Shown: piece by piece, positions 1 through 64,000 of the stretch | Numbering within the stretch: position 1 is the stretch's first letter | Layout: every line of letters starts with the position of its first letter | DNA from: Narcine bancroftii | Taxonomy: Eukaryota | Assembly (NCBI RefSeq): GCF_036971445.1 | Contig: NC_091476.1 | Span: 7,812,001 to 7,876,000, forward strand | Length of the DNA stretch: 64,000 bases | Direction of reading: 5' to 3' | Made by a program: the position numbers and the translations under genes | The notes under the pieces: model-generated | The model's database searches: none | Told to the model about the DNA's origin: nothing | The model's input: the letters and a program-made list of their open reading frames with translations, nothing else

Positions 1-1120
1 AAGTTGTTCTCCCCAAGCTAGTTCCATTTGCTTGTTTTAGCACCTATTCCTTTTATCCTTTCCTATCTGTCTCAAAGTATTTCCTTTTAAATATTTTTAT
101 TGAGTTTAACATACGAGCATACATAAAAAAATTGACAATTACATAATAATTAATTTGTATACAGTGAACACACATTGAAAAAATGTTTAAAGTATATAAA
201 ATTAAATCAATAGTTACTTGTAATGCCTTGAACTATTGATAAAATGATGTATGCAGCCACGCCAAACCATTTGATGAAATATTTGATAAAATAATAAAGG
301 AGAAAAAAAAAGAAAAAACCTACAAATACTACAACTAAAGTAATCTAATCTAACCCCTCCCTCTAATCAAGGTGACCTCAATGCTTAATATTTTTTTTAA
401 GCATTTAACCAGTGATGGTCACTGGTGACCATCGGACAGTGGGCAAAGAATCACCAGAACCTACAATCATTATTAATTCATCCAATTATAAAAAATTTTT
501 AAGAATGAATTGAAACTTTCTATCTTTAATACATCTAATTTTCTCTAAACTTAAATAGGATATTATGTCATAAAACCACTGTGCATGAGTAGGGGATGAA
601 TCACCTTTCCATTTCAATAAAATTGCTCATCTGGCTATCAATGTGGTAAAAGCTAAAACCTTTTCCTGAGATGCCGATAAAAATTTATAATTTGGAACCT
701 GTTTTGTTCTGTTTAGTTTTTCTCATGATCCAGATAAACTTTTAATCAGCATCTCAAAGTCTTTCAAACATTACAATTGTACTCACCTACCATTTCCTCT
801 GGCAGCTCATTCCATATGCCCACTACCAGTTGAATGGAAAAAGTTGGCCTTCAGGATCCTTTTTAAATCTTTTCCTTTTCATCTTAAATCTGTGCCCTCT
901 AATTTTAAATTCCCCTGCCTTGGGGGAAAAAACTATTTGGTTTATCTATGTCCTTCATAATCGTATAATCTATTATAAGCCCCAGCATCCCCTCCTTACA
1001 CTGCCATGCTTCAGGGAGAAAAGTCACGGCCTATCCAGCCTCTCCTTAGAATTCAAGTCCACTAACCCCAATAACATTTTCTGCACTCTTTCCAGCTTAA
1101 TGATATCTTTCCAGTGGGTT
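1..1120 (-). mobile_element. CR1-clade LINE 3' remnant, interrupted by an L1 insertion at 79-751
   Basis: Reverse-oriented CR1 3' motifs (ctctggcagctcattcc, ttcagggagaaaagt, tccagcctctcc) that match other CR1 copies in the window. The sequence reads through once 79-760 is removed. Confidence 0.75.
79..751 (-). mobile_element. L1-clade LINE 3' fragment (ORF2 C-terminus plus AT-rich 3' UTR) with 9-bp TSD
   Basis: The minus strand reads VLAFTTLIAR*AILLKWKGDSSPTHAQWFYDIISYLSLEKIR, typical of fish L1 ORF2 ends. Direct repeat TCTCAAAGT at 70-78 and 752-760. Confidence 0.8.
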
Positions 1121-1819
1121 TCCCGAGATACTGTTTAAGTTTAAAATACAATCATGGCAGGTGCTCAGCTCTGCAATGAGAATATATTTTGCACAAAATA
1201 CTGTTCAGCTGCTATCGAAAGGAAATTTTAAAATTTCTTCATCAGTTCTATTGGGACATCTGCACTCAGTCATACGGAGAGATTAAGTTTGCAGCCTGTG
1301 ATGTTTTACCTTCAGGAAACCAAAATGGTGTGGCCATACTGAACTGCTTCTCCTTTCTAACATTGCTGGTATTAATGCATTTTATCAATCCCAGCAGAAC
1401 TCCAAATTTTGTTTTCATAAAAGAAGTCTTTGTTTGAATGCAATGTTAAATTATTGACACAGATGAATGTGCTTTTCTGAATTTGTAGTATCTCTTACAT
1501 GAAAAAACAAAGGATTGGGAGTTTCTCAGAAATGGCAATGAACCAGATGTCAGAAACGGGAATGGATGAGGTGCTGCGGCTATAATTCATCTAAGAGGCC
1601 TTCAACCAGTGCAAGAAAGCCAAAGATATTTAGGACTTGAATGTGCATGTGTGCAATCCCGATAGTTACACCCTCATGCTCAGCCACCCAGCATGTTCAG
1701 GGTCAATGGCAGGGCATTGTATTTGGATGAGGTTCTTGTCTCAGTTAACCTGGAGCTTCAGTAGCTGGTTAGCTCTTGAAGCAAGCAATAGAACCCTACA
1801 TTTATAAATCCACAACACC

Positions 1820-2250
1820 GTAAGAATGGCAGAGAGGATCAAAAGGGTCTCCTTCCACTCCCTCTGTGCACCCTGCTCCCACACTTGCCATCGACATGAT
1901 CTACCAGATCTTTGTCTGAAGAGGGCACACAAAATCATTGAGGACCTCTTCCAACCTGCACACAGTGTCTTTCAGCTGGTCCCGTTGGGAATGAGATACA
2001 GAAGTATCAGACCCAGCACCACCAGGCTGAGAAACCACTTCCCAAGGGCAGTGAGAATGCTGGATGACCAAATAAAACAAAATCTATCTATTTATTTATT
2101 TATTTATTTTAAATACTTGTGCCGCATATGTATTGTTTGTCTGCATGTTATGTCTTGTTGTGTGTCTGCACGTTTTTGCACCAAGGACCAGAGAACACAA
2201 TTTTGTCGGGTTGTACTTGTGCACTCAGATGATTATAAACTTGTCTTGAT
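1820..2250 (+). mobile_element. Rex1/Babar-type LINE 3' fragment
   Basis: RAHKIIEDLFQPAHSVFQLVPLGMRYRSIRPSTTRLRNHFPRAVRML, then a 3' UTR ending ataaacttgtcttga. Confidence 0.75.
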
Positions 2251-2444
2251 TTCCCATGGGATTTTTGTTGAAAAAGGACAGAGTCAATATCATAATTTAG
2301 AGATACCATCTATTTCCTTGGCAGGTGTATGAAATGGAAATGGTGTTGCAAGATCTTTCAAGATGGCAGCCTCTGAATTTCCTCCTAAATCTCTCTGCCA
2401 CCAGTACACTCTTCCTCCCTTTAAGGAATTTCTTACCATACCCC

Positions 2445-2655
2445 TCCAGCAGCTAGTGGAGGTGCTGACTCTCAACAGTCGCAACTCTGAGTTCAACCAA
2501 AACCTTGATGGTTGTCCATTTGGAGTTGGCATGCTCTCCCTGGGGCTGCATGAGTTTCGTCAGGGTGCTCGGATTTCCACCTATATTCCAAAGACACATT
2601 GGTTGGTGGTATAATTTGCCCACTGTAAATTGTGCCTGTGGTGCAGCTGAGTGGG
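2445..2655 (+). mobile_element. Old tRNA-derived SINE (HE1/V-SINE-like)
   Basis: Degenerate match to the central region of the SINE copies at 30032 and 39968 (tggagttggcatgctctccc...gggtgctcggatttcc...ccaaagac). Confidence 0.6.
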
Positions 2656-2699
2656 TGTAATTCTTTCCTCTAACTCTGTCTCCTTTCTTCCAACTTTGC

Positions 2700-2960
2700 A
2701 TTCACAGTTACTCCCTCCCCAATCAACTTAACCTTTCACCTCCTGTCTTATCCATGTGCAATTATCACCTTTGGTCTGCGGCCTGTGCTTCTCCCCTTGC
2801 CCTTTCCTCCCTTCTCACCCAGCCCTTTTATTCAGGTTCCTGCCTGCTTTCTCCTCGTACCTTGATGAAGGGTTCTGATCCAAAATGTTGGTTCGACATC
2901 TTTACCTCCTATGGATGCTGTGAGGCCTGCTAAATTCCTCCCGCATTTTTGGATTTTTCT
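2700..2960 (+). mobile_element. Penelope-like element terminal remnant
   Basis: Pyrimidine-rich tract followed by cttgatgaaggg...aaaatgttgg...gatgctg...cctgctaaattcctcc, homologous to the end of the GIY-YIG copy at 19124-19880. Confidence 0.65.
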
Positions 2961-3514
2961 CTACCTCCATGAGACACATTTTGGTGAACACCCTTGTCAA
3001 ACCTTATTGATGATTGCTCCTATGGTACATTTTGGAATGAGTTAGTGAAAGGCGCCACTTAAATATACATTTTTATTGTTGCAAAGCATGAATGGATTGA
3101 ATTTGGCTTTGAGAGAAAATAAATGGCAGTGCTTGAGGAAAAGAATTAAAATGACAGACTTAGCCAAACAAATGGACCAGAGTGTCTGAAGAATCTACCT
3201 GAAGACCTCTGCTGTTTTTGTTATACGTACTGTACTTGGCTCAGATCACTTTTGATGATATTATTGTGCTGAGTGCTAGTAAGGAGGCCATTCCAAAGAA
3301 GGACATGGACATAGGTCACTATCTATTTCATCTCTATGTATGTCTATATTATGCACTGCCATTTATATTAAACGGTATTGCAAAACATCAAATGCAAACA
3401 AACTGAGTGTGTGGGGGTGTGTCTATTTAGTAACCTATGACCATATTCTCTTTTGGAATAGCCACCCAAATTGCTGGGATTAATAGGGTTAAGATGAGAT
3501 ACATTATATCTCCC

Positions 3515-3800
3515 TTGTGCAAAATAAAAGCACATTTAGGAGAAATGTTAGATAATGCTTCTTCACTCAGAGAGTGGTGGCAGAATGGAATGATCTTCCA
3601 GAGGAGATAGTTGTGGCAGGGTCCTTTCTGTCTTTTAAGGGAAGGTTGGATGTGTACCTGGATATGAGGGGGTTGGAGGGTTATGGATGGAGAGTGGGAG
3701 GGGGAACTAGTGAAGTTATTCAAGTGAAGAGGCGTGGACTCGAAGGGCCGATATGGCCTGTTTCCGCGCTGTAAACTGTAATATGGTTATATGTTATATG
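3515..3800 (+). mobile_element. CR1 LINE 3' end
   Basis: FFTQRVVAEWNDLPEEIVVAG...FKGRLDVYLD, then the tail gggccgatatggcctgtttccgcgctgtaa. Confidence 0.85.
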
Positions 3801-5084
3801 TACTCAATTGAAGGGATTAAGCTTGCCAGGGGAAATTGGAAGATGCCTCTGGAATTAGTTGGGTTATCCTTCAGCTTGTCAAAAGGTCCAAGGCTGCATT
3901 AACCAAAGTGAGCAAAATGCTGCTTTTTATTAGCAGATCAGTTAAATATAAATCTCAAGAATTTGTGAAAGCATACAGCATCCTTGTCCATATCTGGATT
4001 TTCATAAGGATTCCTAGCATCAGTGACATGCAAAGGACTTGAACATTTGCTAATGGTGCTGAGGAGAATGTCCACACCAATCTAAGAAACCAGAAGAATA
4101 ACTTGGTTAATTAGGGCTATTCTCGTGGACAATGCCCTTCCACAGAGACGAGAGTATTCGAGTAGCTTGACAAGAAAGTACAAGTTCAAAGATGAGGAAC
4201 AAGTTTAAAGCCCGTGGCCATAGTTGCTTACGTGGAAAGAGACCAACAAGTGGATTAATGGCTGATCAATAGAATAACATCAGGTCTCTATGGGAAAATG
4301 GGCAATGGAATTGACAGATTGAATGCAAAACTGAAAAGTAGAGATCAAATAGGCCTGAAACTTTTCTAGTTGAATCAGTTAAACACTGAAATTGTTGGGC
4401 TGAAATTTTCCTTCAGATTTTTCTATTCATTAGATAAAAGAGTTCTGACAGGCTCTCTTAAAATCCTTTTACCTTCAGTAATGTGGTTATGACATTCATC
4501 AACTGGGAGGAACAAAGTGAAATGGTGTGGTGGGGAAGGGAAAATATAAGAACAGATTAATGTCTGCAATACAGGCTCTCAATAATAGAAATCAAAGGAA
4601 AAAAAAAGTCTCTTCCCAATTCACTTCAACAGTGTTGAAATCTCAGAGAGTAAATGAAAATTGACTAGGGATTCAGGTGGTATTGGGTTGGCGTCAGGGA
4701 GAGTCACATATACAAGTGAACCCCTCCCGGAGCCAGCACACCAAGGCAACCATGAAGAAGGCACACCATTGCCTCTCCTCTCCAGGGAGACTGAGGAGAT
4801 TTGGCTTTGGCAAGCTAATATTTCCTTCTAAAAAGCACTTGGTGACCCATATGATTTTTTAAAACAATTTGGTCATTTCAAAGTCACCATAAAATTCATT
4901 CCATCTTTATTTAAAAATTTCCATTTACCAGAGGTAATAATCACTCAGGTTTCAATAATTTAAGCGACTGGATACCAAGACCAATAACATAACCATTAAA
5001 CTCTCAAGCTGCACCCTGCTATGTGCTTTGCTCCTCAGAAATCCAAAGTTATAATTTAATCTTAATTACCCTTTAAAAAGGAGC

Positions 5085-5835
5085 TGACTATTGACTTCAG
5101 GAGGGGCAAACCAGAGGTGCATCATCTAGTGATCATTGGGGAATTAGAAGAGGAGAGGGTGAGCAAATTTATGTTCTTGCGAGTCACCATCTTCGAGGAT
5201 CTTTCCTGGCCCAAACACACTAATGGCATCATGAAGAAAGCACTTCAGTGCCTCTACTTTGTGGCAGTCTGATATGGCAAACTTTTACAGAAGAGTGGTG
5301 GAAAGTGCACTGACCGGCTGCCTATGGTCTGGTATGGGGACATCAATACTCCGGAGCGTAAAGCACTGCAAAAGATAATCACAGCCCAGGACATCACAGG
5401 CAAAACCCTTCCCACCATCAAGAACATGGTACAGAGAACGCTGCTGTCAGAAAGCAGTAGCAATCATCAAGGATTCACACCACCCAGCACATGCTCTGTT
5501 CTCGCTGCTACGATCAGGAAAGAGGTATCGGTGCCACAAGACTTACATCACCAGGTTCAGGAAGAGCTGCTACCCCTCCACCATCAGATTCCTCAACAAT
5601 ATACTCCATCAGGGACTCATTTAAGGACACTTACTTTTGGACTTTATTGATTTCATTTTTATCTGTATTGCAGTCAGTTTGTTTATATTTCTTTGTTTAC
5701 ATATACACGCATCTTCTTGAGTACAATTCTTTGCACTTCCAATAAGTGGTCGTTCTGCCTCGTCCACAGGAAAAGGAATCTCAGGGTTGTATGTGATGTC
5801 ATGTATGTAGTCTGACAATAAATCTGAACTTTGAA
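5085..5835 (+). mobile_element. Rex1/Babar-type LINE 3' fragment
   Basis: ELTIDFRRG...FMFLRVTI...VWYGDINTPERKALQKIITAQDITGKTLP; the tail ends gacaataaatctgaactttga. Confidence 0.85.
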
Positions 5836-6314
5836 TTTGGAACTAACTATTTGCTAATGAACCAGCTTGACGAGCTATTCAGTTTCATCAAACTGCTATG
5901 TTAAAATAAGGATTAAACCAGGAAAGACCACTTCGCAACAACTTTGGCCCTAGATTTAGACACAGCAGAGAAGCCTGCAATCCACAAAACTTCTCCTTAT
6001 CAGCACTGGTGTCTAACTTTAGAGACTTGTTCTACTGATTAATGAGGCAGCAGCTTGTTATAGTTATACTCAGGTAATCATCCTTAATATACATTCCCAG
6101 GCTACTCACCATGATTCTCAGGTACAGTTTGTTCCACCAGGAGCATCAAGATGGTACATCATTAGGAAAGCAAAATACTCTGAGTCCTCAATGGTGACTC
6201 CACATCCATGAAGCCTCAGGTTCTTTGGCTGAGGCAATGGTTCTTCAGGGCAGAATCCTAAACCCAACCATCTTCACATCAACAAAAACTCATTGCAATT
6301 CCTGCAATGTCCAT

Positions 6315-6475
6315 AGGACGAAAAGGTATAAAGCCAACTTTTTGGGCTTGAGCCCTTCACCAAGGCATATATCTTGACGAAGACCTTTGAACGCTGCGTG
6401 ACTTGTTGAGTTTCACCAGTACTTTTGTGCATTAACTACAATCATAGTATCTGCAAACTTTCTCGTTTCACTTAG
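6315..6475. mobile_element. Penelope-like terminal fragments in opposite orientations
   Basis: gggcttgagcccttcaccaagg (reverse of the ttgatgaagggctcaagccc motif) lies next to forward cttgacgaag...gttgagtttcaccag. Confidence 0.55.
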
Positions 6476-6572
6476 TTCATTGCAGAGTACCTTCAGAAAA
6501 AGTTGGCACAACATACTGGCTGAAGGCCCTATATCCTGTGCTGTTGTGTTTTATGCTCTATGTTATTTGCAA

Positions 6573-6705
6573 TTTTCCCCTGCAGCCGCTGCAACCGTGT
6601 CTGCCTGTCCCACATCGGACTTGTCAGCCACAAACGAGCCTGCAGCTGACGTGGACTTTTACCCCCTCCATAAATCTTCGTCCGCGAAGCCAAGCCAAAG
6701 AAAAG
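6573..6705 (+). mobile_element. RTE-clade LINE (AviRTE-like), 5'-truncated 3' end, 8-bp TSD
   Basis: Near-identical to the 3' end of the copy at 32788-33480. TSD ATTTGCAA at 6565-6572 and 6706-6713. Confidence 0.9.
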
Positions 6706-8129
6706 ATTTGCAACATGGAGGTATGCAAGCTGGGTATTGCAGTGGTAATTTTGTCTTATATTGCCCAATCATTATCATACATTTTTTTCAATTTTCCTTT
6801 TGCTATCAAATGGAATGCAAGGTTTCAAATTAAAATATAATAATAGTTTATTTTAATTTGAAGTTGAATTTTAATTTTCAAAGAGGAAGCTCAATTTAAG
6901 TGAACAAGTTATTAGTTCAATTCAACGAGCCTTCATTAACTAATCTTTACTCATATGTGTACAAAAGACCAATTCAAGCTGAGAGGTTGAGATTAATGTT
7001 ATCAATTGTATTGGAAACAAGCAATGGACTCGGCAGCACATTTTGGAATGGATGTTGGAAACTGAAGCGAATGAATCCACACTATTGTCATTCAAGCATA
7101 AGTTAATAATTTCTCTGAATTTGTTGTGACCTTGTGAGTTGTGTGAGAAGCAAAGTAATAATTTTGAAATTTAATTTTTGGGGAAAAATTCCTCAAGGGA
7201 TAGATCAAAAGTGTGAAAAGCAAAAAAAAAAGGAGTAAATTCTTTTTGAATTAAATATAGCTGTTACCAGAGGACAAAGGGCTAAATTAAAATTAGAACT
7301 TAAATTTCTCCTAAGAAATAAAACAAAGGGGTATGCTCTCGGCCCAGCATCAAGTAACATTCAGATTATTTCTGGCACCAAATAGCACTGGAATAATAAA
7401 CTGCATTCATAGTGTTGTGCAACATGACCTCCTCAGCTGAGAAAAAGGGAAACTGAAACCTACCAAATACATCAATTAACACCTGTTTAACAGCAAATCA
7501 CACAAAAATCAATTTAACCCAGAGTAGGCTGGACGATTGATGATTTCCAAGTTGACCATGGCTATCACAAAATTGTACCCATTGCAAAATTAGACTGGGC
7601 ATTTCCACTTGCTATTTATATGAGTGAGTTTGATATTTTTCCAACCTGATTCACATAGTAAATTACATTTCTCTTTCAAAACCATTGATTTCCATCCTTA
7701 CTGACATTCAAACTCAAGGTGTAACCTGTCATTGCTTGGAGTAGGTAAGTGCAACATTGGATTTTATATATTTTTTTGCTTATATCACTACTTCAAGACA
7801 TCATTATATCTTGATTGGCATTGTCTGACCTGACTTGACAGCTTTGGAATTTACTCCCTTGTTCATTTACCTCCAAAAATTGGATACCTTTCATGTGTTA
7901 ACAGTGCAGGAAAGGGGCTTTCATTTCATGATGTCTGCACCGGACATGATGCCAAATTAAACTAAATCGTTGCTGTTTGAGAGAAAGGGATGTGGAAGAG
8001 AACATGGAGCTACTGAAAGTAGTCAAGGTAAGAATTACTTTAAGAATTGGCTGATTATAATAAAAAAGAAACAGAAAATAAATTGAAACAACCTGTGTCA
8101 GGATTATATTAAAAATTATTACCTGGATT

Positions 8130-8680
8130 TGTTACATTCACTATTAAGTCCCAGAGACCTGTATCATAGCCAGACAGAAGATGAAGTGTTGTTGCTTGGA
8201 CCAAAGACAGAGTTCAGAATGGAAGTGGGACTGAAAATGAAAGTGCAGGCAGACTGGAAGCTCAGTGTTGTCCTTGTAAACTTCACCAAGGTATTGTACA
8301 AAGCAGTCACCCAATATGTGTTTGATTTCTCTAATGCAGAGGAGACCTTATTGGGGGCACCAAATGCAAATTATTGCTTCATCTCCAAGGATTGTTTAGG
8401 CCACTGAATGATGGAAAGGAAATTTGTACAAGGGCAGGGATTGCATCTCTTATGTTTCGATGGAGAAATGGCATGGGAGGGGATTAAATGGTGGAAAAGG
8501 AAGGATAGACTGGGGATAGTCACAGTGGGTAACAATTGGTTTGGAATATTGAAAGGGGAAGAGAGAGGAAGATATATTTCATGGTGGAATCCCATTAGAG
8601 ATAGTAGGAATTATGGAGGGTGACCTGCTGAATATAGAAGGTGATAACACTGGAAACCTTATCATTGTTATATCTGAGAT
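8130..8680 (-). mobile_element. Old Penelope-like element fragment (Cys-rich linker and GIY-YIG region)
   Basis: Minus strand SPSKHKRCNPCPCTNFLSIIQWPKQSLEMKQ parallels GTYPCDCRSFSACTHTSSLTIIQGSKQPF at 19130. Confidence 0.65.
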
Positions 8681-8684
8681 AAGA

Positions 8685-9035
8685 TTTCAGATTTATTGTC
8701 GAGGAGTCTGATGGTGGAGGGGTAGCAGCTGTTCCTGAACATGATGGTGCGAGTCTTGTGGCATCTAGACCTCTTTCCTGATGGCAGTAGCGAGAACAGA
8801 GCGTGTAGTGGGTGGTGAGGGTCTGATGATTGCTGCTGCTCTCCGATGGCACCATTCCCTGTAGATGTTCTCGATGGTGGGGAGAGTTTTGTCTGTGATG
8901 TCCTGAGCTGTGACCACTACCTTTTTAAGGGCTTAATGTCAGGAGTATTGGTATCCCCATACCAGGCTGTGATGCAGCTGGTCAGCATATTTTCCACCAC
9001 TCAACTGTAGAAATTTGCCAGTGTTTCCGATGCCT
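8685..9035 (-). mobile_element. Rex1/Babar-type LINE 3' fragment
   Basis: Reverse match to 5280-5835 (gaggagtctgatggtggaggggtagcagctgttcctgaac). Confidence 0.8.
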
Positions 9036-9067
9036 TCTTTTTTTATTTTTTATTTAATTTATTTATT

Positions 9068-9123
9068 TGCCGGTTGCTTGAGGCTGCCAGTTGCTTGAAT
9101 TCTGGATACCAGGGATTTTACTG
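9068..9123. mobile_element. Tc1/mariner (Tigger-like) MITE terminal fragment
   Basis: ccggttgcttga...gttgcttgaattctggataccagggattttactg; a second related end at about 58759-58808. Family assignment is from recollection. Confidence 0.45.
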
Positions 9124-9179
9124 CAATGACATAAAGATATAATTTAAAATACTGTATATGAATATTTTGGAATAATTTT

Positions 9180-9430
9180 CTCAGTTACAGGATACTGTTC
9201 ATCAATCCCACAGCTGGAGGGAAGAAGCTATTTCCTAGCCTGGCAGTTCTGATTTTGATACTCCTGTACCACCTTGATGGTAATGGACTAAAATAATGTC
9301 TGCTGGATGGAAAGGCCCCTCGTTAATTCTTTCAAGTCCTATCAATACTCCCAACAAACCTCATTAATAGAGGTAAGGGAGACCCCCGTGACCTTCTTGG
9401 CCACTTTGATGATCCTCTGTATTGACTTTC
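9180..9430 (-). mobile_element. Rex1/Babar-type LINE fragment
   Basis: Minus strand IQRIIKVAKKVTGVSLTSINEVCWEY. Confidence 0.7.
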
Positions 9431-10524
9431 TTGACTCGTGGCCTCTCTTGGCCTGTTTCCTGGGTAGAGAAGGTGATCTCAGCCAGCTCTGTCTTTCTGG
9501 AATAGGTTTGCATGAAGGGTGGGCACCACTAGAAACAGGGTTGGGCAATGGACCAAGTTCAGGACAAACTGGTCCCATTTAGTGCTATAACTTCTCCGTG
9601 CGCAATCACAGAACAAGTTCTAAGACTCAAAAGCAATCCATACACATCTGTGTAGCATGTGGTGCTGTTCGCTTGAGGGATATTAACAATGATGTGATTT
9701 TTTAAAAAATTAGACTTACCTGCTAAATGTAAATAAAATATTATCAGATTTTTATTGTGGAAAATACATTGAACTATTAGATGTTTAAAATATGCAAAAT
9801 TAGCAAAAATGAACAGTTACTCTGCTATTTCATCCCAGTCAGAATATGTTTGAAATGAGCTTGAAACTTCCATTTGTCGACAATGAAAATTAATTAAATA
9901 TGTTACAGCAAACACCTGACAAATGACTAATACTTTCAACTTGAAATGTAGCATATGTCCTTCCAGTAATTGCATAAGGTTGGACAAACTGCACAAGTAA
10001 TTTGTTCCATTGACTGACATGAACTGCTTTTTAAAACCATTAAATTCAAATATTCCTCAATTAAAAATCCACAGGCATAACAAAATAAAGACAAGTTTAT
10101 ACCTGAAATGTTCATAAATATTCCTGAGTATTCTTCCCTTGACTTGGTGGAGAGAGAGAGAAATGGTTCTGTCAGTCACGTCGACTCAAGGTTGAGGAAG
10201 TCCTGAACCCAATGAGAGCTTCATTAAATGATCCAAACTACAGATGTGTGGTAGAAAGTGTGCTGACCAGCTACACCACAGTCTGGCATGGGGAACACCA
10301 AACCCCGAGTGTAAAGCCCTGCGAAATGTAGTGGACGCAGCCCAGTACATCACAGGCAAAACCCTTCTCCAGCATCATGAACGTCTAAGGGGAACACTGC
10401 CATCAGAGAGCAGCAGTTCCTTTGGTCGTTCAGCATTCTTACTGCACGTGGGAAGAAGCCTGGTGGTGCTGGCTCTGATACTCCTGTACCTCTTCCCCAA
10501 CCCGAGTAGCTGAAAGATGCTGAG

Positions 10525-12125
10525 TGAGGCTGGTCGATGTGGAGATTAAGAGGAAGTGTTGGATCTTCTTAAAATACATTAAGATTGATAAGTTCCCGGG
10601 TCCGGATGCGATATGCCCCAGACTGCTGGGGGAAGTGAGGGAAGAGATAGCTGGGGCAGTAGCTATGATCTTTCAATCCTCTTTGGCCACAGGGAGGTGC
10701 TGGAGGACTGGAGAATGCAAAATGTAATCCCCTTGTTTAAAAAAAGATAATAGGGAGAATCCTGGGAATTATAGACCAGTGAGTCTTACATCAGTGGTGT
10801 ACAAACTATTGGAGAGGATTCTTAAGGATAGCATCTGTGAACATTTGGAGAAGTTCAGTCTACTCAAGGATAGTCAGCAGGGCTTTGTGAAGGGAAGGTC
10901 GTGCCTCACGAGCCTAATTGAGTTTTTTGAGGAGGTAACAAAATAAATTGATGAGGGTAGGCTGGTAGGTGTAGTCTATATAGATTTTAGCAAGGCATTT
11001 GAGAAGGTCCCCCATGAGAGAATCAATCAGAAAGTCATGAGGGATGGGATCCCTGGAACCTCGGCTGTGTAGATTAAAAATAGGCTTGCAGGTAAAAAGC
11101 AAAGAGTAGTAATGGAAGGGAAGTATTCTGCCTGGGTGTCAGTGACTAGTGGAGTACTGCAAGGATCTGATCTGGGACCCCCCTACTCTTTGTGATTTTT
11201 ATAAATGACCTGGATGAAGAGCGGAAGGATGGGTCAGTAAGTTTCTGGATGATATGAAAGTTGGAGGAGTTGTGGATGGAGCTGAAGATTGTTGAAGGTT
11301 ACAAGAGGATTTAGACAGGATGCAGAGTTGGGCAGAGAAGTGGCAAATGGAGTTCATTCTGGATAAGTGTGAGGTGATGCATTTTGGAAGGACAAACCAG
11401 AAGGCTGAGTACAGGGTTAATGGTCAGTTACTTAAGAGTGGGGATGAACAGAGAGACCTTGGGGTCCAAATCCATTTATCCCTCAAGGTCGCCATACAGG
11501 TTGATAACCTGTGGGATGCTATGATTCATTAATAGGGGGATTGATTTCAGGAGTAGAGAGGTCATGTTACATTTCTACAAATCTCTGGTGAGACCACACT
11601 GAGAGTATTGAGTTCAGTTCTGATCACTTCATTACAGAAAGGATGTGGAAGCTATTGAAAGGGTGCAGAGGAGATTTACCAGGAAGTTAACTGGATTGGA
11701 AAATAAGTCTTATGATGCAAGGTTAGCAGAGTTGGGACTTTTCTCTTTGGAGCATAGAAGGATGAGAAGAGACTTATTAGAGGTCCACAAGATTATGAAA
11801 CGCATAGATAGGGTGGACAGCCCAGTCCCTGTTTCCCAGAACAGGAATAGCAAACATCAGAGGAGATGTGCACAAAGTGAAGGGAAGGAAGTTTAAGGGA
11901 GACAAGAAGGGTAAGATTTTTATCCAAAGCTTTGTGAGTGCCTGGAATGTCTTGCTGGAGATGGTGGTTCAAGCTGAAACATTAGAGACATTTAAGAGAC
12001 TCTTAAGACAGGCACATGGATGGAAGAAAAATAGAGGGTTATGGGGTACAGAGGTTTGTCCTTTTTTAGGGAATGTATGGCACAGCATCAAGGGACGAAA
12101 GGCCTGTTGTGTTCTATGTTCTCTC
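10525..12125 (+). mobile_element. CR1 LINE, 5'-truncated, degenerate RT and 3' tail
   Basis: IKIDKFPGPDAICPRLL, MQSWAEKWQMEF...KCEVMHFGR, ERVQRRFTR; many stops and frameshifts. Confidence 0.92.
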
Positions 12126-12404
12126 TAATCATTGACCCTATTTCTGCCAAAAATGGGTCCCATAATGAGTCCACAGCTGGATTCAGCCACCAGTCACCAT
12201 GCAGTGTTGCACTGTAAGGCTTTGAACGCTGACAGAGCGCTATGCTTTGGTTATAGTATCTGTGGTTTGTGGTTTATTTTAAAATGCTCCTGAAGCTTAA
12301 TTTTATTTTCAATGAAGTTTCTCAAGGTTAACCAAATGAACAAGCATCCAACAAAAAAAAAACACTGGATGAGCTCAGCAGGTTGATGTTAACGTTGATG
12401 TCAT

Positions 12405-12899
12405 ACCTTGATGAAGGGCTCAAGCCTGAAATGTTGGTCATGTATCTTTACCTTTGCCATATAAAGTGCACCAAAGAAAAGGTACAAGGACGGCCTAAAG
12501 AAATCTCTTGGTGCCTGCCACATTGACCACCGCCAGTGGGCTGATATCGCCTCAAACCGTGCATCTTGGCGACTCACAGTTTGGCGGGCAGCAACCTCCT
12601 TTGAAGAAGACCGCAGAGCCCACCTCAATGACAAAAGGCAAAGGAGGAAAAACCCAACACCCAACCCCAACCAACCAATTTTCCCCTGCAACCGCTGCAA
12701 CCGTGTCTGCCTGTCCCGCATCGGACTTGTCAGCCACAAACGAGCCTGCAGCTGACGTGGACATTTACCCCCTCCATAAATCTTCGTCCGCGAAGCCAAG
12801 CCAAGAAGATAAAGTGCACTATTTAACCTGCTAAGTTTCCCCAGCTTTCTGTTTTTCTTTACTTCAATCGCAGTGTCTTCAGACTTTCGTGTCTTACTC
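12405..12899 (+). mobile_element. Penelope-like terminal fragment (hosts an RTE insertion), 13-bp TSD
   Basis: ccttgatgaagggctcaagcctgaaatgttgg...cctgctaagtttccccagc; flanked by ACGTTGATGTCAT (12392-12404) and ATGTTGATGTCAT (12900-12912). Confidence 0.7.
12472..12808 (+). mobile_element. RTE-clade LINE (AviRTE-like) 3' fragment, 11-bp TSD
   Basis: Encodes PKKRYKDGLKKSLGACHIDHRQW...FPCNRCNRVCLSRIGLVSHKRACS*. TSD ATAAAGTGCAC at 12461-12471 and 12809-12819. Confidence 0.92.
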
Positions 12900-13719
12900 A
12901 TGTTGATGTCATCTATTTCTTCCCCTCAACCTGCTGAGCTCCTCCAGCAGTTTGTTTTATGCTCCAGATTTCAGCCTCTTGTATCTGACAAACCCTATAA
13001 CTGCAAAGGCCAGCTGTGTGGTCTGCATTGTGAAATGAGGATTGAGCAATTTCTGATGGTGTGCCATGCAGTAATTAAGTAGTTCTCAAAACCTTTGAGT
13101 TTGTGTACGTTGAACAAGAGAAGGAATCAATAAGGGAACTGTCTACAGGCTGAAGATGTGTAGTACGAGGCTAGTGAAGATGCAGGTCTGGGGCAGAGGA
13201 GGCCGAAGATTTCTGGAGAGAGAGAAAAATTGAGTTAATATTTCAGGTTAATGATTTGTCATCAAAGCCAACATTAATCCTGCTTCTCCATTGATAATAC
13301 CTGATTGCTTGAGTAATACAAGCAATCTCTTTTATTTTAAGTTTCCGGCATCTGCAACTTTTAGCTTTTGATCCAAGATTCCTTTGCTTGAACTGCAGAA
13401 ATTCAACTAAAATTAGTTTAAATCAAAGTATTTAAACTGGAGAAATGCATCTTGGGGCACTCATGTGAAATGCGTGTGAGTGTAAATGTGAGTATTCGAG
13501 GACTGTATTAGAAGGGGAGAGTTGAGGACCAGCATGGACAGAGCTCCCCTTTCCCCTTTTCCCCCCCCCGCCCCCCCCACAACCCCCAGTCCCAAATTAT
13601 TTATTAGCTTAACAACACATAAATTCATCAAGGATGTGTGTGGATATCACAGTAACTGTAAATTTGGTACATTTCATTTACTCAATGAATTTCTATAGAG
13701 TCAAATGAGATGGGAGGGG

Positions 13720-14055
13720 TTCAGGGAAGATTCACGAGAATGCTTTTTGGACCAATGGGCTTCAGTTATAAAGAGAGTTGGGATGGGATAGGCTGAGGCC
13801 TTTTCCATGGAGCTTAGGATGCTGAGGGGTGGCGTTATAGAGGTTTACAAAATCATGAGGGGTCATAGATGAGTCCAAGTTTTCTTCAGAGGTTATAGAT
13901 TTAAGGGGAAAGATTTAAAAGAAATTGGTAGGCACCTTTTTCACACAAAGGATGGCAGGTGAAGTGGTAGAAGCAGGTACAATTGCAGCATTTAAAAGAC
14001 GTTTAGACAGGTATTGGATAGCAAAGGTTTGGAAGGATTTGGGCCTAATTCAAGC
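13720..14055 (+). mobile_element. Old CR1 3' fragment
   Basis: GTFFTQRMAGEVVEAGTIAAFKRRLDRY. Confidence 0.7.
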
Positions 14056-14184
14056 AAAAAATAATGAGTTTATCAGCCATATCTCCAGATTCTCAACAAT
14101 GTACACTGTTACATTGTTTCATTTGTTCTCTCAGTATCCTGTTACCACCACTGTGGCACTCCGTTGTTTCTCCCCTCTCTGTTA

Positions 14185-15135
14185 GTTGGGGGGGCTTCCC
14201 CTTGGTCTCAGCCCCTCAGTGCCCGATAATGGGAGGACTCTAGACTGTGGTCCTTCCCCACAGCGTCCTCATGTTGGCTGCACCAAGCCTCAGTGCGTCC
14301 CTCAGCACATACTCCTGCAGCCTAGAATGTTCCACTTGGTAGCTTTCCCTGACTGACATCTCAATATGCTGAAAGACTAACAGGTTTCGGGCAGAGCAAA
14401 GAGCATATTTTGCTGAGTTGACAGTTTTCCAGTAATTCTGGATGTTGAATTCATAACGTGTCCCTGGGAACAGTCTGTGGATCAGAGAGTCCTCTTCACA
14501 CTGTCACTGGGGATGAACCCTGCATCCTTTTCCACGCACTCTTTGCGAATCTAGAGGTGGACGACAGTCGTCCCGAGAACAACATGCGTGGAGGATGATT
14601 CTCTGATTGTACAAGAAGGGCTCCTCTCGCCTCCAATGAGGCAGATGACCTGGACGGTCTGCTCAGAGAAACATCTCTCAAGAGCCATCAAGTCCTCATC
14701 TCACAGTTTCTGCAGGACGTTCCATGCTGACCACTGCCTGATGGCTTTGTGGTAGATGGTGTTGCAAACTCCATCAAACTGGGACATTGGATGGCACTGG
14801 AACCAGGCCTATCCTTCACAACACCTGAGACAGGTAGAACCTCAGCACATAGGGACACTTGGTGCCCTTGTACTTTGGTTCCACACACAGCCTGATACAA
14901 CCACACACAAAGGTGGTCATCAGGATGAGGACCACGTTGGGTACGCCCTTGCCCCCATTTTCTGGTGACTTGTACATGCTGCTCCTTCAGACTCTATCCA
15001 TTTTGGACCCCCATGTGATTAAAAAAACTACTCTGGTATCTGTGGGGTTAGGTCATACCGGCACACCACGTATAGCATAGCCAAGAGCACCTTTGCATCT
15101 GATGACTAGATTCTTCCCCATCAGAGCCAGTGATG
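14185..15135 (-). mobile_element. Tx1-like (L1-Tx1 clade) LINE ORF2 3' fragment
   Basis: The minus strand reads RFAKSAWKRMQGSS and, near the end, HSRLQEYVLRDALRLGAANMRTLWGRTTV, typical of Tx1 C-termini; disrupted. Confidence 0.7.
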
Positions 15136-15149
15136 GGCTTGGTTCTATT

Positions 15150-15450
15150 TGCTCCTTTCTGCAGCCATCTGTATTCCCGGGGACTCAAATTATCAAACCA
15201 GTCAGGATACTTTCTTCAGTACATTTGTAGAAGATTCATAGAATATCTCCTCAGACTTCTAGGAAAGTAGAAGCCTTAATGTGCCTTCTTCATAGTCCCA
15301 GGAGAAGTCCTCTAATACGTGGACTCTCAGGAACTTGAAGGTACCGTATCCACCACTATCCCATCAATGAAGACAGACCTGAGGTCCCTCCGCCTCCCCT
15401 TCCTAAAATCCACAATATGCTTCCTGGTCTTGTTTACGCTGAGAGCAAGA
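15150..15450 (-). mobile_element. Rex1/Babar-type LINE RT fragment
   Basis: Minus strand LSVNKTRKHIVDFRKGRRRDLRSVFIDGIVVDT...FKFLRVH. Confidence 0.7.
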
Positions 15451-15457
15451 TCTTTTT

Positions 15458-15575
15458 TTTTTAAATTTTTTATTTTTCACACCATAAACCACATTGACCA
15501 TGATACATACATTTTCCTTTTCAAATATATACAGTGCCATTTTCTCCCCCCCCCCTCCTCCCATCCCACCCTCCC
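15458..15575 (-). mobile_element. Short polyadenylated L1-type 3' end, 14-bp TSD
   Basis: On the minus strand: G-rich tract, AATAAA, then poly(A). TSD AGCAAGATCTTTTT at 15444-15457 and 15576-15589. Confidence 0.75.
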
Positions 15576-15599
15576 AGCAAGATCTTTTTGTTGCATTTT

Positions 15600-17835
15600 T
15601 TATTAAGATGGGCAACAGGGATAAGCCAGGGAACTGGATTCCAGTCAGCCTGACACGGTATGTGGACCCGTCGACTAAAGGAGATGCCGCACTTGATCTA
15701 GTACTGGGTAGTGAACCTGGTCAGGGGCAGATCTCTCGGTGGGGGAGCATTTTTGGTGAGAGGGACCACAACTCCCTGAGATTCAGCATCGCTATGGACA
15801 AGGATAAAAGCAGACAAAATGGGAAAATGTTTAATTGGAAAGAGCTAATTACGATGGGGTGAGGCAGGAACTAGTGATAGTAAATTGGGAACAGATGTTC
15901 ATGAGCGAAAGCACAGAAATAATGTGAAGGATGTTTAGGGACCACTTGCATGATTCAGGATAGGTTTGACCCATTGAGACAAGGAAAAGATGGTAGGAAA
16001 AGGGAACTGTGGTTAACAAAACAGAGATTTAATAAGTTCCAGGAAGGAACTTAAGCAAGGATTTAGGAGAGCTCGGAGGAGGCATGAAGAAAGCCTTGGC
16101 ATGTAGGATTAAGGAGAAAGCTGTGCATATGTGAAGAACAGAAGGATGATAAGAATGAAGATGGGCCTTTTAAGGGTAAAGGAGTCACCATATGTCTGGA
16201 GGTGGAAGAGGTTGGGAAGGTCTAAATGAATACTTTGCTTTAGTATTCACCGGAGAAAAGGACCTTGATCAGGGTGAGGTCGGAATAGAACAGATTTGTG
16301 CTGGACGGTGTTGAGATTAGGGAAGAGGAAGTGTTGGATCTTCTTGAAAACATCAAGATTTATAAGTCCCTGGGACTGGACGCAAAATACCGCATGTTGC
16401 TGTGGGAAGGGAGGAAGTGATAGCTGAGGCTTTGATTATGATCTTTAAGTCCTCCTTGGACACCGGGGAGGTGCTGAAGGATTGGAGAATGGCAAATGTG
16501 GTCCCCCTGTTTAAAAAAGGTAATAGGGAGAATCCTGGGAATTACAGAGCAGTGCACCTTAAGTTAATGGTGTGCAAAATATTGAAGAGGATTCTTAAGG
16601 ATAAGATTTATTAGCATTTGGAGAAGTAAAGTCTACTCAGAGATAGTCAGCATGGCTTTGTGAGGGGAAGGTCATGTCTCATGAGCCTAATTAAGTTTTT
16701 TGAGGAGGTAATTAAAGAAATTGATGAAGGTAGGGCAGTAGATGTGGTCTATATGGCATTTGACAAGGACCCCAATGGGAGACACATTCAGAAAGTCAGG
16801 AAGCATGGATGCATGGAACCTTGGTTATGTAAATTAGTAGTATTGGACAGAAAGTATTCTGCCTGGAGGTCAGTGACTAGTGGAATTCCACAGGGATCTG
16901 TTCTGGGACCCCTGCACTTCGTGATTTTTATAAATGACCTAAATGAAGAAGTGAAAGGATGAGTCAGTAAGTTTGTGGATGATACAAAGGATGGAGGAGT
17001 TGTGGATGGTGCTGAAGGTTGTCAAAGTTTATAAAAGGATATGGACAGGATGCAGAGTTGGGTGGAAAAGTGGCAGATGGAGTTCAATCCAGATAAGTGA
17101 GAAGTGATCCATTTTGGTAGATAAGGGTTAATGGTCAGTTACTTAACAGTGTGGAGGAACAGAGGGACCTTGAGGTTCAAATCCATGCATCTCTCAAAGT
17201 CACTGCATAGGTTGATAGGATAGTTAAGAAGGCCTATGGGATGCTGGGCTTCATTAGTCAGAGGATTGAGTTCAAGAGTCAAGAGATCATGTTGCAACTC
17301 TACAAATTTCTGGTGAGCCCACATTTAGAGTATTGTGTTCAGTTCTGGTCACCTCATTATAGGAAGGATATGGAAGCTATGGAGAGGGTGCAGAGGAGAT
17401 TTACCAGGATGTTGCTTGTATTTGAAAATAAGTCTTATGAGGCAAGATTAGCAGAGCTGGGACTTTTCTCTTTGGAGTGAAGAAGCATGAGAGGAGACTT
17501 AATGGAGGTCTATAAGATTCTGAAAGGCATAGATAAGGTGGACAGCCAACACCTTTTTTCCCAGGGTAGGAATAGCAAACATCAGAGGGCACCTGTACAA
17601 AGAGAAGGGAGATATCAGGGGGTAAATATTTTACAGAGAGAGTTGTAGGTGCCTGGAATACTTTGCCAGGGATGCTGGTGGAGGCTGAAACATGAGGGGC
17701 ATTTAAGAGTCTCTGACACAGGCACATAGAGGAAAGAAAATAAGAGGTAGGGAAGGGATTAATAATTTTTGTGGAAATGTATGGGTCAGCACAACATTGA
17801 GGGCTGAAGGGCCTGTACTGTGTTGTAATGTTCTA
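15600..17835 (+). mobile_element. CR1 LINE, about 2.2 kb, degenerate ORF2 (end of EN, RT) and 3' tail
   Basis: AALDLVLGSEPG, WRMANVVPLFKKGNRENPGNYR, SGIPQGSVLGPL, LEYCVQFWSPHYRKD. Confidence 0.93.
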
Positions 17836-18177
17836 CTTTTGAAAGCAGATTATATTACATTTCCCTCAATTGAAGGTAAGAGGGGAAAGATTTAAAAATG
17901 GTGTGACAGCATCATTTTCACACAGTTTGGTGCATATCTGGAACAACCTACCATAGGAAATGGTGGGGATGGGTATAATGACAACATTTAAAAGACATTT
18001 ATGCAGGTATATGGACAAGAAATGTTGAGGGATGTGGGCAAAATCAAGGCAAATGGGATTAACTCAGGTAGGTAATTTGGCCAGCATGCACAAGTTGTGC
18101 CGAAAGTCTCCCCTCATGCTTCTTCACTCCAAAGAGAAAAGTCACTCAGTGACTTGACGTTAATGGGAGAATGGGAC

Positions 18178-18422
18178 TGAGGAGCTCGTCGAAAGAATCA
18201 AAGACTTGTTGATCCAAACCAAGGCTTTTATTAGCAAAAGGCAGGAGCTCTTCACAGGTGGCCGACCAGTCCGGAATGATCCGACCTGGCTAGGGACACA
18301 ACCCTTTAAGGCCCAGACAGTAGGCGTGGCTAAGCTCTCAGCCAATCGCTGTAAGCACAGTCTAGATACTGTAACTATATACACTATATACATTGGGTTA
18401 GGGTTAGGGTTGTACTATTACA
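18178..18422 (-). mobile_element. Solo LTR (about 245 bp), 5-bp TSD GGGAC, containing a telomeric-repeat replacement
   Basis: TG...CA ends; GGGAC at 18173-18177 and 18423-18427; AATAAA on the minus strand; near-identical to 50198-50437. Confidence 0.88.
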
Positions 18423-18799
18423 GGGACATTAGTGGGAATGTTCAAATTCATTGAATTCTGTGGAGTGAATTATAGACCTGAAATTTTAGTTTCACCACCT
18501 TCCTCAGAAAGACTCTTTCTCTATTGATACTGTCCAACCTTCAGTAGTCTCACCAATTTCTGCTTTTATTTTGAATCTCGACATCAGCATTATTTCACTT
18601 TCGCATTATTGCTCAAATCAGTTTAAATTATTTGATTTTCCAAATCCAAAAACAACCTTTTGATTTACTTGAACAAGAAATTGTCCAACAGATCATTTAA
18701 ACTTTTACTAATTGGATGGCACTTTCTCAGAGACTGATGTCTCTCTCTTAACCATTCTTAATAATTTATTGATTTGAGTTAACTGAGCCTGTATTGAAT

Positions 18800-20080
18800 T
18801 TAGAAGAATGAAAGGGGATCATGGAAATTATGAAAAGCATAGATAAGATAGAGGTGGAAGTTGTTGCCATTGATGGCGAAGAGGAAGTGTTGGATCATCT
18901 TGAAAACATCAAGATTTATAGGTCCCCGGGGCTGGATGCGATATACCTCAGATCATCGCCAGCTTTCGCAACGACAACGGCAGAGTGGTCTCACTTTTGA
19001 AAGAATGAAGATCCTTCATTGATGGGGGAGACTAGAACCAAGGGTTATAGCCTCAAGATTCTGGGTGGTAGATTTAGGATGGAGATGAAGAGGAATTGTT
19101 TTTCTCAGAGGGTGGCATAAATCGTCCCCTTGGTACCTACCCCTGTGACTGCAGGAGTTTCTCTGCTTGCACCCACACCTCTTCGCTCACCATCATTCAG
19201 GGCTCCAAACAGCCTTTCCTTGTGAATTTGCAGGGGTCATCTACTGCATCTGGCGTTCCTGTTGTGGTCTCCTCTATAACGGAGAGACTTGGGTCAGACT
19301 GGGAGATAGCTTTGTTGAGCTCCTCAGCTTTGCCCGCTGCAGTAGCGTGGATCTCCCAATGGTCACCCCTTTCAATTTCCCATCCCATTCCATTGCTGAC
19401 ATGTCTGTCCATGGTGTCATGCACTGCCAGACTGAGACTATTGCAAATAGATGAACAAAACCTCATCTTTCAACTGGGCACCCTCCAACCAGATGGCAAT
19501 AACCTCTCTGGCTTTTGTTTAAACACCCCCCCCCCTCACTTCCTCCCCCCCACCCCGTCGCCTTCCCCCAGCTCTGTTTTTCTCCCTTTTCACTGTCTCC
19601 TTTCACACAGACAAAATCTATTCTTACCTCTCCCCTTATCATATCCAATTAACACCCTTTTGTTAGTCTGGACTCCTTCCCCAGGCTATTCTCTATTCTG
19701 ACATTTCCCATATTTTGTTTATTCTGTTATTATTTGCATATTTCTTGAAGAAGGGCTCAGGCCCGAAATATTGGCAATATAACTTTGGCTCCTATGGGCA
19801 CTGAAAGACCAGCTGAGTTCCTCCAGCATTTTGGTATGTTTTTACCACATCACAGCATCTGCATACTTTCGTGTTTCACTCATGAATCTATGCATTTTGC
19901 TGCCCATTGAAGCAAGGGAGGTGATCTCAGTAAATACATTTAAGACAAGGTTGGATAGATTTTTACAATGTAGGGGAATTAAGGGAAAATGGCAGGTCGG
20001 TGGAGATGCGCCTATCATCAGATGAATGACGGAGCAAGTTTGATGGGCCATATGGCATACTCCTGCTCCTATTTCTTATG
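18800..20080 (+). mobile_element. CR1 3' fragment hosting two nested insertions (18877-19016 and 19124-19880)
   Basis: gaatttagaagaatga...ttttctcagagggtgg | gaatctatgcattttgctgccc...FKTRLDRFL...tactcctgctcctatttcttatgtt. Confidence 0.75.
19124..19880 (+). mobile_element. Penelope-like element 3' part: GIY-YIG endonuclease pseudo-ORF and terminal repeat
   Basis: CEFAGVIYCIWRSCCGLLYNGETWVRLGDSFVELL...EQNLIFQLGTLQPDG, the GIY-YIG pattern of Neptune-type PLEs. Flanked by CATAAATC (19116-19123) and CATGAATC (19881-19888). Confidence 0.88.
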
Positions 20081-20879
20081 TTTACAAAATCTCCTCCAAA
20101 ATCTTTTTCAGCACTTGGAGAAATGCAAATTGCTCTTCTGATCTGTCTTTTTGTACGATTCTGCATCTTCAGCTATTCCTGCCGTTCGTCTCTTTTCTCT
20201 TCCCACAGAATTTACAGTTTCTGTTTCTCATCTTTATTTGTTAATTTGCTTCTTAAATTGTGTTTATTTTGGGATTGTATCAGAAGTGTTTGCAGCTGTG
20301 GTAAACCATTGAACAAAGTCTTAGAGGCCCCAGGTGCTTATACAGAAAGTGTCTGTTTGTTCAGCTGCCTGCAATAGGTGCCCTACACAATATTCCTGCT
20401 TGGCTGCGAATTTAGTAATGATGGGTAGCCACACGTCTTGTCTCACAGCTCCTTGGATCCATGTTGGATCCCCTGATCTTGGGTGTCTCTATTGTTCTCT
20501 CTGGGACCACACTGGTTTCCTCTGGATTTTCAGTTTCCTCCTGGATCCCAAAAAATATTCTGGATGCTACCATATAGTGCCAGATAATGGCAATGTGATA
20601 ATTGGTATGTGTGAAAAGGAATATGCTGTAAGGGAAATGAGACTATTGGGAATGTTCCCTGAGAGCTGGCGTAGATTCAATGGCCTAAGTGGAGACTACT
20701 GTGCTGTTATGTTAATGTTGCCTTTTCATAATATTCTGGAAAGTGCAGAGTATGTGTGCAAAGTATGTGTTGGTGAGTCCAAGATTTTTCACTGGTGACC
20801 TTTGGGTCCCTGGATGCAGATGGATGGTCACTTTTCCATTCTGCACCTTCCCCAGTTTCCTCAGACGAATCTGCAATTT

Positions 20880-21115
20880 GTGGCACAACCTGTCATGACT
20901 TGTAACTTCCTGTGCCAGAGGCTGGTGAGTTCCGTGTACTTTCGTGAACTTGCCATCCACTTTCACCAAGTATTACATGTCTCCTCCTGCTCCAATACCC
21001 TGACCCAGGTTCCCTCTGGAATGCTGTGCAGGGGCAGGATGTCTGTACCTATGCTCTAACACCTATTTGAAATTCTCTCTTTCTGATTTGAGCCTGCCTT
21101 TGTTCAGACATTACA
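20880..21115 (-). mobile_element. Possible ancient Gypsy integrase C-terminal remnant
   Basis: Minus-strand pieces RKREFQIGVRA*VQ, GTWVRVLEQ and YLVKVDGKFTKVH resemble the GPY/F-region tail of Gypsy integrases; highly decayed. Confidence 0.35.
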
Positions 21116-21313
21116 AAATGTGCAAGACTAATGGGGGAGAGGAGGTTGGCCTGATATACAGTATTTAACCCAGCATGCAAGTTCAGCAAGTAGTCTTGGG
21201 TCTCTTATTAATGGAGTAAATTATTGCAGAATACTTATACATATTCATTTTATATAGTATTTCTATGTATGTTTGTGATTATGTGCTGTGTGAGAGAAAA
21301 ACATTATGTGTTT

Positions 21314-23225
21314 CTATAGGTACATTAAACGTAAAAAATTAGTGAGGGATAGAATTGGACCCCTTGTAGATAGGGAGGGTAGGCTATGTGAAAAGTCAGA
21401 GGAGATGGGGGAAATTTGAAATGATTTATTTTCCTCAGTATTCACTAGGGAAAAAAATATTGTACCAGTTGAAGTAAATAAAAATAGTGGGGAGATCATG
21501 AATCATATAAGGATAACCGAGGAGGTAGTGATGGCAGTGTTAAAAAAGATAAAGGTGGACAAATCTCCGGGTCCAGACAATGTATTCCCAAGGACACTCA
21601 GGGAGACTAGTGTACAGATAGTGGGGCCATTAACAGAGATATTTAGGATGTCACTGGTCACGGGGGTAGTGCCAGAGGATTGGAGGGTGGCTCATGTTGT
21701 TCCACTGTTTAAGAAAGGGACCAAATGTAAGTCTGGAAATTATAGACCTGTGAGTCTGACGTCTGTGGTGGGTAAGTTGATGGAAAGTGTTCTGAGGGAT
21801 GGCATTTACAAATATTTGGAAGAAAAGGGATTGATAGGTAGTAGTCAGCATGGCTTTGTCAGGGGTAGATCATGCTTACAGATTGATGAAGGGAAGGCTG
21901 TGCATGTTGTCTATTTAGACTTTAGTAAAGCTTTTGACAAATTTCCCCATAGGAGGTTAGGAAAAAATGGCATTAGGTATAAATAAGGAGGTAGTGAAAT
22001 GGATTCAGCAATGGTTGGATGGGAGGTGTCAGAGAGTAGTGGCAGAAAATTGTTTGTCAAATTGGAGGCCGGTGACTAGTGGAGTTCCTCAGGAATCGGT
22101 CCTGGGTCCACTATTGTCTGTTATATATATATATATATATATTAACGATCTGGAAGAAGGGGTGATGAATTGGATAAATTTGCAGATGATACAAAGATTG
22201 GTGGTATTGTGGACAGTGAGGAAGATTACCGTAGCTTAAAAAGAGATATAGGAAAGTGAGAGGAGTGGGCTGAGAAATGGCTGATGGAATTTAAATACGG
22301 ATAAGTGTGAAGTGTTGCATTTTGGAAAGGCAAATCTAAATAGGTCATATACATTAAATGGTAGACAATTGAGGAGTGCAGAGCAACAAAGGGATTTCTT
22401 CTTTGGCTTGGCTTCGTGGACAAAGATTTATGGAGGGGTAAATGTCCTCGTCAGCTGCAGGCTCGTTTGTGGCTGACAAGTCTGATGCGGGACAGGCAGA
22501 CACGGTTGCAGCAGTTGCAGGGGAAAATTGGTTGGTATGGTAAATAGTACCCTCAAAGTTGATATTCAGGTAGATAGAGTGGTGAAGAAGGCATTTGGAA
22601 TGTTGGCCTTCATATATCGGAGTATTGAATTCAAGAGTTGGGATGTTATGATGAAATTGTACAAAGCATTGGTGAGGCCAAATTTGGAATACTGTGTACA
22701 GTTTTGGTCACCAAATTATAGGAAGGATATAAACAAAATAGAGAGAGTGCAGAGAAGGTTCACGAGAATGTTGACAGGATGTCAGGGTTTGAGTTACAGA
22801 GAAAGGTTGAGCAGCCTGGGGCTTTTTTTCTCTGGAGCGTAGAAGATTGAGGGGGGATTTGATGGAGGTGTTCAAGATTTTAAAAGGGACAGAGAGAGTC
22901 AACGTGGATAGGCTTTTTCAATTAAGAGTGGGGGATATTCAAACCAGAGGCCATGGTTTGAGATTGATGGGGGAAAATTATAAGAGGAACATGAGGGGAA
23001 ATTTCTTCACGCAAAGGGTGGTTGGGATGTGGAATAAGCTTCCGGCGGAGGTGGTTGAAGCAGGGATGTTATTTACATTTAAGGAAAGACTGGATAATTA
23101 CATGGAGGGGAGAGGATTGGTGGGGTATGGACCAGGTGCTGGTCAGTGGGACTAGGAGGGTGGGGATTTGTTCTGGCATGGACTAGTAGGGCCAAATTGG
23201 CCTGTTCTGTGCTGTATATGGTTAT
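21314..23225 (+). mobile_element. CR1 LINE (second subfamily), 5'-truncated, with nested RTE
   Basis: KVDKSPGPD, WRVAHVVPLFKKG..GNYRPVSLTSVVGKLME, VYLDFSKAFDK, LEYCVQFWSPNYRKD, FFTQRVVGMWN. Confidence 0.93.
22396..22535 (-). mobile_element. RTE-clade LINE (AviRTE-like) short 3' end inserted in CR1
   Basis: tcttctttggcttggcttcgtggacaaagatttatggaggggg...gggaaaattggttgg, the same 3' end as the other copies; no clear TSD. Confidence 0.88.
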
Positions 23226-23829
23226 ATGGTATATGTGGATGCACCCTGGCCTGGAGAAATGTTGTTTCATCTGGTTGTGTATGTACAGTTAGGTGATAAA
23301 CTTGAACTTGATGTCTTTAAGAAGTTAACAAACTGTTGGCTTTCTTTGCAAGAGGTATGGAGCATAAAAATCATGATGTCTGGATGGAACTTTATTACAT
23401 TGGTTGCCTTCCCTTCAATCTACATCACCTGGGGCTTTCCAGCTGAGACTGGTCTTTGTGGCAATATGCTCTGTGCCTGTTAAAGAGGAACACCTCTATT
23501 TATGTGTCCAGGATCTCACTCACTGCTTCTTTTCACATTGCTAATTAGCATAGCCACGAGGGCGGAGGAGGTTGTGGTGAGACCTAATGGAGGGTCACAG
23601 TTAGGGTAAATAGGAGGACATTTTTCCTCACAGCAGAGGTGTCCAAAACTAAATGCAAAAGTTATGAGTAAGGGATTATGAGGTTTAGAGGAGAGCTTAC
23701 GAAGAATATCTTCACTCATCTAGATATTTTTTAAATGTCAAGAAGGTATTTTCCTCCATCATCCTCTCAAGCAGAGCATTCCATGTTCCAACCACACTCC
23801 CTCCCTCTCTCTTTCTGATTTGAATGCAC

Positions 23830-24270
23830 CTGTTCAAGATCACCGAACTACACATGTACAGCCTGATGAAACAGCGTTTCTTTGAACCACAGTGCACACA
23901 CAAACTCACACAATACATAGCACATAATAATCACATACATACATACACAGATATAATTTAAAATAGATTTAGATAAATAAATTAAAATAGATTTAGATAA
24001 ATATTTTGGGATGATTTACTTAGTTGCAAGATACAGTTCATCAATCTCACAGCCTGCAGGAGGAAGCTATTTCACAGCCTGGCAGACCTGGTTTTGGTGC
24101 TCTTGTACATCTTTCATGATGGTAGTGGGTCAAAGATACTGTGCGGTGGATGGAAAGGCCCTCTATAATTCTTTGAGTCCGATTTTAAACAATCCAGTAA
24201 AAGTCATAAGCAGAGGGAAGGGGGCCTCAGTGATCTTCTCAGCCATTTTGATGATGGTCTCTACTATGTT
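23830..24270 (-). mobile_element. Rex1/Babar-type LINE 3' fragment
   Basis: Minus strand IIKMAEKITEAPFP; the 3' UTR resembles 2100-2250 and 35100-35300. Confidence 0.65.
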
Positions 24271-26012
24271 TCTGCAAAAAGTTGTCAAGATGAGGCCAGT
24301 AGCCTTGCCCTCCTTAACCACCCGAGTAAGAATGGGCAGTGTTGCATCTTCCTGACGAATGAGGACGTTGATCTCATTTCCTTTCCACTCTCTAAGAAAT
24401 ATCCAGGGGAGCAGTTGAAGTGTCAAACCATAGAAAGGTCTGGACCAAGAGATGGTAACTGAGATTAGTAAACATGGATACTTGATGGCAGCATGATCTT
24501 AGTGGGCCAGAAGACTTGTATCTGTGCTGGATGATGGTGTGACACGATGAAACTAATACCCATAGTTCCATTTCAAATGCTCAACATCGCGCAATTAATG
24601 GTGTTGAACAGCCTCTCTTAATCTTTTTTATTTAACCAGCCCATTAGGCACCTTGGGTTCTAAATTATTTACTCCACTGTTTTGAACACAGGTGTTAGGA
24701 AGAGGTGAAGAGTTTGTTTCATGAGTACTTTCAGGTCAAGATGAGCTTCCATGTTCTATCAGTTTGAGAAGAGAGAACAGTGAAACTGCATATATTTTCC
24801 CAGTTCATATTGATTAAAGCTTGAATTAAAATAATTTCCTTGTCTTCTAATTATCGTTCTTCTTTATGTGGAACAAATGTTCTTCTTTGTTGGGATGAGA
24901 GCGTAACCAATTTTGAACGTTTTTGTTATTGCCATACAGGTGTCATTTTGCAGATTGCTCCCCTTCTAGAGAAGTTGTGTATCACTGGTAAAAAGAATTA
25001 CAACAGCCCGCCTTTACGAAATAGCCAATAAACCAAATTCACAATAAGAATGTCTGCTGCATGTCCTTAACCAATTTTACCATGAATGAAAATGTACAAA
25101 CATACATTTAAAATAAGAGAAAGAACTGAAGATGAAAGAGTATTTTCATCTTGCAATAAAGTTTTGGAAATGTGGGTGAGAACTATTGAAAAGGCATGAC
25201 GCAAATGAAATATTCATATTTTTATAACTGCCGAGGTACAATAAAATCCACAAAATGCAGCTGTGGAATATGAACTTGTTTGATGTCCTTTCAGAGTGAG
25301 GTGATTGTGGTTTAACACTGTTCACACTAGCTGGGTGTTTGGAAGCTGAAATATATATTTAAAAATGTACTTGTAATAGAAGGGGATGTTTTTCTGACAT
25401 CAGACTTCCAAAAATTTTAGTGAAGTGATATTATTGTCTTGAAGTTGAGGACAAACGGATCCCTCCCCCCCTCCCTTCGGCTCATGGAGACCACGTAAGC
25501 ACACTGTGAATGAAGTTCCATTTGCAGTTTCACTGGAGCTTTTTAAGAGAATCTGTGACTGAAACTGCAGATGTGCACGATTCCCTGCTTAATTGACTGG
25601 TAACAGATGGTAACTATAGGGGTAATGTAGATGGCAGCAGATGGCAATGGTCATAAAATATTTCCCCTTACTCCTTTCATTTATTCACAGTTTTCACCAT
25701 CGTTTTGTCCATTTAACACAGACTCTCTTACTGTAATGTAATGGTTTTCAAACTGCCCCCATAAATGCACATTCCACCTTAAGCAATCCCTTTGCTCTGT
25801 GATTGGTAAGAAGTTGCTTAAGATGGAATGTGAGTTTAGAGGTGCAGGGGTTTGAAAACCACTGCTGTTAAGGATCCAAAACAAAATGATAGAGGAAAAA
25901 GTAATAAATTGTGCTTTACCTAGAATATTTTTAAGTTGTCTGAAATGTAAAGACAGATAATATAAGAGAAGTGAACAATTTTCCCAAAGACAGCAATAGG
26001 CAGGAAACAAAT

Positions 26013-26161
26013 NNNNNNNNNNNNNNNNNNNNNNNNNNNNNNNNNNNNNNNNNNNNNNNNNNNNNNNNNNNNNNNNNNNNNNNNNNNNNNNNNNNNNNNN
26101 NNNNNNNNNNNNNNNNNNNNNNNNNNNNNNNNNNNNNNNNNNNNNNNNNNNNNNNNNNNNN
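26013..26161. other. Assembly gap (149 N)
   Basis: Run of n. Confidence 1.
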
Positions 26162-27474
26162 AAATGCACACAAATGTACATAATGGAGTTAGACCTATAA
26201 ATGTTGATGCTGAGTCCTTGGATTATTGTTTGTCATTTTGTTCCTGCCATCTTTTCAAGATTACTAAGGAGCGAAGTTAACGACATGATTCCAACATCAC
26301 ATTTGATAGCAAGCCACTTTGTGTTGGCAGCACCACGAAAGGCACCTTCATCTGTGGAGACATGTTTACAAATGCTTTATTTTATAAGACTGTATCATCG
26401 CTAGGGGAAGAGGGCTCAGCCTCAGAAGAAAAGTGTTATGCGAACGTGCATGTCTGCGTGACATTGTGTTATGTTTTGCATCATGTTTCAGTGGGGGCCA
26501 TTTTGGAATTAACGAAATGACTGTGATCCGATTATGTTAAAGCTTTAATCAAGAGTAATACACGACAAAAAGAACATCCCTTTGGACAGAGTTGAGGAGA
26601 AATTTCTTTAGCCAGAAGAATTTATTGCCATAGACATCTATAGAAGGCAAGGCACTGGGTGTATTTAAAGTGGAGGTTGATAGGTTTTTGATTAAGGAAG
26701 GAGGCAGGGAATGGGGTTGAGAGGGAAAAATAAATTAGCCAGGATCAAATGGCAGAGTAGACTCTATGGGCTGAATTGGGTAATTCTGCTCCTATATTTC
26801 ATGATCTGCTGGTGACAGGAGCAATTCTCTGCTGATATTTCCAGTTCCTTCAATCATTTCTGACACACACTATAATTTATTTATGACTGTATTTATGATA
26901 GTAGAGTGATGTTGATGCCACTTCCTAGATTAGCAATAATCTAGTCCTTCCTTGAGCCAAGGCTCTTGGCTACTAAGAGTTCATGCAGTACAAAAGAATT
27001 TGCTCAATCCTCTACAGGAAGTCTCTGGGCTACATAAAGTATCTGTTTCTGACTCCGTTAGCCAGAAGCGTCTATTTTCTCTCCTGTTGTTCTACAGACA
27101 CTTGCTGTAATTCTTAAATTTCATTGAATAATCACCTAACACTACCTATAATTAAACTAATAGAATTTATACCATATCCAGTAATTAATGAATTTATGAA
27201 TGACTTAAAACATTATTATCATTAAAGCAAACTTCTCATGTACAATACTGGAGGTCAGGATTGAGTCACTAAGTGCCTGGAAGCAACATTTCTAACAAAC
27301 CTTGGCAGAAAATCTGAAGAATGAATGCTGCCACTCAACAATCTGTTTGGATGGTGATGGGAAGGGATCCTGAGCAGACGAAGCCCATGCTTTTCAACTT
27401 GAGCCCACTGAACAGGAAAAAAATGATATCATCATCATCTTATTTCTGGTGAGGGACATCAGTCATCTGTTATT

Positions 27475-27985
27475 AACATGTAGAGTTAATGAGCACAGAA
27501 ACAGGCCTGTGGCCTAACTTGGCAATGCTGATCAAGTTGTTTGCCTGAGCTGGTCCCGTCTGCCTTCATTTGACCCCTATCCCTCTCAACCTTTCCTATC
27601 CAAATACCTGTCTAAAATGTCTTTTCAACATTATAATTTCACCTGCCTCTACCACATCCTCTGGCAGCTGGTTTCATGTACTCACCACCCTCTGTGCCAA
27701 AAAGTTGTCCCTTAGGTCCTTTTTAAATCTTTTTCTTCACTCGTGCAACCGATGCCTTCTAGTTTTAGAATCTCCTTCCGTAATTACAAAGACTGAAAGG
27801 ATTTACCTTATTTATGCCATTCACAATTATTATAAATCTTGATGACATTACCTCTAAGCCTCCTACACTCCAGAGAAAAATGTCCCAGCCTATCTAGTCA
27901 CTCCTTATAACTCAAACCCTCCATTTTCCATAATAGCCCTGTGAGTCTCTTGTGCATCCTTTCTAACCTAATGGCATCCTTGCTG
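27475..27985 (-). mobile_element. CR1 3' fragment
   Basis: Reverse CR1 tail (gagcacagaaacaggcc, ctctaccacatcctctggcagc, ctccagagaaaaatgtcccagcctatc). Confidence 0.8.
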
Positions 27986-29274
27986 CCACTCTATTGGCCT
28001 ACCAAGGGTTCCATGATGGTCCTCCAACACAGGTCTCTCTTCCAAATAGCAGTCTAGACACAGCATATTTAAAATAAAAAGTACTGGTTCAGAAACCATT
28101 AAAACTAAACAGAGTTCATGTTTGATGACCTACATTCAGATATTCCTTGTGCTAATTCTGGATCTCCACAAACATTGCCTGATTTTTCTGGGTACTTGAG
28201 GCATTTTGTGTTTAATTGCAGGTTTTTGGCATCTGCAGTGGTTTGCTTTTGTATCCTCGTACTTCATGGTTGGACCCTAAAGCCTTCCAGCAGATGTCCC
28301 TCTCGCCTGTCGAAACCTGCAGATTAAGGGCTTGATTCACAGCAAGATCAGGAGTCAGGGGATCACTGTGCTGATTTTTCATGTGATTGAATTTGACTCA
28401 CGAGTCTTCTTTCGTGGTGGCTCGTTTGCTGAAAATAGTTGACAGCAAACAGGGTGACCAGATGTTACTGTGCAACAACCCGTACAGATCCAGCAAACAG
28501 AACGCATGAGTGGCTCAGACTTTTCTATCATCTACAACTTAAACAAGGCAACAAAAGTTGCTGAATGGCAAGACTTTCTATGATATAAATGCAGCATAAA
28601 GTTGTTAAAGCAGTCAGGCATAAGTGAGGATTGTTTTAAAATAAACAATCATTAATTTTTCAGGTGGCTTCAAGAGAATCAAAAACCACCCCTGTGAAAT
28701 TCTCCAGAACATCATTAATCCCGTATAAAGAACTGAGACAGACTTTCAGGTCTAACAAACATTCACACCCTGAATTGGCTGCTGATTACCTGCAAGAATT
28801 TGTCTTGTGGGCCAAGAATTCCAAAGGACGTGAGTTCTTAATCCTAAAGTACCAGGTGAATTAAATTTCTGGTGTTTTAATCTGGTAATGCGTTCATCAT
28901 GCTGGTTGCTATAAACAGGTTCACATGGTTTTAGAGCATTCATGTGAAAGATCTTCTTTATTGCCGTTGTTCTTAGTTACAACCCTTTGGGCATGTACAG
29001 GAGGTGAATGCTCGAGGTTTTCCCAAGCCTCATGAAGAATTTCCTTACAGGACAAAGTTTAGGCAACCAAAGTGAAAGCAGAACATTCTGGAAATGCTCA
29101 GTGGGCTTTTCTTTTCCTACAGATGCCACCTGACCTGCTGGGTATTTCCAGCATTTTCTGTTATTTTGGCTTTCTGGAATCTGGAGTCTTTGACCTGAAG
29201 AATTAGCTCTGCTTCTTTCAACACAAATGCTACCTGAACCTCTGATATTTTCTGTTTGATTTAAGTTTTGATTT

Positions 29275-29480
29275 TAATTTAGACACGCAGCACAGTCACA
29301 AGTCCTTCCGGCCCATGAGCCCCTGCTGCCCAATTACACCCAATTAACCTACGTAAGTTTTGAAGGAGGGGAGGAAACCCATGCAGACATGGGGAGAACA
29401 TGCAGACTCCTTACCAGGCAGCACAGGATTCGAACCCCAGTCACTGGTGCTGTAACAGTGTTGTACCAACTGTACTGCCA
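29275..29480 (-). mobile_element. HE1/V-SINE-like tRNA SINE
   Basis: Reverse of the 30032 copy; box-B-like gggttcgaatcc on the minus strand. Confidence 0.8.
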
Positions 29481-30031
29481 AATATTCGGCCAAATCTAAC
29501 TCTCTGGTATTTTCTTTGTTGGGTTGAACTAGAGTTTGGGGCAGGTACCAAAAAATGTTGTGCAGAAAAGGAAAGTATTTTTCATTAAGATTTTAAAGGT
29601 ACTAATGAAAAGCAGCACAAGCCCATTTTTATCATCTTATTTCAATAAAAACTGGCAATGAAGCGTTTGCTTTAAAGAGCATAATTTAGACAAAAGTATT
29701 TGTGTCAATATGAATGTCAGCGTCAGTATTCGTATCATTACTGGTCTGTGGAAGCACATTACACCTGTTCCCAAAAGAGAGCAGACTGTTTAAATTCATT
29801 GTAGATACTTCATATGCAACTTCCATGAGAATGAGTCAGTTCAAAATTGCCAGAGTTATTCAGTAAACAAAATTAGATTTCACATGCCACACTCGCCCAA
29901 ATTTACATGAATGTAATACATCTCTGCAGAAATTGTCAGTTTTAATTAGTCATAGAAAGGAATTCTGACTTTCTTAGACTAGAGGTATTGAAACAAAGAT
30001 AGTGAGGCTGGATGTATCTGATCACAATCAA

Positions 30032-30272
30032 TGGCACAGTTACCGTAATGCTGTTACAGCGCCAGCGATTGGGAACGGGGTTCAAATCCTGCGCTGTCTG
30101 TAAGGAGTTTATACGTTCTACCTGTGTCTTCATGGGTTTTCCCCGGGGCTCCAGTTTCCTCCTACCCTCTAAAACGTACCGAGGGTAGTAGGTCAATTGG
30201 ATGTAATTGGGTGGCATAGACTCATGGGCCAAAAAGGCCTGTTACTGTGCTATATGTCTAAATTTTAAAAAT
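30032..30272 (+). mobile_element. HE1/V-SINE-like tRNA SINE
   Basis: Box-A-like ggcacagttaccgtaatg, box B gggttcaaatcc, core ctgtaaggagttt...ctccagtttcctcc, and CR1-like tail gggccaaaaaggcctgttactgtgct. Confidence 0.85.
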
Positions 30273-30296
30273 TTAATCCAACAATACTTCATAGAT

Positions 30297-30533
30297 CAAC
30301 CATTCTCAGTGGGAGCCACAGCACTTTTAAGGAGGGGAGGTGCACAGTATGAAATCATAATTTATTCACATTTAGTTAAAAGCCTTGTTTTCTTTTAACC
30401 TCGTAACATAAATTTTTTTAATATTCTTTTTCATGAGGGAAGTAAGCTTGACTGCTGCACAGGAAAGAGGGCCCAAAAACTTGGAGAAGAACCCTAAGGG
30501 GGCCACAGCCTAAAATAAGGTTGAAAATGACTG
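30297..30533. mobile_element. hAT (Charlie-like) MITE
   Basis: Imperfect TIRs caaccattctca / tgaaaatgactg, subterminal gccacagc motifs, and TAGA/TTGA-centred flanks. Confidence 0.5.
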
Positions 30534-30779
30534 GTCTTGACCATGCCTGGTTATGACTTGGTCATTGTGTTTCAAGGGAAAGGAATGATTTCTGTTTACC
30601 CTTTCTAAGCATCTTATAATTTTAATCACCTTGAGAGATGGACAGGGATTGAGGGAAACAGATTGAGGAGACTGAAAGGGGGGGGTCTGAATGAGGGAGG
30701 GGATCAGAATGTAGGGGTGACTGAAGAAAACAATGGGGGCAGAATGTTGAGTTTATCCATGAATGTAGAGTTCAAGGAG

Positions 30780-31314
30780 GTGCCACCGACTGAAGTCTTG
30801 GGCAGACTGTGGGAGTGGCTTGGAAAATTGGACCCAGTTCCCACATCAAGGCATGGAACAATCACACCCTTTATCCCAAAGGAACTCCGGGACTGTGAGT
30901 TTGGGTTTGTGCGTAGAGGTGCACGCGGGCCACCCTTACAGAGGCCATATGAGGGCCCCTTCAGAGTGCTATGAAACTTGTGTTCTGCACAAAGCCCGCT
31001 CATCTTGACCTTGATCGGCCCTTGCCACAACCCCCGATGCAAAGGCATGGACGACCATCCAAGAGTGGTGGACAGTGATGGCACCAGAAGTTTAGCCTCC
31101 TATTGCCAGTTCTGGGGGGGAGGAGCCATGTAGCAGCTCACCGGAGGCTTAATCGAACTGGCTTGGGAGGTTCTGAGTGATGTCATTTGGAATGTGCGGG
31201 GTTTTAAAAACCTGCAGGTGACTGTTTGAGTAAAACTACTTTTACTGAACTTCGACTCGACTAGGTCTAGTCATTTTCTTGTTCTTCATTTCGCACTGCA
31301 ACACAATTGCTACA
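30780..31314 (+). mobile_element. Gypsy LTR retrotransposon 3' remnant: integrase tail, polypurine tract and 3' LTR (31129-31314)
   Basis: FIPKELRDCEFGFVRRGARGPPLQRPYEGPFRVL...KPAHLD; PPT ggggggggaggag; LTR bounded by the inverted repeat TGTAGCA...TGCTACA. Confidence 0.85.
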
Positions 31315-31999
31315 GCCTGCAAAATTGGTCCAAATATTTGATTACACGAGTATATATGGTAATTTATAGTATTTTGTTCAACATTTTTAAAGACTCACAT
31401 GGAGACATGTCCCTCTTGTTGAGAACTACTGGGTTAGAGAAATATTGATTCATAAGACAGTAAATGGACAGAAAGATCTGCCCATGTTTTCTTGTGATGA
31501 GTTCACAGACACCATCAGAAGAGGTGAGAGAGAAACTAGAGACACTTGGATTAATGTAAGTGGTAAATTCAATTTAACACTGCAGTTCAGCACTGCAATC
31601 TTATCCCAATGTTGCAAAAGGTGCTACATAAATGTGTTAGTGTTTTAAATCAAAGTTCTTATTTCCAGGTTGTAGCTGAAAATGTCATTCTGGATCAGAT
31701 TGCTAAGTTTCCTGGCCAAACAGTAGTGAAGCCCTTGAGGTTTCACCATCCCAATTTGCAGTGTTCCTTCTCCATGTTCACATCTCAGTGTACAAATCTA
31801 GATGATGTTAAACAGGATTTTCAATATTAGGTTGAGAAATTTACACAAAGGCACGTTTGTTTATTTACAGCAAGTACCCAAAAATACTGCTTTATTACAT
31901 TCCAAGAACCAATCAGAAAACAAACTTTTGTTTAAAGAAAGTCTTTTCCCAGATTTTTTGTGTGCTTTGTGGCAGAAACTGGGAAATGAACAGTCCCTT

Positions 32000-32320
32000 A
32001 GCTCTCCACCCCCCCCCCTTCCTTCTCTATTCACAGAGCCATCTCTCTGCCCCTTGCTTGCTGTTGTGCCCTCCGTCCCTTAACCACCTATTACATCCTG
32101 CCTTTGGAATCGTGCTCTGCCCCTACCCCTCCTTCTCTATCATTTTGTTCAGGTGCCTGTCAACATTTCTCCACATCTTGATGAAGGGCTCAAGCCCATA
32201 ACGTTGGTTATGTATCTTTATCTTTGCTATATAAAGTACTCTGTTTGACCTACTGAGTTTCTCCAGCATTGTCTTTATACTTCAACCATGGTGTCTGCAA
32301 ACTTTTGTGTTTTACTACTA
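32000..32320 (+). mobile_element. Penelope-like terminal remnant
   Basis: cttgatgaagggctcaagccc...gacctactgagtttctccagcatt; same family as 12405-12899. Confidence 0.75.
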
Positions 32321-32787
32321 ATCTTGGGTCTTACTGAAGTGAAAAATTCTTCCAAAGGACGTTGAGAGAGAAGATATCGTGGAGATATTTCCTTTCATGA
32401 CGGAATCTAGAACTAGAAGGTGTAGTTTCAGAATAAATTATTGCCCATTTAAAAATGAAATGAGGACCTATCACTTAGCTCAGTTGATGGAGAACCTTTA
32501 GAACTCTACTTCAGAGAACTGAATAATTCAAAAGGAGTGAGGAGGATTGTGAATACTGGAGGAGGTAAGGATTATGGGGAACATGCAGGAAAATGGTGCA
32601 GATGCCAAGATCAGATCAACCCAGATTATTTTTGAATGGCAGAGCAGACACCTGGGTCAATAGACCCTCCCCTTGTTCCTCTTTCCTATGTTTCAAAACT
32701 GATAGTATCTTAATGTTATGGATCCAAAACTATTTGTTGAAGTAGCTGTCTCCAGACAAACGAAACAACTGTTGTTAAATGGCTTCT

Positions 32788-33480
32788 ATTTCTTCTTTCT
32801 TCTTCTTTGGCTTGGCTTCGCGGACGAAGATTTATGGAGGGGGTAAAAAGTCCACGTCAGCTGCAGGCTCGTTTGTGGCTGACAAGTCTGATGCGGGACA
32901 GGCAGACACGATTGCAGCGGTTGCAAGGGAAAATTGGTTGGTTGGGGTTGGGTGTTGGGTTTTTCCTCCTTTGCCTTTTGTCAGTGAGGTAGGCTCTGCG
33001 GTCTTCTTCAAAGGAGGTTGCTGCCCATCAAACTGTGAGGCGCCAAGATGCACGGTTTGAGGCGTTATCAGCCCACTGGCGGTGGTCAATGTGGCAGGCA
33101 CCAAGAGATTTCTTTAGGCAGTCCTTGTACCTTTTCTTTGGTGCACCTCTGTCACGGTGGCCAGTGGAGAGCTCGCCATATAACACGATCTTGGGAAGGC
33201 GATGGTCCTCCATTCTGGAGACGTGACCCATCCAGCGCAGCTGGATCTTCAGCAGCGTGGACTCGATGCTGTCGACCTCTGCCATCTCGAGTACTTCGAC
33301 GTTAGGGATGTAAGCGCTCCAATGGATGTTGAGGATGGAGCGGAGACAACGCTGGTGGAAGCGTTCTAGGAGCCGTAGGTGGTGCCGGTAGAGGACCCAT
33401 GATTCGGAGCCGAACAGGAGTGTGGGTATGACAACGGCTCTGTATACGCTTATCTTTGTGAGGTTTTTCAGTTGGTTGTT
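32788..33480 (-). mobile_element. RTE-clade LINE (AviRTE-like), longest copy, nearly intact ORF2 C-terminus
   Basis: LKNLTKISVYRAVVIPTLLFGSESWVLYRHHLRLLERFHQRCLRSILNIHW...QLRWMGHVSRMEDHRLPKIVLYGELSTG...; one premature stop near 33030; (GAA)n-like tail. Confidence 0.95.
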
Positions 33481-33651
33481 AATGAAACACACTTACTTGG
33501 AGACAGATCCTCTCATACACAATGCCTCTTTGATACAGTGAAAACTTGCTTAGAGGTGAAATATCAGCAACATGGTCTACAGCATGAAATGACTGTGATG
33601 CTGCTGGGACAATTGTCCACCTCTTTGGAAGTAAGACCCTGAACAATATAA

Positions 33652-34187
33652 TGTAATCATGAATGTAAATTTAAGCGATGTGATAATGGTTTGACGTTTG
33701 TTGTTGGGTATTCCCCCCCACCACCATCCACTTTGTAAGTTTCTACCACCATGGAGTTTCTCCATGGAGGTGCAAGATAATACCCGATGAAAGGGGAACC
33801 TGGTTACAAGATTGGTTCACGTATTGATGCAATTTACAGATGTAACTTAATGTTGATTGGGTAATTGCATGTCACATGGGAGAAGACTGTTTTTTGATTG
33901 GTTAAGTAAGGGGTATACAAACTAATATAATTGTATGTTCGGGGAGCTCCTGGATCCCCCAGTGGGTCAATGAACCCCCACAGGCCTGTGTAATGAATAA
34001 AGGGAACTGGCTAAAAAAACCCGTCTGAGTCCTTCATTCCTCGGGAGAGTAAAATTCTGATTTGGATCCTCCTCATGGGCTGCGTGTTTTTCAAGATATA
34101 TTGTGCTTGATTGAACTCACCACGGTCAACTGCCTTATATAGGACTGTGCGATCCACAGACTGTTCCCGGGGATGCAGACTAACACA
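33652..34187 (+). mobile_element. Possible solo LTR
   Basis: TGTAA...ACA ends, two gattgg (CCAAT) boxes, AATAAA near 33996 followed by U5-like sequence; no convincing TSD. Confidence 0.4.
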
Positions 34188-34829
34188 AATATCAACTGCT
34201 GCTGGATGAATATCAACTCATGGCAAGGCACACTTGACGTCCTTTGGCTTATTCAAATCGTGCTGCTTTTCCAGTGCAGGGTGTTGTCCACATGTGACTT
34301 CTCCTGATTTGTAAATTCCAAGGCACACAAGTAGTTGCTGAGGGGGTACTAGAGCACAGATCACCCACTGCAAAAGCTCTATGGGGAAAAGTCCACAGGA
34401 GAATATCCTGTCCTGCAGCCTCAGGACATAGAGGGATTGAGTAACAGAAACTCGTACAATAAGCGGGTGCATTGTATAAGAAGGGAGCGTGACTGTTATT
34501 GATGCTTTGTAAGAGAATATATTAAATCAAGAATAAAATAAATGTAGAGAAAGCAACTTTGCTGGAAGTAAGAGATTCTGGTCAGAATATATTTCAAGAT
34601 CAGCCCAATCAAGTTGTCACTACTTTGCATGCTATCCATAATCACAAGGTTATTTATGCATGTCATCAGAGACAGAATTAAATATAGCCTCATCGGATGG
34701 TTTTAACTGCAGTTTGCAGCATGTCACAATAATGAACAGAAGAAGATGTGCCCTGTCAGGCTGTTTCATTGTGTGGTATGGCAACTACAAAGCCATGGCC
34801 TGGAGGTCAATACAGAGGATCATCTAAAT

Positions 34830-35300
34830 GGCCGAGAAGATCACTGGCGTATTCCCTCTATTGATGACATTTATCGGGAGTGTTGCTTAAATATGGCTCA
34901 ATCAATTACTGAGGACCCTTTCCATCTATCACACAATATCTTTGACCCATTACCATCAAGAAGAAGGTACAGGAGTATCAAAGTCAGGACTGCAAGGCTG
35001 GGAAATACCTTCTTCACGCAGGCAGTGAAATTGATGAACAGTATCCTGAAACCAAGTAAATCATTCCAAAATATCTATATCTATATGTGTGTATATATAT
35101 TTTTTTTAAATTATGTCTTTATGTATATATGTGATTAGTTTGTGTTTTGCATTTTCTGTGTTTGTTTGTGCACCATGGTCCAGGGAAATGTTGTTTCATC
35201 TGGTTGGTGCCCTCTCCCTCTCCCTCTCCCTCTCCCTCTCCCTCTCCCTCTCCCTCTCCCTCTCCCTCTCCCTCTCGTCAGGGGACAATAACTTGAACCC
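34830..35300 (+). mobile_element. Rex1/Babar-type LINE 3' end
   Basis: IPSIDDIYRECCLNMAQSITEDPFHLSHNIFDPLPSRRRYRSIKVRTARLGNTFFTQAVKLMN. Confidence 0.85.
35210..35276. repeat. (CCCTCT)11 microsatellite
   Basis: Perfect hexamer array inside the Rex1 3' UTR. Confidence 0.97.
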
Positions 35301-37704
35301 TCAAGTTTATTAATTCCTGGTTTCCCCTTTAGGGTGTAAACCACGATGACAGCTGTCAAACCTTTGGTGTCATGCAGATTGCCTGCCATCAGCTGAGTCT
35401 GGAACCAGTATCACCCTTGGTATATTCCATCAGTGCTCATTGACTTAGTCTGTATTCATGAAGTAATCCCTCTCCAAATGACAATGCATGTTGCTCATGA
35501 GCTACATGGAACAGATTCTTCACACGCTAACATTTGATAGCCTCTCTGACATTGTCGAGTGATGTAGTTGGCCCTGCTCAAAGGGAAATGAAGCTTGAAA
35601 TTGCCAACAAAGGAATCCTTCATGTGATCGACCTTACACTCTTGTTTACAAGTAACAACTTGTATTTCTTTTAGTTAGAATATTCTGAAGTGACAGGAAA
35701 GATTATTTTGTTCCCAGTATTGTTTAACCAAATTAGAAAATTGCATAATATTCGCAATCATTTTATTAAAAAAGAAAAAATGCAACTTAATTAATTCCAA
35801 ATTAATTTCTAGATGTTTTTCTGGGCAGAACTACTGGGGATAATTGACACATCTGACAGGTTATGAGTTTAAATTGTTATCTAAATATCAATCAACCAGA
35901 TTTTTTTTAATAAAAGACTTCAAATAGTTTAGTGGCATTTAATATAATTACAATTTTCTTTCTTTTCCAAGTTTTTCAAAGGATCTAATTTGGTTGCTAA
36001 AATAAGTCCTCCTTGAAAATTTGCTTAAGTAAACACAAATTATCAGAAAAATAACTAAATTATCAAGGAAATTTATATGATTGAATTTTCAGTTATTTGA
36101 AATTATCACAGCAGTTCCATGTATCAATGTTCAAATTAGATAAAATATTTGTGTACAGGGATAATTTGCTGAAATACACATTAATTTGCTTTGTTGTACA
36201 TTAAAATGTTATGCCTTCACTTAAAACCTTAAATAATCAGTTCACTGAAGAAAGTGAGTTTCACCACTAATTGGAAAATTAATGTAAACTGTAGCAGTTA
36301 TTTTTCAGCCAGCTTGGGAAGTTTCACAAGATGAGCACCAAGAATGCACAGTCAAAACCGAAGGATATTTTCATATCCTTCATCAGAAAAGTTTTAAAAA
36401 ACACAGCTAATCTTGCTCATTAATTTTAGGTTTTCCTGAGGCTTTGGTGAAATTGAATCTACAACGAATTTCACAATAGTATTTTTGTTGCGTATTCAGG
36501 TAGGCCATTAATGGATTCTGCTAAATGTTGAGGTCATGCTTTACAAAGATATCAAATTTAAGGGTAACACAAATTCCCTTTCTCCTGCCCCCTCCTCACC
36601 CCAAAATTTCTCCACGGTAACACAATGACGAGGATAAACACACAGGAAAGTAAAGCCCTTGGCAGCATTAAACAATAGGAAAAAGTTTTTTAAAAATCTT
36701 TGTAACTTTCAAGAAACATGACTCCCCTCTGAGGAAAAATAGTCAATTTAAAGGGTGCTTTAAAAGCCCTCCTGTTGAACATATACTGCAGATGGTTTGG
36801 ATGCTTGTGTCACACTCAGAACAGAGGAAGGGTTCACATGCAAGTTCAGTTATTTTATTCAGCAAAATTCTGTGGTTTAATCACTGTGGTTCAGCTAAAT
36901 ATTTTTCATGATTAATCCATCAAAAGTGAAAACTATAATGACGATGACATGAACTGAAATCTGGGAACAAGGAGTCATGTGCGTGGGTCTTTTGATTCCT
37001 ACGTTTGATTCCTTTGGCCAGGACTTCATGGTGCATTGCAAAAAAAAAAATCCTGATCACGTCATAAAGCTGAAGGCATTAAGTGAGTATCTTATTAACG
37101 TGATGTACAGCTCTCAGATTACTAAAGAGAGGATGCACAATTCGTTGCTAGCACCACTCCTTTCATCACCTAACATAATCCCTGCATTCAATTACTCTTC
37201 AAATTCTTCATCCAATTCTTATTCTTTTGCAAATCCACTGATGTTAGTTGCCATGACATCTGGTTTTTAGTACAAATTATACACTTAATACAGGAACAAA
37301 GGCTTTGGCCACAATAAATGCAAATTAGGCACCAAAGGGAAAGAACCCCAGTTTATGGAAAATGTAGTTTTCTTTCTCCTGTGCACAGGTAGAGACTTTA
37401 ATGGCTGTTCCACGTTGCTGTTCCTTTGCTAGTTCTAAATGGTGGACATATTGTTGTGGCTCAAGATTGGACAATTTTTGTTTATTGGCTTAACTCTCCT
37501 TTTGTGCCTCCATAGTCCTTCAGTTTCCCATCTAGTCAGAAAATAAGAACCAGGAGTATCAGAAAGCACTGTCTCCTTTTGAGCTTGTTCAACTACTGGA
37601 AAGTTTATAGCTGGTCTGAGGATGGCTTCAACACTTGCTTGGCTTTTCCCCATTACTCTAGTTTTCCCAGTTGTACGAAAACCTGTGTGACTCAGACTTG
37701 CAAA

Positions 37705-38710
37705 TCAGAATCAGAATTTTATTGACATGAACTTGTCACAAAATTCGTTATTTTGAGCCAGCATTACAGGGGCAAAATTGCTGTAAATTACATTTTAAAA
37801 AATACATTTGTGCAAAAGAAGAGAAAGTGATTCATTGTCCATTGAGAAATCTGATGGCAGAAGCTGTTTCTGTACCGTTTGGGTGTTCATCTTCAGCTTC
37901 CTGTACCTCTTTCCTGATGGTAGCAGTATGAAGAGGGCATTGTGGTGAGAGGGTGCTAGTGGGAGTCGGAGTTGAATGCTGCACCTCAGGTTAGATACAA
38001 AAAATATGACTACACCTCAAGGTCATGAGTTGTTAATAAAATATTGTTAATATAAAAGAACCAAAGGTTCTTTATTGCTTAAAATAAACATCACAAGCTT
38101 GGCCTGGGTGGTGAGGGTCTTTGAGGATAGAGGATGCTTTCTTTAAATACTGACTCTTATCGATGTCCTTAATTGAGTGAAGGCTGGTGCGCATGATGGC
38201 ACAGGCCAAGTTCACAACTCTCTGTGGTCTTTTCTTGTCCTGTGTATTAGCACTTCCATACCTGACGTGATGCAACCACTGAGAATGCTCTCCACGGTAC
38301 ACCTATAGAGATTTGCAAGAGTCTTTAATGATGTACCACATCTCCTCAAACTCCTCACGAAGTATAGTCACTAGTGAGCCGCCTTCATGATTGCATCAAC
38401 ATGGAGGGTCCAGGATAGATCTTTAGAGATGTTGACATCCAGGAATTTGAACTTCATAACCCTTTCCACTGCTGACCCCTTGATGAGGACTGATTTGTGT
38501 TCTCCTGATTTCCCCCTCCTGAAGCCCGCAGTCAGTTCCTTAGTTTTGCTAATATGGAATGTAATGTTGCTGTTGGGACATCACTCAACCAGCTGATTCA
38601 TCTCACTCCTGTACTCTTCTTCATTGCCGTCCGTGATTCTGCCGACAACTGTTGTATCATCGTCAAATTTGTAGCTGACATTTGAATTGTGCTTAACCAC
38701 ACAATCAAAT
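37705..38710 (-). mobile_element. Rex1/Babar-type LINE 3' part, interrupted at 37941-38095
   Basis: Tail aatcagaatcagaatttttattg; minus strand KFDDDTTVVGRI and YLKKASSILKDPHHPG. Confidence 0.8.
37941..38095. mobile_element. Short LTR-like insert in Rex1
   Basis: TGTGGTG...CATCACA termini; interrupts the Rex1 sequence gaagagggcat|ggcctggg; TSD degenerate. Confidence 0.45.
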
Positions 38711-39611
38711 GCCCAATCACTCAGCTTCTGAGCTAAAAGAACTCCAAAGAATCGTAACCCAATGGGAGAAGAAATTCCTCCTTATCCCATCCTAAATGAG
38801 AAACTTCATCATCATATTCTTAATTTGCCACATTTAACACTGTAATTTTAGATTCTACTGCAAGTAGAAATGTCCATGATATCTACCCATCAACCCCCTA
38901 AGAAGCACATATATTCTAAGAAGTTCCTCCCTCATACTTATAAAGTCCCATGAGTTTACAGCCCCAGCGATGCAGGTTCGTGACCTGCGTGAGTTTTCCC
39001 TGAATGCTCTGCTTTCCTTCAACCCTCCAAAAAGGCTGGAGTTGATAGGTTAAATGGGTATAATTCAGAAGAAGGGATTTCAAAGGCTGGAGTTGGCTTT
39101 TTCTGTGCTGCAAATACATTTTATTTCACATTTAAAGTTCCCAACCTGCTCAGTTATCCCCTATAGGACAAGACTTTCATTACAGAAACTAACCCAGTGA
39201 ACCTTACTGAATTATTCCTCCTTAAAAATGGGACATCACTAAGCATTTGGATATCCACTCTCAGATAGTGTGAGATTGAATGTGAGAGAGAGAAAAGTGA
39301 ACACAGGATATGATAGGAGTGACAAAGGGGAGAAGAGGGAGAGATGAAGAGAATGTGTGAGAGAGGGAGAGAGGTTGGTTGCAGATGAAGATAGACCAGA
39401 ATGGGCAAAAATATTTTTAATCCTATTGAATTATCCCCCCAAAAATCAGATTTTTAAGTCTTTGTTGATGGAGTTAAATGTTGAACAATGTCAGAGATTT
39501 GTTATGATATGGAAATGCAACATAGTTAAGAATTAAACTCTTGTCATCTCACGCCAGATTTCTTAATTCATAAAGGGAGCCACAACTACTTGATAAAGGA
39601 AAATAATACTG

Positions 39612-39855
39612 TTAACCATAACCATTTACAGAGCAGAAACAGGCCATGTCGGCCTTTCGAGTCCACACCGGTTCACTTGAACAACTCCACTAGCTCAATC
39701 CTCTCGCTCTCCACCAATATCCCTCCAACCCCCTCACCTCCATGTACACATCCAACCTTCTCTTAAGTGACAGAAGGGACCCTGGCGCAATTAACTCATT
39801 CGGAAGAACATTCCATTCTGCCACTACTCTCTGAGTGAAGAAGCATCCTCTAATA
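39612..39855 (-). mobile_element. CR1 3' end (same subfamily as 3515-3800)
   Basis: FFTQRVVAEWNVLPNELIAPGSLLSLKRRLDVYMEVRGLEGY. Confidence 0.88.
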
Positions 39856-39967
39856 CTTTTTTTGCTGCCCAATCTCCTTCACCTTTTCCTGCACTGGCAT
39901 TGCTGTAGTTCTGAGATTGTAGATGTAGTGTAGATAATTATATTGGATGTAGAGTTACTAAGCACAT

Positions 39968-40275
39968 GGTGGGGGCATGGTTAGTGTAGCTGTTAGTACA
40001 AGGCTGTTACAGAGGCAGCGACCAGGTCTGGAGTTTGAATCCTGTACTGTCTGTAAGGAGTTTGTACGTTCTCTCAGTGTCTGCGTATTATTTTCCTTTA
40101 ACAAATAGTTGTGGCTCCCTTTATGAATTAGGAAATCTGGTGTGAGAGCTGGTGTGGGAGGCTCCGGTTTCCTCCCACCTTTTAAAAAGTACTGGGGGTG
40201 TAGATCAATTGGGTGCAAATGAGTGGCATAGACTCGTGGGCTGAAAGGGCCTGTTACTGTGCTGTATGTCTAATT
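39968..40275 (+). mobile_element. HE1/V-SINE-like SINE with an internal templated insertion
   Basis: SINE head, core and CR1-like tail; foreign sequence at 40085-40155. Confidence 0.85.
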
Positions 40276-42649
40276 TTTTTTCAAATTTAAGCTGCTTGTA
40301 CTTTTATGGCAAGGCTTTCGAGTAATTCTGTTGATCAAAAACAGAAGAACACCAAATTTCAAATACAGGAGCTGAATTTCCACATTGGAATTATTCTCTT
40401 CATATAAAATCCTCCCTACTCTTCTCCATAAGGTGCTGACATGCATCTCATCCATATGGCCAGCCTTTATGTGTGAAACTAACCATTGACTGGAAAATTG
40501 GTATTTGATGTGGGAGCCATTGAAATAAAGGGCTATTCTGTTCCTTCAACTGGGTTGTTTCCAATAGAAGTTTCATAAAGCAAACCAGGACCAGGAATCT
40601 TGCTAATATTTCCTTCTCCAAGTCCAAAGCCATTTCATCCAACTGTAACATTGTTTGCAGGTTATTCTAGAGGTTTCTTCCCAATTTGATAAATTAACCC
40701 TTACACTTGATTATATTTACACCATTACACTACATTAATTTCACTAGCTGTTTCCAAGGATTATATTACCATTAGCATGGTCAAATTCAGAGCATTCAAA
40801 TTTAGCTAACTTTAAAAAAGACTTTCTAATTTACCCACCCCACCCATAATTTATCCCATCAATTATATTGATACATCAATTCTTTACATCAAGCCAATTA
40901 TTTTTCAATTCATTGTATTTGCATCAGTCTATTTATCTGGATCTGTCCTTGTATTTCTGGCAGGACTAGCCATCAAACAAGTTTTAATTTAGAAGTAGAT
41001 TTGATTTAATGAGAATGATGCCCTTCATCCCCTTGTATGACATCAACAGTCTGTTAAATGAGTTAGCAGGCTCAACATTATACACCAACAAGGAACTGTG
41101 GATCATCAGCCCAATCAGTGTTCTTGCTCTATAACAATGCGCAAGCTTTTTTGATTAGGTTTCATGTGAGTCGCAGAAATTTGATGGAAGTAGCCTTTTT
41201 CTATGCCATAAGGAAAATGTATAGGTAAATAATAGACTACTTGATAGCATTCTTAAATCTTGAATCTCTCCATTTGTGGTGCAGTATTCAGCAACACCAA
41301 GATGCCCTATTCCTTTGACATTCCTGTTTCAACTCAAAAGTTATATTGAACTTTTATAAAGAAGGCAAAGACATGTATGGGAACACCATTTATTAAGTTG
41401 CTAGGTCAAAATCCTAGCTCTCACTAACACAATGCAGTGTTGAGGAAAGTACCTCAGCACCATTTTCTTAAAGGAAATTGGGAATAGGCAATAAAGGCTG
41501 AACTTTCATGTGGTATGCATATCGATAAATGAATAAAAAGGAAAAAAAAAGCATGGATTATAGATTTTGTGTACATGTTAAATGTGAAAACAAATTAACT
41601 GGCTTATCAGCTACTTTGCTCTAATGCATTTCCAGATGAAAGCCAGCCTCACTGAAGGCAGGAACGTGATTTGTGAAGGAAACTGACGGACTATGTTGAG
41701 TAAACCATTCCAGTGCATGGATTAAAAAGGGAGAAAATACGGTGAGCCAAATGTTTTATTTTGTTCTGTGTTTCTTTTTCCATTCTTGCGATGTCTTCTA
41801 TAAACCTGCCACAAAGAGTAATGTTTTGTTCCAAGCCTGATCTGCAGGTTGACAGATTTATGTTATTCACAGTTAACTCCAATTCTGGGCACCCATGGTT
41901 GGAACTGCCTCTAGCTGTGCAAAAAAAAAACAAAGACCTTGTAACACTTCGTTTGTTGAACTCGAGGTTTTAGTGAAAAAATAATTTGTCTCTGCCACCA
42001 CTGGAGCAGTTTCGAGGTTGTTTCATTTCAGTTCATTCCATGGGAATAAATGCAAGGAATTCAATTATCAAGGAGAAAAAAAATAGATTTTTTAAATTGT
42101 TATTAAAGTTCAAACGTGCTTGAATATTATGATACACAAGTCACTCAAAATTAGAACATCTGAACAGCATACAGTTAAGAAAGTAAATAGTATCTTGCCT
42201 ATTGTAGTTTTGATTACATAAGTAAAGATGTCTTTTACAATTATATAGGGGCTTGGTGTGATATCATTTAGAGTATTACATACAATTCTGGTCTTTGAAG
42301 TGAAAGGGAATGCTTGCTTTAGAAGACACGTTGAGGAACGTCAGACTGATTCTTGGAATTGTATGGCTGTGATATGAGGTGAGATTGGCTAGTTCCCATG
42401 CTTTAGAATATGGAAGGTGATATCATTGCAATTTAGGATTGGCAGAAGAGGCTCAAGGGACCTGCTCCCATTTTTAATATTTTTGTGTTTTTTTTTTAAA
42501 TTGCAATTGCCTTAGCATCAACAGCCTTGCTACAGGCACTTCAAATGTTCTTTGTGGAAATAACCCTTCCTGAATTAATTATTTACTTGATCATATTTGT
42601 TTTTTACTCTGACACCACCAGCTCATCATTTTGAACACCTTGATTAGAT

Positions 42650-45600
42650 TAAATTTCAGATTTCAGATTTATTGTCAGAGTGCATTCTTGCCATCACTTA
42701 CAACCCTGAGATGCTTTTTCTGTGGGTGAGGCACAATTACTACTAATTGGTAGTGCAAAAAAAACTATATACAGTGTATACTGCATATATAAAGAAAATG
42801 TAAGCAGATAACAAATGTAAACAAACCAAATCAATGAATCCACATGTAATAGACTTTAAATGAGTCCTTGATTGAGTTGTTATTGAGGAGTCTGATGGTG
42901 GAGGGGTAGCAGCTATTCCTGAATCTAGTGGTGCAAGTCTTGTGGCACTTATACCTCTTTCCTGATGGTAGCAGCAAGAATAGAACATGTGCCGGGTGGT
43001 GTGGATCCTTGATGCTTGCTACTGCTCTCTGATGGCAGCATTCCTTGTAGATGGTCTCGATAATGGGCTGTGTCCACTACGTTTTGCAGGGGTTTTCGCT
43101 CAGGGGTATTGGTGCCCCCATACTAGTCTGTGATGCAGCCGGACAGCACACTTTATACCACACATCTGTCGACATTTGGCACGGTTTCTGGTGTCATACC
43201 AAAACTTCACAAACTCCTGAGGAAGTAGAGGTGCTGACGTGCTTTCTTCATGATGCCATTGGTGTGTTGGGTCCAGGAAAGATCCTCCAAAGAACTTAAA
43301 TTTGCTCACCCTCTCCACCTCTGATCCCCCAATGATCACTGGATTGTATATCTCTGGCTTTCCTTTCCTGAAGTCAACAATCAGCTTCTTGGTTTTGGTG
43401 ACATTCAGTGCAAAGTTGTTGGTGCACCATTTGCCAAGTTTCAATTTTCCTCATGTATGCAGACTCATCACCTTTCTTTATGTGGTATTGTCAGCAAATT
43501 TGTAGATGGTGTCATTGTCGTACCGAGCCACACAGTCGTAGGTGTAAAATGAATAGAGAAGGGAGCCAAGAACACAGCCCTGTAGTTCTGCAGTACTGAT
43601 GGAGATTGTGGAGGAGATGTTCTTGTGGTCTGGAGGTGAGGAAATCCATGATCCAATTACATAGTGGGGTGTTGAGTCACAGGTCTTGGAGTTTGCCAAT
43701 CAGTTTTGACAGAATTATGGTGTTAAATGTTGAACTCTAGTCAATAAAGAGCATCCTGATGTCTGCATCTTTACTGTCCAGATGTTCCAGCGCTTTGTGT
43801 AGAGCCAGTGAGATGGCATCTGCCGTAGACCCGTTACTACGATAGGCGAACTTGAACGTATCCATGTCACTGCTCAGACAGGAGCTTATCTGCTTCAACA
43901 CCAGCCTTTCAAAACACTTCCTCACTGTTAATGTAAGTGCTACTGGCTGATGGCCATTAAGGCAGGTTACTACACTCTTCTTGGGCACCAGTATGATTGA
44001 TACCTGTTTGAATCAGGTGGATACCACAGTCTGCTGGAGTGAGATATTGAAGATATCTATGAATACATTGGCAAGTTTGTCAGCCAGCACGGATTTTTAA
44101 TACTTGGCCAGATACTCCATCCAGTCCGGAATCTTTCCTTGGATTCACTCTTCTGAAGAGAGCACGCACATCATCCTCAGATACGGACAGGATGGGATCA
44201 TCAAGGGATGTGGGAGTACAGAGGGGTGGTTCTTCACTGTTATTGTCGACAAATCGGGCATAGAAGGCATTGATTTCCTCTGGGAGTGAAGCTTTGCATT
44301 CTGCTACTTCATGAATTTAGTTTTGTAGCAGGTTAAATTTAAAACTTTTTAAAACATTTTTAAATTTTAAAATTTAATTTAAAAAAATTTAGACATTCAG
44401 CATGGTAACAGACCATTTGGGCACACAAGTCCATGCCACCCAATTTACACCCCATTAACCTATACCAACAGTACGTTTTGAAAGGTGGGAGAAATCTGGG
44501 GAAAACCCACGCAGACACGGGGAGAACATACAAACTCCTTACAGACAGTGCAGGATTCAAACCCCAGTCTGGTCCCAATCAGTGGTGCTCTAAAGGCATT
44601 GTGCTAACTGCTAACGCAAAGTGTCTTCCCTGGTATTTAGGCCCTACCACAGTGATGGTGTCCTTGTTGTTTCTATTTTCATTCAGAATCTCCACTTCAC
44701 CTCGCTTCTCCCAGGTCACACCTGCTCCTTTTATATTGATCTGGATTTCCAGACCTAAATGCCTGAGATCTGGCTCTCAGCATCCTCCAGATTTCATTAT
44801 TCATCCATACCTTCTGGTTGGGGAAAACCTTGATCAATTTGGTGGGGACACACTCATCCACAGTTGTTTTGATAAAGCCTGTGACACCGCTGGACTAATC
44901 ATTCAGATCTTCAGCTGAGTCCTTGAATATCACCCAATCCACTGACTCATAATAGATCTTCAGCCTCCTATGACTGTAAGAAGGCAAAAGTAGCACAGCC
45001 TTGCAAAATTTCAGTCTCGGGAAGGAACAGTGGGCCTTCCTTATCTTTGTGAAGCAATGATCGAATGTGCTGAAAGCTTTGGTACAGCAGGTTACATGCT
45101 GGTGGTAGTTGGGCAGTGTTTTCTTGACGCAGGCCTGGTTAAAGTCATCGACTAAAACTTGTAAAGTGTCGGGCTGGGCCATCTCTTGTTTACTGACCAC
45201 ATCATGCAGCTCCACAAGTGCCTGTTTTTAATTGTCATCGGGACGGATATAAGCTCCCATGAGAATCATCGATGAGAACTCTCAAAGTAGATAGAAGGGT
45301 CTGCATTTAATTAAGATTTGTTCTAAGGCAGTAGAAGAGGAGGTTGACATAACCTCAAGGTCCATGCATCATCCAGTATTAACAAAAAAAAAAGCACACA
45401 CCACTCCCTTTCCCTTTTCCAGAATCCAAGTTCTGATCCAGTCTATGAATAGTGAAACCTTCTGGTCGGATATCAGTTTCCAGTGTTTTCTCTGTTAACC
45501 AGGTTTCAGTGCAGAAAACAACTGAGATTTGTCTTACCTGTTTCAGATAAAGCAGCCTTGCCCTCAAGTTGTCAATTTTATTCTCCAGTGATTGGACATT

Positions 45601-45915
45601 CGCCAGTAATATGGATGGTAGGGGAGGTCTCAGACCCCTGTGCTTCAGTCTTGTTTATATCCCGGCCTTCAGACCTTGACCTTGGTAGTGGCTTCTTTAA
45701 GGCCTCTGCCTTCCAGCTGGCCTGTTCCTGACTCAGCCATTACCTGGGATATTTGAAGATCGTTAACTGTGTTCAGCAGCTGGTCCGTCATGAAAAAACT
45801 GCAAGCAGTTGATTGTAACGAAAGCAGCTGGCAAGGAGAGTATTTTAAAGGAGAATTTAACAGAGTTCTGCAGCCCACAGAAAGTTGCCATGGGTCGCCA
45901 GTGCCATTTTTTTCT
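42650..45915 (-). mobile_element. Rex1/Babar-type LINE, near full span (APE endonuclease, RT, 3' tail), degenerate
   Basis: FCTETWLTEK...RPEGFTIHRLDQ...GKGKGSGVCF (EN); PVALTLTVRKCFERLV, FAYRSNGSTADAI, QGCVLGSLLYSFYTYDC, YKFADNTT (RT); tail at 42650. Confidence 0.9.
44385..44620 (-). mobile_element. HE1/V-SINE-like SINE nested in Rex1
   Basis: Reverse of the 30032 copy, with an AT-rich tail at 44340-44390. Confidence 0.85.
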
Positions 45916-46137
45916 TCAAACTTTTAAGTTAGTTGAATAAAAAGATAGTTTATATATCTTATCCGCACAACTAAATACTTTTGACTTGACACAATTGCCA
46001 AGGTCAATAAATCCTTCCCAAGGTGCTGTATCCAAATCTAGAGGCAATGCTCCATATGGGCACTGGTCAAGGCTCTCTATACAGGAGCCTTTGTTCCTCA
46101 CTTCTGAATTCCAACCCCTTGAAATATAGGCCAAAAT

Positions 46138-46753
46138 GTTGCTGTGTTTTGTAATGATTCTTGGATAAGTTCTTTGAATCAACTGGGAGGGGTTATTTGG
46201 AAGAAAGGAACTGGAGATTGGCATGGGAAAACAAAAAAAGGGACAATCAAGGGAAGGATCAATGCTGCCATTGGGATGGATGGGTCAGGGGAGAAGGTCA
46301 TTTGGAGCTAGAAAGGGAAAATGCAGGCCTTCATTAGGATTATAATTGTGGTAAACCATTGTTTGTATATTTAATTGTCTGGGCATGCCCATTGGCTGAT
46401 TGTACCTTGGCCCCCTCCCACAGACTTCTGAATAAAGGAGACTGTTCCATAGCCCCCTCCCCAGTTTAGGACAGTCAACCAGTATGGATGTGCCTCCATT
46501 CCATTGTGAATAAAAGCCTATCAGTTGTACATAACTTCCAGGCTTTTGGAGTTATTGATGGTACATCAATAGGTAAGGTTGCTGTGGTTTGCAATGAATC
46601 TTGGGATGTTCTTTAAATTAACTGGGAGGGTTTATTTGGAAGAAAGGTACTGGAAAACAAAATAAAAAGGGACAATCAAGGGAAGGATCAATGCCACCGT
46701 TGGGTTGGATGGAGCTAGAAGGGGAAAATGGAGGCCATCGTTAGGATTATAAT
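46138..46753. repeat. Diverged direct duplication (46138-46346 and 46578-46753) separated by a solo LTR
   Basis: gttgctgtg...aactgggagg...ttggaagaaagg...gggacaatcaagggaaggatcaatgc...ttaggattataat occurs twice, with indels. Confidence 0.85.
46347..46568 (+). mobile_element. Solo LTR (about 220 bp)
   Basis: TGTGG...CATCA ends, attgg box, AATAAA near 46510; imperfect TSD ataat/atagg. Confidence 0.6.
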
Positions 46754-49059
46754 AGAAAGAGAATTGGAAATGGAGTTTGCAGGCATCTTTGTGGTTAAGA
46801 AATAACTTCCTGTAATAGAATTAATGACAGAGAAAGATAAGGTAATTCCGAATTTCACCAAGGATTTGGGACCTTGCATGGAGAGGTTATCAGGATAGCT
46901 TGCTGGAGATAAGTTGGTTGCATTATATTAATGGAAGTGGATCCACATTTGTGAGTCAATAGCAAAGGGGAGGCAAAGGAAAGCAAAGGCGTGGCCCATG
47001 CAAATGATCTGGATTGGATCACATTGCTTTATGAACTCTTTGCAAGAGAACAACTACAATGTTTCGCAATTCCCAATCTGCAGATGACACTGTCCACAAT
47101 TGATAATTAGACTCCAAGCTGAACACAGACCACAAGAAATTGATGTGTACCACTGTGGAAAATTCAAAGAAAGAGCTGGAAGCATTAATTGATCATCTGG
47201 GCTGGGATGGAGGCAAGGGGAATCAAAACAAATTGACATTCAAATTAAACACGAATAGAGAGCACAGAATGATCTAAGGCTCTAAACTGAGGCAGAGGTC
47301 AGAGAAACAATGGTGTGGCAAGGTTTCTGAACGAGTAAAGTCAAAGCAGGTGGGAATTTAAATTCAGTGAATTAAATGTTCCAGACTTTCTATGTTGTGG
47401 TGATGAATTGATTGTTGCAACATTCCATCTGGCTCAGTTTATCTGCCTGATCTTTATCCAATCTGTCCCAGGTCATCAGATTGACTCTTAGTTATCTACC
47501 GAAATGACATAGTAAGCTGTTCGGTTGGGTCGAAGTTGCTTTGTGAAATGACAACAACAGTAAAACTTCCTCACGTTGACCCAAGCACCCAATTTAGAAA
47601 TTGAAAATATGAAAAGTCAAAATTGGAAGAATTGTCCCACAGAAGAGTTGTGCAACAGACTTGGACATGCAACCATCCCTTTCCATACTGTTGCAGACTT
47701 TTTTGTTACTTTTTCATCTTTCAGGATTTGATTGTTGCTTATAAAATCAGCATTTATTTGCCAATGTTAATTCTTTTTGAGCAGATTGTAGATTCCTTTT
47801 GGTGAAGGGTCTGCCACGAATGGCGTTGGGTAGGGAGTTCCAGATTTAGACCCAGCTAGGAGGGTGTGTAACTTGGAGGAAACCTGCAGGTGATGTTCCC
47901 TCCTTATATCACGCTCCTGGATACCCCTGTACAGATGTGGCAGAGGTGAACTTCATTACCTTTCACTGAGAATGGCAGGGTAATATCCCCATAGACAGAG
48001 TTACAGAGTTCTCAAGGTCATAGCTACATGACTGGATCTATTATGGAAGATAAATGAAGAACGAACATATGATAGGAATGACTAACAACTTTGGTAAATG
48101 AAGTGATATGCATCTGTTCAAAAAAAAAAATCAGAATAAAAAATAACTGGAATGGATGAACATAGGAAATATTGGAACAAATTAATATGATCAAAAGTAG
48201 TGACATGGGTTACACTCCTAGTTGCCATCCAAGCAGTTTAAATATGGAACATTTACCGCACAGTACTGGCCCTTTAGCTCACGATGTTGTACTGTTCTAT
48301 GTAAACTTATTCTATAACAATCTAATTTTCCCTATCACACACCCATAATCCTCTATTTTTCTTGTGTCTGACTAAGAGTATTTTGAATGTCTCTCATGGA
48401 GAATTGAACTGTAAAACAGAGTAGCTGTGTTTAGTTTCTTCAAACTATGTTTAGATCACAGTTGGAACATGGACCTTAGTTGCCTTATCAGAAAAAAATA
48501 TTTGTCACTTGAAAGGCTACAAAATCCATTTGTACAAGAAAAGCAAGGCTTGGGAAGGATTGAATGCACTGATCCTTTTTCTTGAAAAGAGGGTGAGGAG
48601 AAACCTTTGAAGACAGAGTAGAAGTGGTGATTTCATTTGCCTGAAGTACCAAATTAAAAGCTTTCAATATAAGAAGGTCACAAGATAACTAATAGAGAAT
48701 AACGAGGAAAAGGATTAGATCCAGGACTGTTGAGAATATGGTACTCGTTATCATAGGATATGTGTGAGCTGAATTTCATGGGTGTATTTAAGAGGAAGCC
48801 AGGTAAATATACGCGAGAGAGAAGACTTGATTCATATTGCAAGAATTAGATAAAGATAGGAGTTGCATTGAAAATAAATACCGACATTAATAAGTTGGAT
48901 TGAATGGGTTATTTCTCACCAGTTTATTATGCAGACAATAACTGACAAATATTTCACGTAATTAAATGCGTGCACACTTGCATGTGACGGTATGTCGACA
49001 GGACTTCAGATCTCAAAATTGTGTTCTGGGATTAATAAAGACCAGACCTTTCAACTGCA

Positions 49060-49810
49060 CCTTATCTCAGTTAAGTGCAAGTGGGTGCACATTGATAGGT
49101 TAAACCAGGGCAAGACTTGCACAGTCCTTGAGATGTGTCATGGAATAACTAGAGTTGGCCGTACAGAGTGCATTGTTCTGTTAAAATGGTGAAACAGCTA
49201 GTCAGGGTGGTGAAGGTGTTTGGCACGTTTGCCTTCATTAGTCATGGCAATTGAGTCCATGAGCAAGGTCACCATGTTACAACTGTAGAAGATGTTGGTG
49301 AGGCTGCACTTAGAGCATTCTGCACAGTTTTGGTCACCCAGCTGTTGGAAAGGTATAGAAAAATACTCTCAATAATGTTGCCAGATGTGAGTTATGAGGA
49401 AAGGCTGGATAGGGTGGAACTTTTCTCTCTGGAGTGTAGGAGACTATGAGAAACCTTATAGTGATTTATAAAATCATGAGGGGCCATAGATATGGTAAAT
49501 AGCCCTTTTCTCAGGGTAAGGGAATCTAAAACTAAAGGACGATTTAAGGTGAGAGGGGAAAGATATAAAAAGGTCCCGTAGAACACCTTCTTCACTCAAA
49601 GGGTGGCAGGTAGGTTAAACAAGTTGCCTGAGGAAGAAGTAGAAAAGGTGACATCTGTAATAGTTAGAAGACATTTAAACAAGTACATGGATAGGGAAGG
49701 GTAAGCAGGATATGGGCTAAGTATGGGCAAGTGGGGCTAGCTTGTCCGGCATGGACAAGTTGGACCAAAGAACCTGTTTGCCTGCTGTAGAACTTTATTA
49801 CTCTATGACT
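49060..49810 (+). mobile_element. Old CR1 3' fragment
   Basis: aagtgcaagtgggtgcac, gcacagttttggtcaccc, ttcttcactcaaagggtgg, and a tail ending actctatgact. Confidence 0.8.
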
Positions 49811-50197
49811 AATATCCTCCATTTGCCAATAAACAGAAAATTCAAAGATTCAGTGACGCACATTGTTACTTGATAACTTGAGATCTATCACTGTAAAAGA
49901 ATCTGGCTATTAAGTAGCAATTGGTACTGGGATCCCTAAACTGATAAGGAGGTGAGGTAACTGGGTAATAGATTACACCAGGAAAATTAAAGGCTTCGAG
50001 GCAATCAGGGTTTATTTTTCAATTCAAATCTGATTGAGCTGATCTTTCCTATAAAATAAATGCAAATACAATTTTGTGTTCTTCACTGTTTCATATTTTA
50101 TTGGTGCTGACCTATTCAGAGAGAACCTCACTCCATGTAAGTGAGAAAGACATTGAAATTGAAAGGGGAATAAACAAATGTGAGTGGGCTTATATAG

Positions 50198-50437
50198 TGT
50201 AGAGCTCGTCGAAAGAACCAAAGACTTGTTGATCCAAACCAAGGCTTTTATTAGCAAAAGACAGGAGCTCTTCACAGGTGGCCGACCAGTCCGGAATGAT
50301 CCGACCTGGCTAGGGACACAACCCTTTAAGGCCCAGACAGTAGGCGTGGCTTAGCTCTCAGCCAATCGCTGTAAGCACAGTCTAGATACTGTAACTATAT
50401 ACACTATATACATTGGTGATGGATCTGTACTATCACA
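50198..50437 (-). mobile_element. Solo LTR (240 bp), 5-bp TSD TATAG
   Basis: TG...CA ends; TATAG at 50193-50197 and 50438-50442. The minus strand carries gattgg, cttaaa and AATAAA in promoter-to-polyA order. Confidence 0.9.
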
Positions 50438-53304
50438 TATAGGTAAATAAATCTTGCCAGGAATACAGCTGAAACAAAATGAATGTTACCCCTGTGCAGT
50501 AGCTTGAACTTTAGTGGCCTTGGAAAATAGATGCAGAGGGGGAAAGAGCTTCTGTCTTCGGTGCTTGTGTTAGCTTGAGTCAGGAAGTATTTTGGCTTCT
50601 GCCTGTGCTTTGTTTAAATCTGAGTGCTTAAAGTTTATAAAACAATGAAAAGTAGATGATAGTATTGTTATTTTATGTCTTAGTTTAAAAATCAAGTCAA
50701 AAGAAACCCAAGAGAACTGAATCATGAGATTAGAGAGGCATGGCAGGTGGTATGTTGTAGGTGCTTACATGTGGGTTTAATGAAGCTTAGAGAGATTCCC
50801 TTCAACTACATAGATGGACTGTCTGCTTTTTGAGGAACTTCCCTTTCAGTGCAAGTTCAGATTCAGTGAAGGGTTGAACAGTTTGATCCATGAACCACTC
50901 AAACCCATTCGATCTTTCTTGGTCAAAGCCAGAAGGATATGATGATGAATCAGGCAGGTATTTAAGTTCAACGTGCAGAAAGACTTCTTCTTTCACCTTG
51001 TCCAACTTACTGCTGGTACAGTAAATTATACAGTGCCAAATACAAAATGGCGGCCACCAAGGCCAGGTCTAGCAACACCTCCTTGACACCATTTTGATCA
51101 GCTCCGGCACCTAAAAATTTACCACTGCACCCTGGAAATCAGCAACAAATGTAGAACTAAGAAAGAGATTCTGTGCAGCAAATGAAGAGACTAGGACACA
51201 AATAAACAAACAGAACCCACAGAGGTTATCACTTCTCGATAGAGAATTGAGCTAAGCGCAAATCAGCACTGGGGGTCTAACAGGTCAGAGATATAAATGT
51301 CTGACTTAAAGACTGGCAATTAAGAAAGGAGTGTTGACACACGGAGGAACTTGAGGAGGTGGGTGGGAAGCACGGAGTCCTTCTCATTTTCAGGCTGCTT
51401 GATGTTTGGAACAGTTAGGATGATAGACACCAATAATGTCGGATGATGGTAGTCAGAAAACACATTGACTGAGAAAATTGTAGAATCCGTTTGGAGATTG
51501 ATGAGGAATAACAAGGGTGTGAGTAGTTTGTTGTATTTTCAGGATAGCTATGTAATAGGACGGACTATTAATCAAGTAATAATAAGGGATTGAAACCAAA
51601 GTAATAATGTAACATTTTCTTCTTTGCGCAGACTAGGTAAATCTAGTCAGCAAAGACAGTCCAGAGGACATATTCATGGGCAACATTTAAAACCGTTAAC
51701 TCGGACAATAAGTTCAGAACCTAAATAGACCTGGACTCGTATACCAAAACATGAATCATTTGTGAACTAATTTCAAAGCATCATCTGAAATGAGTTATCA
51801 TAATAAAAAGAATGTTATATTCAGTTGGAAAACAACAAACAAAAAAGGCTAACGCTAGAGGCCTGCACCCAAGCAAAGACGATTACAAAGATACAAGGGC
51901 AAGTTGAGTAGATGAGAACATCAGAGGTAGGACTATGGATAAGTAGTGGTTGGCATACTGTATAAATAAATATTTTGCAATTCTAAATGAACATAAAATT
52001 CCACTGAAATTATCCATTTTACCATTTTGGAAAGACAAATAAGGATGGGATAGACCTATAAATAAAAAAGAGACTAGATCTATAAAAACAGATAGTAATA
52101 TCTTGCGCAAATATGCAAGGATGAAAAGAGTATTGGGAGTAAACATTAGTCCAATAGGAGATCAGACCGAAGAATTAATAATGATAAATAGGAAATAGAG
52201 GACATTTCTATTTGTCCACACAAAAGAGTAGATAACCAAGGGGCAAGAGAAAATACAGAACTCTAATTAATTAATTCATATTAGAAAAACATATGTAGGC
52301 AAACTCTCTCTCTCCTACAAAGGTTGCATGCATTTGGCTTTTAACAACCTTTTTTAATCAGCAAACATTTCATGAGATCTTTCCTTAAATGTTGTGCATA
52401 CATTATAACTTCACAGGAAGAACAAGATTTGCAATAGAAGTTCCCATTGCCACTTTCCCATTATGGTCTGCTGCTCATTCACAGTTACGCTGAACACAAA
52501 GAGGAAGGCATGGCTCATGGATTTTAAAAACTATGCCTCAGGGAAGGACAATTGAACCTAATGCCTATATCACTTCCAACATGTTTTTATTATCCATTTT
52601 CCCACTGCCAGGGGCCAAACAGGTGCAACGATTCCTTAGCAGATATAAGATTATTAAGAATGCTTTTCAACTATATTAGCACATGTTCAAGGACAACTGA
52701 ATGACACTTTGCTGCTGTAGAAACTTATTAAAGGATGGGTGAAACAAAATTGTTTTGAAGCCCACAAATTATAGTTATTATCACTGTTTTCTACAAACTG
52801 CTGCTTTGGCCCAATGCACAGTAATTTTCAGAAAACTACATCAAAGAAAGGGCCCTAGCTATTTTATATAACAGACAGAAATAATTATTTCCTGGCCTGT
52901 AGCCCCTCAGGGACAAACTGAGGGCTTGGTCTTATTGTTCAGTGTGTGATATGGACCAAAGGACGTGTTTCAAATGTCAGTGCGACTGATACGGATGACG
53001 GAGTGACAGGTCGGTTGCAAGAAGAGTTTGAGTGGACGGACACAGTGGCAAGACATTGAATCTCACTTTACTGTGGGGTGTTTAGACATTGCTGCAATTT
53101 GTGCTCATGTCGGGAAAGGTCCCACTTGAAACAAAAGTATAATTAGCCAAAAGGACATTTAAAGCAAGTATTCATTAGATCCAGGAAGATTCGCCAGAAG
53201 AGAACTTGGTTAATTCCCAACGGGACCACAATTTGCTGCATAACTATAGAAAACTAATCAACTCGCAGCAGGTACAAATACTGCCAAAGAATTTTAAATG
53301 TTTA

Positions 53305-53535
53305 AATTTAGACATGCAGCATGGTAACAAGTTGTTCCGGCCAACGAGCCCGTGCTGCCAGATTACATTCAACTGGCCTACAACCCCTGAACCTTTTTGA
53401 AGGGTGGGAGGATACAGGAGAACACAGAGGAAGCCATGCAGATATGGGAGAATTCACAAACCCCTCACAGACAGCACTGGATTCAAACCTCGGTTGTTGG
53501 TGCTTAACAGGGAATCACTAAACCACTATGCCTAT
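53305..53535 (-). mobile_element. HE1/V-SINE-like SINE
   Basis: Reverse of the 30032 copy. Confidence 0.75.
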
Positions 53536-53734
53536 GCCATGAGAAGAGAGGGAGAGGCTGCTGTGGAGAAGGACAGAGCACCCAGATTCACATAATGTGA
53601 ACTTTGGTCCTGATTCTGGAGATGGAGTTCAGGATCTCTTAATGAAGGGGACAAGGCTGCTGGTTCAGGAGGTTGGGGTTTGAGGAAATTTATGACAGGA
53701 AATGCTGTTAAGAGAGTCTGGTGGCAGTCAGTAA

Positions 53735-54971
53735 TGTTAAGAGCCCAAAGTCCCCAAAACCCAGCAGCAATAGACAGTCACCAAGACTAGTAGTTACTTA
53801 AACAAAAGCTGTTTTTAATCATCTTTAAACATGAAAACAGAATCAAACTTTAACTTATCTCTATTAACTTAACTCGTGTATGTAATGTGTGTGTAAATTT
53901 AAGAAAAGTTCTTTGGTTCACAGTTCCATCTCACTTTTCATTCTTCCAAGTTCTCTGGTTGCAGGCAATTCTTATCTCTTCCTTGGCTTGGCTTCACGGA
54001 CAAAGATTTATGGAGGGGTAATGTCCACGTCAGCTGCAGGCTCGTTGGTGGCTGACAAATCCGATGCGGGACAGGCAGACACGGTTGCAGGGGAAAATTG
54101 GTGGGTTGGGGTTGGGTGTTGGGTTTTTCCTCCTTTGTCTTTTGTCAGTGAGGTGGGCTCTGCGGTCTTCTTCAAAGGAGGTTGCTGCCTGCCGAACTGT
54201 GAGGCGCCAAGATGCATGGTTTGAGGCGATATCAGCCCACTGGCGGTGGTCAATGTGGCAGGCACCAAGAGATTTCTTTAGGCAGTCCTTGTACCTCTTC
54301 TTTGGTGCACCTCTGTCTCGGTGACCAGTTTCTTATACTGTGCACGGAATTTAACATATATAAAGTTCACCAGGCTTTGGTGCTCAAGAGGTAAATGTTT
54401 ACCACTCAGGAAGGTCCTCATAGGGTTTGCAGAGAGTGATTTGTTCCGGGATTTCCAAAACTGAGGTACCACCATTAGTCGCCTCAATTCCAAGAGAAAC
54501 ATCAGACAGATAGCACTTCCAGCCATCTGCCACTCTGGAGTTTTCTGTTTCAGTTCCAACCAGCTTCTTGGCTTGCACTGTTCATCTTTCCCTCTCATAT
54601 CAACTGTCAGAAAGCCCATGTGACTCTCTCACTTGCAAAACCCCTGACCTTCTCCAGCAAACAATAGGAGTTGGTCTTCTTGGTCAAGCTGTTTTCTTCA
54701 GGTAAACAAAAACCCAGGAATGACCTTTCTATGCACTCTGTCTACCCCCTTGCAAAGAACTCTTAACAGCCAGAGTGTTTCCTGCTTGTTGCTTAAATGA
54801 CATCATTTCAATTAGCACCTACTTGTGAAATGTGCACAGCATTCTCCATAGTTTCTGTAAAGTTACTGAATATAAATTCTTCAATATTTCAAATATGATC
54901 TGTTTTAAAATGTGTGTATGTATGTCACCTACTCTAATTTTACCAATGTATCTCCCAAATATTCCATTACA
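53735..54971 (-). mobile_element. Long solo LTR (about 880 bp net) with nested RTE
   Basis: TGTTAA...TTACA termini; ATTAAA on the minus strand near 53815; no coding capacity; TSD not clear. Confidence 0.6.
53976..54329 (-). mobile_element. RTE-clade LINE (AviRTE-like) 3' fragment, 7-bp TSD
   Basis: Matches 32805-33165; TSD TTCTTAT at 53969-53975 and 54330-54336. Confidence 0.92.
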
Positions 54972-57485
54972 GTGGGAATAAAGTTAGTCAAGCGTGAGAG
55001 TCCAAAAAGTATGGATCATCGCTAGAAAAAATACCATGGTCACATGAGTAATGTCAAGGTGAAGTCTTGACCAAATAAATACTGCTTTTAAAATTAACAC
55101 CCATGCAGACAAATGACTAATCGCACAAAATGTTACGCACTCCCCAGCCTCATTCCAATGCTGTCATTCTATCCTCTCCACCATCCAGAAAGAACCTTCC
55201 ATGTGACAATAATAAAATTAAATTACTACCTGTTCTTCAGAACCTTCATTTAGGCTAAGGAAGTGAGGAATAGGAAGGAGATTATGCACAGAACTGTCCC
55301 TCACTGGTGCTGTGCCTATCAGTGTTAGAAAGTATGAATGACACAGAAGGGGGAACTGAGCCTTGAGTTGTCTCGAATGCAAGTCTGCCCGATATGTTCT
55401 TTTCAATCTGGTCAACAGTAGCCACCCTCAATGCCTTCTGTTGTTGCATCATAAAAGTGAATTTTACAAAGAAACTCCTCGTTGCTTTGTCTTTTCAGAA
55501 TATTGGAACAGGCCACTTGTTCTCACTGCCCTGAAAAGGAAGTTAAGGAGTAGGAAGGGACACCGGAGGGAAATAATGACAATATAACAGTGTTAAGTAC
55601 AGTTTATCACTTTTTCTGATACCTTGGAATATCAGAGGATATAATGGGGCTAAGATTAGTGTCACGGGAAGATGGATACGCCAGGCACAGGCAGACTTCA
55701 GTGTGGCACCAAAGGTGGAGAATCTGCTGCAGGTTCTCACTGGTGGATGAGATTTGTGTACCCAAAATGTCACAGACAGCCATGCTTGGGCTGGTATCAG
55801 ACAAGGGTGATGTGGATCCAGGGCAAGGTGGCTTGCACATTGTCAAATTTGCTTCATCAATTGCAAAAGGTGACCTGGACCATGAAGAATCCGTTCCCAA
55901 TCTCTTGCAGGGAGGTAGTTGGATATTTTTTGCAACTTTTTACAGGGGATCAGCAGCACTCTGTCACAAGGCACCTTCTAGCTGAGGTGGCAGATGGAGC
56001 ATAAACCATCTTGCTGCTTCTATGCAGTCTTATCTTGATCAGGCTAGTTTTTGCCACACAGGAGAGGCTTGAATGAACAATGAGGAGCTTTGTGTACTTG
56101 TTTTCAGCAGTGAGATGCCATTAAAGAGCAATTTGCTGTTCGTATTGGACAAGGGGAAGCTTGCTGTGATGCTTCATTGTGCACAGGTAAATGACACAAA
56201 TGAGGCAGCTGCTAGCATTCATTGCTGAGAAACATTGCCAATGAGGTCACCGCTGAAGCACCTATGGAATGTGCATGTCATCGCTAAATCAGGAGAAAGA
56301 ACCGCCAAGAATTTTTGTACAACCTGTGGGCTTTGAAGATTCCGAAAGCACCTCCAGTGAGTTGTGAGACTGCTCACTCTGAGATCCTGGTGCCAGCAAA
56401 ATGTCCCTTTAAATGGGGGAGGAAATCAATGAAGTGATTCATTGTTCTCCCAGTTGTTCTGAGACAGTGCTGGTTGCACCTTTGTGAGGTAGGTAATGGG
56501 CATTCCAGGTAAAGTGACGTTATTTAGAGTTGAGCTGACATTGGGAAAAAATATTAGACGTGCCAACATGAATCGCTCACAGAAGTGCCTAGTCCAGAAT
56601 TTTGTTGTGGACAATTTATTTTGAGTCGATTTTCATGCTATTTGTACATTTTAAAAAATTCATCCTGTTCCTCGACTGGTATTTCAGGCTTGATATATAG
56701 ACAGATGCAAAAAATAAGTAGCAAAAGGGAAGAATAATTCAATCCACTGAATTGAAAATATACTCTTCCCCTTGTGCAAGGTTGAAAGCATTGAACAACT
56801 ATAAATCAGTAGCTGGTACGCACCACGTTAGTTACAGTTAAATGCTTCTGTCAAAATGCATGCTGCCACTGAAACTTGGCAGGAATTCACATCTAGTCTT
56901 TGGCATATTACCGCACATCCAAGGTCTGATAAAGTTTTTCCCTCAACCCCACCCATTTATAACTTGTTTCTTGAAGTTAGTCCAGTCTTTATTTCCGTAG
57001 GAGTTAAAAGTCAAGGTAATTCAAAGGAATACTACAATTTTGAGCTAATGGATCATGTTAATTATTGTCATGCCTCATGAAAGATTTTGTTTTAACACTG
57101 ATTTTCCATTTTATTTAAAATAAATATCCTGTGGCATATTATTACTCTAAGCTCACTCCTGTGTTCAATTATATTTTACATGACTGAACAAGTCATCGTG
57201 CAAAAGCTTTCACTTCTTCCCAAAAGAAATTAATTCTAAACTCTTGGTCCACACCACCCCAAAATATAATGTGATTAATTCTGATACTTTGCTGTCAAAG
57301 CTAAGCCTGGTTCATTCATACTGCTTTGTATTTGCATAGAAAAACAAGCACAATGAAGTTTGGCGTCTTCAAGACAAATTAATTTCAATACTTGGATTGA
57401 AGTGAAAGATGAGTTCCTATAATTCTGCCACATCATCATACTGTTGAGCTTTCTACCTTATTTAATTTAGGTGTGGTAGTCTTAT

Positions 57486-57886
57486 CCGTAGATTGTCACC
57501 TTGTTGTGGTGGAGAAGCTTGTGTGATCCTGAGAGCGATGCCGTCTGGAGCTATGCTCCTGGTAGGGCCACCTGTGGCGGTAAGGATGAGGAGAGGTCCC
57601 TGACAAAGAACAATCCAACCAAGACCTCAACAGTGGAACAGGGAAATGAAGTTACTCTGCACTCAAAAGCTGTGAAGGCAGACGAAGGCTGCAACAAATC
57701 CGTCTGCTCCAATCCTCGTGGTTTCCATACCATTGGAATTAGTTGGTTGATTTGTGAAGCATCGTGTGCTTCTTGGAGTACAACGTCAAGTCCATGTTAA
57801 ACAAATACATGCACAATTGTCTTTGCTGTGTGGAAAATGGAATGAAGTCCATCATCTTCAACCCCGAGGGATAGCCATGATAATGA
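57486..57886 (+). mobile_element. Non-autonomous bipartite RTE-derived element (5' UTR-like head plus 3' tail)
   Basis: Head gtcaccttgttgtggtggagaagcttgtgtg...gagctatg resembles Rex3/BovB 5' UTRs; tail atcttcaaccccgagggatagccatgataatga; TSD GTAGTCTT at 57476-57483 and 57887-57894. Confidence 0.7.
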
Positions 57887-59869
57887 GTAGTCTTGTTATT
57901 AAGTCGGTTTGATGGTGGTGACAGCACGGCAAATAATCGGTATTATTACTGAGTTTGGTGCAACATGTGGAACTACTTTCCAAGAGGTGTTAGATACATA
58001 TTATCCTTTATTGAAACACCCAATTTGAACTGAATCGTAATGACAGGTTCAGCAACAAAGTCCAACACTATTGACTTATCTGACACAATTCATTCATTTT
58101 CATTGCTATCATGTCATAATAATGCAAACAATATATTTTCCACATGGTTGCACTGTTAAACTGAAATGAGGCAGGCATACGCTCTAAAGGTTGCAGTCAC
58201 TTTTGGGTTCACTAATCTTACTCTCTCAGTACATGGATTGCTTGAGACTTACTAATACAGCAGCATTAAGAATAAACTGTTTCAAAGACAAAGCACAATG
58301 CAGAATGTAATTTGAAGAAAAATTATGTGAAGCTCACTTGAATAAGGTAAATCCCACGACTTGCAAAAATGTCGCACCCTGGACGCTGGTACTGTAACAG
58401 CATTGTGCAAACTGCTACACTAACCATTCCACCATCATAATTAAGCCCCCCCCCACTCCACAAAGTTTATTGAAAAAGCCTTACTAATACATTTACTTAT
58501 ATACTAAGAAAAACTTTTACTAAGCAGGGTTAAGAGAGTCACCCTAACGGCGAGTGGCATCAACCAGCTCTTCATCCTGGGTGACACCATTAAACACAAC
58601 TTTATTCGAACAGCAGCTACAAGCAAAGCCCTTCACAGATATTTGCTCCCATCTTCACCAAAGGTTAATGTGTTACTTCAGAAAACATTTACAATTTTAA
58701 ACTTTAAAAGAAAAAATCTTCAATTTATTTATATATTTCCTTTGCTCTTTTTTTTAATCCGTTGCTTGCAGTTTCCGGTTGCTTGAATTCTGGATAACAG
58801 TTTCACTCTAATTATCTTCAGAATTATTAGACTCAGAAAAGCCTAATTCACCACTCCACACCTAATCATTCTCTAACAATTTTTTAATGGCTGGGATCTG
58901 TATATAGAGATTGTTAAATTTCTTCAGTCAAATAAAAAATGAAAGAACATAATTGAAACACATATCTGAACATAGTTACTCAGATGAAAGGTGGAAACAC
59001 ACTGAGATAGAACTCAACACTTTCAAATGAGGGGAAAATGGCATGATGGACTAAGGAAAGGGAGTATTAATCACATGGAGTTCTGCAGCTGAGTGGAGCT
59101 GGGGATTGGCCAGTGGAGCTTGTCCAGCAATTTTAGGATTTCTGCTTTCATGTGGAAATCCTGAATGTGCTGGCACTTGTGGGTGAACGTCAGCAATATT
59201 CCTCTGAAAATAACAGTTTTTACTGATGTGACGGAAAGCAGTATTACTCCCTATAAATTGCAGCAGCGTTTATCTTGCATAATCTAAAACTTTACCCAGT
59301 GGATGAGCAAGGTTGAAAGGAAAGCATTGAAATTCTTCCAATGTTCTGCTTGATTTAATTGTTATATAGGTGTTGTACTGTATGTGATTGGCTTGGGTGA
59401 CACACACACTTCAGGCAAAACAAGGCCTTGAAAGGATTGTAGAACATGGGGTCAGAGGAGATCAACAAGATCTGCAGTGATTTTTTTTGTATAGGGCAGT
59501 GATAACTCACAAGCAGTGAGTTAAGTTTAAATCAGGTTAAACTTGGGAAATTGTTGGAATTGATGTGAAACAATGATTCTTATTGACAGAATGGATTTTC
59601 TTGTGGTATGGGTGGAGTGAGAGATGTTGGTCTCATGGTGGTGGATGAAAAATTGAAAGGTCAGCTAAATCTTGAGAAGAAAGTATCCCTTGAGTCTATT
59701 CATTAGGAGAACACAGAAGCCCCGTACAAACAGCAGAAGCAGTGTGCCCTTTCCCGAACTCCCCACCTATCACCCATTCCATGATGCATTACCTGCCTCT
59801 ACAAGTGGCAGTGCCTGAAGGTCCCATGTGGACCTGATCAGCCAACTCAGAACCAGAGTCATGCTTTTC

Positions 59870-60260
59870 TTTCAATTTCAGATTTTTGTCAGAATACATA
59901 CATCACATAGAACCCTTAGATTCTTCTTTCTGTGGACAAGGCAGAATTACCACTTATTGGCAGTGCAAACAAGCTGTATTCAACATACACATGTAAAAAA
60001 AAAAATAAAGAAATGCAAAATGTGCAATACAGAGAGCAAAAGAAAATCTGTAAACTGCAAAAGAAAGAGTCCTTAAATGAGTTCCTGATCAAGTTTATGT
60101 TGAGGAGTCTAATGGTGGAGGGTAGCAGCTCCTGAAGCTGATGGTACAAGTCTTGTGGCACCTAGACCTTTCCTGATGGTTGGAGGGCTGGATGTTGTGG
60201 GTCCTTGATGACTGCTGCTGCTCTCCATTGTGTTCTCTGTAGATGTTCTTGATCACGAGG
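59870..60260 (-). mobile_element. Rex1/Babar-type LINE 3' end
   Basis: Reverse match to 5420-5835. Confidence 0.8.
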
Positions 60261-61859
60261 ATCTGGCTAAGAAGAACCATGAAGTATTACAGGTCAGAAA
60301 ACAGTTACAGCATACAGGACTATTTAAACAAAATATAAAACTTTGTTTCAGAGGTTGGCATAATCATATTTATGTCCTTGCCAAGTAAGGCCCAACCATT
60401 TCACAGCATCATTAACCTTGTAGGTAAAAGCAGTATTCTCACTTTCAACTATGCAGCCTTGTCTTTGATAGTCAGACTTGCCATTGAAAAGCAGTTGATA
60501 AAACAATCTGGATGGAATAGTGTAGAACCTGGTATCCTTGATGATGACAAATAGAATATTAGATTTTTTTTGTAAGCATTCATAGCACATTTTCAATCAC
60601 ATAGCAAAGTTAAATCAGTGCTGATATGCTAAATATTAATTTATTAATAACAAATTATTTAGATGTTTAGCATCATAATTCTAAAATTGGTCAAAAATAA
60701 ATGTTTGACATTTTGTGAGTTTAAATGCTGTTGAAAAGGTTCAATTCCTGTAAATCTTGGAAAATAATCTAATTGAAGGTTAATTACACATTGAAACAAC
60801 AACTTCCTCCCAAATTATCTTTGTGTCTTTGGAATATTCCCTTTTCCAGAGCCCAATAATGATACTTTTGCTACCTTATATTTTCTCTTTATGTTGCAAG
60901 CTTTGGCAATGTTAATGTTCATGATTAATTTCAGGAAACCATTATCCAAAACTTCAATTATTCAAGGTGTTGCACAGGGAATTAAACAGCTTGTCTGGAA
61001 TGCTATTTGACTTTTATACACATTGAAATGCATGCATTTTATGCCAGGCTACATTTGAACAGTTGCTACGCAAACAAAGGTATAACTGGTGTGATGACAT
61101 CTTCACTCTGAAACATTCCTACTTTAACAACCAACCAGTTTTAACACATGTTGATCCTTTAACACCTTCACCTCCAGCACTGTTAAGAGGGAGCAGAAAA
61201 AATGTCCCCACCACAACGCCATTCAACAAAGACGTCTGTTGACGCCTGGATATTTTACAAAAGACATCAAACAACTGTTCTTCTCCAGAAACAAGATCAA
61301 AGGATTCTCTTGTTAGCTGTGAGTATCCTTACCTCCTAGATATATCTGCAATTTGATGTGGTCAGATTTTAAAAATAATTTTGGTTCACGGAAGTAATCT
61401 CTTTATTATTGGCTCATTTTGATTTATTCAATGAAAAGCATTCGTTTTATTTGCTAGATTTTATCGGACGGTCAAACTTTGGAGGAATGGGATCAAGGTG
61501 TTAAGTTCAAATTCAACATCTTGTTGGTTGGAGGAATGTACGAACTAGATGAGGATGAGATTCAGTCCTTGTGTTTACCTGTCTGTCGAGTGGCTTGTCT
61601 TTTACTTCAGTGCCAACTCCATACTCCTTGATTTATTCAACTTCCAAGTACCTGTTGATCTTTGTCTTGAGTATTCTCAGCAAGTGTGCTGCCACAGTCC
61701 TCTTAGTTAGAGAATTTCAAATATTCCCCTCCTCTCTGCTGAAGAAACCTTCTTATTTATGTCCACTTTGTCTGATCCCTTGCTTCTGTGTGTGACCCTA
61801 GTTACTTGGGCCAAGGGAAAAATCTTCCTATACATAGCCCTGCAGGAATATTATACATT

Positions 61860-62390
61860 TAAAAGTTCAAATTTATTGTCAGAGTACATGCATGACATTA
61901 AATACAACCTTGAAATTCTTTTTCCTGTGGGCCAGGCAGATTTATACTTAGCAGTAACTAAACTGTACTCAAGAGGAAAGCTACCTATACAAAGGCGAGA
62001 AATGAAAGCAAAGAAAGAGGTGTAAACAATGCAATACAGAAAAAAGAAACATTTAGTCATAAATAATGTGCAAAGTAAGAATCCTTAAATGAGTGCCCGA
62101 TTGAGTTTGTCGTTGAGGAGTCTGATGTTGGAGGAGAGGGGTAGCAGTTCTTCCTGAACCTAGTGACATACCTCTTTCCTGATGGCAGCGAGAACAGATT
62201 GGGTCCTGCATGGTGTGGATCCTTGATTGCCGCTGCAGTCCAGCGGCAGAGTTCCATGTAGATTTTCTCAACGGTGAGAAGAGTTTTGCCTGCGATGTAC
62301 TGGCCTATGTCTACTACATTTTGCAGAGCTTTCCGCTGAGGGGTGTAGGTGCCCCCATACGAGAGTGAGATGCAGCCAGTCAGCACATAA
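61860..62390 (-). mobile_element. Rex1/Babar-type LINE 3' end
   Basis: VLTGCISLSYGGTYTPQRKALQNVVDIGQYIAGKTL...AIKDPHH...FSLPSGKRY. Confidence 0.85.
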
Positions 62391-62731
62391 TGGGAATCGA
62401 TGGGATCACCTCTCATTTGCTAAATTCAGTCTGCATGCCTCTCCTCATTTAACAAATCTTAGAATGTTTCAATGAAAAGATGAGATTGTGAGCAGGAAGA
62501 ATAATATAGAGATGTTTCAAAAAGATAGAGAAAAATTAGGTCTAATTAGACAAATTAGGAAAATGGCAGATGGGATATAATGTAGGAAAATGGGATTATT
62601 CATTTTTTTAAATTGTGAGGACTTGCATTCTGGTGTGAAAGAATGACAGCCCCGTTTCTCCTACTGATGCTGTTTGGCCCATTGAGTTCCTCCAGCAGAT
62701 TGTGTTTGCTGAGGGAATGGGCAATATTAAT

Positions 62732-63385
62732 AGAATCAGAGAACCATGAAACATTACAGCACAGAAAACAGGCCTTTTGGCCCTTCTAGTCTGTAACAAA
62801 CTATTATCCTGCCTAGTCCCACTGACCTGCATCTAGTCCATAACCCTCCATCCCCCTCCCATTCATGTACCTGTCTAAATATTTTTTTAATGTTAGCCTG
62901 CAGCCCACATTCAGTGTGCAGCTCTTTCCACACTCCCACCACCCTCAGCGTGAAGAAGTTCCCTCTCATGTTCCCCCTAAACTTTTCCCCTTTCAATCCA
63001 TATCCTCCAGTTTGTATCTCACCTACGCTTAGTGGAAAAAGCCCACCTACATTTACTCTATACCCCTCAAAATATTGTATACCTCTCTCAAATCTCCTTT
63101 CATTCTTACTCACTCCAGGGAATAAAATCCTAACCTGTTTAACTTTTCCTTGTAACTCAATTCCTCAAGTCCCAGCAAAATCCTAGTAAATCTTCTCTGC
63201 ACTCTTTCAATCTTACTGATATTTTTCTTGTAGTTAGGTGACCAAAACTGCACGCAATACTCTAAATATGGCCTCACCAATGTCATTACAACTTTACCAT
63301 AACATTCCCAATTCCTATACTCAATACTTTGATTTATGAAGGCCAATGTGCCAAAAGCTCTTTTTATAACCCTATCCACTTGTGA
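62732..63385 (-). mobile_element. CR1 3' fragment
   Basis: DRVIKRAFGTLAFINQSIEYR...LEYCVQFWSPNYKK...GNFFTLRVVGVW. Confidence 0.9.
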
Positions 63386-63419
63386 TGTTTAAAGGTACCT
63401 AGTTGCCATTTTACTCGTC

Positions 63420-63790
63420 AGCAAGCAATTAGGAAGAAAAAATGGTTTTATTGGTCTCTACTATGAGAGGATTTGGGTACAGAAGTAAAGTGAGAATGCA
63501 TCTGGAGTTTGTCACAGTTCTGAACTTGCCATAGAGGAACTGCAGCAAAGAATGACTCGTCTGGTTTCTGGCATGATGAGTTTGTTATACAAGAAGCAAT
63601 TGAGTAAACTGAGCCTGCATTCATTAGAATTTATTGAAATGAGATGATCTCACTGAAATTTACAAATCTCTTTTAGGGATTGAGCGAGTTGAAATTTCCA
63701 TCGGCTGACGAGGCTAGAACCAGGGTCACAGTTTCCAAATAAGGAATAAATCATTTAGAACTAGAGGATGAGAAACTTCGTTTACTGTTG
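63420..63790 (+). mobile_element. Very old CR1 fragment
   Basis: Degenerate tgcagcaaagaatgactcgtctgg, ggctagaaccagggtcacagttt and gatgagaaacttc motifs. Confidence 0.5.
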
Positions 63791-64000
63791 CAGTGACAGA
63801 GCAGACCAGTGAACATCTTGCACCTATATAGTACAAGTAAGACACAGTGCAAAATTGGTGACTTACAGAGAGAGATCAAGTGGAATGAAGTAAAGGCAAT
63901 AAATTTTTTCTATTTTGAGATTAATTCAGGAGTTTGATAATGGCAGGGACAAAACTGTCCATGAATCTGCTGGTGCGTGTGAATCTTCTGCCTGATAGGA

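Follow-up and report, generated by a model that had tools for sequence, protein, structure and literature searches.

The window analysed here is a stretch of 64,000 nucleotides of DNA that carries two copies of the same LTR element spaced 32 kb apart. The first, copy A, occupies positions 18178–18422 (245 bp) and is flanked by 5-bp target-site duplications at 18173–18177 and 18423–18427 that match each other exactly; the second, copy B, occupies 50198–50437 (240 bp) between identical 5-bp duplications at 50193–50197 and 50438–50442. The TG...CA ends, the target-site duplications, membership of a dispersed high-copy family and the absence of an internal region mark these copies as solo LTRs. 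No full-length element was recovered by exact LTR patterns in metagenome contigs, viral contigs or prokaryote genomes. The sense strand of both copies is probably the minus strand, to judge from an AATAAA motif that lies on it at LTR position 191. The bodies of the two LTRs are 98.6% identical across 215 nt (3 substitutions), which bears out the first-pass annotation in its description of a near-identical pair with separate target-site duplications. Besides the tract described below, terminal differences between A and B are found at 18180 and 18181 (adjacent, just inside the left TG) and at 18419 (near the right end). With the tract included, the changes between the copies cluster at both LTR termini, against only three in the 215-nt body. 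A 40-nt piece of a different high-copy repeat lies at 18104–18143, 35 bp to the left of copy A.

Comparison of 22 of the 24 long open reading frames of the window with Pfam gave one match, a LINE-type reverse transcriptase at 21420–21983. Proteins of stingray, catshark and electric ray are among its best named relatives, the top matches standing at about 55–78% (60%, 55%, 78%), and by E-value these fish proteins outrank those of birds and turtles in most of the matches listed, with one bird protein in 12th place. The top match comes from a 1760-nt contig filed under the bacterium Aeromonas cavernicola and likely represents vertebrate contamination of that record. On this basis the host is likely a cartilaginous fish. 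At 30609–30974 (+), a frame without a Pfam match has an end that we take to resemble a Ty3/gypsy integrase tail. Rfam returned zero matches in the window, and no host gene was identified in its long frames, a search that short exons would escape.

Close to the right end of copy A, 14 new bases at positions 18397–18410 form perfect vertebrate telomere repeat, with the G-rich strand on the plus strand; given the minus-strand sense of the LTR, they would fall at LTR positions 13–26. Alignment of the two copies confirmed the reported replacement, with 14 nt in A standing against 9 nt in B (50417–50425). The repeat phase reaches beyond the new bases on both sides, since two G common to copy B (18395–18396, plus strand) precede them in register, at what would be the priming end of a break, and one T common to copy B (18411, plus strand) continues the phase at the rejoining side. 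A perfect telomere-phase run of 17 nt (18395–18411; 2.8 units) is thus formed between non-telomeric flanks, in agreement with the earlier claim of perfect vertebrate repeat in register with the preceding GG. All 14 of the new bases are repeat, with no variant unit, and LTR sequence resumes directly on either side.

This run is the only telomere-phase run of at least 10 nt on either strand of the 64-kb window, and also the only match within three mismatches. Markov models of the window predict between 5e-6 and 3e-5 chance occurrences of a 17-nt telomere run per window; under a fairer null, in which a short unit is repeated by slippage, a random hexamer is a rotation of the telomere unit with a probability of ∼0.003. 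At the tract site, copy B is without any telomere unit that could expand. The 2-nt register on the left side (18395–18396) has a chance probability of 6.25% (1 in 16), and the loss of 9 bp relative to B is an alteration of the break site typical of end joining. Six of these nine bases make up most of the left arm of a 7-bp hairpin at the end of copy B (50416–50436; −2.7 kcal/mol), which ranks 35 of 217 LTR windows and is not significant. As the stem is weak and unremarkable within the LTR, the hairpin is unsupported as a cause of breakage.

The stretch is contained in five public runs, four from one sample and one (X5) from another organism, and contigs from four of the five (X1, X3, X4 and X5) were aligned to positions 18080–18529. 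Runs X1, X3 and X4 derive from a single sample, perhaps the one that was assembled. Each contig represents a path without branches through a simplified graph (k = 31), and its 31-mers are all distinct (PMC12424806). In each of the three runs of the sample, one contig of 485–486 nt covers every position from 18368 or 18369 up to the last of the aligned stretch with no mismatch and no gap, at a depth of 10 (X1), 6.51 (X3) or 7.5 (X4); its opening 31-mer takes in two to three bases of the tract, reaching 18398 or 18399. In every bin beyond 18410, the depth exactly equals that of this lone spanning contig. In the LTR body (bins 18185–18379), the summed contig depth, which is not a copy number, amounts to 3.7e5–1.6e6 in the same three runs. 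Among the loose ends listed, 188–213 contigs per run depart before 18182, and the LTR family therefore occupies many insertion sites. Family contigs also leave the alignment at 18396 (29, 24 and 33 in the runs of the sample and 12 in X5, among the loose ends listed), and their loose letters past that position continue like copy B, with one difference within the 9 nt.

A tract common to many copies would branch at the LTR end and show the depth of the family; since neither was seen, the tract is private. It is present letter for letter in contigs from all three runs of one sample, running into unique flank, and it is a real feature of this locus, neither an artefact of assembly nor a trait of an LTR subfamily, both of which the first-pass annotation had raised. 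One or two further copies of the tract, or a second allele, are unlikely, and graph simplification can drop rare paths. The same annotation had taken the sister copy as the probable ancestral state, and this stands in part: copy B closely resembles what preceded the tract, but the family contigs differ from it at one position in the nine. No joint skipping the whole LTR was present among the joints listed, each of which is supported by a single contig per run, has short sides and was assigned to another locus. In X5, the LTR family is present (746 contigs aligned, 162 of them at at least 99% identity) and the flanks of copy A have zero cover, an absence that proves nothing and gives no date.

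No second allele joins the spanning contig in the right flank in X1, X3 or X4, which suggests that the tract is homozygous in this individual or that the site is hemizygous. Among the three body substitutions, the letter of copy A at 18241 stands alone, with 99.97% of the depth differing (X1), that at 18332 is common to about 20–36% of the family depth, and 18198 has no row in the contig variant table. At the mutation rate of 7e-10 per base per generation given for the epaulette shark (PMC10587355), a single private change among the 215 nt corresponds to an age of the copy A LTR of 6.6 million generations (95% range 0.17–37 million), and of 7–63 million generations if the three terminal changes are counted too, estimates that would be moved by reverse-transcription errors or by a different rate in the host. 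The tract postdates the insertion of the LTR. The event had been described as recent, a claim that is not sustained here, given that a second allele was not seen and that the bound set by the LTR age is wide (0.17–37 million generations).

Short interstitial telomeric sequences (s-ITS) have been described in primates, rodents and horses as insertions into double-strand breaks (PMC2246262; PMC7215372), and the tract behaves as a member of this class in all features tested but the four-repeat search cut-off. Exact or near-exact TTAGGG repeat lies at an internal site, and it was gained in one step from an empty state without it, as represented by copy B and by 24–33 family contigs per run, among the loose ends listed, that have no tract; this empty state is given by paralogous copies, no orthologous empty locus having been seen. 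The run is shorter (2.8 units) than the four units demanded in those studies (PMC2246262; PMC7215372), a threshold that is a search cut-off and that was relaxed to one hexamer in PMC8537989. The same method was used in 2007 on 16 primate loci within repeats, with the empty state taken from other copies (PMC2246262), and our case differs in its 17 nt total length (14 new), in its paralogous empty state and in its likely cartilaginous-fish host.

Two TERC-ITS loci reported from the catshark Scyliorhinus torazame (PMC8537989) likewise consist of telomere repeat at a repaired break. Those loci have a flank derived from telomerase RNA, whereas here all 14 bases are repeat and no telomerase-RNA flank was found beside the tract; the shark rows of that report give ND where others name a species, which we read as no empty locus, whereas here the earlier state is legible. 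Membership of TERC-ITS was rejected, as a flank from telomerase RNA outside the template is absent. Human telomere insertions and neotelomeres also join repeat to a non-telomeric break with short microhomology (10.1101/157560; 10.1101/2022.10.31.514589); as described in those texts they are somatic or experimental, often one-sided and accompanied by loss of the adjacent segment, whereas the tract is very small, closed at either end and, it appears, inherited. Origin as a fusion or subtelomeric ITS was also rejected, given the single orientation and the absence of a degenerate array from the window. A literature search, which missed most subscription papers, produced no like case in a shark or ray LTR, and the available part of PMC8078821 held nothing bearing on the tract.

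We consider it likely, with a probability of roughly 0.65, that the 14-base tract arose from a germline double-strand break in the LTR that was extended by telomerase and then rejoined. Under this scenario, the LTR would have inserted and produced its 5-bp duplication, and a double-strand break close to the LTR end would later have cost it 9 bp. The left end (GG-3') would then have primed telomerase to add 14 nt, roughly two rounds and a portion of another, and the resulting repeat, too short to cap the end, would have been joined to the right fragment by end joining with one T in common, the repaired allele being passed on by inheritance. The tract itself is likely a neutral scar, for which no function is proposed.

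The polarity fits telomerase, in that the in-register bases sit where the G-rich strand would be primed. Among s-ITS insertions, 65 of 130 in rodents and 13 of 25 in primates come with a deletion; a register of at least 2 nt, expected at 6.25% of loci, is seen in mouse at 26 of 47 and in rat at 31 of 63, and young loci carry few mismatches (PMC2246262); a register match was reported for 24 of 40 loci in a human and horse study (PMC7215372). Interstitial insertion is the expected outcome where the repeat is too short to load shelterin, according to a neotelomere study (10.1101/2022.10.31.514589). The anatomy of the tract (9-bp deletion, 2-nt register, exact hexamers) thus fits the earlier proposal of telomerase acting at a double-strand break; the part of that proposal which is not settled by it is whether the enzyme or a captured fragment supplied the bases. 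Other observations count against telomerase. The 2-nt register would occur by chance at one locus in 16, which is weak alone and comes from a single locus, and just three of the last five bases fit the repeat. The tract also lacks a flank derived from telomerase RNA. When read against the 11-nt template of the human type, which may not be that of the host and whose phase we presume, the filler comprises two complete rounds plus three bases of the next, so that the insert ends mid-round and not at the end of the template. A literature search for a shark or ray telomerase template found nothing. In cultured cells, zero such insertions were reported among more than 35,000 repaired I-SceI junctions (PMC8537989).

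The same break could have been filled without telomerase acting there: a piece of telomeric DNA may have been captured, or a different polymerase may have used a telomere or telomeric RNA as its template. In the mammalian studies, capture of a fragment is the established competing explanation (PMC2246262), and in tumours 79% of telomere insertions had microhomology and were read as end joining or capture (10.1101/157560), a figure that counts against telomerase; each junction of the tract has one to two shared bases. Such an origin is nevertheless unlikely in our view, because the register is longer on the priming side (2 vs 1) and the filler, just 14 nt long, is exact repeat throughout and lacks any variant unit, although both points are weak at n = 1. 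The filler could also have come from error-prone end joining, either copied inside the LTR or untemplated and then subject to slippage, with its telomere likeness due to chance. The right junction (five new and three flank bases) has an inverted 8-nt match ∼100 bp away at 18298–18305 on the minus strand, a possible, marginal local template; further, copy A has three other terminal differences, and the case was selected by eye among a very large number of windows, a procedure biased towards motifs that are easily recognised. This match accounts for at most 5–6 of the 14 bases in one step and is expected by chance in 3% of random contexts of ±100 bp and 11% of those of ±300 bp. Given also that a hexamer is a telomere rotation only about three times in 1000 and that B has no unit to expand, we regard local synthesis as improbable.

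Lower still in our estimation, to the point of being barely tenable, is the suggestion that the tract belongs to an LTR subfamily or was created during assembly. Sub-lineages do exist, as the partial sharing of the 18332 letter indicates, and simplified contigs can hide rare paths (PMC12424806). Against this stand the single-copy contig past 18410, unbroken into unique flank with zero mismatches in three of three runs, and the X5 data, which include the LTR family yet have nothing aligned from 18410 onward.

Taken alone, the locus is one likely neutral 14-base scar. The insertion class, the inference of empty sites from repeats (2007) and the telomerase-linked insertions of the catshark are already known; what remains is a clean example under the usual four-repeat search threshold. 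It contributes a cartilaginous-fish case whose pre-insertion state is legible, and indicates that such insertions can fall below the four repeats demanded by most searches. By extension, telomerase patches of one to three repeats, lying under the published cut-offs, might form a frequent type of germline mutation that has gone uncounted, an idea we put forward tentatively and hold to be doubtful as a general statement. If it is true, the young high-copy LTR families of slowly mutating cartilaginous fish would offer thousands of matched empty sites, and with them a direct measure of how often telomerase acts at germline breaks, how long its products are and at which phase it stops, enough to tell telomerase from capture. 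Comparison of young repeat copies could be used to count short patches and to test telomerase against fragment capture.

Within the window, the other young repeats comprise 11 overlapping pairs of at least 90% identity (2149 aligned columns). A scan of these for a second telomere replacement found none, in a number of columns far too small to judge by; only two gaps there reach 3 nt, one measuring 3 nt and the other, which appears in two of the pairs, 9 nt, and neither is telomeric. Single telomere hexamers are found at 14 other places in the window, three of them in aligned repeats that are all old (71–76%). One, at 16317, adjoins a 3-nt gap in an old repeat and is uninformative. A second young repeat family, presumably an RTE-like LINE, is represented by copies 90–98% alike at 6570–6706, 12466–12809, 22396–22536, 32793–33165 and 53969–54329, the last of which has 9 nt missing with no filler. 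This family holds a short repeat of the GGGTTG type (at 12652, 32940 and 54103).

What the first reader, a model, noticed from the sequence alone, without database searches (positions are those of the whole stretch)
32788..33480. Young AviRTE-like RTE family in an elasmobranch: horizontal-transfer candidate
Five copies occur in 64 kb (6573, 12472, 22396, 32788, 53976). They are near-identical, retain many CpGs, three have exact TSDs, and they sit inside CR1, PLE and LTR elements but are never interrupted themselves, so this is among the youngest families here. The ORF2 end (GSESWVLYRHHLRLLERFHQRCLR...MEDHRLPKIVLYGEL...CLSRIGL.SH.RACS) and the tail (aaatcttcgtccgcgaagccaagcc) match my recollection of AviRTE, an RTE lineage known for horizontal transfer between birds and filarial nematodes. 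A recent burst in a marine cartilaginous fish would suggest an independent invasion, perhaps via a parasite or prey.
Basis: partly seen in the sequence, partly recalled or inferred. Interest (0 to 1): 0.75.

Follow-up and report, generated by a model that had tools for sequence, protein, structure and literature searches.

The report
Ray retrotransposon with sea-urchin sister
Five short, near-identical 3' ends of an RTE-type jumping gene lie in this 64-kb stretch, likely from an electric ray; the family is a cousin of the bird/nematode element AviRTE rather than AviRTE itself, and its nearest relatives found outside rays are in long-spined sea urchins, which likely reflects an old horizontal transfer in the sea.

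Summary
Observation confirmed: five 5'-truncated copies (130-690 bp, 2.4-7.1% apart, CpG-rich, three with exact 7-11 bp target duplications) of one RTE-clade LINE. Its closest proteins are all from the electric ray Narcine bancroftii (83-91%), so the host is likely an electric ray. It is not AviRTE: 57-65% identity to suboscine-bird RTE proteins (taken as AviRTE), a ray+bird clade is rejected (AU p=0.0002), the terminal repeat is (GAA)n rather than (ATG)n, and the recalled tail motif is shared across the wider aquatic RTE group. Instead, the ray family is sister to RTEs of two Diadema sea urchins (bootstrap 100, SH-aLRT 99). A frame-shifted urchin gene model matches the window's shifted frame at 29-31 of 42 residues, above a fully randomised-synonymous null (about 20; p<=0.003), so silent sites look unsaturated across an echinoderm-chordate split. 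No other cartilaginous fish was among 57 species-named hits, though a CR1 control found two. Horizontal transfer in the family's past is therefore likely; donor, direction and date are open, and slow shark clocks mean 'young' may be tens of millions of years. Verdict: new member of a known, transfer-prone kind.

The parts
32789..33480 (-). Copy c4, longest: 3' end of the RTE ORF (about 207 codons, C-terminal CxxC...HxxxC motif, one internal stop at 33027-33029, stop at 32857-32859), about 48-nt 3' UTR and (GAA)n tail; no clear TSD
6565..6713 (+). Copy c1 (body 6570-6705) with 8-bp TSD (6565-6572, 6706-6713); 3 nt of the TSD overlap the element's 5' end
12461..12819 (+). Copy c2 (body 12466-12808) with 11-bp TSD (12461-12471, 12809-12819), 6 nt of 5' microhomology; interrupts a short repeat with an empty paralogue at 32177-32316
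22394..22536 (-). Copy c3, inside a CR1 RT remnant (about 21420-23236); no TSD, apparent small target-site deletion
53969..54336 (-). Copy c5 (body 53976-54329) with 7-bp TSD (53969-53975, 54330-54336); 9-bp internal deletion
32177..32316 (+). Empty (uninterrupted) paralogue of the short repeat that c2 interrupts; shows c2 is an insertion

Best explanation
These are five 5'-truncated, dead copies of one RTE-clade LINE family, likely written into the genome by target-primed reverse transcription from a full-length element elsewhere, in a host that is likely an electric ray, and the family likely entered this lineage's history by horizontal transfer from the marine RTE pool, where its nearest relatives found are in Diadema sea urchins. 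Shown: shared 3' ends, variable 5' truncation, 7-11 bp TSDs starting with A, 5' microhomology, low divergence, tree position, rejection of a clade with bird or other vertebrate RTEs. Inferred: the insertion mechanism (from established LINE biology), the host's identity, unsaturated silent sites (read indirectly from one frame-shifted 42-residue stretch), and that the ray lineage was the recipient. The urchin need not be the donor: both may have received it from a third marine host.
For: Structure; TSDs begin with A in 3 of 3, as PMC6007223 (section 16) reports for animal RTE LINEs with A-rich tails. Host: top hits are Narcine bancroftii at 83-91%; a CR1 remnant of the window is also closer to Narcine (76-77%) than to Hypanus or Scyliorhinus (59-64%) over the same stretch. 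Tree: window+Narcine 100/97, with two Diadema species as sister 100/99 (40 rows, LG+C20); same sister in the 53-row, 223-row and 268-row trees (17 Narcine rows + 2 Diadema, support 0.986). AU rejects ray+birds (p=0.0002) and ray+all vertebrate rows (p about 4e-85) (23 rows). Silent sites: the D. antillarum model P0046 reads the last codons in a shifted frame and matches the window's shifted frame at 31 of 42 (c2) and 29 of 42 (c4) residues; nulls keeping the window's own protein and redrawing synonymous codons gave means of 19-21 and reached the observed value in 0, 19, 10 and 63 of 20000 draws (also 0 of 20000 in three nulls on a 38-residue version). Four metagenome relatives show only about 50% third-position identity, both upstream and in the last 40 codons, so the region is not specially conserved. 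Patchiness: of 240 listed hits (of 723 passing), 57 carry a species name; 13 are Narcine and none is another cartilaginous fish, while the CR1 control's 120 listed hits include Hypanus (2) and Scyliorhinus (1).
Against: No genome was available, so there is no copy number, landscape, full-length copy or direct DNA comparison. The silent-site test rests on one 126-nt stretch inferred from a protein; other relatives are also fairly alike there (10-12 of 20 residues, 13-14 of 20 third positions compatible, against 15 and 17 of 20 for Diadema), and the ORF is strongly C-ending (96 of 205 third positions), so codon bias raises the baseline. Overall identity to Diadema (68% over 192 aa; 70% over 360 aa) is no higher than to shrimp or lancelet RTEs. 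Absence from other shark and ray proteomes is weak: TE-derived gene models are sporadic and only the best 120 hits per search were listed. At least eight coded organisms hold near-identical words; if they span rays and sharks broadly the family is older and vertical within that range. The deep tree among aquatic RTEs is unresolved.
Confidence: 0.62

Rival explanations
1. The family is old and vertically inherited in cartilaginous fishes, merely active late in electric rays; any transfer went the other way (into urchins) or the ray-urchin link reflects an ancient shared lineage with codon bias.
For: Sharks mutate slowly (7e-10 per site per generation in the epaulette shark, PMC10587355), so old copies look young. 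Near-identical words occur in at least eight coded organisms of nine studies. Protein-database absence is weak evidence. C-ending codon bias is strong.
Against: No other cartilaginous fish among 57 species-named hits, against three such hits for the CR1 control; the sawfish orthologue of a Narcine gene model that carries an exonised piece of this RTE lacks it (one locus); a vertebrate-only clade is rejected; the shifted-frame match beats a null that already includes the element's codon bias.
Confidence: 0.25
2. A recent, ongoing exchange: the family is shared at 95% or more identity with a non-ray marine animal such as a parasite or prey.
For: Seven coded organisms other than the source organism hold 23-89% of the sampled 31-letter words of c4, which needs about 95% identity or more; their names are hidden.
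Against: They are most simply related electric rays. For two of them (B, D) other runs of the same sample hold 0.00 of the words (4 of 4 such rows), which is odd for a high-copy host repeat and may mean cross-contamination or index gaps. No non-ray protein above 73% over the full stretch was found, and 0 of 14 metagenome loci exceed 79%.
Confidence: 0.08
3. The element is AviRTE proper, an independent invasion of the bird/filarial-nematode family into a ray.
For: The 11-mer before the tail equals the reverse complement of the AviRTE 3' primer in PMC4844689, and the 3' UTR resembles AviRTE-mobilised SINE tails.
Against: 57-65% protein identity to suboscine RTEs over the near-full stretch, where AviRTE subfamilies are 83-99% alike in DNA; AU p=0.0002; different terminal repeat; the motif is also in unrelated-host relatives.
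Confidence: 0.02
4. The ray-urchin grouping is an artefact (contamination of the urchin assemblies, or tree error).
For: Both Diadema rows are single, decayed gene models.
Against: Two Diadema species form their own clade (100/99, stem 0.12) distinct from Narcine; one lies on a 48.8-Mb contig; no long branches are flagged; they share a distinctive C-terminal sequence with the ray element.
Confidence: 0.03

Closest known systems
AviRTE (Suh et al. 2016, PMC4844689)
   Same: RTE superfamily, same aquatic subgroup; short 3' UTR with the same terminal motif; similar C-terminal zinc-finger end; TSDs of similar size (13 bp example in the paper).
   Different: 57-65% protein identity to suboscine proxies; separate clade (AU p=0.0002); (GAA)n instead of (ATG)n tail; host a cartilaginous fish; nearest relatives sea-urchin elements.
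Unnamed aquatic RTEs of shrimp (Penaeus), lancelet, coral, carp, medaka, softshell turtle; the 'RTEs from aquatic animals' around AviRTE in Suh et al.; shrimp RTE families of PMC5055719
   Same: 65-73% protein identity, single EN+RT ORF of about 1,060 aa, shared 3' UTR motif, patchy marine distribution with tree-host conflict.
   Different: The ray family forms its own well-supported branch with Diadema elements; I could not match it to a named Repbase/Dfam family (no such library here).
Sea-snake RTE-Snek/RTE-Kret (bioRxiv 10.1101/2020.02.27.968685) and BovB (PMC6036668)
   Same: RTE LINEs that entered vertebrates horizontally; for the sea-snake LINEs the closest marine relatives were 75-85% identical with no donor found, a similar situation.
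   Different: Different host class; relationship of this family to them not tested (no sequences available to the tools).

Membership tests
RTE-clade non-LTR retrotransposon | Single ORF with AP endonuclease and reverse transcriptase | tested here: inconclusive
   The window holds only the C-terminal 207 codons (0 Pfam hits); the full-length relative P0006 (71-72% identical over that stretch) has Exo_endo_phos and RVT_1, and Narcine P0003 (89%) has RVT_1.
RTE-clade non-LTR retrotransposon | Short 3' UTR ending in a microsatellite-like tail, 5'-truncated copies, variable TSDs | tested here: met
   About 48-nt UTR, (GAA)n-like tail, five different 5' ends, TSDs of 8, 11 and 7 bp.
RTE-clade non-LTR retrotransposon | Groups with RTE proteins | tested here: met
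   Nested among RT+EN proteins of the aquatic group together with suboscine RTEs. BovB and other named RTEs were not in the trees.
AviRTE | 83-99% DNA identity to AviRTE subfamilies | tested here: not met
   By protein proxy: 57.2-65.4% to five suboscine proteins over 193-209 aa and 70.3% to a sixth over 145 aa. That these are AviRTE is inferred from their hosts (suboscines carry AviRTE). The published consensus 3' halves were cut in the supplement view.
AviRTE | Monophyly with bird/nematode AviRTE | tested here: not met
   AU p=0.0002 (7 rows against 16); sister group is Diadema. No nematode rows were available.
AviRTE | About 40-bp 3' UTR with the conserved terminal motif | tested here: met
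   Matches the 3' primer and SINE tails of PMC4844689 (compared by eye), but also present in other aquatic RTEs, so not diagnostic.
AviRTE | (ATG)n terminal repeat (read from the paper's 3' primer and ManaSINE1) | tested here: not met
   All five copies end in GAA/AAG-type repeats.
AviRTE | About 800-bp conserved 5' UTR and 3.2-kb ORF | not testable with these tools
   No full-length copy in the window and no genome held.
Horizontally transferred TE (standard criteria) | Element tree conflicts with host tree | tested here: met
   Ray+urchin 100/99; vertebrate-only clade rejected.
Horizontally transferred TE (standard criteria) | Element synonymous divergence far below host-gene divergence | tested here: inconclusive
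   Indirect shifted-frame test on 42 residues favours unsaturated sites (p<=0.003); no full-ORF Ks, no host-gene comparison.
Horizontally transferred TE (standard criteria) | Patchy distribution among host relatives | tested here: inconclusive
   Only Narcine among named cartilaginous hits with a positive CR1 control; identities of the eight coded read-set organisms unknown.

The most novel reading that the evidence does not exclude
An RTE LINE jumped between a sea-urchin lineage and the ancestor of electric rays, is absent from all other cartilaginous fishes, and became one of the rays' most abundant young repeats (5 copies in 64 kb, exonised into many gene models): a first documented invertebrate-to-elasmobranch LINE invasion, possibly still shared at 95% or more identity with a non-ray marine vector among the hidden read-set holders.
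Probability: 0.3. Interest if true: 0.62.

Novelty: new member of a known kind. Interest (0 to 1): 0.42.

Why it matters
Horizontal transfer of RTE LINEs is well documented in birds, nematodes, snakes, ruminants, teleosts and shrimp, but I found no report for electric rays or a ray-urchin pair. Cartilaginous fishes have slow clocks and CR1-dominated genomes, so a lineage-restricted invasion would be a datable marker for torpediniform phylogeny (insertions with clean TSDs), a test of whether benthic feeding or parasites carry LINEs into elasmobranch germlines, and a source of new exons (Narcine gene models already include pieces of it). It is a new case of a known process, not a new mechanism.

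Tried and rejected
Whole-genome copy survey: no genome held. Direct DNA comparison with AviRTE consensus: supplement rows are cut at 400 characters, 3' halves and the 370-element tree unseen; these unseen parts bear on exact placement. Read-laying to tell whether coded organisms are ray relatives gave no result, so their identity is open. No RNA holder listed on record: no evidence on expression. 3' UTR hairpin as a recognition signal: a 5-bp inverted repeat exists and is predicted in two distant relatives, but not in the lowest-energy folds of the ray copies, and no fold beats shuffles (z -0.12 to -0.94, 4 of 4): unsupported. LTR and Penelope labels for host repeats: 0 of 14 Pfam queries hit. 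Protein atlas gave only unnamed clusters, recognition below threshold. Earlier scan findings: none returned. Search of 50%-cluster representatives added no non-Narcine, non-Diadema member to the clade; of 20 representatives looked up, none was another cartilaginous fish RTE. Tandem repeat scan: nothing at the copies. Rows left out of trees: one search kept 222 of 274 BLAST hits by coverage; searches used hand-picked sets of 53, 40 and 23 rows; one search kept 268 of 418.

Full report
Observation. BLASTN of the finding against the window finds four more copies. All five end at the same 3' motif followed by a GAA/AAG-type tail and are cut at different 5' points (130-690 bp). They differ by 2.4-7.1% (1.5-4.3% without CpG-type changes; 10 of 10 pairs), and keep CpG at 0.48-0.84 of expectation against 0.26 for the window. 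c1, c2 and c5 have exact target duplications of 8, 11 and 7 bp, each starting with A; chance gives such an abutting repeat in 130 of 20000 trials. c2 interrupts a short repeat whose empty paralogue lies at 32177-32316, and c3 sits in a CR1 RT remnant. Insertion into an LTR element was not confirmed. The label 'Penelope' for c2's host repeat is recalled, not from a call.

What it is. The c4 translation (205 aa, one stop read as X) finds 210 longer and 513 similar-length proteins; 120 of each were listed. The best are Narcine bancroftii gene models at 83-91%; then come shrimp, lancelet, mantis shrimp, carp, sea urchin, coral, medaka, sea slug and turtle proteins at about 57-73%, and suboscine birds at 57-64%. 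Full-length relatives are single ORFs of about 1,060 aa with AP endonuclease and RT. A CR1 remnant of the window is also nearest to Narcine. So the host is likely an electric ray or close relative (inference), and the element is an RTE-clade LINE. By established LINE biology, a full-length master elsewhere is transcribed, its protein binds the RNA 3' end, nicks target DNA and reverse-transcribes from the tail; early termination gives 5'-truncated copies, and second-strand joining through 3-6 nt of microhomology (seen in c1, c2, probably c4) leaves the TSDs. TSDs starting with A fit the pattern reported for animal RTEs with A-rich tails (PMC6007223, abstract and section 16 read).

Is it AviRTE? 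But that motif also closes distant marine relatives, the primer and ManaSINE1 show an (ATG)n terminal repeat where the ray copies have (GAA)n, and identity to suboscine proteins is 57-65% over the near-full stretch. I take the suboscine proteins (Pseudopipra, Manacus, Pitangus, Myiozetetes, Willisornis) to be AviRTE because suboscines carry it; that is an inference. They form their own clade (100/100), and holding them together with the ray family is rejected (AU p=0.0002). It works like AviRTE and belongs to the same aquatic group, but it is not a member.

Horizontal transfer. In four trees of 40 to 268 rows the window copy nests among Narcine rows and their sister is a pair of RTE proteins from Diadema antillarum and D. 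setosum (100/99 under LG+C20). Forcing all vertebrate rows together is rejected (p about 4e-85). The D. antillarum model happens to read the last codons in a shifted frame, where each residue depends on the true third codon position. It matches the window's shifted frame at 31 of 42 (c2) and 29 of 42 (c4) residues. Nulls that keep the window's own protein and redraw synonymous codons with the element's own usage average 19-21 and reach those values in 0-63 of 20000 draws (for a 38-residue version). Four metagenome relatives show about 50% third-position identity both upstream and in the last 40 codons, so the stretch is not specially frozen. Against this: it is one short, indirect stretch; four other relatives with shifted ends reach 13-14 of 20 compatible third positions against 17 of 20 for Diadema; codon usage is strongly C-ending; and raw identity to Diadema (68-70%) is no higher than to shrimp or lancelet elements because the urchin models are decayed. 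Sea urchins and bony fishes parted at least 600 million years ago (PMC5055719, passages), over which silent sites on the urchin side should be saturated (own knowledge), so at least one transfer lies between the two families. Direction is not shown.

Range among cartilaginous fishes. Of 240 listed hits, 57 carry a species name: 13 Narcine, none from another shark, ray or chimaera. A CR1 control listed Hypanus twice and Scyliorhinus once among 120, so such proteomes are in the collection. Twenty further look-ups added none, and a sawfish orthologue lacks the RTE piece found in a Narcine AVL9 model. This favours a ray-restricted invasion but weakly, since TE-derived gene models are sporadic. Public runs of eight coded organisms in nine studies hold 23-99% of c4's sampled words (20 holder rows of 24, four flagged as possible source). 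The family therefore is not confined to one labelled organism; whether the others are related rays is unknown, and for two of them sister runs of the same sample hold none of the words, so those rows are unreliable.

Age. About 1-2% non-CpG change per copy looks recent, but at 7e-10 per site per generation (epaulette shark, PMC10587355, passages) it equals some 14-30 million generations; even at a several-fold faster rate the copies would be millions to tens of millions of years old (rough inference, rate borrowed from another species). The invasion itself is older than the copies: Narcine holds at least two subfamilies differing by about 14% in protein.

Known context and novelty. RTE transfers into vertebrates from marine pools are known: sea snakes with nearest relatives at 75-85% and no donor (bioRxiv 10.1101/2020.02.27.968685, passages), BovB (PMC6036668, passages), shrimp (PMC5055719). 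The main text of the vertebrate-wide survey PMC7070016 does not mention sharks or cartilaginous fishes (passages; supplements not seen). Searches for electric ray, Narcine, elasmobranch or Diadema with RTE or transfer terms returned no report of this family (listings only, open-access library only; PMC13343379 and PMC13320814 checked by passages). It may already sit unnamed in Dfam/Repbase de novo libraries, which I could not search. Verdict: real feature, new member of a known transfer-prone kind; AviRTE link rejected; horizontal transfer likely (about 0.8 for some transfer between ray and urchin families, about 0.6 for the ray lineage as recipient). Interest 0.42.

Noticed in passing
window 18179-18421 and 50199-50437: Pair of solo-LTR-like elements, 98.6% identical over 215 bp, each ending in CA and flanked by a 5-bp duplication (read by eye); as young as or younger than the RTE copies.
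   Followed up: partly
window 18397-18411: In the first solo LTR about 10 bp are replaced by 2.5 units of the vertebrate telomere repeat, which may be a telomerase-patched break.
   Followed up: no
protein P0206 (Narcine bancroftii): A second, older and more decayed Narcine RTE lineage (58-59% identical) falls elsewhere in the aquatic group, near shrimp and teleost elements with weak support: possibly a separate invasion.
   Followed up: partly
proteins P0242, P0445 (Narcine bancroftii): Pieces of this RTE are included in Narcine gene models for mS40 and AVL9; the sawfish AVL9 lacks the piece: possible exonisation or annotation artefact.
   Followed up: partly
proteins P0280, P0374: CR1-like RT proteins 55-64% identical to the window's CR1 are filed under the bacterium Aeromonas cavernicola on short contigs, likely vertebrate DNA contamination of that assembly.
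   Followed up: no
window 19078-19884: Remnant that looks like a Penelope GIY-YIG end (recalled; no Pfam hit) followed by the short repeat family also found at 2826-2915, 6305-6472, 12401-12902 and 32143-32316; at 6305-6472 its two halves lie in opposite orientations.
   Followed up: partly
tree, rows P0038, P0072, P0165, P0168: Mantis shrimp, sea slug and coral RTEs form one supported clade (100/99), another likely cross-phylum transfer cluster in the same group.
   Followed up: no
window 26013-26161: 149-base assembly gap (N run).
   Followed up: no
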